This document shows positions 1 through 64,000 of a stretch of DNA of 64,000 nucleotides, piece by piece. The notes below the pieces were generated by a model. That model searched no databases. It was not told the DNA's origin and saw only the letters and a program-made list of their open reading frames with translations. Source of the stretch: an uncultured delta proteobacterium (GTDB lineage: Bacteria; Desulfobacterota; Binatia; Binatales; Binataceae); the NCBI GenBank assembly GCA_963734845.1, contig CAVTIS010000010.1, positions 28,795 to 92,794 on the forward strand, read 5' to 3'. Each line of letters starts with the position of its first letter. The first letter of the stretch is position 1. A program made the translations under genes and the position numbers.

Positions 1-192
1 TGCGTCTGGTAACAGGTTCGTATATATACGCGACCTTGGCTCCGCCTTAAGGACTCCCGTCTGCCTAAAGATTCCTTCGAGCGCACGGTCGGCGGTTTTC
101 GCCGGCGCAGCGTTAGCGGTTCGGCAAACGATCACCGCGATCGCGAAGACCAGCGCGGCGCGGATTACGAAACCGAGAAACTTTGCAGGCAT
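1..192 (-). CDS. N-terminus of a probable secreted protein (runs off window start)
   Basis: ATG at 192; MPAKFLGFVIRAALVFAIAVIVCRTANAAPAK... has a signal-peptide pattern with an ANA|A cleavage site and stays open to the window edge; co-directional with metG. Confidence 0.5.
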   Translation of the reverse strand, partial: MPAKFLGFVIRAALVFAIAVIVCRTANAAPAKTADRALEGIFRQTGVLKAEPRSRIYTNLLPDA

Positions 193-220
193 AAGGAGCC
201 CACGCCCGGGCCCCCAACTC

Positions 221-1768
221 TCAGGTGCGTTCGGTCTTGTCGATCCGCGGAAAGAGCGCGACCGGCGGCTTGACGCGATCGCCTGGCTTGAGGCCCGCGC
301 CAAACGGCGCATCCGCCGCCGTTTCATCGACGCCGAGCAATTCAAGTAGCTTCGCGGCCTGACGCGGCATGAAGGGCTCCAGCGTGGCGGCGATCACGCG
401 CAACCCCTCGAGCAGGTTGACCAGTATCTGCGCAACGCGCGGCAGCCTGGCCGGGTCCTTGGCGAGCGTGAAGGGCGAGGTCGCGACGATATACTTGTTC
501 GCCGCATCCAGCACCTGCCAGACCGCGTCGAGTCCGCGATTGAACGCGAGCTCGTCCTCCTGGGCGCCGGCGCGCGCTGGCATCGCGCTAAACGCCTCGG
601 TCAGGGTGCGATCTATTTCCTCGCCGCCCGCGCCGGGCGTCGCCGTGATCTCGCCCTGGAAATACCGCGACGCCATCGCGAGCACCCGGCTGCTTAAATT
701 GCCGAGGTCGTTAGCCAGTTCCGCGTTGTAGCGCTCGACCAGCCGCTCCTCGGAAAAATCGCCGTCCAGGCCGTAGACCACTTCCCGCATCAGGAAATAG
801 CGCAGCACGTCGGCGCCGAAAGCCTGCTCGTACGAGACCGGGTCGCGCACGTTGCCCGAACTCTTGGACATCCGCGCGCCGGCAAAATTGAGCCATCCGT
901 GCACGTTAAGGTGCTTGAACAGCGGCAGCCCGGCCGCAAGCAGGATCGGCGGCCAGTACACCGCGTGGGTCTTAAGAATATCCTTGCCGATAAAATGCTC
1001 GGTGTGGGGCCACACCTTCTCGACGAAGTCGGGATCGTTGGTCGCCGGATGGCTCACGTATGCCCAGAACGCGTCGTACCAGACGTAAGTGACGTAGTTG
1101 GAATCGAACGGCAGCTCGATTCCCCAATCCAGCCGGGCCTTGGGCCGCGAGATGCAGAGATCGGTCAGCGGCTCGGAGAGCATGTTGAGCGCCTCTTTGC
1201 GGTAGCGCTCGGGCCGGATGAAATCGGGATTGCGCCGGATGTGCTCGAGCACCTGCTCGCGGTATTTCTCGATCCGCAGGAAGTAATTGCCCTCGCTGAT
1301 AAGCTCGACCGGGCGGTTGTGCGTGGGACAGACGTTGCCGGGCAGCAGTTCTTTTTCGGTATAGAAGCGCTCGCAATCGACGCAGTAGAGTCCCTCGTAG
1401 TCGCGAAAGTAGATGTCGCCGCGCGCGTGCGTGCGCCGCAACATCTCCTGCACCCACTTCTGATGGACCTCGTCGGTGGTGCGCACCCAATAATCGTAGC
1501 TGACGCCGAGGCCGCGGAACGCCTCGTCGAACAGCGCGCTCATCTTGTCGGTATAGGCCTGCGGTTTGAGCCCCTGGGCCAGCGCGGCGCGCCGAATCTT
1601 GTCGCCATGTTCGTCGGTGCCGCTTAAGAAGCTTACGTTTTCGCGCCCCAGCTTGCGCCGCTGGTAGCGCGCGAAAACGTCCGCCGCGAGCGCTTCATAG
1701 GCGCTGCCGACGTGCGGCGTGCCGTTGCAATAGAAAATCGCGGTCGTGATGTGAATGCGCTCAGCCAT
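221..1768 (-). CDS. metG: methionyl-tRNA synthetase (short form, no C-terminal tRNA-binding domain)
   Basis: TTAIFY..PHVGS (HIGH), GTDEHG, CxxC knuckle, YVWYDA, GKDI, RMSKS; likely start MAERIH at 1768. Confidence 0.96.
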   Translation of the reverse strand: MAERIHITTAIFYCNGTPHVGSAYEALAADVFARYQRRKLGRENVSFLSGTDEHGDKIRRAALAQGLKPQAYTDKMSALFDEAFRGLGVSYDYWVRTTDEVHQKWVQEMLRRTHARGDIYFRDYEGLYCVDCERFYTEKELLPGNVCPTHNRPVELISEGNYFLRIEKYREQVLEHIRRNPDFIRPERYRKEALNMLSEPLTDLCISRPKARLDWGIELPFDSNYVTYVWYDAFWAYVSHPATNDPDFVEKVWPHTEHFIGKDILKTHAVYWPPILLAAGLPLFKHLNVHGWLNFAGARMSKSSGNVRDPVSYEQAFGADVLRYFLMREVVYGLDGDFSEERLVERYNAELANDLGNLSSRVLAMASRYFQGEITATPGAGGEEIDRTLTEAFSAMPARAGAQEDELAFNRGLDAVWQVLDAANKYIVATSPFTLAKDPARLPRVAQILVNLLEGLRVIAATLEPFMPRQAAKLLELLGVDETAADAPFGAGLKPGDRVKPPVALFPRIDKTERT

Positions 1769-1859
1769 CTGCGGATGCGGTTTCCTGCCCCGATCCGCAC
1801 GCATCATGCACACGCGTGGGAAGCGGGCTTCCGATGCTACTGGTCCGGGACGGGGCGGC

Positions 1860-2711
1860 TCAAGCCTGCGGGCGCGCGTCCACCAGATCCTGCAGCGCGG
1901 CCTCGACCACTCCGCCGTCCTCGTCGCGCTGGATCAGTACCGTCTGCTTGAGGATGTTCTGGCGCAGCACCTTGCCGTCGCCCTTGACCGATTGCACGCG
2001 TTTGCCGACGTTGGGCAGGCCGCGCCGCAGTTCGAGGTAGGTCGAATACTCATAGCGCAGGCAGCATTTCAGCCGCCCGCACATCCCAGCCAGCCGCGAC
2101 GGATTGAGCGCGAGGCCCTGCTCGCGCGCCATCTTGACCGTGATCGCCTCGAAATCGCGCAGCCACGACGAGCAGCACAGCTCGCGCCCGCACGGGCCCA
2201 CCGCGCCCGTCACCTTGGTCTCATCGCGCGCGCCGATCTGTTTCATCTCGACCCGCACGCGCAGCGTGTTGGCGAGGTCGCGCACCAAGTCACGAAAATC
2301 GATTCGGTTCTCGGCGGTGAAATAGAACACCGCCTTGCGCCCGTCGAGCATGTAATCGACGCTGATAAGCTTCATCGTCAGGTTACGCTCGCGGATGCGA
2401 TGCAGGCACAAGCGCCGCGCCGCCGCCTCGCGGTCGATATTTTCCGTCTCGTTATCGACATCGCCCGCTTCGGCCAGCCGCAGCACCGGGCGGAGCGTGC
2501 GCAGGTCGAGCGTGCGCGCCGGTTCATGCGGCTCCGCCTCGACGGTCCCGATCCGTACGCCGGCCTCGCCCTCGACCACCACGCGGTCGCCGCGCTTGAG
2601 CGTCAGGCCGCCGGCCAGGAAATTGTACAGGTGGCCGATCGCAAGAAAGCTGACCGCGACAATCCGCGGCAGTTCCGGAGCGCCTGCGAACGGGTCGATC
2701 TGGTCGGACAC
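1860..2711 (-). CDS. ricT: PSP1/RicT (YaaT) family Fe-S regulatory protein
   Basis: FYFTAENRIDFRDLVRDL, GPCGRELCC, LAGMCGRLKCCLRYE; GTG start overlaps the holB stop; classic tmk-holB-ricT-metG order. Confidence 0.92.
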   Translation of the reverse strand: MSDQIDPFAGAPELPRIVAVSFLAIGHLYNFLAGGLTLKRGDRVVVEGEAGVRIGTVEAEPHEPARTLDLRTLRPVLRLAEAGDVDNETENIDREAAARRLCLHRIRERNLTMKLISVDYMLDGRKAVFYFTAENRIDFRDLVRDLANTLRVRVEMKQIGARDETKVTGAVGPCGRELCCSSWLRDFEAITVKMAREQGLALNPSRLAGMCGRLKCCLRYEYSTYLELRRGLPNVGKRVQSVKGDGKVLRQNILKQTVLIQRDEDGGVVEAALQDLVDARPQA

Positions 2712-3793
2712 TACTGGCTCCTTAATGCGTCGCCCACCGTCATCCACCATTGCTCGGCCTGCATGCGCGGATTCGCCATCTCATTGATCGCGCCGGCCGC
2801 CTCGACCGCGCCTTTCAGGCTCACAAGCAGCGCGTCGAGGGCAAAACCTTCGGCCATCTTTGTCATCGTGGCGGTGACTTCGGGCGCCGCCGCGGCCGGC
2901 GGCGTCCGCAGCAACTTGAGACACAGTATTTCCTCAAGCACCCGCGCGATCAACTCGAAGTTCTCGGCCGCCTGCTCGCGGCTGGCGAAAAATTCCTGCG
3001 CCAGCGCCTGGGCCTGGGCGAAGTCCAGGCGCCGCGCTCCGCCGAGCGCGCCCAACAACTCGCGGATCGGCGGCTCGGCGCCGTCCGCCAGCTTAAGGGC
3101 GCGGCCGGCGCTCCCGCGCCCCAGGCGCGCGAGCGCCCCGGCGCGCTCGGCGTCCACGCCGGCGCGCGCGCTTACGATTGCCTCGATATCGCCCACGTCC
3201 AGCGGCGCGAAACGCACCAGCCGCAGGCGCGAGCGTACCGTGTCGAGCAGCGCGCGCTCGCTCTCGGCGACCATGAAGATGATCGCATGGCCGGGCGGTT
3301 CCTCCAGCGTCTTGAGCAGCGCATTCTGGGCCGGGATGCCGAGCGTCTCGGCGTCGTCGATAATCGCCACGCGCCGTGCGCCGCGGCTTGGCCGCGTGCC
3401 CAGCCGCGCGATCAGCTGGCGCACCTGCTCGATCAGCACCTCGCTTCGGCCTTCGGCGCGCGCAAGGCCGGTGAAGTCCGGATGCATCCCGCCCGCGACC
3501 TGCACGCACGACGCGCAACACTCGCATCGCGCCGCCGCGCTCGCGCCCGCTGCGGCGCGGCCTCGACGAGCCGATTTTCCCGCCTCGCGCACAGGGCAAT
3601 TCTCCACCCGGCAACAGAAGCCGGGACCGGGCGCGCGTTCGCACAAGAGCGCATGCGCGAAGCCGCGCGCTACCATCGCCTTGCCCACCCCGCGTGGGCC
3701 CGCCAGCAGGTAGGCATGAGAAGGACGGGAGAGAAGTTCGGCGTTCAGCCGCTCGATCGTTTCGCGATTGCCGCGCACGCCGTCGAGCGGCAT
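2711..3793 (-). CDS. holB: DNA polymerase III delta-prime subunit
   Basis: HAYLLAGPRGVGK, HPDF, AQNALLKTLEEPP, TVRSR; position after tmk. Confidence 0.93.
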   Translation of the reverse strand: MPLDGVRGNRETIERLNAELLSRPSHAYLLAGPRGVGKAMVARGFAHALLCERAPGPGFCCRVENCPVREAGKSARRGRAAAGASAAARCECCASCVQVAGGMHPDFTGLARAEGRSEVLIEQVRQLIARLGTRPSRGARRVAIIDDAETLGIPAQNALLKTLEEPPGHAIIFMVAESERALLDTVRSRLRLVRFAPLDVGDIEAIVSARAGVDAERAGALARLGRGSAGRALKLADGAEPPIRELLGALGGARRLDFAQAQALAQEFFASREQAAENFELIARVLEEILCLKLLRTPPAAAAPEVTATMTKMAEGFALDALLVSLKGAVEAAGAINEMANPRMQAEQWWMTVGDALRSQ

Positions 3794-4431
3794 CAGTGGC
3801 CCACCAACCGCTCGACCGCGATCAAGATCTCGGTGCTGACGGTGGCAAGCTCGCGCGTAGAGTCGATGACCGTGACCCGGGCCGGCTCGGCGCGCGCGAT
3901 AGTCATGAAGCCCTCGCGCACCCGGCGATGGAATTCCACCTGCTCGCCCTCAAAACGGTCGTAGCCGCGCACGTCGCCGCGCGCGCGGGCGCGCGTGCGC
4001 ACCAGGCCGATCTCAACCGGACAGTCGAGTACGATCGTGAGCGCGGGCCGGATACCGTCGCTGGCGAGCCGGTTGAGCTCATCAACCAGCTTGAGATCGA
4101 AGCCGCGGCCATGGCCCTGGTAGGCAGTGGTCGAATCGGAGTAACGGTCGGATATAACGATCTCGCCCGCTTCCAGAGCGGGGCGCAATTTTTCACGCAC
4201 GTGCTGCGCGCGGTCGGCCAGCACCAGCAAAAGCTCGGAGGCAACGCCCAGCGAGACCGCCGGATCGAGGAAGATCGCGCGGATCGCCTCGCCCGCGCGC
4301 GTGCCACCGGGCTCGTGGGTGAGCGTCACGTGCCGGCCGCGCCGGCGCAGTTCGTCGGCCAAAATCGCCGCCTGGGTGGTCTTGCCCGAGCCCTCGACGC
4401 CCTCGAGCGTGATGAAGATACCGGCCGCCAT
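3793..4431 (-). CDS. tmk: thymidylate kinase
   Basis: FITLEGVEGSGKTTQ P-loop, EPGG, SDRY..S..AYQG. Confidence 0.97.
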   Translation of the reverse strand: MAAGIFITLEGVEGSGKTTQAAILADELRRRGRHVTLTHEPGGTRAGEAIRAIFLDPAVSLGVASELLLVLADRAQHVREKLRPALEAGEIVISDRYSDSTTAYQGHGRGFDLKLVDELNRLASDGIRPALTIVLDCPVEIGLVRTRARARGDVRGYDRFEGEQVEFHRRVREGFMTIARAEPARVTVIDSTRELATVSTEILIAVERLVGH

Positions 4432-5447
4432 CAGCGCGATAGATACCAGCTTGCCAGCTGTGGTTGAAAGAGCGCGTAGAAACCGGCCGCGATCGACAGG
4501 AAGGGTCCGAACGGCACCGCGGTCGCGAGCAGCGCGTGCTCCTCGTTTTCCGCTGCCGCACTGTCGGGCGCCCGCGAATCGATTGATACCGCCGCTGGCT
4601 CGTCGGCCTGTGATACCGCCGCTCGCTCGTCGGCTTGTGATACCGCCGCTGGCTCGTCGGCCTGTGATACCGCCGCTACCGCTTCGGCTCGCATACCGGC
4701 GGCGCTGGCCGCTGTGGACGCCGGAGGAGAGACAGTCTCACGCATGCCCGGCGGCAATTCGGGCGCGTCTGTGGGAGTTCCGAACAGTCCGATCGCGAGC
4801 CCGCCAAACGATCCCAGGAGCGCACCAAAGAACAGCGTGAACAGCACGCCCTGCCATCCCAGGAACGCGCCCACCATCGCGAGCAAAAATACGTCGCCCA
4901 GGCCTACGCCCTCCTGTTTGCGCACCAGCTGGTAAACATAGCCGGTCACGAACAAGACCCCGCCGCCGGCGGCTATCCCGATGAGCGAGCTTTTCCATCC
5001 GACCTCCGGCATGAATAGCGCGGCCAGCACAAAACCAACCGGAACGCCGGGAAACGTGATCAGGTTCGGGATAAGCCGCCAGTCGTAATCGACCAGCGAG
5101 GAGATGAGCAGCGCGGTGATAAAGATGAAGCGCGAAACGGCGTCGCCCAGCGGAAAATTCGCGAACAGGTAGAGCGCGGCCAGCGCGAGCGCAAGTTCGC
5201 CGCCGAGATGGCGCGCGCGAATCGGCGCCCCGCACATCACGCAGCGCCCGCGTGTGGCGAGGTAGGCGAAGATCGGGACGTTGGCCCACCACGGGACCGG
5301 ACGCTCGCAGCTTTCGCAGAATGACCGCGGCGTCGCGATCGAGATGTCGCGCGGCAGACGATAAGCGACCGTCACCGCAAAGCTGCCCACGCACGCTCCC
5401 AGGGCCAGCGCTGCCACATCGCCAATAATCGCAGGAACCTGTTCCAT
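4431..5447 (-). CDS. pilD: type IV prepilin peptidase / N-methyltransferase
   Basis: GSF..V.YRLP, two CxxC pairs, VDY..RLIP, GLGD, VPFGPFL; long low-complexity insert before the last TM. Confidence 0.93.
   Translation of the reverse strand: MEQVPAIIGDVAALALGACVGSFAVTVAYRLPRDISIATPRSFCESCERPVPWWANVPIFAYLATRGRCVMCGAPIRARHLGGELALALAALYLFANFPLGDAVSRFIFITALLISSLVDYDWRLIPNLITFPGVPVGFVLAALFMPEVGWKSSLIGIAAGGGVLFVTGYVYQLVRKQEGVGLGDVFLLAMVGAFLGWQGVLFTLFFGALLGSFGGLAIGLFGTPTDAPELPPGMRETVSPPASTAASAAGMRAEAVAAVSQADEPAAVSQADERAAVSQADEPAAVSIDSRAPDSAAAENEEHALLATAVPFGPFLSIAAGFYALFQPQLASWYLSR
4584..4677. repeat. 27-bp tandem repeat (3.5 copies) inside pilD encoding AAVSQADEP/R
   Basis: TGATACCGCCGCTGGCTCGTCGGCCTG starting at 4584, 4611 (variant) and 4638, partial copy at 4665. 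Confidence 0.9.
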
Positions 5448-5619
5448 CGCCCCCCGTCCTGATCTTCCGCATCCGCCGCCGGGTATTTTATGGTTCCCGC
5501 GCGCGCGCCGCCAGCAGCAGCGCCCCGTGTCGCTGGCACCGCGCGCGTTCCCATCGCGCGGCTAATTCGCTATGGTTCGGCCAAACTGCGCGCGCCAAAC
5601 TGCGTCGGCACGGCTAACG

Positions 5620-6222
5620 ATGCAACAGGAACCCCTGGAATTCTGGTTCGAGTTCGCCAGCACCTACTCATATCTCGCGGCTTCACGAATCGAAGAGGCC
5701 GCGGCCGCCGCCGGCGTGCGGGTGCGATGGCGTCCGTTTCTGCTCGGCCCGATTTTCGTGTCTCAAGGATGGGGCGATTCGCCATTCAACATCTATCCTT
5801 TGAAAGGCCGCTACATGTGGCGCGACATGGAGCGGCTGTGCGAGAAATACGAACTGCCGTTTCGTCGCCCGCGCAAGTTTCCGCGCAGCGGACTGCTCGC
5901 CGCGCGCGTCGCCTGCATGGCGGCCGAAGAGCCCTGGTGCCCGCGCTTCGTGCGCGCCGTCTATCGCGCCAACTTTGCCGAGGACCGCGAGATTTCGCAG
6001 ACCGAGACCATCGCGGAGATCCTCGCCACCGTCGGCCAGTCTCCGCGCGAGGTGCTCACGCGCGCGGAATCGCCGGAGAACAAGCAGCGTCTGCGCGAGC
6101 AGAATCAGTGGGCAGTCGTGCATGGCATCTTCGGCGCGCCGACGATGCTCGCCGGCAAGGAACTGTTCTGGGGTAACGACCGCCTCGAAGACGCGATCGC
6201 ATTTCACCTGCGCTCGCAATAG
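5620..6222 (+). CDS. 2-hydroxychromene-2-carboxylate isomerase / DsbA-like (GST-kappa) protein
   Basis: EFWFEFASTYSYL, GIFGAPT...ELFWGNDRL. Confidence 0.88.
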   Translation: MQQEPLEFWFEFASTYSYLAASRIEEAAAAAGVRVRWRPFLLGPIFVSQGWGDSPFNIYPLKGRYMWRDMERLCEKYELPFRRPRKFPRSGLLAARVACMAAEEPWCPRFVRAVYRANFAEDREISQTETIAEILATVGQSPREVLTRAESPENKQRLREQNQWAVVHGIFGAPTMLAGKELFWGNDRLEDAIAFHLRSQ

Positions 6223-6250
6223 ATCGACGCCAGGTAGCTGCGCGCGCTCG

Positions 6251-7084
6251 TCAGCGCTGGCAGTGCGGGCAGAAAAAACTCGCGCGCTGGCCGACCGTGA
6301 CGTTGCGAATCGCGCTTTTGCACACACGGCACGGCTCACCCTCGCGCCCATAGACCATCAGGCGCGCGGCGAAGCGTCCCGGCTGCCCTTCCGAGTCGCG
6401 ATAGCTACGAAAGGTGGTGCCATGGCTGCCGATCGCCGCGCGCAGGATCGGCGCGGTCGTGGCCACGATACGTTCAATTTCTTTGCGCGTGACCTTTGCG
6501 GCGCGGCGCGTCGGCCGCACCCCTGCGCGGAACAGAATCTCGGAGGCGTAGATGTTGCCGATTCCAGCGACCACGCGCTGATCCATGATGAGGTTCTTGA
6601 TTGCGGCGCGCCGTCCACGCGCCATCCGCGCAAGGTACTCCGCATTGAAGGCAGCACCGAGCGGCTCGGGGCCGAGCCCCGCCAGCTCGGGCGCCTCGGC
6701 GAGACCGCCGCGCACGACCAACCGGATGAGTCCGAAGCGGCGCGGATCGTTGTAGACCAGGCGCGTGCGGTCGTCGAGCGCGAACTCGACGTGGTCGTGG
6801 CGCGCGGCGAATTCGGCGTCATCGAAATCTTTGCCGCGATGAGTCAGGCTTCCGCTCATTCCCAGATGCACGATCATCGCGGCGCCGTCGCTAAGTTCGA
6901 TGATTAGATACTTGGCGCGGCGGCCCAGGCGCTCGATACGCCGGCCCTCGACGCCGGCCGCAAAGTCGTGCGCCATCTTGCGTCGCAGACGCGGCTCCGC
7001 AACACGGGCGCGCTCGATCGTGCGGCCGACCGCCGAACGGGCGAGGATGCGGCGCAGCGATTCGACCTCGGGCAACTCAGGCAT
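6251..7084 (-). CDS. mutM: formamidopyrimidine-DNA glycosylase
   Basis: MPELPEVE, HLGMSG, GIGNIYASE, C-terminal zinc finger (CRVC...CPHCQ). Confidence 0.97.
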   Translation of the reverse strand: MPELPEVESLRRILARSAVGRTIERARVAEPRLRRKMAHDFAAGVEGRRIERLGRRAKYLIIELSDGAAMIVHLGMSGSLTHRGKDFDDAEFAARHDHVEFALDDRTRLVYNDPRRFGLIRLVVRGGLAEAPELAGLGPEPLGAAFNAEYLARMARGRRAAIKNLIMDQRVVAGIGNIYASEILFRAGVRPTRRAAKVTRKEIERIVATTAPILRAAIGSHGTTFRSYRDSEGQPGRFAARLMVYGREGEPCRVCKSAIRNVTVGQRASFFCPHCQR

Positions 7085-8021
7085 CGCGGCGCTCCCTCGC
7101 CCCTGGCGTGGACGCGATCGCGCCGGCGCGTTCGAGCGCGTGAGCCAGGCGCACGAAGTCGGCTACCGAGAGCGTGGCCGGCCGCGCAACCGGATCGATC
7201 GCGGCGTCGGCGAGCGCGACGATGACAGCTTCGGGGGTGGCGTCCAGCGCGCCGGCGAGCGCATTACGGATGGTTTTGCGCGGGGCGGAAAACGCGGCGC
7301 GAATTGTGCCGAGCAGCGCGGCTTCATCGGCGGGTGCAAACGGCGCGCGTGCATGCGGCGTGAAAACGATAACTTCAGCGTCGACGCGCGGCGCGGGGCG
7401 GAAATTGCCTGCCGAGACGCGGAAATGATCGCGCGTCTCCCAATAGAGCGCGGTGAAAACGCTCAGCGCCGAGTATGCGCGTTCGCCCGTATGCGCGCGG
7501 ATACGCTCGGCGACCTCGCGTTGAAACATCAGGACCATCCGTCCAATAGCGCCACGCATCTCGTCGAGCCGGCGCAAGATCGCGCCTGCCGCGTTGAACG
7601 GCAGATTGCCGATCACCTTGACCGGTGGCCGCTCGACCATCGCCGCGAGTTCGACTTCAAGGAAATCACGGCATACGACGCGCACGGCGGGATGTCCCGC
7701 GAACGCGCTTTGAAGGCGTTCCGCAAGTCGAGGGTCAAGTTCGACCAGCCATAGCCGGCGCACTCCGGCGCGCAAAATCTTGTCGCTCAGGATCCCCAGT
7801 CCGGGACCGACCTCGACCACTTCCTCGCCAGGCTCGATCGCCGCCGCGGCGACGATTCGGTCGGCGATTGCAGGCTGGATTAGGAAATTCTGGCCGCGCG
7901 ATTTGCGCGGCCGCACGCCGGCGGCTTGGAGCTCGGCGGCGACCGCTAACGGCGACGTACGCCCGGCCTTGGCAGCCTCGGTATCGGCTCGCCGGGCACG
8001 TATCAATCGCGGCGTCCCCAT
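7077..8021 (-). CDS. rsmA: 16S rRNA m6,2A dimethyltransferase (KsgA)
   Basis: GQNFL, EVGPGLG, GNLPFN, MFQREVAER, FRPAPRVD. Confidence 0.95.
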   Translation of the reverse strand: MGTPRLIRARRADTEAAKAGRTSPLAVAAELQAAGVRPRKSRGQNFLIQPAIADRIVAAAAIEPGEEVVEVGPGLGILSDKILRAGVRRLWLVELDPRLAERLQSAFAGHPAVRVVCRDFLEVELAAMVERPPVKVIGNLPFNAAGAILRRLDEMRGAIGRMVLMFQREVAERIRAHTGERAYSALSVFTALYWETRDHFRVSAGNFRPAPRVDAEVIVFTPHARAPFAPADEAALLGTIRAAFSAPRKTIRNALAGALDATPEAVIVALADAAIDPVARPATLSVADFVRLAHALERAGAIASTPGARERRDA

Positions 8022-8034
8022 CGCCTGACTGCGC

Positions 8035-9039
8035 CTACAGGGAAAGAGAGGCCTCGGCGTCGATGCCGAAGGAATCGCGCTCGCCGCGCAACAGCCGATA
8101 ACTTCCGGCCATCGCGATCATCGCCGCGTTGTCGGTACAGAACTTGAGCGACGGCGCGATGACCTCGCGGCCTTCGGCAGCCGCCGCTTCGGTGAGGCGC
8201 TCGCGCAGGCGCGAGTTGGCCGCGACACCGCCGGTGAGCGCGATTACCTCGATGCCGGTCTCGCGCGCCGCGTGCATCGCCGGTCCCACCAGCATATCGA
8301 CCACCGCCTCCTGGAAGCTCGCCGCCAGGTCTTCGCGCGATAGCGCGGCGCCGGCCTCTGTGCGCAGCAGCGTCGCGATCGCGGTTTTTACTCCGCTGAA
8401 ACTGAAATCGAGCGGCGCGCCGCGTACGTGGGCGCGCGGAATCCGCACGCGCTTGCGGTTCCCACGCCGCGCCAGCTCGTCGATTATCCGCCCACCCGGA
8501 TAGCCGAGGCCCATCAGCTTGGCCACCTTGTCGAACGCCTCGCCGGCGGCGTCGTCGCGGGTGCGGCCCAACCGGCGATAACGACCGAAGTCTTCGACCA
8601 CGAAGAGTTCGGTATGCCCGCCCGACACGACCAGCGCCAGAAACGGCATCGCCGGGCGATGCTCCAGCAGCGGCGCGAGCAAATGCCCTTCGATATGATT
8701 CACCCCGGCCATCGCGATCCCAAGGCTCTGCGCGAGCCCCTTCGCGCACATCAGGCCGACCAGCAACGAGCCGACCAATCCCGGACCGCGCGTCACCGCG
8801 ACCCCGCCGATATCGCCGAGCGCGCATCCCGCGGTCTCCAGCGCCTGCTCAATTACGGGCAGGATAGTGACGACGTGATTGCGCGAGGCGAGTTCCGGCA
8901 CCACGCCGCCATAGCGACGATGGATTTCGTCCTGGTTGGCGATGACGCTGGAACGGATGGTGACGACACCGGGGCGCGTCGTTTCGATAACCGCCGCGGC
9001 CGCATCGTCACACGACGACTCGATTCCCAAAATCAGCAT
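8035..9039 (-). CDS. tsaD: tRNA N6-threonylcarbamoyltransferase
   Basis: LGIESSCDD, GGVVPELASR.H, NHIEGH, SGGHT, DDAAGEAFDK, CTDNAAMIA. Confidence 0.97.
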   Translation of the reverse strand: MLILGIESSCDDAAAAVIETTRPGVVTIRSSVIANQDEIHRRYGGVVPELASRNHVVTILPVIEQALETAGCALGDIGGVAVTRGPGLVGSLLVGLMCAKGLAQSLGIAMAGVNHIEGHLLAPLLEHRPAMPFLALVVSGGHTELFVVEDFGRYRRLGRTRDDAAGEAFDKVAKLMGLGYPGGRIIDELARRGNRKRVRIPRAHVRGAPLDFSFSGVKTAIATLLRTEAGAALSREDLAASFQEAVVDMLVGPAMHAARETGIEVIALTGGVAANSRLRERLTEAAAAEGREVIAPSLKFCTDNAAMIAMAGSYRLLRGERDSFGIDAEASLSL

Positions 9040-9092
9040 TGGTTCACTGTTTCACTGTTTCACAGCTTCGCTGATTGCTATGCGTGCCCGCG

Positions 9093-10217
9093 TCAGTCGC
9101 CTGAGACGGATCGATGAGTCTCATAGTACTGAGCCGGCGGCGGCGCCGCCTCGGCCGGAGCGGGTGCAGCCAAATTGACCTGTGGCGCAGGGAGCGCCGC
9201 ACCGTCGATGGGCGCCGTCGGCGGCGGCGCACTGCCGGCGTTGGCGTCGGAGAGGCTCGCGCTCAGCCGCCCATACCCCGTGCGCGCCATCAGATTACCT
9301 GGCGCCGCGTCGAGCGCCTGCTTGTACGCCGCCGCCGCCTCGGGAAACTTGCCCTGCTCCTCCAGACACGCGCCCTCGAAGCTTTTGACCTCGCCGAGCC
9401 ACGCGGGTACCGTGCGCACTCCGACCTCCGAGCGGCCGAAAAACGCGAGCGCCTGCGGATAGTCCTTTTTCAACATGTAGGCGCGACCGAGATAGAAGTA
9501 AGCATAGGGATCGGTCGGATCGATCGAAATCGCGCGGCCGAGATCGCGGATCGCGTCGTCGAGCTTGGAGGTTTCGAGCGCTTTGCGCCCCTTCTCAGCG
9601 AAACGCAGCGAGGCGTTGAGCGCGGGCTGGTCCTTGGTATTTGCGATTAGTCCGGTGAGCGGCTGGTCGCTGACCGGCGCGGTCGGCTGGACGGACCCAA
9701 CGTCATATGGCGGCGGCGCCTCGGTGGGCGTGGCCTCGGGCGCGGGCTCGCCGGCTACGGGAACGCCCGCCGAGTCGGCAGGCGCCCCCGTAGCCGCAGC
9801 CGCCCCGGCCGCGCCGGGCGCCGCGCCCGATGCGGCCGGAGAGCCGCTCGCCGTTGGCACGCGTGTCCATCCTGAGTTTTCAGTGCCTGAGTTTTCAGTG
9901 CCTGTGCCTGGATTCTCGCCGCCTGCGCCTTCGCCGCCCGGCCTTTGCGAGCCCGAAGGCTGTTCACCTGAAGGCGACGGCGCGGGCAAAGCTGCCGGCG
10001 ATGCCGCCGGCGACGCGAGATCCTCCGGCGGCACATTCTGCTCCTCGAACGCGAGGACGTGAGCGCCGGAGCTTTCGGCTTCGGTGCTGCCGTGGCGCGG
10101 GGCAGAGGCTGTCACCGCTGGCGCGAGACTCGCCAGCGCGATCGCGCAGGCCAGCGCGATCGGCACGGCACGCCTCGTTACAGCTGGCCGTCTGGGGAGA
10201 TCTGCTTCAATTCTCAT
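9093..10217 (-). CDS. exported TPR protein with Pro/Ala/Ser-rich N-terminal region
   Basis: ATG at 10217 overlaps the PBP1b stop; signal-like hydrophobic stretch; TPR motifs (AIRDLGRAISIDP..PYAYFYLGRAY). Confidence 0.8.
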   Translation of the reverse strand: MRIEADLPRRPAVTRRAVPIALACAIALASLAPAVTASAPRHGSTEAESSGAHVLAFEEQNVPPEDLASPAASPAALPAPSPSGEQPSGSQRPGGEGAGGENPGTGTENSGTENSGWTRVPTASGSPAASGAAPGAAGAAAATGAPADSAGVPVAGEPAPEATPTEAPPPYDVGSVQPTAPVSDQPLTGLIANTKDQPALNASLRFAEKGRKALETSKLDDAIRDLGRAISIDPTDPYAYFYLGRAYMLKKDYPQALAFFGRSEVGVRTVPAWLGEVKSFEGACLEEQGKFPEAAAAYKQALDAAPGNLMARTGYGRLSASLSDANAGSAPPPTAPIDGAALPAPQVNLAAPAPAEAAPPPAQYYETHRSVSGD

Positions 10218-12601
10218 CAATCGTTTGGGTCGCGCGGCACGCGCTCCCAGTTGCCCGCGGACGGCGCGCCGGGGGCGGCGGATTTGTCGGCGGCCGGCGT
10301 CGTGCCGCCTGTGGCATGGAAGGGACAGACTTGCGTCGGCGCAAGCGATATCGGAAATGCTCCCTCCATTACCACCGGACAATTCGGTCCCGCCAGGTAG
10401 CCGGTCAGCGGGTCAACCTTCTCCACCACGATACCGGGCGGCGGGGCGAAGTCCAGCGGCGGCCGCGAGGCCGTCGCCGCCTTCATGAAATCGGTCCAGG
10501 CCGGCAAGGAGGCCTCCGCACCGGTCAATCCCAGTTCTTCCTTCTGATCGAATCCGGTCCAGACGACGGCCAGCAGGTTGGGCGTGAAGCCGGTGAACCA
10601 GGCGTCCTTGGAATCATTGGTGGTGCCGGTCTTGCCGGCGGCGGGGCGGGTGAATCCGCGCTTGCGCGCGCCTTCGCCGGTGCCGTGGTTGATGACTTGC
10701 TCGAGCATGAAATCGATCATGTAGGCGAGTTGGGGCGAGAGCACCTGACGCGCCTGCAGTTCATGGCCTTCGATCACCTTGCCGCTCTGATCGACGACCG
10801 CCGTGACCGCGTAGGACTGCACCTCGAGACCGTAGTCGGCCATGATCGAATAGGCCTGCGCGATCTGCATCGGCGTTACCTCGATTCCGCCCAGCACGAT
10901 CGACGGGTACGAGGGCAGATCGCCGAAGCCCATTCTCTCGGCCATCGCGCGCACCCGGTCGAGGCCAATCTGATTGGCCAGGCGCGAGGTGGCGGCGTTG
11001 AGTGACTCCTCCAGCGCGAACTCCAGGGTCACCCGGCCGAAGTAGCGATTCTTGTAGTTCTTGGGACTCCAGCTCATGTCGCCGTAGGCCCAGGTGAACG
11101 GCGTGTCGTCGATATAGGTGGTCGGTAGAAAATGCTCGGGACCGCCCTCGAGCGTTTCCTGCATCGCGGCCAGATAAGTGATCGGCTTGAAGGCGGAGCC
11201 CGGCTGACGCCTGGCCTGGGTTATACGGTCGAACTGGCTTTCGCGATAGTCGCGTCCGCCCACCATCACGCGAATCTTGCCGCTTTGCGGCTCCACTGCG
11301 ATGAGCGCCTCTTCGAGCTGATCTTTCTTTTCCTTGCGCCGCAGCGAGGCGTAGCGCCGCTCGAGGTAGTCGAGGTTGTCGCGCACCGCCTTCTCGGCGA
11401 GCTTCTGGGCGTGCACGTCGAGCGAGGTGAAAACTCTCAGCCCCTCGCCGGTCAGTACTCCGGGCGGATAGCGCTCAGCCAGTTCGTGCTTGACGTAGTC
11501 GACGAAGTAGGGCGCGTCGTTGTTCTCGACGAAGACTTCGCGCGGGTGCAGCGGCTCGGTGGCCGCGCTGTCGTAGGCGGCCTTGCTGATATAGCCGTCG
11601 GCGAGCATCAGGCCCAGCACCTCATTGCGCCGCTGCTCGGCGAGCCGCGGATGATGCAGCGGGTTGAGGCGGTTGGGCGAGCTTATCATCCCGGCGATCG
11701 TCGCCATTTCGCCGATCGTCAAGTTGCGCGGCTCCTTGGAAAAGTAGAATTCGGAAGCCTCCCACACGCCGTAGATTCCCTCCTGGCCGCGCTGCCCGAG
11801 GTAGATGTCGTTGATGTAGTTTTCCAGGATCTGGTCTTTGGAGTACCGGCGCTCGGCGATGTACGCCATCAGGATTTCTTTGACCTTGCGCCGCCAGTCG
11901 CGCTTGCTGGTCAAAAAGAAGTTTTTCATCAACTGCTGGGTCAGCGTCGAACCGCCCTGGCGCACGCGGCGCGCCGAGAAGTCCACCCAGGCGGCCTTGA
12001 CGATGCGGACCAGATCGATGCCGTGATGTTCGTAAAAGCGATGGTCCTCGGCGGCGAGGATCGCGTCGATGAAGCCGGGCGGAATCTGCGTGAGCGGGAC
12101 CAGGCGGCGCTGCTGCCAGCTGCCCTGGAAAATTCCGCTGATCAGTTCCGGCTCGAGTTCCACCGAGTAGAGCGCTTTGCCGCCCAGCGGATCGCGCATC
12201 GCGAGCACCGAGTCATGCGGTCCCAGGGTCATTTCGACCGCCTCACCCGCAAAGTCGTTATAGGGGTAGGCGAAGCTGTGCAGGAATACGGTCAGCCGAT
12301 GCTTCTTTTCGTCGAGCGAATACTCGCCGCGTGAAGGGACCTGGCCGGGGGCGACGCGATGGTAGTTCAGGCGCGCCAGGCGCTGGAAGAAGCCGAGGTC
12401 GTCGAGGCTCTGGCCCGGATAGACGAAGCACGAATCGGAGTAGATGCGCGAGGGGATGTTCCATCGCTTGCCGGAAAATCGCGCGACGACCTCGTTCTCG
12501 AGCGCCTGGTAGTAGCTCGAAAATTCGTAGATTAGCGGAGGCAGGGCGAAGAGCAGGATCGCCGAGACCGCGAACAACACTATTTTGAGCGCGCGTTTCA
12601 T
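10217..12601 (-). CDS. mrcB: class A penicillin-binding protein 1B (UB2H + transglycosylase + transpeptidase)
   Basis: EDHRFYEHHG, GGSTLTQQ, RKVKE, PGSAFKP (SxxK), SLN, KTGT; UB2H-like N-terminal insert. Confidence 0.92.
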   Translation of the reverse strand: MKRALKIVLFAVSAILLFALPPLIYEFSSYYQALENEVVARFSGKRWNIPSRIYSDSCFVYPGQSLDDLGFFQRLARLNYHRVAPGQVPSRGEYSLDEKKHRLTVFLHSFAYPYNDFAGEAVEMTLGPHDSVLAMRDPLGGKALYSVELEPELISGIFQGSWQQRRLVPLTQIPPGFIDAILAAEDHRFYEHHGIDLVRIVKAAWVDFSARRVRQGGSTLTQQLMKNFFLTSKRDWRRKVKEILMAYIAERRYSKDQILENYINDIYLGQRGQEGIYGVWEASEFYFSKEPRNLTIGEMATIAGMISSPNRLNPLHHPRLAEQRRNEVLGLMLADGYISKAAYDSAATEPLHPREVFVENNDAPYFVDYVKHELAERYPPGVLTGEGLRVFTSLDVHAQKLAEKAVRDNLDYLERRYASLRRKEKKDQLEEALIAVEPQSGKIRVMVGGRDYRESQFDRITQARRQPGSAFKPITYLAAMQETLEGGPEHFLPTTYIDDTPFTWAYGDMSWSPKNYKNRYFGRVTLEFALEESLNAATSRLANQIGLDRVRAMAERMGFGDLPSYPSIVLGGIEVTPMQIAQAYSIMADYGLEVQSYAVTAVVDQSGKVIEGHELQARQVLSPQLAYMIDFMLEQVINHGTGEGARKRGFTRPAAGKTGTTNDSKDAWFTGFTPNLLAVVWTGFDQKEELGLTGAEASLPAWTDFMKAATASRPPLDFAPPPGIVVEKVDPLTGYLAGPNCPVVMEGAFPISLAPTQVCPFHATGGTTPAADKSAAPGAPSAGNWERVPRDPND

Positions 12602-12666
12602 CCCCCCAAAAGACGTCCTGCCGTCCGCGCGTTAGCGCCCGACCCGTACTCGCAACCGCGCATCGC

Positions 12667-14127
12667 CTAGCCCTCCGGTTCGAGCGGCACGAAGACGGTG
12701 CTCTTGTGGCGCTTGATCAGGAGCAGCACCGCTTTGCCGCCGGCCAGCTTGAGCGCGCGCTGGTAGGCATCAACATTGCCGACGCCGCGGCGGTTGACCT
12801 CCACGATAATGTCGCGCGAGCGCACGCCGGCTGCGTCGGCCGAGCTTCCGGGCTGCACCGAATAAACCACCACGCCTTTGTTCTGGCCGAGTCCCATATC
12901 ATGCGCGAGTTTGGGGTCGAGGTCTTTCACGGTGAGGCCGAACGGCGAGGTACCCTTGATTAGCTGCTTGGCGGCAGCCGCGATATGCGCCTCGCGCGAG
13001 GCCGTAATCGTAACCGGCAGCTCGAGGTACTTTTTGTCGCGTATTATCCTGAGCGTCGCGCGATGGCCGAGCGGCGTGCGCGCGACCATCAACGGCAACT
13101 GGCGCGAATCTTCGATCGGGATTCCGTTGTAGGCCGCGATCACGTCGCCGCGTTTGATCCCGGCGTTCTTGGCCGGGCCCTCGCCCAGCACCTCGGCGAC
13201 GAGCGCGCCGCGCGGCTCCTCCAGCCCCATCGAATCGGCGATCGCCGGGGTCACCCGCTGCACGTAAATTCCGAGCCATCCGCGCACCACCTTGCCATGG
13301 TCGCGTAGTTGCGGCAGCTCCTCCTTGACCAGGTTGACCGGGATGGCGAAGCCGATGCCGGTGTTGGAGCCGGTGCGGGTGAAAATTGCGGAATTTACGC
13401 CGACCACCTCGCCGCGAACGTTGATCAACGGCCCCCCCGAGTTGCCCGGGTTGATCGCGGCGTCGGTCTGGATGAACTCGTCGTAGTTGCCCGGGATGAA
13501 GCGGCCTTTGGCGCTGATGATGCCGGCGGTCACCGTGTGATCGAAGCCGAACGGGTCACCGATGGTCATCACCCATTGGCCGACTTTCACGTCGTCCGAA
13601 TCGCCAAGCGGCGCTACCGGCAAATCGTGCCGGGCATTTATTTTCAGCAGCGCGATGTCGGTCTTGGCATCGCGCCCGGTCACCGAAGCCCTGTACTGGT
13701 TGCCGTCCTTGGTGGTGACTATGATCTCGCGGCCGTTTTCTATCACATGGTCGTTGGTCAGGATGTAGCCGGCAGCGTTGATGATGAAGCCGGACCCGAG
13801 GCTACGGCCGTGGGGCTCGCCAAACGGCTCGCCGAACTCGTTGAACGGTTCGTTGCCCCCGCCTTCGCTGCCGCCGCCTTCGCTGCCGCCGCCCTCGCCT
13901 TCAGAGGCGGCTGGCCCGGCTTGCTCAGTCGAGATATTGACCACCGTGGGTCCCAATTTATCGGCCATCGAGACGAAATCGGGCAGCGTCTCGGCCTTGG
14001 GTGTGCTCGACGAGGTAAGCTCGTGCCAGAATTGATCGCCGAAGACGCGCGGCACGGCCGGGCCGCACCAGAGCAGCATCGACGCCGCGAAACTAAAGAT
14101 GGCGACGTTCAGAAACTTCGAAGGCAT
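12667..14127 (-). CDS. degP: DegP/Do periplasmic serine protease with two PDZ domains
   Basis: GSGFII, TNDHV, DIALLK, IQTDAAINPGNSGGPL, followed by PDZ domains. Confidence 0.92.
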   Translation of the reverse strand: MPSKFLNVAIFSFAASMLLWCGPAVPRVFGDQFWHELTSSSTPKAETLPDFVSMADKLGPTVVNISTEQAGPAASEGEGGGSEGGGSEGGGNEPFNEFGEPFGEPHGRSLGSGFIINAAGYILTNDHVIENGREIIVTTKDGNQYRASVTGRDAKTDIALLKINARHDLPVAPLGDSDDVKVGQWVMTIGDPFGFDHTVTAGIISAKGRFIPGNYDEFIQTDAAINPGNSGGPLINVRGEVVGVNSAIFTRTGSNTGIGFAIPVNLVKEELPQLRDHGKVVRGWLGIYVQRVTPAIADSMGLEEPRGALVAEVLGEGPAKNAGIKRGDVIAAYNGIPIEDSRQLPLMVARTPLGHRATLRIIRDKKYLELPVTITASREAHIAAAAKQLIKGTSPFGLTVKDLDPKLAHDMGLGQNKGVVVYSVQPGSSADAAGVRSRDIIVEVNRRGVGNVDAYQRALKLAGGKAVLLLIKRHKSTVFVPLEPEG

Positions 14128-14157
14128 TCGCGCGCCGACCCCCCGGACCCAGGCGAA

Positions 14158-14724
14158 TCAGCCGTTCCGGCGAGCGATCTCAACGTATTTCATTCTGAGG
14201 TCAAAGAGAATCGCGTCGAGCAGGGCCTGCTCGTCGTGGTCGAGATTCCCCCGCGTCTTCTCACGCAGCATCCCAAGGATGTCGATAAGCTGCTGCGCCA
14301 TCGCGAGGTCGCGCTGCGCCTGACCGCTGGAGGGGTCGGCCATCTCGCCCAGATGCACCAGCGCCTCGGTCGAGAGGCTCATCAGGAAGGCGCCGAAACT
14401 TATATCACCCGTCTCCGCACCAGCCTGTGACGGATAGGCCTCGGAGCCGGCCGCCGACCGCGCGGCGGCGTAACCCTTGGCTGCGGCTTCCTGCTGCGGA
14501 TGAGAGGCTTCCGTCTGATGCTGCGAAGGAGGGGCCGCGGCCTGTGCCCCGGCACTGTGCGGCGGCCCGCCGGTACGCAGTGCGTCCGAGTGTGGCGGCG
14601 CGTCGGGCTTCGCGGCGGTCGGTTCGTCGGCGCCGCTGAACTCGGGCTTCAGCTCGCCTTCGGCTGAGAAGCGTCGACGGTCCTGTATCTTGAAGCCCTT
14701 GGAGCTGTCGTCCTCGGATGCCAT
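14158..14724 (-). CDS. DUF1844-like protein
   Basis: FKIQDRRRF N-terminus; C-terminal LGE..DP...DL..A...IDILGML.EKTRGNL...E..LL...L..LRMKYV. Confidence 0.8.
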   Translation of the reverse strand: MASEDDSSKGFKIQDRRRFSAEGELKPEFSGADEPTAAKPDAPPHSDALRTGGPPHSAGAQAAAPPSQHQTEASHPQQEAAAKGYAAARSAAGSEAYPSQAGAETGDISFGAFLMSLSTEALVHLGEMADPSSGQAQRDLAMAQQLIDILGMLREKTRGNLDHDEQALLDAILFDLRMKYVEIARRNG

Positions 14725-14727
14725 CGC

Positions 14728-15597
14728 TTAGACCACCTCAGTGCTCGCCATGTGCTCGAGGCGCCGGATGCGCTCTTCGAGAGGCGGATGGGTTGAAAAG
14801 AGCTTACTCATCAGGCCCTGCGCGCTAAGCGGATTGACGATGAACAGATGGGCCGTCGCTGGCCCGGCGTCCATCGGCATGCGCTCGTTGGCGGCCTCCA
14901 GCTTGCGCAGTGCGCTGGCGAGGTAGAGCGGATGATGGGTGAGACGGGCGCCGCTGGCGTCGGCCTGGTACTCGCGCGTGCGCGACACGGCGAGCTGGAT
15001 CATCGTCGCGGCAAGCGGCGCCAGAAATGCCATGAGCAGTAGCTCGACCATGCCGCCGCGACGGTCGTCGTCGCTGCCGCCACCGAAGCCGCCGAAAATC
15101 GCGCCCCATTTCGCCATCGAGGCCAGAATCATGATCGCGCCGGCCAGTGTCGCCGCGATCGAGCTGGTCAGGATGTCGCGATTGATCACGTGGGAAAGCT
15201 CGTGACCCAGCACGCCTTTGAGTTCGTCGCGGCTACAAATCCGCAGAATTCCGCGCGTCACGGCAACGGCTGCGTGATGGGGATTGCGTCCGGTGGCGAA
15301 GGCGTTGGGCGTGTCGGTGTCGATCAGGTACATGCGCGGCACCTGGATATGCGCCTCCTGCGCCAGTTCCTGGACGATCGAGTAAAGCTCTGGCGCTGCG
15401 GCCGCGTCGAGTTCCTGTGCGCCGTAGGCTTTTAAGACCATCTTGTCCGAGAACCAGTAGCTGAAGAAATTCATCGCGAGCGCGACGATGAAGGCGAATT
15501 CGGCGCCACCTCTTCCGCCGAACAGACCGCCGATAAGTATCAGAAGGCCGGTCAGGGCACCGAGCAATATAGTGGTCTTGATAGCGCTACGCAGCAT
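14728..15597 (-). CDS. htpX: zinc metalloprotease HtpX
   Basis: [30 protein letters not shown]; likely start MLRSAIK at 15597. Confidence 0.95.
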
Positions 15598-15980
15598 AGA
15601 TTCCTTGTCGGAGAGCAAAAAACTCCCGCGAATCAAACATATTTTAGCATGTGGCGGACTGAAACGGCTCGGCTAATCTGAGGCTACGCCGGGCGATTTT
15701 TGCAGTCAACGCAGCCATATTCGAGTCTAAATTTAACCATCGGCACGCTCCGTCGCACCATCCTTTTTATCGATGGCAACAGGCGCACCGGCTTTCTCGT
15801 TGGGATCCTCTTGCTTGAGACGAACAGTTTGTCGTTTCACTGCGAGTGAAGAAGACGCCACCCAAGCCGTCCCTGGGCCTCGCTGCCGGGACGCTCGATG
15901 AAACCGCCTTCGCCGCCTGGTTACGCTCCAATGCAAGAATTTTGAGCCTCTTCTAGGCAGCAATTCGCGGCTCGTCTCCT

Positions 15981-16958
15981 TCAGCACACCTGGAGTATCT
16001 GCTTCAGTGCTGCCAACAACTCGGCTGGTGTCAGGTCGGCAAGCTTCGAGGCCCGCACAACCCTGACCCGCCCGAGCGGACGCCAGCGGTCAGGATCCGT
16101 CGGCCCGAAGATCGCGACTCCCGGAGCGCCGGAGGCGGCCGCCATATGCGACACGCCTGAATCGTTGCCCACGAAGCCGGCCGCGAGATGCGCCAGACCA
16201 GCTATCGTGCCGAGCGGCTGACCGCCAAGCCAGGCAATTCCACGTGCCGCCAAAAGCGGCATCAGGACGGATTCGATCGCACGCTCCGCGGGACCGAGCA
16301 CGACAAGCGCCCGCAGCGGCGGCGGTAGCGTGCTCGCCAGCGCGGCGAAATTCTCCGCTGGCCAATTCTTCTCTGCGCTGCCGCTGCCGGGGAAGAGCAG
16401 CACGACGTGGGCCTTCTCAAGACCGAGCCGGGCGAGCGCCTGCCCCGCCTCCGCGATATCGCCGGCGAGCACGTCGATATGTGCGTCCAGCTCTGCGTCT
16501 GGAGGCGCGCCGCGCTCGCCGAGTTCGTTCAGGTAGCCGGTGGCGACGTGGCCCCTTCCCGCAGGACGGAAGGCATGGAAGCTGACTGCTCCAGGCGCAG
16601 CGGCCGCTTCGAGCGCGCGGCGAAAGCGCCGATCGGCGGCGGCGAAAAACGAATAGACGCGCGTGAAGGGTCGGAAAACCGCAGAGGCCTCGGCTAGGTC
16701 AGGGTCTTGCGCGAACAGTGCGGCGACCTCGCGTCGATCGATTGAATGAGCTCGTGCAATACCGATTCGATCAACCGCGAGGCGCGCGAGTTCCTCGCGC
16801 GCCATCAGTTCCATCGTTTCGTCAGGATGGCGCCGTGCGAGCACCCGCAGCGCCGGAACCAAACATATAAGGTCGCCGAGCGCGCCGGGAAAGATCGCCA
16901 GCACGCGTCCCGCTGCAGCGACCTGCTCCGACGTTCCTGATGCCTTCGGCGAAACCAT
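15981..16958 (-). CDS. glycosyltransferase family 9 (LPS heptosyltransferase-like)
   Basis: PGALGD, PGSGS..KNWP, FVGNDSGVSHMAAA.G.P..AIFGPT. Confidence 0.88.
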   Translation of the reverse strand: MVSPKASGTSEQVAAAGRVLAIFPGALGDLICLVPALRVLARRHPDETMELMAREELARLAVDRIGIARAHSIDRREVAALFAQDPDLAEASAVFRPFTRVYSFFAAADRRFRRALEAAAAPGAVSFHAFRPAGRGHVATGYLNELGERGAPPDAELDAHIDVLAGDIAEAGQALARLGLEKAHVVLLFPGSGSAEKNWPAENFAALASTLPPPLRALVVLGPAERAIESVLMPLLAARGIAWLGGQPLGTIAGLAHLAAGFVGNDSGVSHMAAASGAPGVAIFGPTDPDRWRPLGRVRVVRASKLADLTPAELLAALKQILQVC

Positions 16959-17084
16959 CGCTGGCGAATTCTACCACCATCCCGCCGCCTCGAGGCCTGT
17001 CGCGTCTCTTGCGGTACCCACGCAGCCTTGGACGCATCACTTAGGTGGTCGCAAAACGGCAGCGAATGCGGCTAAAATCGCAGC

Positions 17085-18020
17085 ATGCCGAACAGCGTGG
17101 CACGCTCACCGCTCGAACTTATCGGTCATACTCCCGTGGTGCGGCTAAACCGCCTGCCGGGCAAGGACGACGCCGAGATTTGGGCGAAGCTCGAGAGCTT
17201 CAACCCGGGCGGCAGCGTCAAGGACCGGATCTGCGTCGCGATGGTCGAGGCGGCAGAGCGCGAGGGGCGGCTCAAGCCCGGAGAAACGATCGTCGAACCG
17301 ACCTCGGGCAACACCGGAATCGGACTCGCGCTGGTGGCGGCCGTCAAGGGCTACAAGCTCATCCTGACGATGCCCGACACGATGAGCGAGGAGCGGCGCT
17401 CGCTGTTGGCGGCCTATGGGGCGCGCCTGGTACTGACACCGGATACGCGCGGAATGCATGGTGCGATCGCCAAGGCGCAGGAGCTCGTGCGCGATAACCA
17501 GGGTTTCTTCATGCCGCAGCAGTTCAGGAACCACGCCAATCCCGACGTCCACTATACGACCACCGGTCCGGAACTGGCGGGCCAACTCGAGCGAATCGAC
17601 GCCTTCGTGGCAGGTGTCGGCACCGGTGGCACGATCACCGGCGTCGGGCGCTACTTGCGTGAGCACTTCGGCGGCCGGCCGTTGATCGTGGCGGTCGAAC
17701 CGAAAAATTCTCCGGTGCTGTCAGGCGGCGAGGCCGGCTTCCATAAAATCCAGGGAATCGGCGCCGGTTTCGTGCCGGAAAATCTCGACACCACGGTGTA
17801 TGACGAAATAATCGCCGTCAGCGACGAAGAGGCGACGGTTCATTCGCGCCGGCTCGCGCGCGAAGAGGGTCTGCTAGTCGGAATTTCCTCAGGCGCCGCT
17901 TGCTACGCGGCGCTGCAGGTGGCCAAGCGTCTCGGCCGCGGCAAAGTCGTCGCGACGGTTTTCTGCGACACCGGCGAGCGCTACCTGACGACCGATCTCT
18001 TCCAGGCCGAAGGTATATGA
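17085..18020 (+). CDS. cysK: cysteine synthase A
   Basis: [14 protein letters not shown] (PLP Lys), PTSGNTG, GTGGT, HKIQGIG, DTGERYL. Confidence 0.96.
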
Positions 18021-18880
18021 GCGAGACGGGCGCGAACCTTGCGCTCAAGCTTGAGCGGCTGCGCGTGATTTTCGCGCCGATACGCTCGCTGATGGTCGCG
18101 TTCTCGGGCGGGGTGGATTCGACTTTCGTCCTGCGCGTCGCCCATGACGTCCTGGGCGCGCGGATGCTCGCGCTCACCACTACCTCGCCGACCATGCCGG
18201 ACGATGACCGGCGCTCGGCGCTGGAGATGGCGCGGACGATCGGCGCGCGCCACCTGGTCGTCGAGTCCAACGAACTCGAAGTCCCCGGCTATGCCGAGAA
18301 CCCGCTCAACCGATGCTACCTGTGCAAGCACAACTTGTTCACGGTCTGCGAGGCCAAGGCGGCAGAACTCGGAATCGATGAGATCGTGGATGGTCTCAAC
18401 CTGGACGACCTGCACGACTATCGGCCGGGTATCAAGGCCGCGGGCGAAAAGCGCGTCCGCCATCCGTTGGTCGAGGCCGAGTTGACCAAGGCCGAGATTC
18501 GCGAATTGTCGCACACCCTGGGCCTGCCGACCTGGGATCGGCCGGCCTCGCCTTGCCTTTCCTCGCGCTTTCCTTACGGCACGCGAATCACGCTCGAGGG
18601 CCTGGAGCGGGTCGAGCGGGGCGAGCAGTTATTGCATGCGATGGGGTTTCGGGTAGCGCGCGTGCGTTACCATGGCGAAGTCGCGCGGCTGGAGGTCGAG
18701 CAGACCGAGATCGCGCGGCTCCTCGAACCGGCGACGCGTGAGAGTGTCGACCGCGAACTGCGCAAACTCGGCTTTCGCTTCGTAACCGTCGATTTGAAGG
18801 GTTTCCGCTCGGGCTCGCTCAACGAGGGCGTGGCGTCCGCAGCTCGAATGGATTCGGCCGATTCTCCCGCCGCTCGCTAA
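18017..18880 (+). CDS. larE: ATP-dependent sulfur transferase LarE family
   Basis: PP-loop [37 protein letters not shown]; ATGA overlap with cysK. Confidence 0.9.
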
Positions 18881-19566
18881 TCGGCAAACATCCGCGCAAC
18901 GAGCGCCTGCGCGATTTCGAGGTCGCCCGGCGTAGTGATCTTCAGATTGGCAGCCGAGCTTTCAACCACCTCGACCCGGCCGCCGCATCGCTCGATCAAT
19001 TCTGCGTCGTCGGTCGCGGTCCATCGCTCGCGTATCGCACGATCATGCGCTTCAACCAGGATTTTGCGGCGAAAAGCCTGCGGCGTTTGCGCCTGCCACA
19101 ATCCCTCGCGCGCAACTGTCGCCGCGATCATACGGCCGTCGATTCGCTTGAGCGTATCGGCCACGGCGACTGCGGCTAACGCGCCGTCGGTCCGCCGCGT
19201 CGCTTCGATACAGGCCGCAAATAGAGCCGGCCCCGCGAACGGACGCGCCGCGTCGTGCACCACCACGACTTCGCTCTCGGCGCTGGTGACTGCCAGCGCG
19301 ATTCGCACCGAATCCTGGCGCTCGGCGCCGCCTCCTACCAGCTTGACCGGGATTTCCAATCCTGCGCACACGACCTCAGCGCGGGCCGCCTGCTCCATCC
19401 CGGGCGGCACCGTCACCACCACCTCATCGATCTCCTCGAGCGCAGTGATGGCGCGCAGCGAATAGTGAAGCAGCGACTGTCCTCCGAGCAACACGAATGC
19501 TTTCGGCGCGTCTGTCTTGAGCCGCGTCCCGCTTCCGGCGGCGACGATAATGACGGAGCATCGCAT
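18877..19566 (-). CDS. ispD: 2-C-methyl-D-erythritol 4-phosphate cytidylyltransferase
   Basis: AAGSGTRL...PK, GGAERQDSV, HDAARP, QTPQ, TDDA, NLKIT. Confidence 0.95.
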   Translation of the reverse strand: MRCSVIIVAAGSGTRLKTDAPKAFVLLGGQSLLHYSLRAITALEEIDEVVVTVPPGMEQAARAEVVCAGLEIPVKLVGGGAERQDSVRIALAVTSAESEVVVVHDAARPFAGPALFAACIEATRRTDGALAAVAVADTLKRIDGRMIAATVAREGLWQAQTPQAFRRKILVEAHDRAIRERWTATDDAELIERCGGRVEVVESSAANLKITTPGDLEIAQALVARMFAD

Positions 19567-19697
19567 CGCTTTCGAGACCGCGGCGCCTAATCAATAATCC
19601 AGCGGGCGCGGCGCTATCGAGCGTATCGGGCGGCAAGCTGCAGGGCAAAGCGTGCGATCGTAATTTGCGCATTCAAAAATGAACGATGGCACCGGAG

Positions 19698-19733
19698 CAA
19701 AAAAGGGACCGGAATTACTTCCGATCCCTTTCA
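19698..19733 (-). terminator. intrinsic terminator-like hairpin downstream of carD
   Basis: Minus strand AAAGGGATCGGAA-GTAA-TTCCGGTCCCTTTTTT. Confidence 0.65.
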
Positions 19734-19763
19734 AGGGTCTTCTTTCGCGTTGGATGGTTGTGA

Positions 19764-20261
19764 TCAGTTGGCGAACATAACTTTGAGCTCTTCCATGATC
19801 TTCTCTTCAGGATGAGCCTTCGCGATGGACAATTCCTTGACTAGCAAGCTGCGCGCCGTGTCGAGCATCTTGCGCTCACCGAAAGACAGCTCCTTATCGC
19901 CCTTGAGCACCAGCAGGTCGCGCAGGACCTTGGCAATCTCGAGCGGCGAGCCGGTTTTGATCTTTTCCGTGTACTCGCGATAACGCCGATTCCACGTTTG
20001 GGTGTCGGCGTCGACTTTGCGCGTGCGCAGGATCCGGTAAATCTTGTCGACCACGTCCTTGCCGATCACCCGCCGCAGCCCGACTTGGGTTACGTTCTCG
20101 GTCGGGATCATGATGGTCATCTTCTCGGTGCCCAAAATCTTGAGCATATAAAATCGACGCTCAGTCCCCGAAATAACACGGCTCTGGATGTCCTCGATAA
20201 CCGCGACCCCATGCGCCGGGTAAACCACCTTTTCGCCTTTCTTGAATGGCAGATTCATCAA
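19764..20261 (-). CDS. carD: CarD/CdnL family transcription factor
   Basis: FKKGEKVVYPAHGV, TWNRRYRE, K.LSFGERKML; upstream of ispD as usual. Confidence 0.94.
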   Translation of the reverse strand: MMNLPFKKGEKVVYPAHGVAVIEDIQSRVISGTERRFYMLKILGTEKMTIMIPTENVTQVGLRRVIGKDVVDKIYRILRTRKVDADTQTWNRRYREYTEKIKTGSPLEIAKVLRDLLVLKGDKELSFGERKMLDTARSLLVKELSIAKAHPEEKIMEELKVMFAN

Positions 20262-20458
20262 TGTATTACCACGCGTTACGACCAGGGCGGACTGGATTTC
20301 GGGCCAGTTGGTGACGTAGGTTCACTACTGTCCGATCAGCGCTGGTTCAGTCCGCTTAGTATGGCACAAACAGTAGTATTTTGTAACCCCGGGCGAATCT
20401 TCAGCTAATTGGCGGGTAAATTCGCGATCTTGCGTATAATTGGCGGACTATTCGCGGA

Positions 20459-20929
20459 TCATTTTGGGGCTGGGCCGAGCGCGAGTTCCATCACGATGGC
20501 GTCTTCGCCGGGGCCGTAGTAGTTCGATCTCAAACGGCGTTCTTCGAAATTCAATTTGCGATACAGGCTGCGGGCCGCCACGTTCGAGCGCCGCACCTCG
20601 AGCGTCATCATCCGGATATCTTTCGCTTTTGCTTCGTTTATCGCCTCCACCATCAGCACCTGCCCTATTCCCCCGCGCCGAAGTTCAGCATGCACGGCCA
20701 GATTGAGGATGTGGCACTCGTCCACGATGAGCCATCGGCAGAGAAACCCTGCGACCTGGCCGCCAGACTCGGCCGGCACCTGGTCGACCACCATGATGCG
20801 CGAGAACGGCAGTATCAGTTCGCGCTTGAAAGATTCGAGGCTCCACGGCTGCGGAAACGCGAGCCGTTCGATCTCGAGGATGCGCGGCAGATCGCGGGCG
20901 GTGGCCTCTCTCACGCTGGTCGTCCTCAT
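20459..20929 (-). CDS. rimI: ribosomal-protein-alanine N-acetyltransferase
   Basis: IER.AF..PWS, HILNLAV, RRGGIG, LEVRRSN..A..LY, R.NYY..GEDA. Confidence 0.92.
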   Translation of the reverse strand: MRTTSVREATARDLPRILEIERLAFPQPWSLESFKRELILPFSRIMVVDQVPAESGGQVAGFLCRWLIVDECHILNLAVHAELRRGGIGQVLMVEAINEAKAKDIRMMTLEVRRSNVAARSLYRKLNFEERRLRSNYYGPGEDAIVMELALGPAPK

Positions 20930-20939
20930 CGGCCGCCTC

Positions 20940-21632
20940 TTAAGCGGCTTTGAAGACCACTATCTCGAGCATCTTGTCGCGCATCCGGTGCTTGAACGAT
21001 GTCACCGGCCGGTCGAATTCGACCCGGGTGAGGAAGTCGGAAGGAAACGACGCGGAGATGTACGACAGCCGGCGCATCGCGTCCCCCCGCACCCCGGCCC
21101 GCACGGCGAGCACGTTCCCGTGCAGAGTGACGGTATAGTCGTAGTCGGGCATCTCGTCGGGCAGTTTCCACAATTGCTTGAGCGAGGAGGCCGGTATTCG
21201 GCGCGGCATCTCGATCGCGACCAGGTAGGCGTTGGCATGCTCGACGACGGTGTAGACGGTACCGTAGCGGCGGTCGCGTTCGACCTTTTCGTCGTGCATC
21301 GGATTGCGGTAGCCGTCGAACGCGACGTGGCGGTCGGTGAGGGTGGCGGGACCGCGCATCCGGTCGAGCCGCAGGAGCCTGACCAACGATCCCCAGATGC
21401 TGCGATGGCCGCGGCGACGGCCGGCAGGTCCGCCCGGCTCGACCATCGCGAGGGCGCTCTGGAAGTCGCCTGCGGTTTCGCCGGCGAAGTGTTTTTCGGC
21501 GAGCGGTCCGGGGAGGGCGCTCTCGCCCCCGCCGGGGATCGCAGTCATCATCAGGGGTCCAGAATTACCTTCGCTTGACGCTTTTGGCGCCTGGGGTGGA
21601 GGCTGTTGTTCGCTGAGGTTGTCTGTCGACAC
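20940..21632 (-). CDS. hypothetical protein, possible alpha-crystallin/Hsp20-like C-terminal domain
   Basis: Host-like codon use; beta-strand pattern YLVAIEMP...VTLHGNVLAVRA...F.TRVEF...DKMLEIVVFK. Confidence 0.6.
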   Translation of the reverse strand: MSTDNLSEQQPPPQAPKASSEGNSGPLMMTAIPGGGESALPGPLAEKHFAGETAGDFQSALAMVEPGGPAGRRRGHRSIWGSLVRLLRLDRMRGPATLTDRHVAFDGYRNPMHDEKVERDRRYGTVYTVVEHANAYLVAIEMPRRIPASSLKQLWKLPDEMPDYDYTVTLHGNVLAVRAGVRGDAMRRLSYISASFPSDFLTRVEFDRPVTSFKHRMRDKMLEIVVFKAA

Positions 21633-21730
21633 GAGCGTGCGTGAGGCCGGCGATCTGTGTTTTGCGCCGGGATGGCGCGCGGTTCAAGGCTGACGATAGC
21701 CGTCGCCAGTTTTGGATGTCAACCGCGGGT

Positions 21731-21762
21731 CTAAGGCGCGGTAGCGATCGCGCGATGGAGGG
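21731..21762. repeat. left copy of 32-bp direct repeat flanking the island
   Basis: CTAAGGCGCGGTAGCGATCGCGCGATGGAGGG; 31/32 identical to 24672-24703. Confidence 0.95.
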
Positions 21763-21945
21763 ATGACCAAGCGTAAGCCCGTGTCGCTTTCGGGTTTCCC
21801 ACAAGATCGAATACGTGCACGCTCCCTTCCCATACAGTCGCTCCGTCAAATGTCTCTTTGACCGGCACTGATTGGACAAAGGTAGCGTGCCGCCGTGCTG
21901 CACCTCGATGGCATGTTTCAGTTCGATAGTGCTGACTTCGGCCAT
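21763..21945 (-). pseudogene. frameshifted and truncated small passenger gene
   Basis: MAEVSTIELKHAIEVQHGGT, then after a 1-nt shift ATFVQSVPVKETFDGATVWEGSVHVFDLVGNPKATRAYAWSS, ending at the left direct repeat. Confidence 0.7.
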
Positions 21946-23651
21946 CACAGCGTCCATATCTTCAAAGCCTCGATGGCGAGGCTCGATTGACGGTCATCAA
22001 TTTCTTCAGGTCCCCATTTACTGAATGCTCCGATTTCCTGGGTTATGAGCAATGGGCTGCTCTTATAAATGATTCGCTTTTCTTCAAAAGGCTTGTTGCC
22101 CATATCGACATTGTTTGTCGGGTCCAAGAGGGTCATGTTACCGAGCCGCTTAGCATAACCTTGGATAATCTCTTCCGGCAAATTCCATTCCACGGCGGGC
22201 GTGAGTGGAATTACGTGTTCCAAATTATAAACGGCTGTGTCTTCCAAGATACCGCCAAGATCGGGATTAGCTTGTCCTTCCTTGCTCAACTCAATTGCCC
22301 GCAAATAATATCGTGCTAAGTGCTTTTTTGAGACTCGCGCACGTCCCAACCCTTCTAGAAATTCTGCGTCGGTACGTACAATACTCTTCATGCGCTCAGC
22401 CAGCGCGGCCGTTGTTTTGACTTCTCCCTCTGTAATTTCTTTGGCGCGCAGGCCATAATGGCGGTCCAAGACACCAGCGCCACCACCACCCGCGATCAGA
22501 AACCGTACCGACTATGCCAAAAATAGTTTGAATGCCGCGGATGCTTCCTTCGGTGCGAACCGGCGGATAACAGCCAAAAGAAGCGGTCGAATTTGTTCCA
22601 ATTGAAGAATGCGCATGAGTATGTACAGATAACCCCGCGTATTCTTATCGAAGTCCTTCCAGCCGGTGTGTTCCAACGGTGAGAATAGCGCGGCGTAATC
22701 GATCGCGTCTGATGCAAGCGCGACGCTCATATCTACGGCTTGCTGACGACCCGCAACCTTCTCTCTGATTTTTTCTGCAAGTTCCTTTTCGACAGTTGGA
22801 CCATTATACGAAATCCAATAGTGTCGGAGATAGGTGAGCAGTAAGTCATCAACATCAAGAGATTCAAGAATACTAGCCATCGTAGCCCAATTCGGTGCAA
22901 CTTCGCTCAAACGATCCTGCGCTTTTCCAAAAAGGTAGTTTTTCAAGATATCTGCTTGAGATGCGCGGAGGCCCCGATCGTTAAGTGTCTCGAATAGCGT
23001 ATAGGCGTTGAAGTGATCGGGTACCTTGATTTCAATTATAACTGCGGACTCGCGCAGGAACCCTACCCATTCATATAGGCGTTTGGCTTGGTCTGGTTTC
23101 GAGTACAGCGCAACTATCTTTTTGATGTGGGCTCGACAGATTTTAATCGCTTGCGCGAGCCGCTCGTGCGACTCGCTTTTGATCTCAGCCATTCCTTTAT
23201 CTGCCTGATCCGGCGCAAGGAGGGCATTCTTTACAAAAAAATCGTTGTCTTCAGCATTCAACCGCAATTTCGGAACATGCTCGCCGCTCAATTCGTCAAA
23301 TTCAAGTAAAAAATTTTGAGTGTATTTGTTCGCAGCTTCACGTTCGTTCGGAGAACCATTAAACAGGTGATCCCGAATTGCCGATATTAGGATTGCCGTC
23401 GTTGCAAGACGTTGTTGACCGTCTGCGACTTCCCACTTTCCATCGCCACTGTGCGTCAGAACGATAGTCCCAAGAAAATATGTCTTGTTCTCACCCGCTA
23501 TCGCGTTGGAAAAGTCTTGGAGAAGCGTATTTACGTGACCCTCCTCCCATGCATAGGACCGCTGATTTAGCGGCACCCTCAAAGGATACTTGTTTAGTAT
23601 ACTTCCGATGCCAGATTCGCCGATTGCGATCCCGAGGCCGCCATTAGCCAT
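21945..23651 (-). pseudogene. GmrSD-like DUF262-DUF1524 nuclease interrupted by an in-frame TAG at 22512-22514
   Basis: QRSYAW, FLGTIV, DGQQRL, FETLNDRG (DUF262); LEHVIP and RLGNMTLL...N (DUF1524/HNH); both ORF pieces share a frame (LFLA*SVRFL). Confidence 0.85.
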
Positions 23652-23835
23652 TGTACAAGCTCCTTTCTTGCAGGAATGGAACCTGCTCACCGGCTTCTAC
23701 TAATTCACGTCGTGCCGCGAGGCGTAATCGTTCTCGTACCCACGCCGATAGAGCGACACCAGCCAAGTCCGCGCCTTTCTGAAAGGCTCGTTTCTCGGTC
23801 TCAGAGACCCTGAGCTTCATTACTTCAGTCTTCAT
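23644..23835 (-). CDS. small ribbon-helix-helix (DUF1778/MobC-like) regulator
   Basis: [32 protein letters not shown]: beta-strand plus two-helix pattern; divergent from the transposase. Confidence 0.75.
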
Positions 23836-23842
23836 GTTCGGA

Positions 23843-23907
23843 ATGTAGACCGTTTGTGGACACAAATCAAGTATTGTACTTGATTTGTGTACCTTTTGTG
23901 GCCACAA
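23843..23907. promoter_or_regulatory. divergent promoter/operator with a perfect 14-bp inverted repeat and TGTNNAC-like boxes
   Basis: ACACAAATCAAGTA-TTG-TACTTGATTTGTGT (23860-23890), flanked by TGTAGAC/TGTGGAC and TGTGTAC/TGTGGCC pairs at 11-bp spacing. Confidence 0.75.
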
Positions 23908-23930
23908 TGAGAGGTAGGGGGCGAACCGAA

Positions 23931-24353
23931 ATGAACCGTTTATCGCTGGGCCGCCAGACCCAAATAATCAATTGCCTCATCGAAGGTAACTCGATTCGCT
24001 CAACCGAGCGAATGACGGAGACGCATCGCGACACGATTATGCGCTTAATGGTGCAGATCGGCGATGGATGCTCGAAGCTTCTAGACGAAAGAATGCAGAA
24101 CCTGAACTGTCGTCGCGTCCAAGTCGTCGAACGGCAAAACCTTACGATGCGCATGAGCATGCGGCGCTTTACCAGACTTACAAACGCTTTCTCGAAGAAG
24201 GTCGAAAACCTTCGTGCCGCTGTGGCGTTGCACTTCGCTTGGTACAATTTCGTCCGCATACATCGGACGCTGCGTTGTACGCCAGCGATGGCGGCTGGCG
24301 TGGAGGATCGACTATGGTCGGTTGAAGAATTGCTGAACCAAGCTTCCGCCTAG
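23931..24353 (+). pseudogene. IS1-family-like transposase with in-frame internal deletion
   Basis: HTH ([22 protein letters not shown]) joined directly to [25 protein letters not shown]...YNF.R.H..L..TPAMAAG; the DE.W catalytic segment expected after RVQV is missing. Confidence 0.85.
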
Positions 24354-24366
24354 AGGGTAGCGCACA

Positions 24367-24642
24367 ATGCCGGGACAAGATGAGAAACCAGATCGCCGAA
24401 GTTGGTGGCTGAGAATATTTGGGCGCAGCATTCTTAGGGCCCTAGTCGGAGACTTTTTCAACTCCGAACGGAATACGGCGTCAATCATCGCGATCATGCT
24501 TGTTGGCACGCTCTGCTACGTCGTGGTCGCTAAAGGAAAATACGAATATGTCAACAATCTCATGAATCTCGTATTTGCGGTGATCGGCTACTACTTTGGA
24601 ACTAGGTCAAGGGTGACAGGCGACGAAGATGAGGGCTCGTAA
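24367..24642 (+). CDS. small two-TM hypothetical protein (element cargo)
   Basis: IIAIMLVGTLCYVVV and LMNLVFAVIGYYFG hydrophobic segments; ends just before the element terminus. Confidence 0.65.
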   Translation: MPGQDEKPDRRSWWLRIFGRSILRALVGDFFNSERNTASIIAIMLVGTLCYVVVAKGKYEYVNNLMNLVFAVIGYYFGTRSRVTGDEDEGS

Positions 24643-24671
24643 ACCTGTCGCATTCCAAATTAGGACACTAC

Positions 24672-24703
24672 CTAAGCCGCGGTAGCGATCGCGCGATGGA
24701 GGG
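24672..24703. repeat. right copy of 32-bp direct repeat
   Basis: CTAAGCCGCGGTAGCGATCGCGCGATGGAGGG, whose first C is the last base of GGACACTACC. Confidence 0.95.
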
Positions 24704-24853
24704 GGCGGCGATTGGCTTGCCTTGAAGAGATTGATTTGTAACGATGAGCACAATTTAGCGGTGGCAAATGCTTCGCGCGAGGACGCGATGCTGTTAGATT
24801 GCCTTCACATATTGAAAACCGATTGTACCGGTTTAGCCAGGAGGTGGGTTCGG

Positions 24854-25135
24854 ATGAAGAAGTTGTTGAGCGTGCTCGGAATTCTAGCGATCGGTGGCGT
24901 AGTCGCCGCCGGGTGCAGTTCTCAGTCTCAGATCGATCAGGCGACCTCGCAGGCTGACGGCAGCGCGCAGCGGGCCGCGACCGCGTCGACCAACGCGCAG
25001 AACTCGGCCAACGCGGCAGCGGGCTCGGCCAAGAACGCCCAGGAGGCGGCCGCGGGCGCACAGGACTCGGTCAAGCGCGCCAACGACGCCGTGGCCCGCC
25101 TGGAAGCGGAATTCGCGTCTTCCGTCACGAAGTAA
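24854..25135 (+). CDS. Lpp/OprI-like alanine-zipper lipoprotein
   Basis: AGGAGG RBS, lipobox AAGC, Ala-rich heptads, KRANDAVARLE, C-terminal Lys (SSVTK). Confidence 0.8.
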   Translation: MKKLLSVLGILAIGGVVAAGCSSQSQIDQATSQADGSAQRAATASTNAQNSANAAAGSAKNAQEAAAGAQDSVKRANDAVARLEAEFASSVTK

Positions 25136-25149
25136 CGATCAGCATCTGA

Positions 25150-25186
25150 CGGCGCAAGGGGATCGCTATCCTCTTGCGCCGTTTTC
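25150..25186 (+). terminator. intrinsic terminator after the lipoprotein
   Basis: CGGCGCAAGGGGA-TCGCTA-TCCTCTTGCGCCG-TTTT. Confidence 0.7.
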
Positions 25187-25246
25187 CGCCGTTTCCGCCG
25201 TTTCAACGGACCGGGTAATGGCAGCCCGGCCCGGGCGCGGCGCTCT

Positions 25247-25810
25247 CTAGCGCCGGTGCGCGGCCGGCGTCGGCGCCGACGTGGCTTGCTGTGCCGGGGC
25301 GGCGAGCGCGGCGCGCGCGTCGTCGCGCGCGAGCTCGTCGCTCTCGATACGCTGCTCGAGTTCGCGGAACGCGATAACGCTAAGGCCTTGAGCGGCGGCG
25401 GCCTGTTCGACGCTCAGGCTGTGGTCACGCTGCATCGCGCGGTAGACGGCGACGTATTTTTGGATTTGCTCCGGGGAGACGTTCTTGTCCGAAGTAGCGT
25501 CGTCGCCCGGCTGATCGTCGTCGCCCTGGGCGATTTGAGCGAGACGGGCGATCATCGGGTCGCGCGCGGATATCCGGATGAGCGCGCCGACGCGCGCGGC
25601 CATAAGCGGCGAGGCTGGACGCACGAAGAGCACCAGCGCCGTGAGACCAAGCAGCGTCGCGAAGAGCGCGATGGCGCACAACGCCGTCTGTATGGATGAG
25701 GCGGGCGCCGTCCCGATTGCCGAGGCGGAGGGCGTGCGCGAGCCCGCCGGCCGCGGATCCGATGGAGTGATGGCCACGGAGCTATCCTTGCACGCTGGGT
25801 GAGATGGCAC
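25247..25810 (-). CDS. membrane-anchored hypothetical protein (DUF4168-like)
   Basis: One TM followed by VSPEQIQKYVAVY...QGLS...F..L..RI..D helical pattern; start uncertain. Confidence 0.55.
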   Translation of the reverse strand: MPSHPACKDSSVAITPSDPRPAGSRTPSASAIGTAPASSIQTALCAIALFATLLGLTALVLFVRPASPLMAARVGALIRISARDPMIARLAQIAQGDDDQPGDDATSDKNVSPEQIQKYVAVYRAMQRDHSLSVEQAAAAQGLSVIAFRELEQRIESDELARDDARAALAAPAQQATSAPTPAAHRR

Positions 25811-25930
25811 AAAGCATGATACTACTGGTAACGCGCGCCAGCATGATTATGTTCAAGCGGGCTGTGCCGACCAGGCCTCCGCGTATAGGTGTGCGCATAG
25901 TCCCAAGATTCTTTTACGGAGATTTTTTCG

Positions 25931-27679
<1,749 letters not shown>

Positions 27680-27916
27680 TTCGGCTTCAATTGCCGCGGC
27701 CGGCAGTTTGAAATCGGCAATGGATAGCGCAAGGCAATCTTGAGTTGGAGCAGGTGGAGATATAAGCGAGCCTGATTTGCGGCAGCCCTCAACTTGTGTA
27801 TGATTTGTTATGTTCGTAACCAAACCGGCATGGTAGTAGCGCTGGAGATGTGACTAACTGGTTAGACGATCCAGGTTACGGCTCGTCGCCGACTTGTAAG
27901 GGAGGAAGGAATCAGG

Positions 27917-28345
27917 ATGGAAGGGTTAAAAGCTTCGAAATTGATCGTGTTTGCCGGGGCTGCACTGGCGCTGTCGCTGTTTGCTGGATGCTCCGGGCAG
28001 GACGCCGCGCAGAAGGCCCAGGCAGCGGCCACGCAGGCCGCCTCTTCAGCGCAGGGCGCTGAGGCTGCCGCCAACTCGGCGCAGCAGTCGGCCGCTGCGG
28101 CGCAGGCTGCCGCGACGCGCACCGAGCAGGCCGCGGCTGACGCTAAGGCCGCCGCCGATCGGGCCGAGGCAATCTCGATGAAGACCGAAGGTGGCCATCA
28201 CGTGATGCATCATCATCACATCGTGCATCATGTCCATCATCACGTGGTTCACTCGAGCTCAGAGGCTCCCGCGCCCGCGCCTGCGGACAGCGGCGCTGCC
28301 GCTCCGGCTCCGGCGCCTGCGGCTCCTGCACCGTCGACTCCGTAA
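27917..28345 (+). CDS. alanine-zipper lipoprotein with His-rich motif and Pro/Ala tail
   Basis: GGAGG RBS, lipobox FAGC, Ala/Gln heptads, HHVMHHHHIVHHVHHHVVH. Confidence 0.8.
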   Translation: MEGLKASKLIVFAGAALALSLFAGCSGQDAAQKAQAAATQAASSAQGAEAAANSAQQSAAAAQAAATRTEQAAADAKAAADRAEAISMKTEGGHHVMHHHHIVHHVHHHVVHSSSEAPAPAPADSGAAAPAPAPAAPAPSTP

Positions 28346-28362
28346 TTTACCAGCGCCTACAG

Positions 28363-28400
28363 AGGAAGAGGGCGGCTTAACGGCCGCCCTCTTCCTTGTT
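28363..28400 (+). terminator. intrinsic terminator
   Basis: AGGAAGAGGGCGGC-TTAACG-GCCGCCCTCTTCCT perfect 14-bp stem followed by TGTT. Confidence 0.75.
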
Positions 28401-28556
28401 GTGGGAGCTTCGCTTACATGCGACGGCGCGCGGCGAATTTTCCTGACCCCTCCTCGCTCCTTCTCGGGGTTATCTTGAGTTGAGCGAGTCTGCGACCGCA
28501 ATCGAAGAGATCTCGCGCGGCTGCCTCCGCGTTACGCAATGAACTTCACATATCAG

Positions 28557-28780
28557 TGAAGCGCTTCTTCTGCGGTCATCCCGAGCGGCGGCTGGTTCTG
28601 CGGTCATCCTTTTTCTTCTGTGATCTTCTTCTGCCATCCCGAGCGAAGGTCGCTGGAGGCGAGGGACCCCGGATCATTTTTGTGCCGAGGCACAGTGCGA
28701 TGGCATCGCAGAAAGGTGCGGGGTCCTTCGACTCGCCCGACGCTCGCTCAGGATGACAAAAAAAAAGAAGAGCGCTTCAG
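28557..28780. repeat. REP/MITE-like palindromic element (GTCATCC..AGCG family)
   Basis: GTCATCCCGAGCG / GCCATCCCGAGCGA ... GGGTCCTTCGACTCG ... CGCTCAGGATGACA. Confidence 0.8.
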
Positions 28781-28856
28781 CGAAAGAGACGTCGTATCGG
28801 TTCAGAAGAATCGCTCAGGGACCGCGCGGCCAAAAGCAATCTCGCGGTTAATTGGC

Positions 28857-29879
28857 CTAATCCCGAAACGTAACGATTACTTTGAGCGACTCGGGCTTCT
28901 GCGCCATCGCGTAAGCTTCGGTCACCCGCTCCAGCGGAAAGCGATGGGTCACCAGGTCGGCGGCGGACAGTATTGAACGCTCGACCAGGGCCATCGCCTC
29001 GCGCGTGTCGTCGGGACCGCACGAGTAGCTCGGCACCAGGCGGGTCTCGTTGAAATAGAGATCGTGCGGGCTCAGCGTCATCTGGTCTTCGGGCGGAGTG
29101 GCCGTGAACTGCACCACGGTGGCGCCCTTGCCGGCCGCCACAATACCCTGCGCGATCGCCTTGGAGCTGCCGGGGCCGACGATCACCACGTCGGCCATCG
29201 CACCGCCGGTTGCCTCGCGCACCTGCTCGACCAGGTTGTCGCCCGAGACCACCAGGCCCGCGTCGGCGCCGAGCGCGACGGCGCGCCGCGCGCGGGTTTC
29301 GAACAGGTCGGCGCCGATGATGCGCGCGGCCCCGAGATGACGCGCGAGCACGACGTGCATCATGCCCATGATGCCGAGTCCGATAATCAGGATACTTTCG
29401 CCGCGCTTGAGTCCCGAGCGGCGAAGCGACTTGACCACGCAGGCGGCCGGCTCGACCAGCACGCCGTCGGCGTCGGAAAGCGCGTCGGGCAGGCGCAGCG
29501 TGTCGCGCTGGTTGTGCGCACCCACCACGAAGTACTCGGCCATCCCGCCCGGCACGATTTTGCTCGCGCGCCAGGTCGCGCATTGTACGTACTCACCGCG
29601 CCGGCACGAGGCGCACTCGAAGCAGGGCGCATGATGGTGGACGAAAACGCGCTCGCCGCGGCGAAAGCCGCGCACCGCTGCGCCAACCTCCTCGACCACG
29701 CCGACCGGCTCATGGCCGAGCACCAGCGGCGCCTTGCGCCGGATGTACCAGGGCATGATGTCGCCCGAACAGATGCCGCAGGCGCGGGCGCGGATCAGAA
29801 TTTCGTCGGCGCCAGGGGCGGGACGGGGGTCCTGCTCGACGCGGATATCGCCGAAGTCGTAGAGCCGTGCAACTTGCAT
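28857..29879 (-). CDS. zinc-dependent alcohol/polyol dehydrogenase (MDR family)
   Basis: CGICSGD, GHEP.G.V, structural CxxCxxC...C, GLGIMG Rossmann motif. Confidence 0.9.
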   Translation of the reverse strand: MQVARLYDFGDIRVEQDPRPAPGADEILIRARACGICSGDIMPWYIRRKAPLVLGHEPVGVVEEVGAAVRGFRRGERVFVHHHAPCFECASCRRGEYVQCATWRASKIVPGGMAEYFVVGAHNQRDTLRLPDALSDADGVLVEPAACVVKSLRRSGLKRGESILIIGLGIMGMMHVVLARHLGAARIIGADLFETRARRAVALGADAGLVVSGDNLVEQVREATGGAMADVVIVGPGSSKAIAQGIVAAGKGATVVQFTATPPEDQMTLSPHDLYFNETRLVPSYSCGPDDTREAMALVERSILSAADLVTHRFPLERVTEAYAMAQKPESLKVIVTFRD

Positions 29880-30083
29880 CTCAGTGGAGAACTTTGTGGT
29901 CGGCGCGGTCCGATGTCAAACGTCGCGCACTCATTATTGATCAGAGCTTTGCCATAACCGAGTGCGGACGGAGTAATTTTCCTTTGCCGACTTCGGAAGC
30001 CATCGAGGTTTTTCCGTCCCTACAAGATAATGAGCGTTGCGCCGGACGCTGCGGCGCGACGCGACGCGTGTTAACCTTCAAAC

Positions 30084-30512
30084 ATGCCCAGGCCAATATG
30101 CCCGCCGATCGCGGCCGACGTGATCGCCGAAATCGGAAGCAACATCGTGCTGATCGAGCGGCGCAACTTTCCCTTCGGATGGGCACTTCCGGGCGGCTTC
30201 GTCGACGTCGGCGAAAGGGTCGAAGACGCCGCGGTGCGCGAGTTGCGCGAGGAGACGACGCTCGAAGTCGAACTGCGCGCGCTGCTCGGGGTTTACTCGC
30301 GCCCCGACCGCGACCCGCGCGGCCATACGGTCACGATGGTTTATGTCGGGCGCGCGCACGGCGAACCGCGCGCCGCCGACGACGCCAAGGGAATCGGCTT
30401 GTTCGCGCCCGATGAGCCGCCCGCGCCGCTCGCCTTCGACCACGCCGAGATTCTCGCCGACTACCTGCGCTTCATCCGTACCGGCGAGTTGCCTGCGCCC
30501 TGGCGCCGTTAG
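30084..30512 (+). CDS. NUDIX hydrolase
   Basis: [37 protein letters not shown]. Confidence 0.92.
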
Positions 30513-30559
30513 CGAAGCGCCAGCTGGCTAACCTAGTGACCCATCGCTTTCTGGACCTG

Positions 30560-30692
30560 ACAAGGATCCGAGGTCTCTCGACTCCGCAGGCGCGCTCGGG
30601 ATGAAGGCCGCGAAGGACTCGGGATTTTCGCCATGATCGCTCAGCAAGGATCGGGGTCCTTCGACTCGCGCAGCGTTCGCTCAGGATGACAA
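30560..30692. repeat. REP-like half elements (GTCATCC family)
   Basis: TCGACTCC...CGCTCGGGATGA and GGGGTCCTTCGACTCGCGC...CGCTCAGGATGACA between convergent genes. Confidence 0.75.
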
Positions 30693-30726
30693 AAGAAGCA
30701 AACTCGCGAATTTCTGACTCGGCGCA

Positions 30727-31929
30727 CTAACGCATGATTTCGCGCGCCAGGCGCTCGATGCGGTCGAAGGCCTGGTTGAGCTTCTCGCGCGAAGTCGCGT
30801 ACGAGATCCGCACGTGGTTGGGCGCGTCGAAGTCGTTGCCGCCGACGATCGCGACCTGCGCGTCGTCGAGGATGATCGAGGCGAGGCGGTCGCCGTCGCC
30901 GATCGGCGCGCCTTTGTACTCGCGCTTGAGCATCGCCGAGACGTTGACGAAGGCGTAGAACGCCCCGTCGGGCACGTTGGGCAGGCTGAAGCCGGGAATC
31001 CGCCGCACGCGCTCGACCACCAGGTCGCGGCGCGCGTGGAACTCGGCCGCCATCGTGGCGATTTCGTCCTGCGGTCCGGTCAGCGCCTCGACCGCGGCGG
31101 CCTGCGCGATCGAATTGGGATTGCCGCTGTTCTGGCTTTGCAGACGCGTCGCCGCAGCGATCGCCTCGCGCGGCCCGGCGGCGAACCCGATGCGCCATCC
31201 GGTCATCGCGTAGGCCTTCGAGAGCGTGTTGAACACGAGTCCGCGCTGTTTAAGACGCGGCTCGATTTCGAAAATGTGCGGCACGCGCCCGACGTAGGCG
31301 ATATGCTCGTAGGCGTCGTCCGACATCACCCACACTTCGGGATGGTCCACCAGCACCCGCGCGAGCGCGGCGAGTTGCGCCGCGTTGTACACGGCGCCGG
31401 TCGGATTGGAAGGCGAATTCAGCATGATGCCGCGGGTGCGCGGGGTTATCGCGCCCTGCAGCCGCTCGGGATCGAGCAGGAAGCCGCCGCTCTCCGGACA
31501 GGCGACCAGCTTCGGGTCAGCGCCGCTTAGCTGGACCATCGCGACGAAGCTGACCCACGCCGGTGTGGGCACGATCACCTCGTCACCCTCGTCGAACAGG
31601 CTCGCCATCAGGTTGGACTCGGCGGGCTTGCTGCCGGCCGAGGCCATTATCTCGGCGGGCTCGTAGTCGAGATGGTTGTCGCGCTTGAGCTTGAGGCGGA
31701 TAGCGTCCTTGAGCTCGCGCGTGCCGGCGACCGGGGTGTACTTGGTCTTGCCCGCGGCGAGCGCGCGGCGAGCGGCTTCCTTGATACGTTCGGGGGTGTC
31801 GAAGTCGGGCTCGCCGGCGGCCAGCGGAATGACGTCGACCCCGGCGGCCCTCAATTCGGTCGCGCGGGCGTCGGCCGCCAACGTGGCCGACGACTTGATC
31901 GCGGCTACTCTGCGGTTGAGCTTGAGCAT
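30727..31929 (-). CDS. aspC: class I/II PLP aminotransferase (aspartate aminotransferase-like)
   Basis: GEPDFDTP, NSPSNPTG, SDDAY, LSKAYAMTGWRIG, GAFY, RISYA. Confidence 0.88.
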   Translation of the reverse strand: MLKLNRRVAAIKSSATLAADARATELRAAGVDVIPLAAGEPDFDTPERIKEAARRALAAGKTKYTPVAGTRELKDAIRLKLKRDNHLDYEPAEIMASAGSKPAESNLMASLFDEGDEVIVPTPAWVSFVAMVQLSGADPKLVACPESGGFLLDPERLQGAITPRTRGIMLNSPSNPTGAVYNAAQLAALARVLVDHPEVWVMSDDAYEHIAYVGRVPHIFEIEPRLKQRGLVFNTLSKAYAMTGWRIGFAAGPREAIAAATRLQSQNSGNPNSIAQAAAVEALTGPQDEIATMAAEFHARRDLVVERVRRIPGFSLPNVPDGAFYAFVNVSAMLKREYKGAPIGDGDRLASIILDDAQVAIVGGNDFDAPNHVRISYATSREKLNQAFDRIERLAREIMR

Positions 31930-32011
31930 CTCCAGTTCCTGATGTGTATTCCCTGGCGCGTCCGATGAAGAGCGGCGCGCGAGACCGCCAAGCCTAGCAG
32001 ACGGGAGCGGC

Positions 32012-32527
32012 TCAGTCGATTTTGAGCTTGGCGCGCAGCCGGTTCATCACCATCTCGGGCACCAGCTCGGGCAGCCGCTTGCCGTAGCTCGCGACTTCCT
32101 TGATCAGGCGCGAGGCCGAGAAGAACAGCTTGGGGTTGGCGAACAGGAACACGGTCTCGACCTGCGACCACATCTGGTTGTTCATGTGCGCCATCTGCAG
32201 CTCGTAGTCGAAGTCGGTCACGGCGCGCAGGCTGCGGATGATGATGTGGGCGCCGATGCGCTGGGCGTAGTCGACCGAGAGGCCGCTGAACTTGTCGACC
32301 CGCGCGCGGGGCTCGAGGTCGCGGATGGTTTCGCGGATCATGTCGACGCGCTCGTCGGGCGAAAACAGCGCGGGATCCTTGTGTGGATTGTAGGCCACCG
32401 CGACGATCACTTCGTCGAAAATCGCGACGCTGCGGCGAATGACGTCGATGTGCCCGTTGTGAATCGGGTCAAACGTCCCCGGGTAGATAGCGCATCTGGG
32501 CGCCGAGTCCTTGCCTTTGCTCACCAT
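32012..32527 (-). CDS. coaD: phosphopantetheine adenylyltransferase
   Basis: YPGTFDPIHNGH, RSLRAVTDFDYE. Confidence 0.96.
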   Translation of the reverse strand: MVSKGKDSAPRCAIYPGTFDPIHNGHIDVIRRSVAIFDEVIVAVAYNPHKDPALFSPDERVDMIRETIRDLEPRARVDKFSGLSVDYAQRIGAHIIIRSLRAVTDFDYELQMAHMNNQMWSQVETVFLFANPKLFFSASRLIKEVASYGKRLPELVPEMVMNRLRAKLKID

Positions 32528-32545
32528 GCCACGCTGCCGCCTGAG

Positions 32546-33109
32546 TTAGCGCGCCGCCGGCGCGCGGTAAAGAGCGATCCGATGATCGCCCAGGGTTGCA
32601 CAATTGATCTCCTCGAGTCCCGCCGGCGAAAGCTCCGGCGCTCGGCCGGCCTGGCGCACGACCACGTAAGCGTCGGCGTCGAGCAAGCCGCCGCGGGCGA
32701 GCGAGCTCAGCACCGCGGCGCTCGAGTCGTCGCGATACGGCGCGTCGACGAACACCAGGTCGAAGAGCGCGCCGCGCGCGCGAAGCGCCGCGAGCGCACG
32801 CTCCACACCGGCGACGATGACCTCGGCGCGCTCCTGAAGGCCAAGCACGCGCAGGTTGTCGCGAATCGCGGCGGCGGCCTCGCGCGAGGAGTCAACGAAG
32901 ACCGCGCGCGCCGCGCCGCGCGAGAGCGCTTCCAGACCCAGCGAGCCACTGCCCGCGAACAGGTCGAGCACGCGCGTGCCCGCAAGCTCGGTGCGCGCCG
33001 CCAGGCGCGAGAAAATCGACGCGCGCACGCGCGCGGTCGCGGGCCGCGTCAGCAGACCGCGCGGCGCGCGGAGCCGCCGCCCATGGGCCTCGCCCGCGAT
33101 GACTCTCAT
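32546..33109 (-). CDS. rsmD: 16S rRNA m2G966 methyltransferase
   Basis: MRVIAG...GRRL, LDLFAGSGSLGLEALSRGA, FVDAPY; rsmD-coaD order. Confidence 0.93.
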   Translation of the reverse strand: MRVIAGEAHGRRLRAPRGLLTRPATARVRASIFSRLAARTELAGTRVLDLFAGSGSLGLEALSRGAARAVFVDSSREAAAAIRDNLRVLGLQERAEVIVAGVERALAALRARGALFDLVFVDAPYRDDSSAAVLSSLARGGLLDADAYVVVRQAGRAPELSPAGLEEINCATLGDHRIALYRAPAAR

Positions 33110-33500
33110 CGCGCTCGCGCTCCGCAAGCGCCGGCGTTGGCGCGCAAGGCGGCAATATTCATGAGCAATCGGTGTCGCAACAATCAATTTTCGGCGTCCC
33201 CGGGCCGACGGGCGGACCATAGCCCAGTCGCCGGATTGCCGCAAGTTTGCGCGCGGCGGTGCCGATGGCCTCGGCGCTCTGGCGCAGGCCGCCGATTTGA
33301 GTTACCTATTTTAGGATTTCTGGATTGGCCATTAGCACTCAGAACACGGAAAATTCTTCGGAAATTCTCCGGCTGAAAGGTCAGGTTATAGTGGAGTCGG
33401 CCGCGACCAGCTCTGAAGTTTGCTTTTCTCCTGCCGCGCTCGACGAATATCGCGCGCCGCTGGGACTCTATCCGATCACCCCCGCGACTAATCGACGAGC

Positions 33501-34625
33501 TTGCCGCCCGTGCTGATTGACCTCCTGATAGAAGCAGTCAAGGCGATCATCGTCGTGGTGATGGTGCTCAATCTGGCGGGCTTGCTGCTGTGGGTCGAGC
33601 GCAAGGGCAGCGCGCTCATCCAGGACCGAATCGGGGCCAACCGCGCCTCGATAACCGGGCTGGGCAAGCGGATGGGGCTGCCCAACTTCGGGCTGGTCAA
33701 CACCCTGATCGCCGATCCGTTGAAACTTTTTACCAAGGAAGACTTCGTGCCCGACGGGGCCGACAAGTTTCTCCACGCGCTCGCGCCGTTTCTCGCGCTC
33801 TTTCCGGTCATTATCACCTTTGCGGTGGTGCCGTTCGGCGACGTGGTGCAAATCGGATCGCGCACGATCACGCTGCAGGCGGCCAATATCAACGCCGCCG
33901 CGCTCTACATCCTGGCGACCATCGGAATCGGCGTATACGGAGTCGCGCTGGGCGGATGGTCTTCGAACAACCGCTGGGCGCTGCTCGGCGGCATTCGCGC
34001 GACCGCGCAGATGATTTCGTACGAGATTGGGATGGGGCTCGCGATCATCGCGATCGTGATGACTTACGGGACGCTCGACTTGCAGGCGATGTGCCGTGCG
34101 CAGGGCGGAGTATGGTTCGGCTTTTTGCCGCGCTGGGGAATCTGCCTGCAGCCGGTGGCGTTCCTGATACTGCTGACGGCCGGGATGGCGGAGTCCAAGC
34201 GGGTGCCGTTCGATTTACCCGAGGGCGAATCCGAGTTGGTGGCGGGTTACTTCACCGAGTACTCGGGCGGCAAGCAGGCGGTCTTCATGATGACGGACTT
34301 TGCCGAGATCGTGCTGGTCGCGGTGCTGATCACGGTGTTTTTTTTCGGCGGATGGCAAGTGCCGTGGCTCTATCGCGACGGCTTTCACTTTCCCGGCGGC
34401 GCCCATCTTTGGGTCCCGCAGCTGCTGGTCGCGATCCTCGGCCTGGTGGCCTTCATGATCAAAACGATGGCGTTTTGCTGGCTGCAGATTCTCATCCGCT
34501 GGACGCTGCCGCGCTTTCGCTACGACCAGTTGATGCGCCTGGGCTGGAAGGGTCTGGTGCCGCTCGGCCTGGCCAATATCGTGGTCACTGCGATCGTGGT
34601 GGTGCTGGCGTCGGGGGCGCACTGA
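33501..34625 (+). CDS. nuoH: NADH-quinone oxidoreductase subunit H
   Basis: ERK....IQDRIGANR, D.LKLFTKE, SYE, R.PFDLPEGESELVAGY.TEYSG, R.TLPRFRYDQLM. Confidence 0.95.
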   Translation: MPPVLIDLLIEAVKAIIVVVMVLNLAGLLLWVERKGSALIQDRIGANRASITGLGKRMGLPNFGLVNTLIADPLKLFTKEDFVPDGADKFLHALAPFLALFPVIITFAVVPFGDVVQIGSRTITLQAANINAAALYILATIGIGVYGVALGGWSSNNRWALLGGIRATAQMISYEIGMGLAIIAIVMTYGTLDLQAMCRAQGGVWFGFLPRWGICLQPVAFLILLTAGMAESKRVPFDLPEGESELVAGYFTEYSGGKQAVFMMTDFAEIVLVAVLITVFFFGGWQVPWLYRDGFHFPGGAHLWVPQLLVAILGLVAFMIKTMAFCWLQILIRWTLPRFRYDQLMRLGWKGLVPLGLANIVVTAIVVVLASGAH

Positions 34626-34640
34626 CGGGAGCGCATTGAG

Positions 34641-35210
34641 ATGACGCCTGGAGTATTCATGTTCCTCGCCGCGCTCGCGGTGATCTCGGCGCTCGGCACG
34701 GTCGTGCAGCGCAATCCCGTGCACTGTCTGCTCGCGCTGGTGGTGACGCTGTTGACGATCGCGGTGATTTTTATTGGCCTGGACGCGGTGGCGGTCGGCT
34801 TTCTGCAGGCGATCGTATATGCCGGCGCGATCATGGTGCTGTTCCTGTTCGTGGTCTGGCTGCTCAACCTGCAGGCCGAGTTGCGCAGCGTCCCCGGCTA
34901 TCTCGCGCTTAAGGCGATCTCGGGGCTGCTCTGTGCAGCGTTAGTGGCGGAGCTGTTCGTGCTGCTGGGATATGCGCCCAGCGCGGGCGGCGCTCAGGCG
35001 GCCGCGCCCACCGACTACGGATCGATCGAGACGCTCGCCACGACGCTCTTTTCCGACTACCTGATCGCCTTCGAGATAACCTCGGTGCTCTTGCTGGCGG
35101 CGATCGTCGGCGCGATCGCGCTGGCCCGGCGCACACCGTCCTCGCAGGCCGCCTCTGCGCGGGTTGTAGCGGCCGCAGATGCGCGGGCCGGGTCGGAGGG
35201 GGGCGCCTGA
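34641..35210 (+). CDS. nuoJ: NADH-quinone oxidoreductase subunit J
   Basis: [28 protein letters not shown]. Confidence 0.93.
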
Positions 35211-35212
35211 CG

Positions 35213-35515
35213 ATGGTTCCGATGAGCTACTTCGTGGGGCTGAGCGCCGTGCTCTTCGCGATCGGCGTCGCCGGCGTGCTCTTGCGGCGCAACATTATCG
35301 TGATCTTCATGTCGATCGAGATCATGCTCAACGCGGTCAACCTGGCGTTCGTCGCGCTGGGGCGGCGGCTGGGCTCGATGGACGGGCAGGTGATCGTGTT
35401 TTTCGTGATGACGGTGGCGGCGGCCGAAGCCGCGGTGGGCCTCGCGATCATCATCTCGATCTTCCGCAACCGCGAGACCGTCAATGCGGACGAGCTCAAC
35501 CTGATGCGCTGGTGA
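35213..35515 (+). CDS. nuoK: NADH-quinone oxidoreductase subunit K
   Basis: RRN....[24 protein letters not shown]. Confidence 0.96.
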
Positions 35516-35534
35516 ACGGAGCGGCGGTAGATTC

Positions 35535-37457
35535 ATGACGGCACAATTTCCTGCGCTCGCGCTGATCCTGCTGTTCCCGGCGCTGGGCTTCCTGTTCAAC
35601 GTGTTTTACGGCCATCGCGCCGGCCGCGGCGCGGTCAATCTGGCCGGTCCGGGAGTGATCTTCCTCGCCTTCGCGATTGCGCTGTGGGGTTTCGTGCGGC
35701 TCGCGGCAATGCCCGCGGGCGCGGCGCTCGAAGTGACGCTGTGGCCGTGGATAGTCGCGGGCCAGTTCCATACCGCAATCGCGCTCCGCCTCGACGCGCT
35801 CTCGGCCGTGATGACGCTTATCGTGAGCGGCGTCGGCGCGGTCATCCATCTATACTCCGTCGGCTACATGGCCCACGACGAGGACTACGCGCGCTACTTC
35901 GCCTACCTCAATCTGTTCGCGTTCTCGATGCTCGTCCTGGTGCTGGCCGACAATCTGCTGCTGATGTTCGTCGGTTGGGAGGGCGTGGGCCTGTGCTCTT
36001 ACCTTCTGATCGCGTTGTGGTACGACAACGCGCAATTCGCCTACAACGGGCGCAAGGCTTTCGTGGTCAACCGGGTCGGCGACGCCGGGTTCATCCTGGG
36101 CATCCTGACGATTCTCTCCGCGCTCACCGCGCATGGCGTGTGGACGCTGAACTTCGCCGACCTGCAGGCGCATCGCGCGATGCTCGCGCCGGTGGCTACG
36201 ATGGCCGGGCTCTTGCTGCTGCTCGGCGCGACCGGCAAGTCGGCGCAGATTCCGCTTTACGTGTGGCTGCCGGACGCGATGGTCGGCCCGACGCCGGTCA
36301 GCGCGCTTATCCATGCCGCGACCATGGTGACTGCCGGCGTTTACATGATCGCGCGGCTCAATTTCCTCTACACGCTCACGCCCGACGCGATGTACGTGGT
36401 CGCAGTCGTGGGCGCCGTGACCGCGTTCTTCGCCGCCACCATCGCGGTGGTCCAGACCGACATCAAGCGCGTGCTCGCCTACTCGACCATCAGCCAGCTC
36501 GGCTACATGTTCATGGGAGTGGGCGCGGGCGCGTTCGCAGCCGGCATCTTTCACGTGATGACGCATGCGTTTTTCAAGGGTCTGTTGTTCCTGTGCGCCG
36601 GGTCGATCATCCACGCGCTCGACGGCGAGCAGGACATGAGCCGGATGGGCGCGCTCTGGCGGCGGATGCCGATAACCTACGCCACGATGCTCGCGGCGAC
36701 CCTCGCGATAAGCGCGGTGCCCGGCTTTTCAGGTTACTTCTCCAAAGACCTCATCCTGGAACGCACGTTTGCCGCGGGCTTCGCGGGGCTCTGGCTGATC
36801 GGCATCATCACCGCCGGCCTCACCGCGTTCTATATGTTCCGCCTGTTGTTCCTGACCTTTCATGGAAGCTCGCGGGTCGCGCCCGACACCCACGTGCATG
36901 AGTCGCCGCCGGTGATGACCGTGCCGCTCGTCATCCTGGGCGTGCTCTCGGTGGTTGGCGGATGGGTCGAGTTGCCCGACGGGTGGCTGTGGGGCGGTGC
37001 CTTTACGCGCTGGCTCGCGCCCGTGCTCGGAACGTTTCATACGGAGGCCGCGCGCGGCGCCGCCACCAGCGCGATCGGATGGGTCGCGCTGGCGGCGACG
37101 TTCATCGGTTTCGCGCTCGCCTACATCCTTTATATACAGACACCCGCGCTGCCCGGACGAATCGCCGCAAGCGCGAGCGCGCTCTACCAGGTGCTGGTGC
37201 GCAAGTACTACGTCGACGAACTTTACAACGCGGTCTTCGGGCGCTTTCTGTTCTGGGGATCGGAAAACGTGCTGAACCGCGGCGTCGACCACGGCCTTAT
37301 CGACGGCCTCGTCGACGGCACCGGCTCCGGCGTCGAGGTGGCCGGCCAGGCCACGCGGCGCTCGGAGACCGGCAACGTTCAGATGTACGCGTTTGTCTAC
37401 CTGGTGGGCGCGGTGGGAATCGTCGCCTACTACGTTTACCTGGTGATGGTGCGCTGA
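35535..37457 (+). CDS. nuoL: NADH-quinone oxidoreductase subunit L
   Basis: GWEGVGLCSYLLI, GKSAQIPL..WLPDAM.GPTPVSALIHAATMV, HAFFK. Confidence 0.96.
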   Translation: MTAQFPALALILLFPALGFLFNVFYGHRAGRGAVNLAGPGVIFLAFAIALWGFVRLAAMPAGAALEVTLWPWIVAGQFHTAIALRLDALSAVMTLIVSGVGAVIHLYSVGYMAHDEDYARYFAYLNLFAFSMLVLVLADNLLLMFVGWEGVGLCSYLLIALWYDNAQFAYNGRKAFVVNRVGDAGFILGILTILSALTAHGVWTLNFADLQAHRAMLAPVATMAGLLLLLGATGKSAQIPLYVWLPDAMVGPTPVSALIHAATMVTAGVYMIARLNFLYTLTPDAMYVVAVVGAVTAFFAATIAVVQTDIKRVLAYSTISQLGYMFMGVGAGAFAAGIFHVMTHAFFKGLLFLCAGSIIHALDGEQDMSRMGALWRRMPITYATMLAATLAISAVPGFSGYFSKDLILERTFAAGFAGLWLIGIITAGLTAFYMFRLLFLTFHGSSRVAPDTHVHESPPVMTVPLVILGVLSVVGGWVELPDGWLWGGAFTRWLAPVLGTFHTEAARGAATSAIGWVALAATFIGFALAYILYIQTPALPGRIAASASALYQVLVRKYYVDELYNAVFGRFLFWGSENVLNRGVDHGLIDGLVDGTGSGVEVAGQATRRSETGNVQMYAFVYLVGAVGIVAYYVYLVMVR

Positions 37458-39016
37458 TGGGGGGCTACTGGCTGACCGCGCTTGTCTTCACGCCGCTGTT
37501 GGGCGCGCTGTTCGTGCTGGCGCAGCCCGAGGCGCGCGCGACCTGGCGCGCCGGCTTTATCTTCTCGCTGATCCCGCTCGCGATTTCGCTTTATCTCTTC
37601 GCGACCTTCGACGCGTCCGCGGCCGGTTACCAGTTCGTCGAGCAATCCGCGTGGATTCCGCAGTTCGGCATCTCGTATCACCTCGGGATGGACGGGATCA
37701 GCCTGTTCCTGGTGTTGCTGACGACGGTGTTGTTCGCGCTCTCGATGCTTTATTCGGGCGGCGGCGATATCGAGACCCGGCCGCGCGAGTTCTGTTTTTT
37801 CATGCTGGTGCTCGAGATGGGGCTGCTGGGCGCGCTGCTGGCGGTCGACCTGTTCCTGTTTTACGTGTTCTGGGAGCTGATGCTGATCCCAATGTACTTC
37901 CTGATCGGAATCTGGGGGCACGGGCGCAAATATTACGCCGCCTTCAAGTTCATCCTGTACACGATGCTCGGCTCGATCCTGATGCTGGTCGCGATCCTGT
38001 ACCTGGTAAATGCCGCGCGCGCGCAGCTTGGCCATCTGACCTTCGATTTGCCGGCGCTCTACGGTGTCGCACTCAGCCATCGCGAAGCTACCTGGCTGTT
38101 CGCCGCCTTTGCGCTCGCCTTTGCGATCAAGGTTCCGATGTGGCCGGTGCATACGTGGCTGCCCGACGCGCATACCGAGGCACCCACGGCGGGCTCGGTC
38201 ATCCTGGCCGGCGTGATGCTCAAGATGGGAACGTATGGTTTTCTGCGCTTCGCGATTCCGCTCTTTCCAGAGATCGCGATCGAGGCGGCGCCGCTATTCC
38301 TGGCCCTCGCGGTGGTCGGAATCATCTACGGCGCGCTGGTCGCGATGGTGCAGCCGGACTTGAAACGCCTGGTCGCCTACTCCTCGGTCAGCCACCTGGG
38401 CTTCGTGATGCTCGGAATTTTCGCGCTCGACCCACAAGGAATGGAAGGCGCGATCTACCAGATGCTCAACCACGGCATATCGACCGGCGGTTTATTTTTG
38501 CTGATCGGGATGATCTATCTGCGCCGTCACACGCGCGAGATTTCCGAGTTCGGGGGCCTGTGGAAGAGCGTCCCGATTTACGCCGCCGTGTTCATGGTGG
38601 TGATGCTCTCGTCGATCGGGCTGCCCGGGCTCAACGGGTTCGTCGGCGAGTTCCTGATCCTGCTCGGCACCTATCTCAGCAAATCGCTGGCCGCCGAAAT
38701 CGCCGTCGCCGGGCTCATCCTCGGCGCACTCTACATGCTCTACGCCTATGAGCGCGTGATGTTCGGGCCGATCACCAAGGCCGTCAACCGGACGATCGCC
38801 GACCTGAGCGCGCGCGAGATCGCGGTGATGGCGCCGCTCATCGCGCTGATGCTTCTGATGGGGCTTTATCCGCGGCCGCTGCTCGCGCGGATGGAACCGT
38901 CGGTGGGCGCGCTGATGGGCCGCGTCCACGCCGCCCAGGCGCGAATCGATCGCCGCCAGCACGAAGTGCGCGCGCTCGCGGCGCTTTCCGAGTCCAAAGC
39001 CGTGGCCGCCAAATGA
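37457..39016 (+). CDS. nuoM: NADH-quinone oxidoreductase subunit M
   Basis: FYVFWE..LIPMY, KVPMWPVHTWLPDAHTEAPT, AYSSVSH, GLPGL.GFVGEF; ATG overlaps the nuoL stop. Confidence 0.96.
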   Translation: MGGYWLTALVFTPLLGALFVLAQPEARATWRAGFIFSLIPLAISLYLFATFDASAAGYQFVEQSAWIPQFGISYHLGMDGISLFLVLLTTVLFALSMLYSGGGDIETRPREFCFFMLVLEMGLLGALLAVDLFLFYVFWELMLIPMYFLIGIWGHGRKYYAAFKFILYTMLGSILMLVAILYLVNAARAQLGHLTFDLPALYGVALSHREATWLFAAFALAFAIKVPMWPVHTWLPDAHTEAPTAGSVILAGVMLKMGTYGFLRFAIPLFPEIAIEAAPLFLALAVVGIIYGALVAMVQPDLKRLVAYSSVSHLGFVMLGIFALDPQGMEGAIYQMLNHGISTGGLFLLIGMIYLRRHTREISEFGGLWKSVPIYAAVFMVVMLSSIGLPGLNGFVGEFLILLGTYLSKSLAAEIAVAGLILGALYMLYAYERVMFGPITKAVNRTIADLSAREIAVMAPLIALMLLMGLYPRPLLARMEPSVGALMGRVHAAQARIDRRQHEVRALAALSESKAVAAK

Positions 39017-40515
39017 CGCAATTCAACTGGAGCGTAATCGACTTCGCCTGGGTGCCTATTCTGCCGCTGATCGTAGTGGCGGCGGGTGCGATGGGCGTGC
39101 TGCTGGTCGGCGTGCAGATCGACGACGAGGACAGCGGCGGCCTGGGTATCCTGTCGATCGCGCTGCTGGTCTTCGCCGCCATCCTGACGATGCTGCTCTT
39201 CGGCGGGCGCCCTTCGCTGGCCTTTTCGGGCGCACTCTCGGTCGGCAGTTACAGCGCCTACTTCGAATTGCTGGTGCTGTTCGCCGCCGCGATGACCGCC
39301 TTGATCTCGGTCGAGTACGCCGCCGAGCAGGAGTTGGCCGGCGCCGAGTATTACGCACTGCTGATGTTCGCCGCGCTCGGCATGATGCTGATGGCCGCGG
39401 GCGACGACCTGATCGTGATCTTCCTGGGCCTCGAGACCATGTCGATCGCGGTCTATGCGCTGGCCGGCTTCCTGCGCCGCGACCCGCGCTCCAGCGAAGC
39501 TGCGCTCAAGTACTTTCTGCTTGGCGCGTTTTCCACCGGCTTCCTGCTCTACGGTATCGCGCTCATCTACGGCGCCACCGGTTCAATCAAGCTCGAGCCG
39601 ATCGAGGCCGCGCTCTCGCGTCCGGCGACCGACAATGCGCTGCTGCTCACCGGGGTCGGCCTGCTGCTGATCGGCTTCGGTTTCAAAGTCGCCGCCGTGC
39701 CCTTCCATATGTGGACGCCCGACGCCTATGAGGGCGCGCCCACGCCGGTGACCGCGTTCATGGCAGTCGGGGTGAAGGCCGCGGCGTTCGCCGGCTTCAT
39801 GCGCATCTTCATGGTTCACCTGGGGCCGCTCGGCCCGCAGTGGACCACGATGCTATGGGTGATGGCCGCGCTGACGATGACGGTGGGAAACCTGGCTGCG
39901 CTGGTGCAGACCAATATCAAACGGATGCTCGCGTACTCGGCGATCGCGCACGCCGGATACATCCTGGTCGGGATGACCGCGGTCGCCTCGCCGCGCGCCG
40001 GCGGCGCAATCTTGTACTACCTGCTCGGGTACGCCTTCACCAACCTGGGCGCGTTTGCGGTGGTCGTGGCGCTCGAGCGGCGCGGTGCCCGCCGCGACGA
40101 TATCGCGGACTACCGCGGCCTCGCGACGCGCCATCCGATGCTCGCGGCCGCGATGGCGCTGTTCATGCTGTCGCTGACCGGAGTGCCGCCGCTCGCCGGC
40201 TTCTTCGGCAAGTTCTACATCTTCTCGGCCGCGCTCGATGCGCATCTGCTGTGGCTGACGATCATCGCCGTCGTCAACAGCGTGATGTCGGCCTATTACT
40301 ATTTGTCGGTGCTGATCGCGATGTATGCGCGCGAGGGCGGCGTCGAGCCAGTGGCGCCGCGCACGCGGCCGGCGCTGGTAGCGGCGCTGGTGATCGCGGC
40401 GGTCGGCACGGTCGCGATCGGACTTTTCCCGCAGCCCTACATCACCAGCGCCACGGACGCGTTTGCCTCTGCGCTCGGCAACCCGCCGCATCATCACGTC
40501 GTGCTGAACCGCTAA
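39013..40515 (+). CDS. nuoN: NADH-quinone oxidoreductase subunit N
   Basis: EAALKYF, FKVAAVPFHMWTPDAYEGAPTP, KRMLAYS.IAH, GVPPLAGF.GK. Confidence 0.96.
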   Translation: MTQFNWSVIDFAWVPILPLIVVAAGAMGVLLVGVQIDDEDSGGLGILSIALLVFAAILTMLLFGGRPSLAFSGALSVGSYSAYFELLVLFAAAMTALISVEYAAEQELAGAEYYALLMFAALGMMLMAAGDDLIVIFLGLETMSIAVYALAGFLRRDPRSSEAALKYFLLGAFSTGFLLYGIALIYGATGSIKLEPIEAALSRPATDNALLLTGVGLLLIGFGFKVAAVPFHMWTPDAYEGAPTPVTAFMAVGVKAAAFAGFMRIFMVHLGPLGPQWTTMLWVMAALTMTVGNLAALVQTNIKRMLAYSAIAHAGYILVGMTAVASPRAGGAILYYLLGYAFTNLGAFAVVVALERRGARRDDIADYRGLATRHPMLAAAMALFMLSLTGVPPLAGFFGKFYIFSAALDAHLLWLTIIAVVNSVMSAYYYLSVLIAMYAREGGVEPVAPRTRPALVAALVIAAVGTVAIGLFPQPYITSATDAFASALGNPPHHHVVLNR

Positions 40516-40573
40516 CTGTTGGTTGGCAGTGGTTATCTAGCTCGCGCGCGCGAGCGAGGCGAGAGAGATTGCG

Positions 40574-41092
40574 TCAGCGCCGGCGCGCCGACTTGCGCCG
40601 CGGCCGCGCCGCCGGCGCGACCGCGCCCTTGCGCGGCGCACGGCCCTTGGATGCGGGCACTGCGCGGACGGCGGCCGTGGGCCGCGTCGCGGTGGTCGCC
40701 GTGGGACCCGCGTACGCGTCGGCTTCGATTTCCACCAGCATGTCGGGATGCACCAATCGGGTGACCTGGACCACGGTCGAAGCGGGCGGCGCCGCGCCGA
40801 ACATCTCCTGATGCGCGCGCGCCACGTCGATGAAGCGGTCGAGTTCTGTCACGTAGACTCGGGTGCGCACCACCCGCTCAAGTCCGAGTCCGAGCCGGCT
40901 GAGCGCCGCCGCGATATTGGCGATCGCCTGGCGCGTCTGCACGTAGATTTGTCCGCGGCCGACCAGCTGTCCGTGCTCGTCGAGGCCGGTGCTGCCCGAG
41001 ACCGCCACCCACTCGCCCGCCCTCACAGCGCGCGAGTAGCCGAAGATTGGTTCCCAGAGCGCAGCGCTGGAGATACGGACGATATCATCCAT
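40574..41092 (-). CDS. RidA/YjgF family protein with basic C-terminal tail
   Basis: WE...GYSRAVR.G....VSG.TG, VVRTRVY, PAST.V.V..L..P..LVEIEA. Confidence 0.9.
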   Translation of the reverse strand: MDDIVRISSAALWEPIFGYSRAVRAGEWVAVSGSTGLDEHGQLVGRGQIYVQTRQAIANIAAALSRLGLGLERVVRTRVYVTELDRFIDVARAHQEMFGAAPPASTVVQVTRLVHPDMLVEIEADAYAGPTATTATRPTAAVRAVPASKGRAPRKGAVAPAARPRRKSARRR

Positions 41093-41217
41093 AACAGTGG
41101 CCTCCCGCCAAGTGGCCTGCCGCGGCAGACGCTTCGCGGCGGCCCTCCGAAGCAGTCTGCTTCGAAGCGCTCTCTGTCCGAGAATGATTTACGAGCGCCC
41201 AGCGGCGCCGGGCGCAT

Positions 41218-41373
41218 CTAGCGATCGCGCGACGGCCACAATTCTTCGATTTCGCGCGCCACCGAGCGCATCGGTGAGCCGGTCGGACGCCCGCTCGGCA
41301 CCAGCCAGCGCATCAGGTCACCCAGGCGCGAGGTTACCGCCGATTCCTGCGGCCTCCCGCGCTTCATGTCCAT
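41218..41373 (-). CDS. small hypothetical protein (~51 aa)
   Basis: MDMKRGRPQ...REIEELWPSRDR; strong GC3 codon bias; GGAG upstream. Confidence 0.45.
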   Translation of the reverse strand: MDMKRGRPQESAVTSRLGDLMRWLVPSGRPTGSPMRSVAREIEELWPSRDR

Positions 41374-41624
41374 GTCGTGTTCGACTACCCGCTCCACCCC
41401 AGGAGATTCGAGCATTCCCGCCGAGATGCTAAAACGACGACGCTCCGCCACAACCACGTCCTCCTATGCTACTTCGCTCGCAATAATACATACTGCAGTG
41501 GTGACACGCAAAATTCGCGTGTGATTTCGTCCACAGTCGGCGCGCTCCGACTGCGGTCGAGCTTGAACTAAACCGCCCTGCCGAAGTAGTTTGAGGTTGG
41601 GGTCCCTACATCAAGGAGGTTGCG

Positions 41625-41819
41625 ATGCGCAAATATCTAGTACTGGCGTTGATCCCGATGTTCTTCGGTGCGATGGCTTGTCAGAAGAGCGAAGAGCCCG
41701 CACCTGAGAGTTCCGCTCCTGCGGCTTCTGCCGAAGCCAGCCCCGCGCCCGGCGAAGCGGCGCCCCCTAGCGGCGGCGCGATGGAAGCGAGTCCCGCGCC
41801 GTCTCCAGCGGCCCCGTAA
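41625..41819 (+). CDS. small Pro/Ala/Ser-rich lipoprotein
   Basis: AAGGAGG RBS, signal peptide with lipobox-like AMAC, disordered mature part. Confidence 0.75.
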   Translation: MRKYLVLALIPMFFGAMACQKSEEPAPESSAPAASAEASPAPGEAAPPSGGAMEASPAPSPAAP

Positions 41820-42010
41820 GGGTCTTCTTAAGGCAAGCTTTTTATTTCGAGTTTCTCGGTCGCTGCGCGCCGGCCCGTTCAGGGCCGGCGCGCAGCCGAC
41901 AACCCAGTGCTGGATGTTCGCGTGCCGGATGTCTTGGGCGGGGCGAGAAGCGGCCGCTTCGGTCATCCGTCTTCCCGTCTGCGGTAATCCGCTCTTCCGC
42001 CCGCTCTGCA

Positions 42011-42201
42011 GTCACCCCGAGCGGAGGCTGCCGGAGTCGAGCGACCCCGGATATTTTTCGTACCGCGGCCCTCGCGTTGTGCCGCCGCCCTCGCGATGGT
42101 TGCTCAGAAAAGCTCGGAGTCCCTCGACTCGCGCAACGCTCTCTCGGCGCAACGCTTGCTCAGAGCAACCTCGATTCCGGCAGCCTTCGCTAAAGGATGA
42201 C
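42011..42201. repeat. REP/MITE-like palindromic element (GTCATCC family)
   Basis: GTCACCCCGAGCGGAGGCTGCCGGAGTCGAG ... CTCGATTCCGGCAGCCTTCGCTAAAGGATGAC long imperfect inverted repeat. Confidence 0.75.
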
Positions 42202-42298
42202 CGGATAAGCGGGATGATCCGGATCAGGATGATCCGGAAAAGTAGCCTTCGCCGAGAATCGCCAGAGCAGCGGAGAGCTTAATGAATATCTCGCCCTG

Positions 42299-42871
42299 CT
42301 AGATCGGCTTTTCACCCGAGAACGGATCGTCCGCGAACGGATCGTCGTCGTGCACGCCTTCGATGTCGGGATCATGATGCGGCTCCAGGCCAAGGCCTCG
42401 GCTATGCACGATCTCGCGTGCCCTGGTGGCCGAGTCGCGTGCCAGTTTCGCCAATTCGGCAGACGTGCGGCGCACCTCTTCGCTCTTGTCGTGCAGTTGG
42501 GCGCGCAACTCCTCGACCTTGGCCAGCGCCGCGCGGCGCGCCTGCTCCAGCGTGTGGTTTTCCTGTGCCGCGCGTTTGATTTGCGCCGCGAGCTTTAACC
42601 CCTGCGCGCGCAACGCCGTCATCTGCTTGGCCACGGCGTCGCGGGCCCGCTTGGCCTCGGCGACGAGGCGCTGGTCGAGCTTGCGCTTCCCGGCCTCGGC
42701 GACCAGGGTCTTACGCAGCTTGCTTACCATCGCTTCGAGCTGGGCTACGTGGCCGGGCGAGGCGGATTTGCCTGATTTGGCCGCCTTGGCTGGTTTGCGC
42801 GCTTTGCCGGATTTGGCCGGTCCGCCCGCGGTTCTTTTGCGCGTCTGCGATACTCGCTTCTTTGCCGCCAT
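42299..42871 (-). CDS. hypothetical protein: histone-H1-like basic N-terminus, coiled coil, acidic tail
   Basis: GAGGGAG RBS; AKK/KPAKAAK region; heptad-rich middle; DDDPFADDPF end. Confidence 0.7.
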   Translation of the reverse strand: MAAKKRVSQTRKRTAGGPAKSGKARKPAKAAKSGKSASPGHVAQLEAMVSKLRKTLVAEAGKRKLDQRLVAEAKRARDAVAKQMTALRAQGLKLAAQIKRAAQENHTLEQARRAALAKVEELRAQLHDKSEEVRRTSAELAKLARDSATRAREIVHSRGLGLEPHHDPDIEGVHDDDPFADDPFSGEKPI

Positions 42872-43047
42872 CGTGTGATTCTCCCTCGTCCTGGGATTTC
42901 CAGCGCCGCTCCGATGGTGAGCTAAGTCCGATTTTCCGATTAAATCAACGCGCGAACTAAATCAACGACCTGAATAATCAACAGTAAGCGATGGCCGGGA
43001 GGCCAAGCGGCCCGTCCGCGCAACCATCGCCTAGCGGGAGGTAAGCC

Positions 43048-44514
43048 ATGGCCGGAGCGGCGGCGGATACGGCGGGACCGTATGGACTGAAAGCGGAACT
43101 CTCGCTGTTCGATTCAATCACGATTGTCGCCGGTTCGATGATCGGGTCGGCGATCTTTATCGTCTCGGCCGATATCGCGCGCCACGTGGGATCGCCGGCC
43201 GCTCTGCTCGCGGTATGGATCGCCGCCGGCCTGATGACTATCGCCGGGGCGCTTGCCTACGGCGAACTGGCGGCGATGATGCCGCAGGCGGGCGGCCAGT
43301 ACGTTTACCTGCGCGAGGCCTACGGCGGGATGCCGGCGTTCCTGTTCGGATGGACCCTGTTGCTGGTTATTCAGACCGGCACGATCGCGGCGGTGGCCGT
43401 AGCCTTCGCGCGGTTCGGCGCGGTGTTGTGGCCGGCGCTGGGCGGCCCGATGTGGTTCGGATGGCAGGGCGTGGGGCTCAACGCCGAGCGCGCCGGGGCG
43501 ATCGCGGTGATCGCGTTTCTCACCTTCGTCAACCTGCGCGGGCTCGACATGGGGCGGGCGGTGCAGAATTTTTTCACCAGCGCCAAGGTGCTCTCGCTGG
43601 GACTGATAATTCTGCTCGGATGTATCGTGGCGCCCAATCGTAACGCGGTCGAGATCAACTTCGTCAATGGTTTTTTTGGCGCCGGACAGTGGTCGATGGG
43701 CTTCGTCGCCGCCTTTGGCGCCGCGATGGTCGGGTCGCTGTTCGCGGCCGACGCCTGGGCCACCGTCACCTTTACCGCGGCTGAGATTCGCAACCCCAAG
43801 CGCGACCTGCCGCGCGCACTCGCGCTCGGCACCGGCCTGGTAATCCTGCTCTACGTGCTCGCCAACCTCGCCTACCTCTGCCAACTCCCGGTCCTCGCAA
43901 CGCCCGCGGCCGGGCCCGGCCCCGGCGCCGACGCGCTCCGGCGCCAGGTCTTCGGCCTCGGGATCGCGGGCGCGCCGCATGACCGCGTCGCGGCGGCGGC
44001 GATGCAGATGGTGTGGGGTAGCGTCGGCGGGGTCGTCACCGCGGTGCTGGTGATGCTCTCGACCTTCGGATGCGCCAACGGTCTGATTCTGACCGGCGCG
44101 CGGGTGCTCTATGCGATGGCGCATGACGGTGTGTTTTTCGCCATCGCCGGCCGCCTCAACCGCGCTCGCGTGCCCGCCGCCGCGCTGATCATGCAATCCG
44201 TATGGGCCGCGGTGCTGACCCTCTCGGGGACTTACTCGGAGCTGCTCGACTACGTGATTTTCGCCCAGCTCCTCTTCTATGTGATTACGGTCGGCGCAGT
44301 ATTCGTGATGCGCGCGCGGCGTCCCGACGCGCCGCGGCCATATCGCGCCTGGGGCTATCCGTGGCTGCCCGCGGCTTACGTCGTGGCGGCGGTAGCGCTG
44401 ATGGCCGATCTGCTGGTGGTCAAGCCGCGCTACACCTGGGGCGGGCTGCTGATCGTACTGAGCGGCGTGCCGGTCTATATGTACTTGCGCCGCCGCGCAC
44501 TGCGCGCTGCATAG
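43048..44514 (+). CDS. APC-family amino acid permease
   Basis: GSMIGSAIF, YGELAAMMP.AGG.YVYL..AYG, AAEIRNPKRDLP, RPYRAWGYP. Confidence 0.92.
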   Translation: MAGAAADTAGPYGLKAELSLFDSITIVAGSMIGSAIFIVSADIARHVGSPAALLAVWIAAGLMTIAGALAYGELAAMMPQAGGQYVYLREAYGGMPAFLFGWTLLLVIQTGTIAAVAVAFARFGAVLWPALGGPMWFGWQGVGLNAERAGAIAVIAFLTFVNLRGLDMGRAVQNFFTSAKVLSLGLIILLGCIVAPNRNAVEINFVNGFFGAGQWSMGFVAAFGAAMVGSLFAADAWATVTFTAAEIRNPKRDLPRALALGTGLVILLYVLANLAYLCQLPVLATPAAGPGPGADALRRQVFGLGIAGAPHDRVAAAAMQMVWGSVGGVVTAVLVMLSTFGCANGLILTGARVLYAMAHDGVFFAIAGRLNRARVPAAALIMQSVWAAVLTLSGTYSELLDYVIFAQLLFYVITVGAVFVMRARRPDAPRPYRAWGYPWLPAAYVVAAVALMADLLVVKPRYTWGGLLIVLSGVPVYMYLRRRALRAA

Positions 44515-44526
44515 TCCGCTTCTGAA

Positions 44527-44730
44527 CCCTCTCCCGTCTCCTGGGTGATGAATGAGTGGGGGTCGAGGGAGGAAGCGCCGAATGCCTTTTTCCGCAGCGC
44601 TTCCTCGTCCTAATATTTCTCGCCGCGCACGCCCCGATTGCTCGCGCTAAAAGAAGCGGTTCACAGAGATTCATAAGAACCGCCTAAAGACCCCACCCCA
44701 ACCCTCCCCAAAACCGAGGGGGAGGGAGTC
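44527..44730. repeat. second REP-like family (CCCTC(T/C)CC...GGGAGGG palindromes)
   Basis: CCCTCTCCCG...GAGTGGGGGTCGAGGG and CCCCACCCCAACCCTCCCC...GGGGGAGGGAG between convergent genes. Confidence 0.6.
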
Positions 44731-44750
44731 AGTCGCTTTTGTCGTTCTCT

Positions 44751-45935
44751 CTAGTACGCGGCCTCCAGCAACTGCACCAGGTTCTCGCGCGTCACCGGGC
44801 GACCGACCGTGCTCGCGCGCTCGACCTCGTCCAGCACCGTGGCCGCGATGGTGCCGATCTCTTCGCGCGGAACGCCGGCGTCGCGCAGCCGATGAGGAAC
44901 CTCGAACTGCGCAATGAACTTCGCCATCCGCTCCGCACATTCCATCGCGGCCGCCCGCGGATTACGCTCGTCGAAGCGCACCCCCAGCCCCTCGGCGATC
45001 GGCCCGAAGCGCTCGGGCGCGACGTCCGCCATGAAGCGCATCACGTGCGGCAGCGTGATGCACGAGGTCACGCCGTGCGGCACGTCCCACATCGGACCGA
45101 TCTGATGGCCGAGCGCGTGCGAGATGCCGACGCGCGTGCTCATGATCCCGAAGATCGAAAACCACGCCGCGAGCTGGCATTGTCCGCGATGCGCCACCGA
45201 CTCGGCGCCGGTGGTCTTGAGCGAGGCCGGCAGATGATTGACCAGCAGCGAAATTGCGCGCGCCCCGAGCGTGTCGGCGATCAACTGATGGCGCGAGGAA
45301 TAGATGACTTCGACCGCATGGTCCATCGCGCGCATCCCGGTCGCCGTCCACAGCCAGGCCGGGGTTTCGAGCGTCAGCTCGGGATCGAGAATGATGGTGC
45401 GCGGCGCGAGACGCGGATCGACCACGCCGCCCTTGACGTTGCTCTTCTCGTCGGTGACCCCGCCGATCGGCGTGAACTCGCCGGCCGACAGCGTCGTCGG
45501 CATCGCGATATGAATGAGGTCGGGCCCGCCCACCACGTCGGCGGCTTCGAAGTCGATGGTGTGTGCGGCCGAAGAGCCGGGCCGGTCGCCCTCCAAAATA
45601 CGCTTGGCGGCGACCTTGACCGTGTCGATCGGGCTGCCGCCGCCGAAACTCACCATGCAATCCGCACCGGAGCGCTTGTACTCCTCGACCAGCGCGGCGA
45701 CCGTATGCGAAGGGACGTGCTGGCTTGCGCCTTTGAACACGCCCGCCAGGCGCGAGCCGGCCGCCGCAGTGACCTTGTCGAGCAGCCGGGACCCGCCCAG
45801 GGTTTTTCCGGTCACGATCAGCGCGCGCTTGAGTCCCCGGCGCTCGAGTTCGGGCCCGAGGCTCGCGGCCTTGCCCGGCCCGAAGGTCACCTTTTCCAGA
45901 CGCGTAAAGTTAAACTCACCCGTGACTGGGTCCAT
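44751..45935 (-). CDS. iron-containing alcohol dehydrogenase family (maleylacetate reductase-like)
   Basis: GGGSPID..K, PTTLSAGE, DP.LT, DHAVE, HALGH, PHG. Confidence 0.9.
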   Translation of the reverse strand: MDPVTGEFNFTRLEKVTFGPGKAASLGPELERRGLKRALIVTGKTLGGSRLLDKVTAAAGSRLAGVFKGASQHVPSHTVAALVEEYKRSGADCMVSFGGGSPIDTVKVAAKRILEGDRPGSSAAHTIDFEAADVVGGPDLIHIAMPTTLSAGEFTPIGGVTDEKSNVKGGVVDPRLAPRTIILDPELTLETPAWLWTATGMRAMDHAVEVIYSSRHQLIADTLGARAISLLVNHLPASLKTTGAESVAHRGQCQLAAWFSIFGIMSTRVGISHALGHQIGPMWDVPHGVTSCITLPHVMRFMADVAPERFGPIAEGLGVRFDERNPRAAAMECAERMAKFIAQFEVPHRLRDAGVPREEIGTIAATVLDEVERASTVGRPVTRENLVQLLEAAY

Positions 45936-46012
45936 CGCAATCACTCCCTCACACGCCTGCGAGATTGGTATGGCGCGCCCGGCATGTCCCGGGCGCCGCG
46001 CGCGCGGCGGTC

Positions 46013-47173
46013 TCAGTGCTTGATTACCACGAGCGTGCCGACCGGCAGAAGGGCTTCGAGCTCGTCGATCGCGCCGTTGTCGACCGAGACGCATCCGGTG
46101 GTCCAGTTGACGTTGCCGTCATTGAGGATTGGCTCGTCGGTGCCATGGATTCCGATCCCGTCGCCCGGGGAAATCGCGTGGCCTTTGAAGCGCGGCACTT
46201 CGCCCTGCGAAACCAGCTGTTCGTATCGTGCGCGGTCGACGCTGTTGGGGTAGTCGAGCTTGAGGAAATAACGCCAGCGCGAGTTAAGCCGCTTGGCGAT
46301 GATGGTGTAGGCGCCCTCGGGCGTGCGGCGGTCGCCCGACCAGAGCTTGGTTCCAGGGTCGAGGTTGCGCCCGAATACGGCGTGATACTCTTTGTAGAGA
46401 TGTCCGCGGAAATAGACGATCAGGCGATGCTGCGACTTGTAGACCATCACCGACCAATTGTACGGATTGCGCAGGATTTCAGGGTCGCTGGTGTTGCGGA
46501 GCGCGATCATGCCCGGCGTCGGCTGGTCCTTTTGATTTTGCGGATTTTGCCCCGCGGCGCCCGTGCTCGCGGAGTCATTGGCTGAAGGCGTCGCCGCCGG
46601 CGTCGCGGCGGCGCCACCGGGCGTGGATACCCACGTCGGCGCCATCGGAGGCGCGTCGCTGCCCGGCGGCGTAAGCGCCGCCAGGCTCGGCGTGGGCGCG
46701 CCGGCAGCCGGTGCGGCTGCGCTTACCGCCGCGCCACCGACCGAGAACGCTGGCGCAGCGGAACTCGCCGCGGTTACCGGCATCGCGGTGGCGGCGGATG
46801 CGGCGGCCGGATTCGCGGCGACGCTTGGGCTGGCGGAGGCCGTCGGTTGCACCGGCGGCAGTACTACCCACGCGGCCGGCGTCGGAACGGACGACATGGG
46901 TTGCGCAGCCGGCGACGCTGTAGGTGCGGGTGACGCTGCTGTGGCCTCGGGCGATGCCGTAGCGGTCGGCGACGCCGTGGCAGCCGGTGACGCCGTGGCA
47001 GCCGGTGACGCCGTGGCGGCTGGTGACGCCGTGACGGCTGGCGATGCTGTGGCGGCCGGCGATGCTGTGGCAGCGGGTGATGCCACGGCGGCTGACGTCG
47101 GGCTCGCGGCGCATCGAGTCGCGCCCACAAAAATCGCTCCTCCCAGAGCCAGCCGCAACCACACGCGTTTCAT
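46013..47173 (-). CDS. exported L,D-transpeptidase-family (YkuD) protein with ASPAAT repeats
   Basis: GDRRTPEG.Y, LDYPN, IGIHG, NWTTGCVS catalytic His/Cys motif; N-terminal signal peptide. Confidence 0.88.
   Translation of the reverse strand: MKRVWLRLALGGAIFVGATRCAASPTSAAVASPAATASPAATASPAVTASPAATASPAATASPAATASPTATASPEATAASPAPTASPAAQPMSSVPTPAAWVVLPPVQPTASASPSVAANPAAASAATAMPVTAASSAAPAFSVGGAAVSAAAPAAGAPTPSLAALTPPGSDAPPMAPTWVSTPGGAAATPAATPSANDSASTGAAGQNPQNQKDQPTPGMIALRNTSDPEILRNPYNWSVMVYKSQHRLIVYFRGHLYKEYHAVFGRNLDPGTKLWSGDRRTPEGAYTIIAKRLNSRWRYFLKLDYPNSVDRARYEQLVSQGEVPRFKGHAISPGDGIGIHGTDEPILNDGNVNWTTGCVSVDNGAIDELEALLPVGTLVVIKH
46948..47092. repeat. 18-bp imperfect tandem repeat encoding (ASPAAT)n
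   Basis: About 8 copies of GGYGAYGCYGTRRCRGCN-type units, visible in both DNA and protein. Confidence 0.85.
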
Positions 47174-47293
47174 CGAATCTCCCCCCCGCATCGTTCCCAG
47201 CCGCCGCAGCGTTATTGTGGAAGAGGTTGGCGGCCGGGTCAATTCTCTACTAGCCTTCTTCCAATAGTGATTAGGACCATAACTGGTGCTTCG

Positions 47294-47806
47294 ATGGATA
47301 AAGAACTCGCGCGCGCCTTTGCTTCATTCACCACCGGAATCTATGTGCTGACCGTGGTCGACGGCGGCCATCATCACGGGATGTCCTCGTCGTGGGCGAC
47401 CCAGGTCTCCGGCGAGCCGCCGCTGTTCACCGCGGCCGTCGATAACAATCACTTCTCGCGCGCCGCGCTGGCGCGCACGGGCGTGCTCGGCTTCAACGTG
47501 GTGGGCGCGCGCGGCAAGGCGCTGGAGGACTACTTCTACTCCTCGCGGGCGCGCCGGCCCGACAACCTGACCGATATCGAGTACGAACTGTCGCCTACTC
47601 TCGGCGTGCCGTGGCTCAAGCTGGCGATGGTCTCGATCGAGGCGCGGGTGGTCAACAGCGTAGTCGCCGGGGACCATACGATCTTCGTGGCCGCGCCTCA
47701 CGGCGTCCGCGTCGCGAGCAACGACCGGCCACTGACCTCGCTCGATCTCGACTACGTATATCTGGGCGGCCGCGAAGTGCTGCCGCGCGATCGTTCCGGG
47801 TGGTAG
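47294..47806 (+). CDS. flavin reductase-like protein
   Basis: FTTGIYVLT, GM..SW.TQVS.EPP, AGDHTIFV. Confidence 0.85.
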   Translation: MDKELARAFASFTTGIYVLTVVDGGHHHGMSSSWATQVSGEPPLFTAAVDNNHFSRAALARTGVLGFNVVGARGKALEDYFYSSRARRPDNLTDIEYELSPTLGVPWLKLAMVSIEARVVNSVVAGDHTIFVAAPHGVRVASNDRPLTSLDLDYVYLGGREVLPRDRSGW

Positions 47807-47922
47807 TTCGGTAGTCCGCCGTGGCCGCCCGCTCCGTTGGCGGCCGTTCGCCCCCGCTGATATCGTTAAATTGACCGTCGGCAAACCGCTCTGCTACCAT
47901 CCGCCGACGCGGAGCACCCTCG

Positions 47923-48399
47923 ATGCCTATCGATAAAAATGAACTGCGCCGAGTGATGGGCCATTTCGCCACCGGCGTAACTGTGATCACCACCGTCTCC
48001 AGCGACGGTAAACACTATGGCCTGACGGCGAACGCCTTCACCTCGGTCTCGCTGGACCCGCCGTTGTTGCTGATCTCCGTCGACAAGAAGGCCGAGAGCT
48101 ATCCCTTTTTCGAGGAGAGCAAGGTCTTCACCGTGAACATCCTGGCCGACGACCAGGAAGCGCTGTCGCGCCGCTTCGCGGTGAGTGGCGGCCCCAAGTT
48201 CGAAGGCGTGGCCTATCGGCCGGGCGCCAACGGAGCCGCAATCATTGACGGCACGCTGGGGTATATCGAGTGCAAGCTTTCCGCGACCTACCCCGGCGGC
48301 GACCACACAATCTATCTTGGCGAGATCCAGGAGGCGGCGACCGTCGACCGCAAACCCCTGCTGTTTTTCCGTGGCGGCTACCGCGCGCTCGGTGACTGA
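47923..48399 (+). CDS. flavin reductase (HpaC/RutF-like)
   Basis: RRVMGHFATGVTVIT, GLTANAFTSVSLDPPL, GGDHTIYLG, PLLFFRGGY. Confidence 0.92.
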   Translation: MPIDKNELRRVMGHFATGVTVITTVSSDGKHYGLTANAFTSVSLDPPLLLISVDKKAESYPFFEESKVFTVNILADDQEALSRRFAVSGGPKFEGVAYRPGANGAAIIDGTLGYIECKLSATYPGGDHTIYLGEIQEAATVDRKPLLFFRGGYRALGD

Positions 48400-49126
48400 A
48401 GCGGTCCACCTGCCCGGTGTCAGCGTCTTCCTGCCCTGTCATAACGAGGAAGGCAATATCGAACGAGTGGTGGCCGCGCTCGAGGCTGAACTGCCCCGGA
48501 TAGCCGATCGGCACGAAATCGTGGTGGTCGACGACGGCAGCCACGACCACACCGGCGAAATCGCCGATCGCCTGGCCGCTTCCAATCCTCACCTCAAGGT
48601 GGTGCATCATCCGGTCAATCGCGGCTATGGCGCTGCGGTAATCTCCGGCATCGCAGCCTGCCACGAGCCGTGGGTCGTGCTCTGCGACGGCGACGGCCAG
48701 TTCGCCGCCTCTGACATCGCGCGCCTGGCGGCGAAGGTGCCGGAATGCGACGTCGTGGTCGGCAACCGGACGCATCGCGCGGACCCGCTGATGCGCCGGA
48801 TCAACGGGAAAGCATGGACAGTGCTGATGCGGCTGCTGCTGGGCATCCGGGTGAGCGATATCGATTGCGGCCTAAAACTCTTCCGGCGCGATCTGCTGGA
48901 GGGGATCGACCTGCAGGCCAAGGGCGCGATGATCTCGGCCGAGCTGATGGCGCAGTTGGCCGGGCGGGGAGCGAAGATTTGCCAGGTCGACGTGAGTCAT
49001 CTGCCGCGCGTGGCCGGCGAGCAATCGGGAGCGAGCCTCAAGGTAATCGCACGCGCGTTCCGGGAGCTGTTTTTACTTTACGGGCGTCTGCGCAGAGCGC
49101 GAAACAAGACTGAAAGGGCGGATTGA
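48392..49126 (+). CDS. glycosyltransferase family 2 (DPM synthase-like)
   Basis: SVFLPCHNEE.NI, VVDDGS.D.T, NRGYGAA, DGDGQ, DIDCG.K; GTG start overlaps the upstream stop. Confidence 0.9.
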   Translation: MTEAVHLPGVSVFLPCHNEEGNIERVVAALEAELPRIADRHEIVVVDDGSHDHTGEIADRLAASNPHLKVVHHPVNRGYGAAVISGIAACHEPWVVLCDGDGQFAASDIARLAAKVPECDVVVGNRTHRADPLMRRINGKAWTVLMRLLLGIRVSDIDCGLKLFRRDLLEGIDLQAKGAMISAELMAQLAGRGAKICQVDVSHLPRVAGEQSGASLKVIARAFRELFLLYGRLRRARNKTERAD

Positions 49127-49326
49127 CCGCACCAGGCAGTGCGGATTTGCGGCGTGGAAGCCGCGAGCCAGCACCGCAAAACGTATGGCCGCTAGACGAA
49201 CTGCGTCAGTTAAACTCGCTGAACGCGGCTCGATTAGGCCGGTTTGGCTTGAGTTTCTCGATGGCACGGCAATGGCAATGACCTTAAACATGCGGCCTGC
49301 ACAGGCCGCCAAAGGATAAAGGAGAA

Positions 49327-49626
49327 ATGGGTATGAAGCGGACTTTAACAATCCTAAGTGCGGCGCTCTTCGCCGGCGCATTGAGTGTCCCGGCGGTGCA
49401 GGCGCAGGAGCCTGCGGCTCCGGCAGCGGGGGCTACGGCTGCAGCTCCGGCGGCTGAAGCTCCGGCTCCGGCGGCTGAAGCGTCGCCCGCAACGAAGAAG
49501 CATCACATGCGGCATCATCATCACAAGAAGTCCTCGATGAAGGGTGAGTCGGGCTCGACTGGCGCGACCGGTGGCGATACCGGTACGGCTCCGGCACCGT
49601 CGACTCCTCCGGCTGGCAGCAACTAG
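49327..49626 (+). CDS. small secreted His/Lys-rich low-complexity protein (Asr-like character)
   Basis: AAGGAG RBS, signal peptide AQA|QE, KKHHMRHHHHKK, hairpin plus T-run downstream. Confidence 0.75.
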   Translation: MGMKRTLTILSAALFAGALSVPAVQAQEPAAPAAGATAAAPAAEAPAPAAEASPATKKHHMRHHHHKKSSMKGESGSTGATGGDTGTAPAPSTPPAGSN

Positions 49627-49806
49627 CAGCGGCCGCCTGAAATAAACGGCCTGCGATGCCGTTTTGAGTGGGTTTCGGCTACGGCCCGCATAGGGCCGTA
49701 GTGCCCCCAAAGCGGCACTTTTTTCAAGCGCGCGATGCCAAATTGGCGTCGCGCGCTTTTTATTGACCTGATTTTCCTGCTAAGGTTTTCAAACCCGTTC
49801 TGCTCC

Positions 49807-50568
49807 ATGGCGAACGGGCTTATGATTTTGAGCAGTTATCGCGCGTTTTGGCTTCTTTTGATATTGCTGATTTGCCCAGCAATGCTTGGGCCAGCCATCG
49901 CGCGAAGTTCGAGCAGTATCGCACCCGAAAGCGCCGCGCCGTCCAGCTCCCAGTCAGACCAACAGGTCTGCGATCCGCAAGCCGATTACTACCTCGGGAT
50001 GGAAGACTACCCGGCGGCGATCCATCGCCACCTAGTCGTCATCCGCGAACATCCCGATAATGCCCTCGCCCATTACCATCTGGGCTTCGCCTACGGCGTC
50101 ATCGGACAGCATCAGCGCGAGTTGCAGGAATACCGCCGCGCGGTCGATCTAGGGCTGGACGATTGGCAAGTGTTTCTCAACCTGGGGCTGGTTTATCTCG
50201 AAGAGGGCCAACTCCAGGAGGCGACGCAGGTTCTGCGGCTGGCGACCTTGCTGGGACCCTACCAGGCCGAGACTCACTTCAACCTGGGACTCACCTATGA
50301 GCGGCGCGGAATGCTCATCGACGCCGAGCGCGAGATGCTTTTTTCGCTGAGGCTTAACCCGCACGAGGTTGACGCACGCAACATGCTGGGCCTCATCTAT
50401 GCGGAGGAGGAGCGCTATCCGCTTGCGCGCGAGGAGTGGTCGGACTTGCTCGGCGCCGACCCGGCCTATACGCCCGCCCGCGAGAACCTGGTGATTCTCG
50501 AGCGCGCGGAGCACGCCGGCGCAAAGAGCGCCTCGGACCGCGTGGTTGACTTCGCGCGCGGGCGCTAA
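49807..50568 (+). CDS. exported TPR protein
   Basis: Repeated TPR motifs (AHYHLGFAY, FLNLGLVY, HFNLGLTY, ARNMLGLIY); start uncertain. Confidence 0.8.
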   Translation: MANGLMILSSYRAFWLLLILLICPAMLGPAIARSSSSIAPESAAPSSSQSDQQVCDPQADYYLGMEDYPAAIHRHLVVIREHPDNALAHYHLGFAYGVIGQHQRELQEYRRAVDLGLDDWQVFLNLGLVYLEEGQLQEATQVLRLATLLGPYQAETHFNLGLTYERRGMLIDAEREMLFSLRLNPHEVDARNMLGLIYAEEERYPLAREEWSDLLGADPAYTPARENLVILERAEHAGAKSASDRVVDFARGR

Positions 50569-50659
50569 AGAACGGTGGTTGGAGTTCCCAGGCGCGACGG
50601 CGCAGTCTGGCCGCGATGGGGTGAAGTGTTGCACGAGGTGGTGAGCGAGGGGGGAGAGG

Positions 50660-52120
50660 ATGACGATAGCGAAAACCGCAGTGGCAGAGTTGATCCGGCG
50701 AACCAAATCGATCTCGATGGCGGCGATTCTGTTGCCGGCTGCCATCGCGATCATCGCGACAACCATACTCACGACAGTTGTGCCCGCCCGCGCGAGCAAC
50801 AGCGTCCGTCACGGCCACCCGGTTTCGCATCACCATCATCGCAGAGCTCATCGCGAGGTCCGCACCGGTACGGTGCTCTATCACGCCCTGCTGCTCGAGG
50901 ACGCCGACACGGGCCGGATCATTTACGATTACAACGGCGGTATCGAATGGCCGCCGGCCTCGATGGCCAAAATGATGCTTCTGATGGTGGCCGAGGATCA
51001 AATCAAAGCCGGCCGCTTTCATCTCAACTCGCCGGCGACGATCAGCGCCAATGCCGCCTTCACCGGCGGCTCGCGCCTGGGTTTGCATGCAGGCGAGGTG
51101 ATCCCGCTCGGAGAATTGATGAAGGCCGCGCTTATCCGCTCGGCCAACGACGCCGCGGTCGCGGTGGCTGAGGAGATCTGCGGCTCGACCTCGCGCTGCG
51201 TCGAGATGATGAACGCGCGCGCGCAGAGTCTCGGAATGACGCATACCGTTTATGGTACGGTCGAGGGCTTGCCGCCCACACCGCTGCACGACGCCGACGT
51301 CACCAGCGCCTACGACCTGGCGACGCTCGCCCGCGCGCTCATCCATTCGACCGACCTTCTGCAATGGTCATCGATGGAGACCGCGTCGTTCGACGACGGC
51401 GCGGCGATGCTGCACAACACCAACCATCTGATCGGCCACTTCGAGGGCGCCGACGGGATCAAAACCGGGTTTACGTTGAAGGCGGGCTTTAACCTGACTG
51501 CCACTGCGCAGCGCGGAAACATGCGGCTCATCGCGGTGGTGCTGGGAGCGCCCTCCAACGGTCAGCGTTTCGTGCAGGCGGCCAAGCTGCTCGATTGGGG
51601 CTTCGACAATTTCGAAAAAGTCCAGGTGGTCAAGCAGGGCCAGCTTTTGCCGATGCACGTGCGAGTCGGCGCCAATGAAGTGATGCAGCCGGTGGCACAG
51701 CGCGACGTCTCGGTGGTCGTGCCGAAAAAGGACGCCGGCGATCTCAAGCTGGATTTCGCCGTGCCGACCTCGCTCTACGGACCGTTGGTATCGGACCAAA
51801 CCGTGGGCGAAGTGATCGTGCGCAATCATAGCGAGGTCGTGGCCACCTTCAACGCGGTAAGCCCGAATCCGGTCGGCCAGCAGCCGTTCGCAGTTGGCCA
51901 GCAGCCGCCGGCGGCGGTTGACGCGGCTAGCGCGCCCGCCGGCGAAGTTGCTAATGAACGGGGCGCGACGATCAGGGTCGCGTCGCCGGCAAACCAGGCC
52001 GCGGCGCCGATGCCCGCCGCGGCGATGCCCGCGGCGGCCGCGGCGTCAGTGAATGCGGCCATGGCGCCGATGAACACGGATGCGGCCCCAATAGACCAGA
52101 CTGTAACACCCGTAAGGTGA
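50660..52120 (+). CDS. dacA: D-alanyl-D-alanine carboxypeptidase (PBP5/6, S11)
   Basis: PASMAKMM (SxxK), SAND (SxN), KTGFT, PBP5 C-terminal domain. Confidence 0.9.
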   Translation: MTIAKTAVAELIRRTKSISMAAILLPAAIAIIATTILTTVVPARASNSVRHGHPVSHHHHRRAHREVRTGTVLYHALLLEDADTGRIIYDYNGGIEWPPASMAKMMLLMVAEDQIKAGRFHLNSPATISANAAFTGGSRLGLHAGEVIPLGELMKAALIRSANDAAVAVAEEICGSTSRCVEMMNARAQSLGMTHTVYGTVEGLPPTPLHDADVTSAYDLATLARALIHSTDLLQWSSMETASFDDGAAMLHNTNHLIGHFEGADGIKTGFTLKAGFNLTATAQRGNMRLIAVVLGAPSNGQRFVQAAKLLDWGFDNFEKVQVVKQGQLLPMHVRVGANEVMQPVAQRDVSVVVPKKDAGDLKLDFAVPTSLYGPLVSDQTVGEVIVRNHSEVVATFNAVSPNPVGQQPFAVGQQPPAAVDAASAPAGEVANERGATIRVASPANQAAAPMPAAAMPAAAAASVNAAMAPMNTDAAPIDQTVTPVR

Positions 52121-52124
52121 ATCG

Positions 52125-52253
52125 ATGAACCCAGCATCCCGCCAGCGCAACCGGCGCAATCGCAAACTCGCGCGCAAGCGCCGCACCGATCCGATCCAGT
52201 CGCGCAGGCGCAAGCTGCGGATGCGCAAAACGCGCAATCGCAAGGCGGGTTGA
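52125..52253 (+). CDS. 42-aa Arg/Lys-rich small protein (below ORF-track cutoff)
   Basis: ATG 4 nt after the dacA stop with AAGGTG upstream; MNPASRQRNRRNRKLARKRRTDPIQSRRRKLRMRKTRNRKAG; CGC/AAG/AAC host-type codons. Confidence 0.6.
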   Translation: MNPASRQRNRRNRKLARKRRTDPIQSRRRKLRMRKTRNRKAG

Positions 52254-52288
52254 TCCGCGCGCATTTTCCCTGGCCCCGTTTTTCTTGG

Positions 52289-52510
52289 GTCATCCCGCGC
52301 CGCGAGCGCGCCTGTTCGGTGAGGCGCCTTTTATCAGGTCATCCCGATAGCCGCGAGTCTGTTTCCTTTTGTCATCCTGCGCGAAGCGAAGGATCCCCGC
52401 GAAGCGATTCCTCCGGTGCCGCGCTACCCGGCGCTCCAGACGCCGACAAATCGAATCGCTGCGCGTAGATCCTTCGGCTGCGCTCGCAGACTCGCTTCGC
52501 TCAGGATGAC
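52289..52510. repeat. REP/MITE-like palindromic element (GTCATCC family)
   Basis: TGTCATCCTGCGCGAAGCGAAGGATC ... GATCCTTCGG...TTCGCTCAGGATGAC, plus two upstream GTCATCCCG half-sites. Confidence 0.8.
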
Positions 52511-52710
52511 TGAAGAAGGCCGTTCGTGAACGGCCCATCCAACTACGCGAAGCGGCACCGGAACGAATGCTTCGGTGCTGCTGTGTGTAGTCGCTACGGA
52601 TGGGCCAGGACCGCCCATATGGCCGGCGCGCACGAGCACTTGCGAAGGGGCTTCGAATCGGGTGTTCTTGAAAGTACCGATCGGAAATTGCGTGTCAAGC
52701 GAGGAAGGCG

Positions 52711-53160
52711 ATGGATTCATCCAACTCGATTCAGCGCGAACTGACGATCGAGGCCGATCCGGCGACGGTCTTCGCATTCTTTACGGACCCACAGAGATTG
52801 GTCCGCTGGATAGGTGCATCCGCCACGCTCGATGTGCGCCCCGGTGGCTTGATGATGGTCGATGTTCAGCAAGGGCGCGTGGCTCGCGGTGAATTCAAGG
52901 AAGTCGTGCCGGTGACTCGACTGGCGTATACCTGGGGTTGGGAGGGCAGCGAGAATGTTCCGCCCGGTTCTTCCCTCATCGAGATCGATCTGATGCCAAA
53001 AGATGGCTCGACAGTCGTCCATTTCACGCATAGCGGGCTGCCTCCCGACCAGGTGCCCGGTCATACGGAAGGCTGGAATCATTACCTTCCCCGGCTTGTG
53101 GTAGCGGCCTCCGGCGGTGACCCCGGCCCCGATCCCAGGTGCCAAAAGCGGCCGCAATAG
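52711..53160 (+). CDS. SRPBCC/AHSA1 domain protein
   Basis: I.A.P.TVF.FFTDP..L.RW, D.RPGG, RL.YTWGW, HSGL, H..GW.HYL.RL. Confidence 0.88.
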   Translation: MDSSNSIQRELTIEADPATVFAFFTDPQRLVRWIGASATLDVRPGGLMMVDVQQGRVARGEFKEVVPVTRLAYTWGWEGSENVPPGSSLIEIDLMPKDGSTVVHFTHSGLPPDQVPGHTEGWNHYLPRLVVAASGGDPGPDPRCQKRPQ

Positions 53161-53237
53161 ATTGTCGGAGAAACGAGTATGACTTTTCCGATCCCCTGTA
53201 ATTGGCTCGGTCGGTAAGAGCAGCAAGACCGTCCGCA

Positions 53238-54338
53238 ATGGCTCAGACGAAAGCCGCGCGAGATGGGGCAGCTTTGTCCGGATTCCCCCAAACGAGTGCT
53301 ATCGAATGGCTGTTACGCGCCGGCGCCAGCGCCTCGTCACCCGGTTCCCTGCTTGGCGGGCTTTGCGATCGGCTTGTGCTGGAGCGGATGCCAATTGCTG
53401 CCGCACTCCTCACGGTTGCCAGTCTCGATCCACTGGTCGCTTCAACCAGCCGGCGTTGGCAGCGCCATGATGGCCGCGTGATCGAAGAGGTGATGCTCCA
53501 TGGGATGACGCTGGGGACGACCTCCGATGACCAAGTCGGTCTCCTGCTCACGCTCCCGGGAACGAAGCATCAGATCGAATGGTTTGCCGAGAGCCCTGGC
53601 GGTTTCACTGGCGAGCAACAGGCCTACCTCGAAACCATCGCTCTCACGTTGGTCGCGCCGCTGCAGGTTGTGGTCGAGCGCAGCGTTACGCGGAATCTTC
53701 TACAGGCTTATCTCGGTCGGCGCAGCGCCGAAAAAGTCCTCAGCGGCACCGTGCGGCGCGGAATCGGCGAGGTTATCGAGGCCGTGGTCTGGATCTCCGA
53801 TCTGCGCGATTTCAGCCTGTTATCCGGAGCGCTGCCTCCCGATCAGGTAATCACCGCCCTTAACGATTGTTGCGCGCGACTAGTCGGCGCGATTCATCCC
53901 TATGGCGGCGAGGTGTTGAAGTTCATCGGCGATGGCCTGCTGGCCATCTTTCCGCTCGCCGCTGGTGGCGAAAACGTCGCCTGCGATGCTGCCATAGCCG
54001 CCGTGCGGGCCGCCCGCCACGGGATGGCGCGGCTCGATTCCGATCGGCTTGGGGCCGGTCTGCCGCCGTTACCGTTTGGAATCGGGCTCCATCTCGGCGC
54101 GGTTGTATATGGCAACATCGGTGCTGCCGATCGCCTCGACTTCACCGCGATAGGTCCCGCTGTGAACGTGGCAAGTCGGATCGAGGGACTATGCCGATCG
54201 CTGGCATGTCCAGTTCTTATTTCGAATGCGGTCGCAACGCGTTGCACGACGAGTTTGACCGCGGTCGGTCTTCATGCCCTCCGTGGCATCGCGCAACCGA
54301 TTGAACTCTTCACTCTGCCCGAACTGATCCAGATCTGA
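53238..54338 (+). CDS. class III adenylate/guanylate cyclase domain protein
   Basis: SDLRDFS, EVLKFIGDGLLAIF, GNIG..RLDFTAIGPAVN.ASRIE. Confidence 0.9.
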   Translation: MAQTKAARDGAALSGFPQTSAIEWLLRAGASASSPGSLLGGLCDRLVLERMPIAAALLTVASLDPLVASTSRRWQRHDGRVIEEVMLHGMTLGTTSDDQVGLLLTLPGTKHQIEWFAESPGGFTGEQQAYLETIALTLVAPLQVVVERSVTRNLLQAYLGRRSAEKVLSGTVRRGIGEVIEAVVWISDLRDFSLLSGALPPDQVITALNDCCARLVGAIHPYGGEVLKFIGDGLLAIFPLAAGGENVACDAAIAAVRAARHGMARLDSDRLGAGLPPLPFGIGLHLGAVVYGNIGAADRLDFTAIGPAVNVASRIEGLCRSLACPVLISNAVATRCTTSLTAVGLHALRGIAQPIELFTLPELIQI

Positions 54339-54342
54339 GCGC

Positions 54343-54381
54343 CACGGCGATACGGCACGGCGATACGGCACAGCGATACGG
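54343..54381. repeat. 13-bp tandem repeat, 3 copies
   Basis: CACGGCGATACGG CACGGCGATACGG CACAGCGATACGG directly after the cyclase stop. Confidence 0.85.
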
Positions 54382-54609
54382 ATGGATCGCCTGCTGGACG
54401 AACCTCGCGACCGCCCATCCTGTTGAAAAAGCGGGTATAGTCCAATTCCCTCGCCGCAGAACGTCGCGCCGATTTACCCTGTCAACGCCGCGCTGTGGAG
54501 CAAAATCCGGGCGCGAAATTGACATCATAGGGCGCCGCCAGCTACTAATTATTGTGCGCTCGCGCTCAGAGTCCCTCGGTTCCTACACAGTCCGTCCGGA
54601 GTCCCTTCA

Positions 54610-57867
<3,258 letters not shown>

Positions 57868-57871
57868 CCAG

Positions 57872-58210
57872 TTGCGGCGCGTCACGGCGCGGCCGGCCGA
57901 CGAGAGCCCGCGCTCCGCCTGGCGAGCGCTCTCGGACAACCTGGCGACCGCACTTGTGTTCCTCAGTTTTTTCGCCGCCCATTGGATCGCGCAGGCGATG
58001 GCGTGGGCCAACGCTTCGCGCGGCACGGACTGGTACCTGCTCTTCGGCTTGCTCGGTTTGCCGCTGATTCATCTGGCGGGATCGCAAAGCGACAATTATT
58101 TTCTGCTGCTCTCAGTGCCCAACAGTTTAATCTGGGCCGCGGGCCTGACGTATCTGGCGGCCCGTTTCAGATCGCGCCTGGAGCGCACGCGGCGCGCCGG
58201 CAAGGATTGA
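57872..58210 (+). CDS. small membrane protein of unknown function
   Basis: About three hydrophobic segments; fills the gap between kdsA and lptC. Confidence 0.55.
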   Translation: MRRVTARPADESPRSAWRALSDNLATALVFLSFFAAHWIAQAMAWANASRGTDWYLLFGLLGLPLIHLAGSQSDNYFLLLSVPNSLIWAAGLTYLAARFRSRLERTRRAGKD

Positions 58211-58257
58211 TTTACACTCCAAACCCCCGCTGATAGCCTCATCGATGGAGCGACGCG

Positions 58258-58860
58258 ATGAGTCCGAAGCGGGTGGCCAAGGCGATGGGTCTGTTCGGCG
58301 CCGCGGCACTGGCAGTGGTGCTTGCGGTCGCTATCTATGTCGTACGCCATCGCGCCCCCGCCACCACCATGCAGCAGATGGCCGACCTTGTGCCCAGCGC
58401 GTTGCTGCACGCGCACAATCTCAAGTGGACGCAAATGAGTGGCGGCCAGAGCCAATGGCATCTGAGCGCGCGCGAGGCCAGTTACTCGCACGACAAGACC
58501 TCGCTGGTACTGACCGACGCGGAATTGTCGATGGTTTCCAAGGACGGCAAGAACGTCGAGGTCTCCGCGCCGCGCGCGGAAATCTCGGTGACCGGCAATC
58601 ATATCAACCAGGCCCACTTAAGCGGCGGCCTGCGGATCAATTACGGCGACTTCGTGCTGAAAACGGCCGAGGCGACCTTCTCTCCCGACAAAGACGTGGT
58701 TAATGCGCCCGGCCAGGTCGAAGTCCAGGGCCAGGGGATGACGGTTACTGGCGTGGGCCTTACCGGCCATCCCAATGAGCGCAACTTCACCCTGCTAAGC
58801 CAGACCAACACCGTGGTGATTCCAAAGAAGAGCAGTGATCTCAAATCAGGCAAGTCGTAA
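58258..58860 (+). CDS. lptC: LPS export periplasmic protein LptC
   Basis: N-terminal TM then beta-jellyroll pattern (W.L.A..A.Y, V.G.G....G.GL); position upstream of lptA. Confidence 0.8.
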   Translation: MSPKRVAKAMGLFGAAALAVVLAVAIYVVRHRAPATTMQQMADLVPSALLHAHNLKWTQMSGGQSQWHLSAREASYSHDKTSLVLTDAELSMVSKDGKNVEVSAPRAEISVTGNHINQAHLSGGLRINYGDFVLKTAEATFSPDKDVVNAPGQVEVQGQGMTVTGVGLTGHPNERNFTLLSQTNTVVIPKKSSDLKSGKS

Positions 58861-58864
58861 CGGC

Positions 58865-59899
58865 ATGGCCCGCGCATCTCGCTTCTCGTGGCGCCGGCGG
58901 CGGCGCGCCGCGTCGCCGCTAAGTGTAATAACCGTGCTGGCGCTGTGCGCGAGCGCGCCGCATGGCGCGCTCGCGCAGGACGCGTCTTCCGCGCCTGAGG
59001 CCGCTGCGACGGCTCCCGCCGCAGCGGCCTCGAGCGCGGCGCTGCCGGGCGCGAGCATTCGCAAGCCGCCGCGCGCCGCCGCGGGCGGAGCGCCGGCGGC
59101 GAAGGCTGGGAGCGCGGATGCGACGGCGGCGGCACCGCCCGCAGAGGCGTCGCCCGCAGGGGCGGCCGCCGCGGGAGCGCCGGCGGCGTCAGCCGGTGTG
59201 ACTCCGTCCGGCGAGACGTCCGCTCCGCCAACTACGGCCTCGCCGGGCTCTCCCGGCGGCGCCGAAGCGCCGGCCGCTCTCGCCACGGCCGCCCCGCGCG
59301 CGAAAGGCCGGGCCATCGCCAACGGCAAGCACCGGGCAGCGCAGCACGCGCATTCCGAAAGCGCCACGAAATCGACTTCGGCGAAAACGGATTCCAAAGA
59401 TACAGCCACGGATTCGAAGAACGACAAGGACAGCAAAGATAGCGACAGTCCGTTCTCGTCGATGCAGTTCTCGGGCAACAAGGGCCCGGTCGACATCAAG
59501 TCCGACACGCTGGATCTCGATTACAAGGGCAACGTCGTCACCTTTCGCGGCCACGTTCATGCGGTCCAGGCCGACGCGACCCTGACCAGCGATACGTTGA
59601 CGGTGACCTATGGCAAGGACTTCCATGAGGTCCAAAAGATGGTCGCCAACGACAACGTGCGCATGAGTCAGGGCACGCGATGGGCGACCGGCGATCACGC
59701 GGTGCTCGACCAGGCCAAGCATACCGTGACGCTCACCGGCAGTCCTGTGGTCCACGACGGCGAGGATCAGGTGACCGGCAGCAAAATCACGGTGCATCTT
59801 GACACGGGCAAGAGCGAGGTCGAGGGAGCACGGGCGGTGTTCTTCCCTAAGGACAACAAAACCCGCGATAATAAGACAACCGTCGCTAAGTCGCCTTAG
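58865..59899 (+). CDS. lptA: LptA/OstA family protein with long disordered N-terminal extension
   Basis: PVDIKSD.L.......VTF.G.V.A.Q...L.SD.L.V, A.G..A..D.....V.LTG.P.V..G...V.G.KI. Confidence 0.85.
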   Translation: MARASRFSWRRRRRAASPLSVITVLALCASAPHGALAQDASSAPEAAATAPAAAASSAALPGASIRKPPRAAAGGAPAAKAGSADATAAAPPAEASPAGAAAAGAPAASAGVTPSGETSAPPTTASPGSPGGAEAPAALATAAPRAKGRAIANGKHRAAQHAHSESATKSTSAKTDSKDTATDSKNDKDSKDSDSPFSSMQFSGNKGPVDIKSDTLDLDYKGNVVTFRGHVHAVQADATLTSDTLTVTYGKDFHEVQKMVANDNVRMSQGTRWATGDHAVLDQAKHTVTLTGSPVVHDGEDQVTGSKITVHLDTGKSEVEGARAVFFPKDNKTRDNKTTVAKSP

Positions 59900-59914
59900 C
59901 GAGCGGCGATCAAC

Positions 59915-61483
59915 ATGGCGCCTGAATTAAAACTAGGACAAGACCTGCGGCTGCGACAGCAGCTGGTGATGACGCCGCAGTTGCAGCAGGCGATCAAGAT
60001 TCTGCAACTGTCTCTGCCCGAGCTGGAAGCCGTCGTCCAGACCGAACTCGAATCCAATCCCCTGCTCGAGATGGTAGAGGAGCGCAGCCCCACCGCGACC
60101 GCCGCCGACGACGGGATGGCCGCGGCGCCCGACCCCATACCGGGAGCAGAACCCGACCTGCTGCCGCCCGAGCCCGAACCGGGCGCAGCGGCGGCCGAGT
60201 CGGAATGGAACGGCAACAGCGACGAGCAGCCGATGGCCGAGGGGATGACGAGCGAGGCGCGCGACGCCACCACAGAGATCAAGGAGGACGGCCGCCTCGA
60301 CAAGCTCGACTGGCGCGAGTACCTCGAAAACTACTCCAACAACTGGCAGGACAACCAGGAGTCCGAGCCCGACGACGAACGCCGCCAGACGCTGGAGAAC
60401 ACGCTCACCCGGCGCACGTCGATCGAAGACCATCTGATGTGGCAGCTGCGGTTGTCCTCGCTGGATCACAACCAGCAGATCATCGGCGCGACCATCATCT
60501 ACAATCTCAACGACGACGGTTACCTGGAAACGCCGGTCGAGGATCTCGCGGCTCAGCTCGAGACCGACGCGGACGCCGTCGAGCGCGTGCTCAAGCGCGT
60601 GCAGCGATTCGACCCGCCCGGGGTGGCGGCGCGCGATCTTCGCGAGTGCCTCTACCAGCAGCTATGCAACATCGGGATGGAGGAGTCGTTGGCGGCGCGG
60701 ATCGTGCTCAACCATCTCGACCTGCTCGAGAAGCATCGCTATGCCGAAATCGCGCGCTCGCTCGGGGTCACCGTTGAGGTGGTGGGCCAGGCGGCCAAGG
60801 TGATTTCACTGCTCGAGCCCAAGCCGGGACGCGACTACGGCGGCCAGGAACCGGCCTACATCGTGCCCGACGTCTTCATCCACAAGATGGGTGAGGACTA
60901 CGTGGTATTGCTCAACGACGGCGCGGTGCCGCGGCTGCGGCTGGCGGGTTATTACCAGCGCGTGCTGAGCGACAGCGCGGTCGCCGCCGACACCAAGGAA
61001 TATCTGCAGGAGCGGCTGCGCTCGGCGCGCTGGCTGGTCAAGTCGATCTACCAGCGCCAGCAAACGATCTTCAAGGTCGCGAGCTCGATCGTGAAGTTTC
61101 AGCGCGCGTTCTTCGACCACGGCATCACCCATCTGCGCCCGCTGGTGCTCAAGGACGTGGCCGAAGATATCGGGATGCACGAGTCGACTATCAGCCGCGC
61201 GACCGCCAACAAATACGCTCACACCCAGCAGGGCATCTTCGAGATGAAGTTTTTCTTCACCTCGGGCGTCAAAGGAACCAGCGGCGAGGACGTGAGCGCC
61301 GAGACGGTCAAGGAGAAGATCCGCGCGATGGTGGCGATCGAGCAGCATCACGATCCGCTGTCCGACCAGGCCATCGCCGAAGTTCTGCGCCGCGATCAGA
61401 TCAATATCGCGCGCCGCACGGTGGCCAAGTACCGTCAGGCACTCGGCATCCTGCCTTCGGCGCGCCGCAAGAAGGTCAGTTGA
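59915..61483 (+). CDS. rpoN: RNA polymerase sigma-54 factor
   Basis: MTPQLQQAIKILQL, PLVLKDVA....MHESTISR, RpoN box ARRTVAKYR. Confidence 0.97.
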   Translation: MAPELKLGQDLRLRQQLVMTPQLQQAIKILQLSLPELEAVVQTELESNPLLEMVEERSPTATAADDGMAAAPDPIPGAEPDLLPPEPEPGAAAAESEWNGNSDEQPMAEGMTSEARDATTEIKEDGRLDKLDWREYLENYSNNWQDNQESEPDDERRQTLENTLTRRTSIEDHLMWQLRLSSLDHNQQIIGATIIYNLNDDGYLETPVEDLAAQLETDADAVERVLKRVQRFDPPGVAARDLRECLYQQLCNIGMEESLAARIVLNHLDLLEKHRYAEIARSLGVTVEVVGQAAKVISLLEPKPGRDYGGQEPAYIVPDVFIHKMGEDYVVLLNDGAVPRLRLAGYYQRVLSDSAVAADTKEYLQERLRSARWLVKSIYQRQQTIFKVASSIVKFQRAFFDHGITHLRPLVLKDVAEDIGMHESTISRATANKYAHTQQGIFEMKFFFTSGVKGTSGEDVSAETVKEKIRAMVAIEQHHDPLSDQAIAEVLRRDQINIARRTVAKYRQALGILPSARRKKVS

Positions 61484-61528
61484 TCGCGTTGTTGGAAACA
61501 GAAAAGGGATGGTGAAACGAGGTGTTAG

Positions 61529-61975
61529 ATGGCGATGAAAGAGCCGGCGCCCAAGCGCGGACGGGTGGCCGAACGCAAATTGCGCCGCCGCGAGCAGCTC
61601 AAGAAGCGGCCGGGCGCCCAAGTCACCGTGACCTTCCGTCACGTCGAGCCGACCGAGGCGATCCGCCAGTACGGGGAACGCAAGCTTGGCCACGTGGCCG
61701 AGGCCTTGAAGCGCCCGTGCACCGTGCATTTGATCTTGTCAGTGGATAAATACCGCCAGTGTGGCGAAGTTACAGTCAAGTCGGGCCGTCTGGCCGTGGT
61801 CGCGGCGCAACAGGAGACCAAGGACCTTTACTCGGTCATCGACCTGCTCGCGGACAAGGTCCAGCGGCAACTCAAGAAACATCTGGAGAAAATCGAGGGT
61901 AAGAAATGGCGCGCCCCGTCGGCGGGTGAGGTCCTGAGCGCGGCTGAGGAAGCGGAGAGCGATTCCCGCTCGTAG
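61529..61975 (+). CDS. hpf: ribosome hibernation factor HPF/RaiA with basic N-terminal extension
   Basis: VTFRH...T.AIR.Y...KL, DLYS.ID...DK..RQL.K..EK; follows rpoN. Confidence 0.88.
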   Translation: MAMKEPAPKRGRVAERKLRRREQLKKRPGAQVTVTFRHVEPTEAIRQYGERKLGHVAEALKRPCTVHLILSVDKYRQCGEVTVKSGRLAVVAAQQETKDLYSVIDLLADKVQRQLKKHLEKIEGKKWRAPSAGEVLSAAEEAESDSRS

Positions 61976-62092
61976 ACGGTAAAGCGGCCTCTGCGTACCC
62001 AGGGGCAGCGCGCCTTGCGGCCTCTTCGCGGCTACACCGCACGCTCGCCCGGACCGCTCCCCGATGCAATAATCGGGTGCGCTGAACAGGCA

Positions 62093-62554
62093 ATGAAAAT
62101 TATCGATATCCTGAGTCCTGATATGGTGTTGCCGGAGCTCAAGGGCAATACCAAACCCGAAGTCCTGCATGAACTGGCTGATTCCCTCGCCGGCAAACAT
62201 CGCGAGATTGCTCCCTCGGCGCTGTCGGCCGTGCTGGCGGAGCGCGAGCGGCTGGGCTCGACCGCGATCGGCGACGGCATCGCCATCCCCCACGGCAAAC
62301 TTGCGGGCGTAAACAGCATCATCGGTGTCTTCGGACGCCATGTGCGTGGGGTAGATTTCGACTCGCTCGACGGCGGCCCCACGCATCTGTTCTTTTTGCT
62401 GGTCGCGCCCGAGGATTCGGCAAGCCTGCATCTCAAGGCGCTCGCCCGCGTATCGCGCCTGATGAAGGATCCGGCGTTTCGCGAGCGGCTGAGCAGCGCG
62501 CCGGACGCGGCCGAGATTTTTCGCCTGATCAAGGAGGAAGACGCCCGGCACTGA
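62093..62554 (+). CDS. ptsN: PTS IIA nitrogen-regulatory protein
   Basis: ERE.LGSTAIG.GIAIPHG, DF.SLDG.P..LFF.L.AP, HL..LA. Confidence 0.93.
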   Translation: MKIIDILSPDMVLPELKGNTKPEVLHELADSLAGKHREIAPSALSAVLAERERLGSTAIGDGIAIPHGKLAGVNSIIGVFGRHVRGVDFDSLDGGPTHLFFLLVAPEDSASLHLKALARVSRLMKDPAFRERLSSAPDAAEIFRLIKEEDARH

Positions 62555-62586
62555 GGCAGAGTGCTGCCGGCGCGCCTTTCATTGCG

Positions 62587-63621
62587 ATGGCTCCTGGGCG
62601 GCGGTCGCGCCCGCGCAAGGTGGGCGCAACGGCCGGATCAGCCGCAGCCGCTTCCGGCAAATCCGGCAGATCCAGCAAGTCCCGCAGCTCCGATAAGACC
62701 GGCAGATCGAGAAAGACTGGCAACGCCATCAACTCCCCCGCTTCCGCCGCGGCGGCGCGCAATCCGCGTCTGATCATCGTCACCGGCGTTTCGGGCTCCG
62801 GGCGTCTGTCCGCGATGCGGGTGCTCGAGGACCTGGGCTTCTACTGCGTCGACAATATGCCGGTCGCGCTGGCCGAGTCGGTGATGCGGCTGGCGACGCA
62901 GCGCGACCCCGACCTCGCCGGCGTAGCGCTCGGCATCGACGCGCGCGAGCGGCTCTTCTTTCCCCAGTGGCCCCGTGTCTTCAACGAGTTGGAACTCGCC
63001 GGCTTCCGCCCCGAAGTGCTTTTTCTCGACGCCTCGGACGAGGTCCTGGTGCGGCGCTACTCGGAGAGTCGCCGGCCGCATCCGATGGCTGAGGAGGGCG
63101 CTTCGGTCGCCGATGGCATCCGCAGCGAACGGTTGGCGCTGGCCGAGATGCGCGAGCGGGCCAACCGCGTGATCGACACCAGCGGGCTCACCGTGCACGA
63201 GTTGCGCGAGGTCATCACTACAGCGGTACTGGGGGCGGCGAGCGGCTCCGCCATGACAATTGCGCTGGTCTCCTTCGGCTACAAGTACGGCATTCCGGTC
63301 GGGATGGACCTGGTGCTGGACGTGCGTTTTCTGCCGAATCCGTTTTTCGTGCCGGAGTTGAGGCCGCTCGACGGGATGGACGGCCGGGTGCGCGCGTATG
63401 TTATGAGCCAGCCGGAGGCGCGGCGCTTCGTCGACGAGATTGTGCGCCTGCTCGGCTTCCTGGTGCCGCTCTACCGGCGCGAAGGCAAAAGCTATCTGAC
63501 GATCGGCCTGGGATGCACCGGCGGGCGCCATCGATCGCCCACGCTGGCGGCGGAACTCACGCATCGCCTGGGGCTGGAAGGCGTCGCCGTCCAGGTGCGC
63601 CACAACGACATCGCGCGCTGA
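62587..63621 (+). CDS. rapZ: RNase adapter RapZ (YhbJ/YvcJ)
   Basis: TG.SGSG, LEDLGFYCVDN, RRYSE.RRPHP, SFGYKYG, DVRFLPNP, GCTGGRHRS. Confidence 0.94.
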   Translation: MAPGRRSRPRKVGATAGSAAAASGKSGRSSKSRSSDKTGRSRKTGNAINSPASAAAARNPRLIIVTGVSGSGRLSAMRVLEDLGFYCVDNMPVALAESVMRLATQRDPDLAGVALGIDARERLFFPQWPRVFNELELAGFRPEVLFLDASDEVLVRRYSESRRPHPMAEEGASVADGIRSERLALAEMRERANRVIDTSGLTVHELREVITTAVLGAASGSAMTIALVSFGYKYGIPVGMDLVLDVRFLPNPFFVPELRPLDGMDGRVRAYVMSQPEARRFVDEIVRLLGFLVPLYRREGKSYLTIGLGCTGGRHRSPTLAAELTHRLGLEGVAVQVRHNDIAR

Positions 63622-63654
63622 CCTTTCCTCCGGCCTCTTCTCAGGTCTCGAGCG

Positions 63655-64000
63655 TCAGAACTTATTCCAGAACGAAGAGCAAAAGTGCTCGCTGTCGAAG
63701 GTCGCCTCGACCGTCGGCGTCGGCGGCACCAGGGACTGAAATTCATCGGTCGCTGAGCTGTACCGAGCCCAGACCGGCTGGCCGGCGGAGTTAGGGTTGC
63801 CGGTGGCTGCGAACCTGGTCCAGTAGCTGATCATGGATTCGGAGAGCTGCTGCTGTTCTGGGGTGAAATTGCTCGGGGTGGAAAAGACATCGAACAGGTA
63901 TGGGACCTCTGTGAAGTGAGCAGTGCCCAGCGGAAAGGTGATCGGCGGAAAAGGTGGAGAAGGAAATTCAGAGAAAACCAGATACGCATCTTCGTCGTTG
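63655..64000 (-). CDS. C-terminus of a type-B carboxylesterase (runs off window end)
   Basis: Hand translation: PLGTAHFTEVPYLF...LSESMISYWTRFAATGNPN...HFCSSFW; TGA at 63655-63657. Confidence 0.85.
   Translation of the reverse strand, partial: NDEDAYLVFSEFPSPPFPPITFPLGTAHFTEVPYLFDVFSTPSNFTPEQQQLSESMISYWTRFAATGNPNSAGQPVWARYSSATDEFQSLVPPTPTVEATFDSEHFCSSFWNKF

Follow-up and report, generated by a model that had tools for sequence, protein, structure and literature searches.

Insertion sequences of the IS1 family end in inverted repeats (IRs) of about 20 bp that begin GG...TG (ISfinder). One-ended transposition by Tn3-family and ISEcp1-type elements carries cargo of variable length and keeps the canonical short target duplication, and among eukaryotic cut-and-paste elements abortive gap repair of Ac/Ds and P elements yields internally deleted derivatives with short templated filler. 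ISs in which passenger genes lie between the IRs are called transporter ISs (tISs), as set out in the consulted part of PMC9330008. A preference for inserting next to IR-like sequences has been documented experimentally for IS30 and IS911 in the portions of PMC9333248 and PMC7986276 used here, and the available part of bioRxiv 10.1101/2023.06.07.543989 describes how, in the IS30 family, the IS3 family and IS1, IS ends can be lost in a transposase-dependent way when strands switch at microhomologies. In the partial texts retrieved, no report of IR-adjacent insertion by IS1 relatives was found, which is a weak negative; searches on IS1-family passenger genes and ISMhu11, on direct repeats of ISs and on homology-facilitated illegitimate recombination with duplication returned nothing specific.

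Here we analyse a locus in a 64,000-nucleotide stretch (the window) of a metagenome-assembled genome from the Binataceae, which the original prediction had read as an undescribed one-ended transposition system.

RESULTS

The window carries a dead cargo IS with one terminus

The four structural observations made earlier on positions 21731-24703 were all confirmed. Between flanks of 60-70% GC lies an insert of about 46-55% GC (Table 1), placed in an intergenic site whose neighbour genes are those for IspD, CarD, GNAT and GroEL. It ends on the right in the terminus ...CCAAATTAGGACACTACC, the last base of which is 24672. This terminus is single, as had been claimed: no reverse-complement partner occurs at the left boundary of the insert, and a 15-mer of the right end is present in exactly three copies genome-wide, namely in the window and at both ends of one other element. 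The left edge does cut a passenger gene at a G run, interrupting a small minus-strand gene after ...AYAWSS with the junction inside the run, where the two partners have only about 3 bases in common; the full-length homologue in locus L033 has 110 aa and extends some 40 residues beyond the truncation. Of 80 metagenome loci, at least 20 have a homologue of this small gene.

Table 1. Features of the insert and of its flanking repeat (positions in the window)
Feature	Position	Strand	Description
Left copy of 8-bp target	21732..21739	.	TAAGGCGC; one base (G at 21736) unlike right copy
Left copy, 23 nt of host sequence	21740..21762	.	GGTAG...GGAGGG; extra, non-canonical part of the duplication
Small end-proximal family gene	21761..21957	-	Frameshift after ...VQHGG; truncated at the boundary after ...AYAWSS
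Insert	21763..24672	+	2,910 bp, about 50% GC; decayed one-ended IS1-family cargo IS
GmrSD-type gene	21945..23690	-	PADLOC HEC-06, GmrSD_N + GmrSD_C; full length, one in-frame TAG at 22512-22514
Small ribbon-helix-helix-like protein	23647..23829	-	Divergent from transposase gene; weak sub-cut-off NikA-like / RelB-antitoxin-like matches
Perfect 14-nt inverted repeat, 3-nt spacer	23860..23890	.	Between ribbon-helix-helix gene and transposase gene
Transposase remnant, 140 aa	23931..24353	+	In-frame deletion of residues 66-200 of the intact paralogue
91-aa ORF with hydrophobic stretch	24367..24642	+	Downstream of transposase gene; same-position ORF in the intact paralogue
Right terminal inverted repeat	24653..24672	+	...AAATTAGGACACTACC; sole terminus in the window copy
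Right copy of 8-bp target	24673..24680	.	TAAGCCGC; length equals the family's canonical target duplication
Resident host sequence	24681..24703	.	GGTAGCGATCGCGCGATGGAGGG; starts GGTAG, pseudo-terminus; palindrome ATCGCGCGAT inside

Both halves of the GmrSD-type protein, GmrSD_N (DUF262) and GmrSD_C (DUF1524), were found, matching HEC-06 profile positions 7-368 and 387-556, in a gene that is split by its TAG codon and is not one open frame. It is a passenger gene unrelated to transposition, as in a tIS. The view of the insert as a cargo-bearing element of the IS1 family that holds a defence-type gene (GmrSD/HEC-06) is supported. The 14-nt inverted repeat is possibly an operator. Family searches gave no significant match for the small truncated protein, the 91-aa ORF or an 81-aa ORF. 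The transposase deletion is joined at a short repeat, and the enzyme is inactive because residues 66-200 are gone. With one IR only and a transposase so reduced, the window copy is not a functional IS; judging by the transposase deletion, the stop codon in the GmrSD gene and the frameshifted and truncated small end gene, it is a dead remnant.

The insert is flanked by a 31-bp duplication of host sequence

The direct repeat around the insert (21731-21762 and 24672-24703) is identical at 31 of 32 positions, and the spacer and pseudo-end are duplicated at the left boundary, as had been noted. The C that opens the right copy (24672) also closes the IS end, which leaves 31 nt of duplicated host sequence, made up of the 8-bp target and of 23 nt that in the empty site follow the insertion point on its right-hand side. 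The pseudo-terminus that opens these 23 nt is ancestral, being already present in the empty site of the sister species G015. It matches the family terminus, GGTAGTGTCC, at 7/10 positions, so that of the proposed arrangement of terminus, 8-bp spacer and terminus mimic the spacer and the GGTAG hold, while the mimicry by the host sequence is weak beyond GGTAG.

A 25-nt core of the repeat matched twice in the window, against none in 100 shuffles, and twice in the whole 4.56-Mb genome. The repeat is therefore not multicopy, and the objection foreseen in the original prediction, that the 32-mer might be a multicopy genomic repeat, is ruled out. Direct repeats of about 30 bp around a low-GC island, as found here, are typical of attachment sites, and the 31-mer could be taken for an attachment core and the insert for an integrative element placed by site-specific recombination. 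The repeat starts at the IS terminus and stops inside a truncated gene, no recombinase is encoded in 18.8-27.8 kb, and the core occurs only twice in the genome; we ruled out this origin, which is next to impossible.

A sister species and metagenome contigs retain the empty site

As predicted, G015 and near-identical metagenome contigs have an empty site in which the repeat occurs just once. Twenty public runs matched, with a share of sampled words of at most 0.17 in each, and four of them (X1, X2, X6 and X8) were examined. Contigs of X1, X6 and X2 bridge the empty site, and those of X1 and X6, as well as G015, have the right-copy version of the 8-bp target. Contigs of X8 end at 21743 and resume at 24708, with no bridging. 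X2 additionally holds a 156-nt contig identical to 22895-23050 and short transposase-like pieces; the rest of the insert was not covered in the four runs, and neither these runs nor G015 showed this insertion complete with its left end. In the other 15 genomes of the genus the intergenic region is too diverged for the empty site to be judged.

The occurrence of both empty-site and insert-fragment contigs in X2 would fit homology-facilitated illegitimate recombination, in which DNA of a strain that had a normal insertion at this site was imported through homology on the right and a microhomology join on the left, 31 bp inside the homologous anchor. The ragged left end at the G-run microhomology and the one-base difference between the repeat copies point the same way. 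However, that joining within the anchor should produce a duplication and not a deletion would seem topologically awkward; the left flank is no closer than the right flank to any contig set, and two damaged relatives described below (L049 and L056) are left unexplained. We regard such an import as distinctly improbable. That the best public run contains only 0.17 of the sampled words might also suggest that the junctions are an artefact of metagenome assembly. Against this, the roughly 3 bases common at the left junction are too few to cause a mis-join of the assembly graph, one base distinguishes the repeat copies, and similar structures occur in independent assemblies (L118 and L049), which makes an artefact highly improbable.

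The element belongs to a family of conventional two-ended ISs

An intact paralogue is present in the same genome (G000 C11:192178-195483). Its 3,306 bp are bounded by a perfect IR of 20 bp and flanked by an 8-bp duplication, CCGCGGCG; the passengers between the IRs are an NYN/HEC-09 gene and one for a HARE-HTH protein. The best transposase profile match was NF033558 (the NCBIfam IS1 family transposase), at 49 bits for the paralogue and 96.5 bits for the relative L037 against a cut-off of 100; Pfam DDE_Tnp_IS1 scored 21, below its cut-off of 24.1, and the HTH_29/HTH_28 matches at the transposase N-terminus were weak. The IS1/IS1595 Zn domain scored above its cut-off in L037 (38.5 vs 28); in a profile search of the 275-aa Binataceae transposases this Zn finger domain was absent. 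The IRs begin GGTAGTGTCCTAA... at both ends, and perfect IRs reach 26 bp. The conserved accessory genes encode a HARE-HTH protein, a small 'VWEG...AYAWSS' protein and, in an ORF situated at one end, a product of about 85 aa.

An exact 18-mer from the IR served to select 80 metagenome loci out of at least 120 matching stretches, so that the survey counts apply only to close relatives. Two ends and an exact duplication were present in 34 elements of 36-5,984 bp among 112 loci, the duplication being of 8 bp in 30 and of 9 bp in 4; L114 is likewise two-ended with an 8-bp duplication. All surveyed L-ends start GGTAG or nearly so. Paired IRs occurred without a matching duplication in L040, L042 and L046, and an 11-nt recurrence of the L046 flank 4.65 kb upstream was set aside as chance-level. 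Recurrences of IR-less 8-mers in L082, L054 and L117 were set aside as possibly due to chance, an extra 11-mer in L057 lies inside host genes and was taken as chance, and L063, whose contig is too short to show the partner end, was left out.

The behaviour of these relatives does not support a one-ended system: the 34 two-ended homologues, L114 and the paralogue have conventional ends with 8-9-bp duplications, which is the finding that the original prediction had named as speaking against itself. Nor is the CACTACC end generally followed by N8-GGTAG, as had been supposed. Among 154 ends, an IR-like sequence was found at offset 8 beyond the end at 6 ends (5 junctions), against 0.65 per other offset, which is the spacing expected of IR targeting. 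Long, variable duplications had been foreseen in homologues as well; two damaged copies have them (14 and 15 bp), while all 34 paired elements keep 8-9 bp. L118 has a 14-bp flanking repeat and no left IR, with an IR-like motif at offset 5, not 8; its repeat is a true duplication, as the target's interrupted reading frame shows. L049 has a 15-bp flanking repeat, has lost the tip of one IR and shows a CACTACC heptamer that lies 16 nt beyond the intact end. The left IR of L056 is without its first 7 nt, and both copies of its 8-bp repeat are intact. Two of the IR-adjacent elements, L031 and L114, are yet ordinary two-ended insertions with 8-bp duplications. IR-like sequence exactly 8 bp beyond the ends and over-long flanking repeats at damaged copies are both traits of the family, real but rare.

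DISCUSSION

A normal insertion may have lost its left end

We propose that a normal insertion abutting the host pseudo-end later lost its left end, which was patched with sequence copied from the right junction, a history whose chances of being right or wrong we see as about equal. A two-ended IS1-family cargo IS would have entered the intergenic site with its usual 8-bp duplication, TAAGCCGC, abutting host sequence that starts GGTAG like the element end, a kind of site toward which the family seems to tend. Because L-ends of the family start GGTAG or nearly so, the left junction (target plus the GGTAG of the IR) and the right junction (target plus the GGTAG of the host) would then have had 13 bases in common. 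The left end would have been lost later, probably at a transposase-made break or in an aborted copy-out, whereupon the broken or nascent strand could have paired with the right junction through these 13 bases, copied 18 further host bases and rejoined inside the cargo gene at the short G-run microhomology. The left IR and about 300-400 bp would thereby have been replaced by a 23-nt filler, turning the 8-bp duplication into one of 31 bp, and the copy would have decayed further after the repair. We infer this order of events, and the templated-repair step, from sequence comparison. The host genome encodes Ku and two LigD polymerase domains, and therefore microhomology joining with fill-in is available to it. 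If the L033 homologue (...AWSSP...) is a guide, the lost cargo sequence should carry a G run at the join.

The conventional nature of the family supports this course, as do L031 and L114, which became IR-adjacent by the normal two-ended route; L056 shows end damage with the duplication kept, and in L118 and L049 the 8 bp plus extra flank are duplicated. The other deletions and the decay of the window copy point the same way, as does the published end loss by strand switching in IS30-family, IS3-family and IS1 elements. Several observations weigh on the other side. No two-ended allele was found at the site in G015 or the public runs, and the repair requires two template switches, or one invasion and one end-joining event. 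L118 and L049 have no copy-priming homology beyond the 8-bp duplication, and L049 is more complex, given the heptamer outside its intact end.

The pseudo-end at N8 and the one-endedness of the locus are together also predicted if the right end alone was joined beside the host pseudo-end, leaving the insertion one-ended and with a long duplication from the start. Displacement synthesis would then have extended the target 3'-OH by 31 nt, and host repair would have joined it, within the cargo, to a donor strand that was broken. The final window sequence is identical under this course and under later repair. The enrichment of IR-like sequence at offset 8 (6 ends at 5 junctions vs 0.65) suits such a transfer, as do the start of the duplication exactly at the IS tip and the combination of an over-long repeat with a missing or damaged end in three copies (the window, L118 and L049). 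In the consulted parts of PMC9333248 and PMC7986276, IR targeting by IS30 and IS911 gives branched intermediates that need host processing, and a branched intermediate without homology beyond the pseudo-end could only resolve illegitimately. On the other hand, two of the five N8 junctions (L031 and L114) are two-ended with 8-bp duplications, the IR-like motif of L118 is at offset 5, the pseudo-end is only a 7/10 match, and duplications are of 8-9 bp in 34/34 paired elements. L056 and L049 keep most of the damaged IR, so their ends were once present. On balance, transfer of a single end seems unlikely to us, and the family evidence favours an end lost afterwards over a second end borrowed at insertion.

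It is doubtful that IR-targeted strand transfer of a single end, carried out by a transposase of the IS1 family, left the 31-, 15- and 14-bp duplications beside one-ended or end-damaged copies as its natural footprints. We would entertain with similar reserve that a mimic in non-homologous host DNA blocks branch migration, leaving displacement synthesis and Ku/LigD-type joining to act instead. Were the footprint reading true, cargo of variable length, here a defence gene, would be captured and fixed in one step.

The locus is a dated, well-bounded case of cargo IS immobilisation, with a defence-type gene stranded among core genes. The survey outlines a lineage of IS1-like transporter ISs that is abundant in soil, with variable defence-candidate cargo and many MITE-like derivatives, down to 36 bp; its members apparently prefer insertion sites exactly one duplication-length away from IR-like sequence. 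The rare extended-duplication scars offer a testable handle on aborted transposition of such elements. For annotation, a long direct repeat beside a lone IS end need not imply a new mobility mechanism.

Comparison with known systems

The family shares with the single-ORF tISs of the IS1 group IRs of about 20 bp beginning GGTAGTG and duplications of 8-9 bp; its best profile match is to the IS1 transposase, an N-terminal HTH matches weakly, and the relative L037 has the Zn-binding IS1/IS1595 domain. Like tISs in general, it has passenger genes inside its IRs. It differs from the IS1 family in profile scores under the curated cut-offs, in Binataceae copies without the Zn finger and in its conserved accessory genes. 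With IR targeting by IS30 and targeted insertion by IS911 it has in common end-spacer-end junctions at duplication-length spacing, here 8 bp, and its transposase apparently recognises IR-like target DNA as those of IS30 and IS911 do in the parts of PMC9333248 and PMC7986276 consulted; in contrast to these, two of the family's junctions are plain two-ended insertions, and the target in the window is a 7/10 mimic in host DNA. Internally deleted, one-ended derivatives are also known from Ac/Ds, P, Tn3-family and ISEcp1-type elements, whose transposases belong to different families. As in abortive excision of ISApl1 in Tn6330, of IS30 and of IS629 with IEE, one end would have been lost at short microhomologies, leaving the cargo immobilised; whereas the scars described in the available part of bioRxiv 10.1101/2023.06.07.543989 are deletions, the window has what appears to be a templated filler that lengthens the duplication.

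The window insert and its flanking repeat

The insert differs in composition from its surroundings (~46-55% GC against 60-70% GC in the flanks) and ends on the right with ...CCAAATTAGGACACTACC, followed by TAAGCCGC and then GGTAGCGATCGCGCGATGGAGGG. The 32 nt that start at the last base of the insert are repeated at its left boundary, and because the first C of the right repeat copy doubles as the final base of the IS terminus, the duplicated host sequence amounts to 31 nt. The insert and junctions were correctly described in the original prediction. The 25-nt core of the repeat, present twice in the window and absent from 100 shuffles, occurs only twice in the entire 4.56-Mb genome, which rules out a dispersed repeat; its interpretation as an att site is less likely. 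Further GC dips (to ~0.52-0.55) lie at 19500-20700 and 27600-27900, in the region of the CarD and GNAT genes and beyond the GroEL-type gene.

The full-length homologue of the small left-boundary gene at locus L033 encodes 110 aa, continuing for ~40 residues past the cut, and of 80 related metagenome loci at least 20 have a homologue near one end. The GmrSD-type gene is complete save for one stop codon. Because its small gene is frameshifted and cut, its GmrSD-type gene interrupted and its transposase internally deleted, the window copy is dead.

Features of the insert, its flanking repeat and the intact paralogue (window positions unless a contig or locus is named)
Feature	Position	Strand	Details
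Left repeat copy	21731-21762		1 mismatch to right copy
Insert	21763-24672		2,910 bp
Small gene	at left boundary	-	frameshift after ...VQHGG; cut by boundary after ...AYAWSS
GmrSD-type gene	next after small gene	-	GmrSD_N and GmrSD_C; PADLOC HEC-06, profile positions 7-368 and 387-556; in-frame TAG at 22512-22514
Small RHH-like gene	third from left boundary	-	
Inverted repeat	23860-23890		perfect, 14 nt, 3-nt spacer, between RHH and transposase genes; candidate operator
Transposase remnant		+	140 aa; residues 66-200 lost in frame (alignment with intact paralogue)
91-aa ORF	after transposase remnant	+	
Terminal repeat	after 91-aa ORF, right edge	+	last base 24672
Right repeat copy	24672-24703		32 nt
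Palindrome in duplicated host sequence	24688-24697 and 21747-21756		10 nt, ATCGCGCGAT
Intact paralogue	C11:192178-195483 (L026 2001-5306)		3,306 bp

The empty site

In G015, the genome of the closest sister species in the genus (left flank 86% identical), the flanks are joined around a single diverged repeat copy that includes GGTAG, which indicates that the repeated, GGTAG-containing sequence is ancestral host DNA. Public metagenome contigs carry the empty site at near identity: those from runs X1 (1,380 nt) and X6 (448 nt), with 6 differences and 1 difference respectively, connect 21730 to 24672 and match the right repeat copy at the variable base, and one from run X2 joins 21763 to 24706. 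An empty site with a single repeat copy, as had been predicted, is thus found. No run containing the insert was found among the public metagenome runs, and the insert junctions are assembled sequence; an assembly artefact is a less likely explanation. A 156-nt contig in X2 is identical to 22895-23050, within the GmrSD gene, so that run, which also has the empty site, may contain, at low abundance, either the insert or this gene in another location. At 21549-21566, upstream of the site, the X1 and X2 contigs and G015 have an extra 18-nt unit of a tandem CCAGAAT...-type repeat, a length polymorphism of the left flank.

Two-ended relatives

Exactly three copies of the terminal 15-mer exist in the genome, one in the window copy and two, inverted, at C11:192178 and C11:195483. 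These last bound a paralogue with a perfect 20-bp IR, an 8-bp duplication (CCGCGGCG) and an intact 275-aa transposase, carrying genes for a HARE-HTH protein, an NYN protein (PADLOC HEC-09), an 81-aa basic ORF and a small membrane ORF. It adjoins a tRNA gene, tRNA-Asp as read by eye.

We surveyed this paralogue together with 31 loci that its transposase retrieved from species-representative genomes (Binataceae and 'delta proteobacterium' MAGs for the most part, with Pyrinomonadaceae and others) and 80 metagenome contigs found by the IR 18-mer, from at least 120 matching stretches. Across the three sets, 34 elements of 36-5,984 bp, many of them MITE-like derivatives, have two ends and an exact flanking duplication (8 bp in 30, 9 bp in 4); L114 is one further two-ended element, with a slightly diverged left end. 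These elements have the two conventional IRs and 8-9-bp duplications that the original prediction itself had named as evidence against it, and judged by these ends the family is conventional in transposition structure. The best profile match of the transposase is the NCBIfam IS1 family transposase, with a score under its cut-off, and a relative (L037) has the IS1/IS1595 zinc domain.

Conserved accessory genes at the genome and metagenome loci (L027-L057, L058-L137) encode an ~85-aa ORF starting MRKRSRK... just inside one end and a HARE-HTH protein divergent from the transposase, and many copies encode a small 'VWEG...AYAWSS' protein. MITE-like derivatives of 36-650 bp are abundant in soil and peat metagenomes. 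L112 holds two ~425-bp copies (131-556 and 3516-3937) whose 9-bp duplications are mutually reverse complementary, which suggests that the region was duplicated in inverted orientation or that the contig is an artefactual palindrome. The flanks of the two-ended element at L040 (5673-9067) have a common 6-mer only in inverted orientation, which may be a sign of inversion between two copies.

Three other copies are damaged at an end. In L056 the 8-bp duplication survives on both sides, and the left IR is missing the first 7 nt. In L118 the right end is intact, the left IR is absent and a 14-bp flanking repeat is present. This copy interrupts another transposase gene, whose reading frame identifies the repeat as a true duplication. 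In the internally deleted copy L049 (7950-8760) the left end is intact, the right IR lacks its tip and the flanking repeat is 15 bp long. A CACTACC heptamer lies 16 nt beyond the intact end, and the flank contains a second IR-like sequence, GGTACTGTCCTAAGC; not every part of this structure is explained.

Placement beside IR-like DNA

The 60 nt past each of 154 ends were scored against the family terminus, counting 7/10 or better, or GGTAG, as a match. Six ends match at offset 8, representing five junctions (L031 from both sides, L063, L082, L114 and the window), against 32 matches over the 49 other offsets (0.65 each); offset 9 has 2. Members of the family therefore tend to lie at a distance of exactly one duplication-length from IR-like DNA. 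This placement recurs. L031 and L114 reached it as ordinary two-ended elements with an 8-bp duplication, indicating that it is attained by the normal pathway.

Origin of the one-ended copy

We favour, at about an even chance, a normal insertion followed by loss of the left end and patching from the right junction. Insertion beside the host GGTAG sequence would produce an 8-bp duplication and, because the left IR of the family also begins GGTAG, two junctions with 13 identical bases. After the left end was lost, a break or stalled strand would use this identity, copy 18 more bases from the right junction and rejoin inside the cargo gene at a G run, which the lost sequence probably also had at the join (from ...SSP... 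in the L033 homologue). This reading is supported by the conventional family, the two-ended IR-adjacent insertions, L056 and L049, which clearly once possessed the damaged end, several further deletions in the window copy and the Ku and LigD polymerase genes of the host, and by the transposase-dependent end loss through strand switching at microhomologies that a bioRxiv preprint describes (10.1101/2023.06.07.543989).

The mechanism first proposed, single-end strand transfer beside the host pseudo-end, here followed by displacement synthesis that starts at the target nick and ends in an illegitimate join, would tie the pseudo-end and one-endedness causally and resembles the IR-targeting of IS30 and IS911 (PMC9333248, PMC7986276); we consider it rather unlikely. 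Both routes fit the final sequence, which alone cannot separate them. Import by homology-facilitated illegitimate recombination is less likely than either.

IR-adjacent placement and extended-duplication scars should be of modest interest to transposition specialists and are testable through the intact paralogue. With two-ended homologues, and a 31-bp repeat best seen as a scar and not as the mark of a new transposition system, the claim of an undescribed system is not borne out: the element is apparently a new, uncatalogued IS1-family member of the transporter-IS type, and the window copy is its immobilised remnant.
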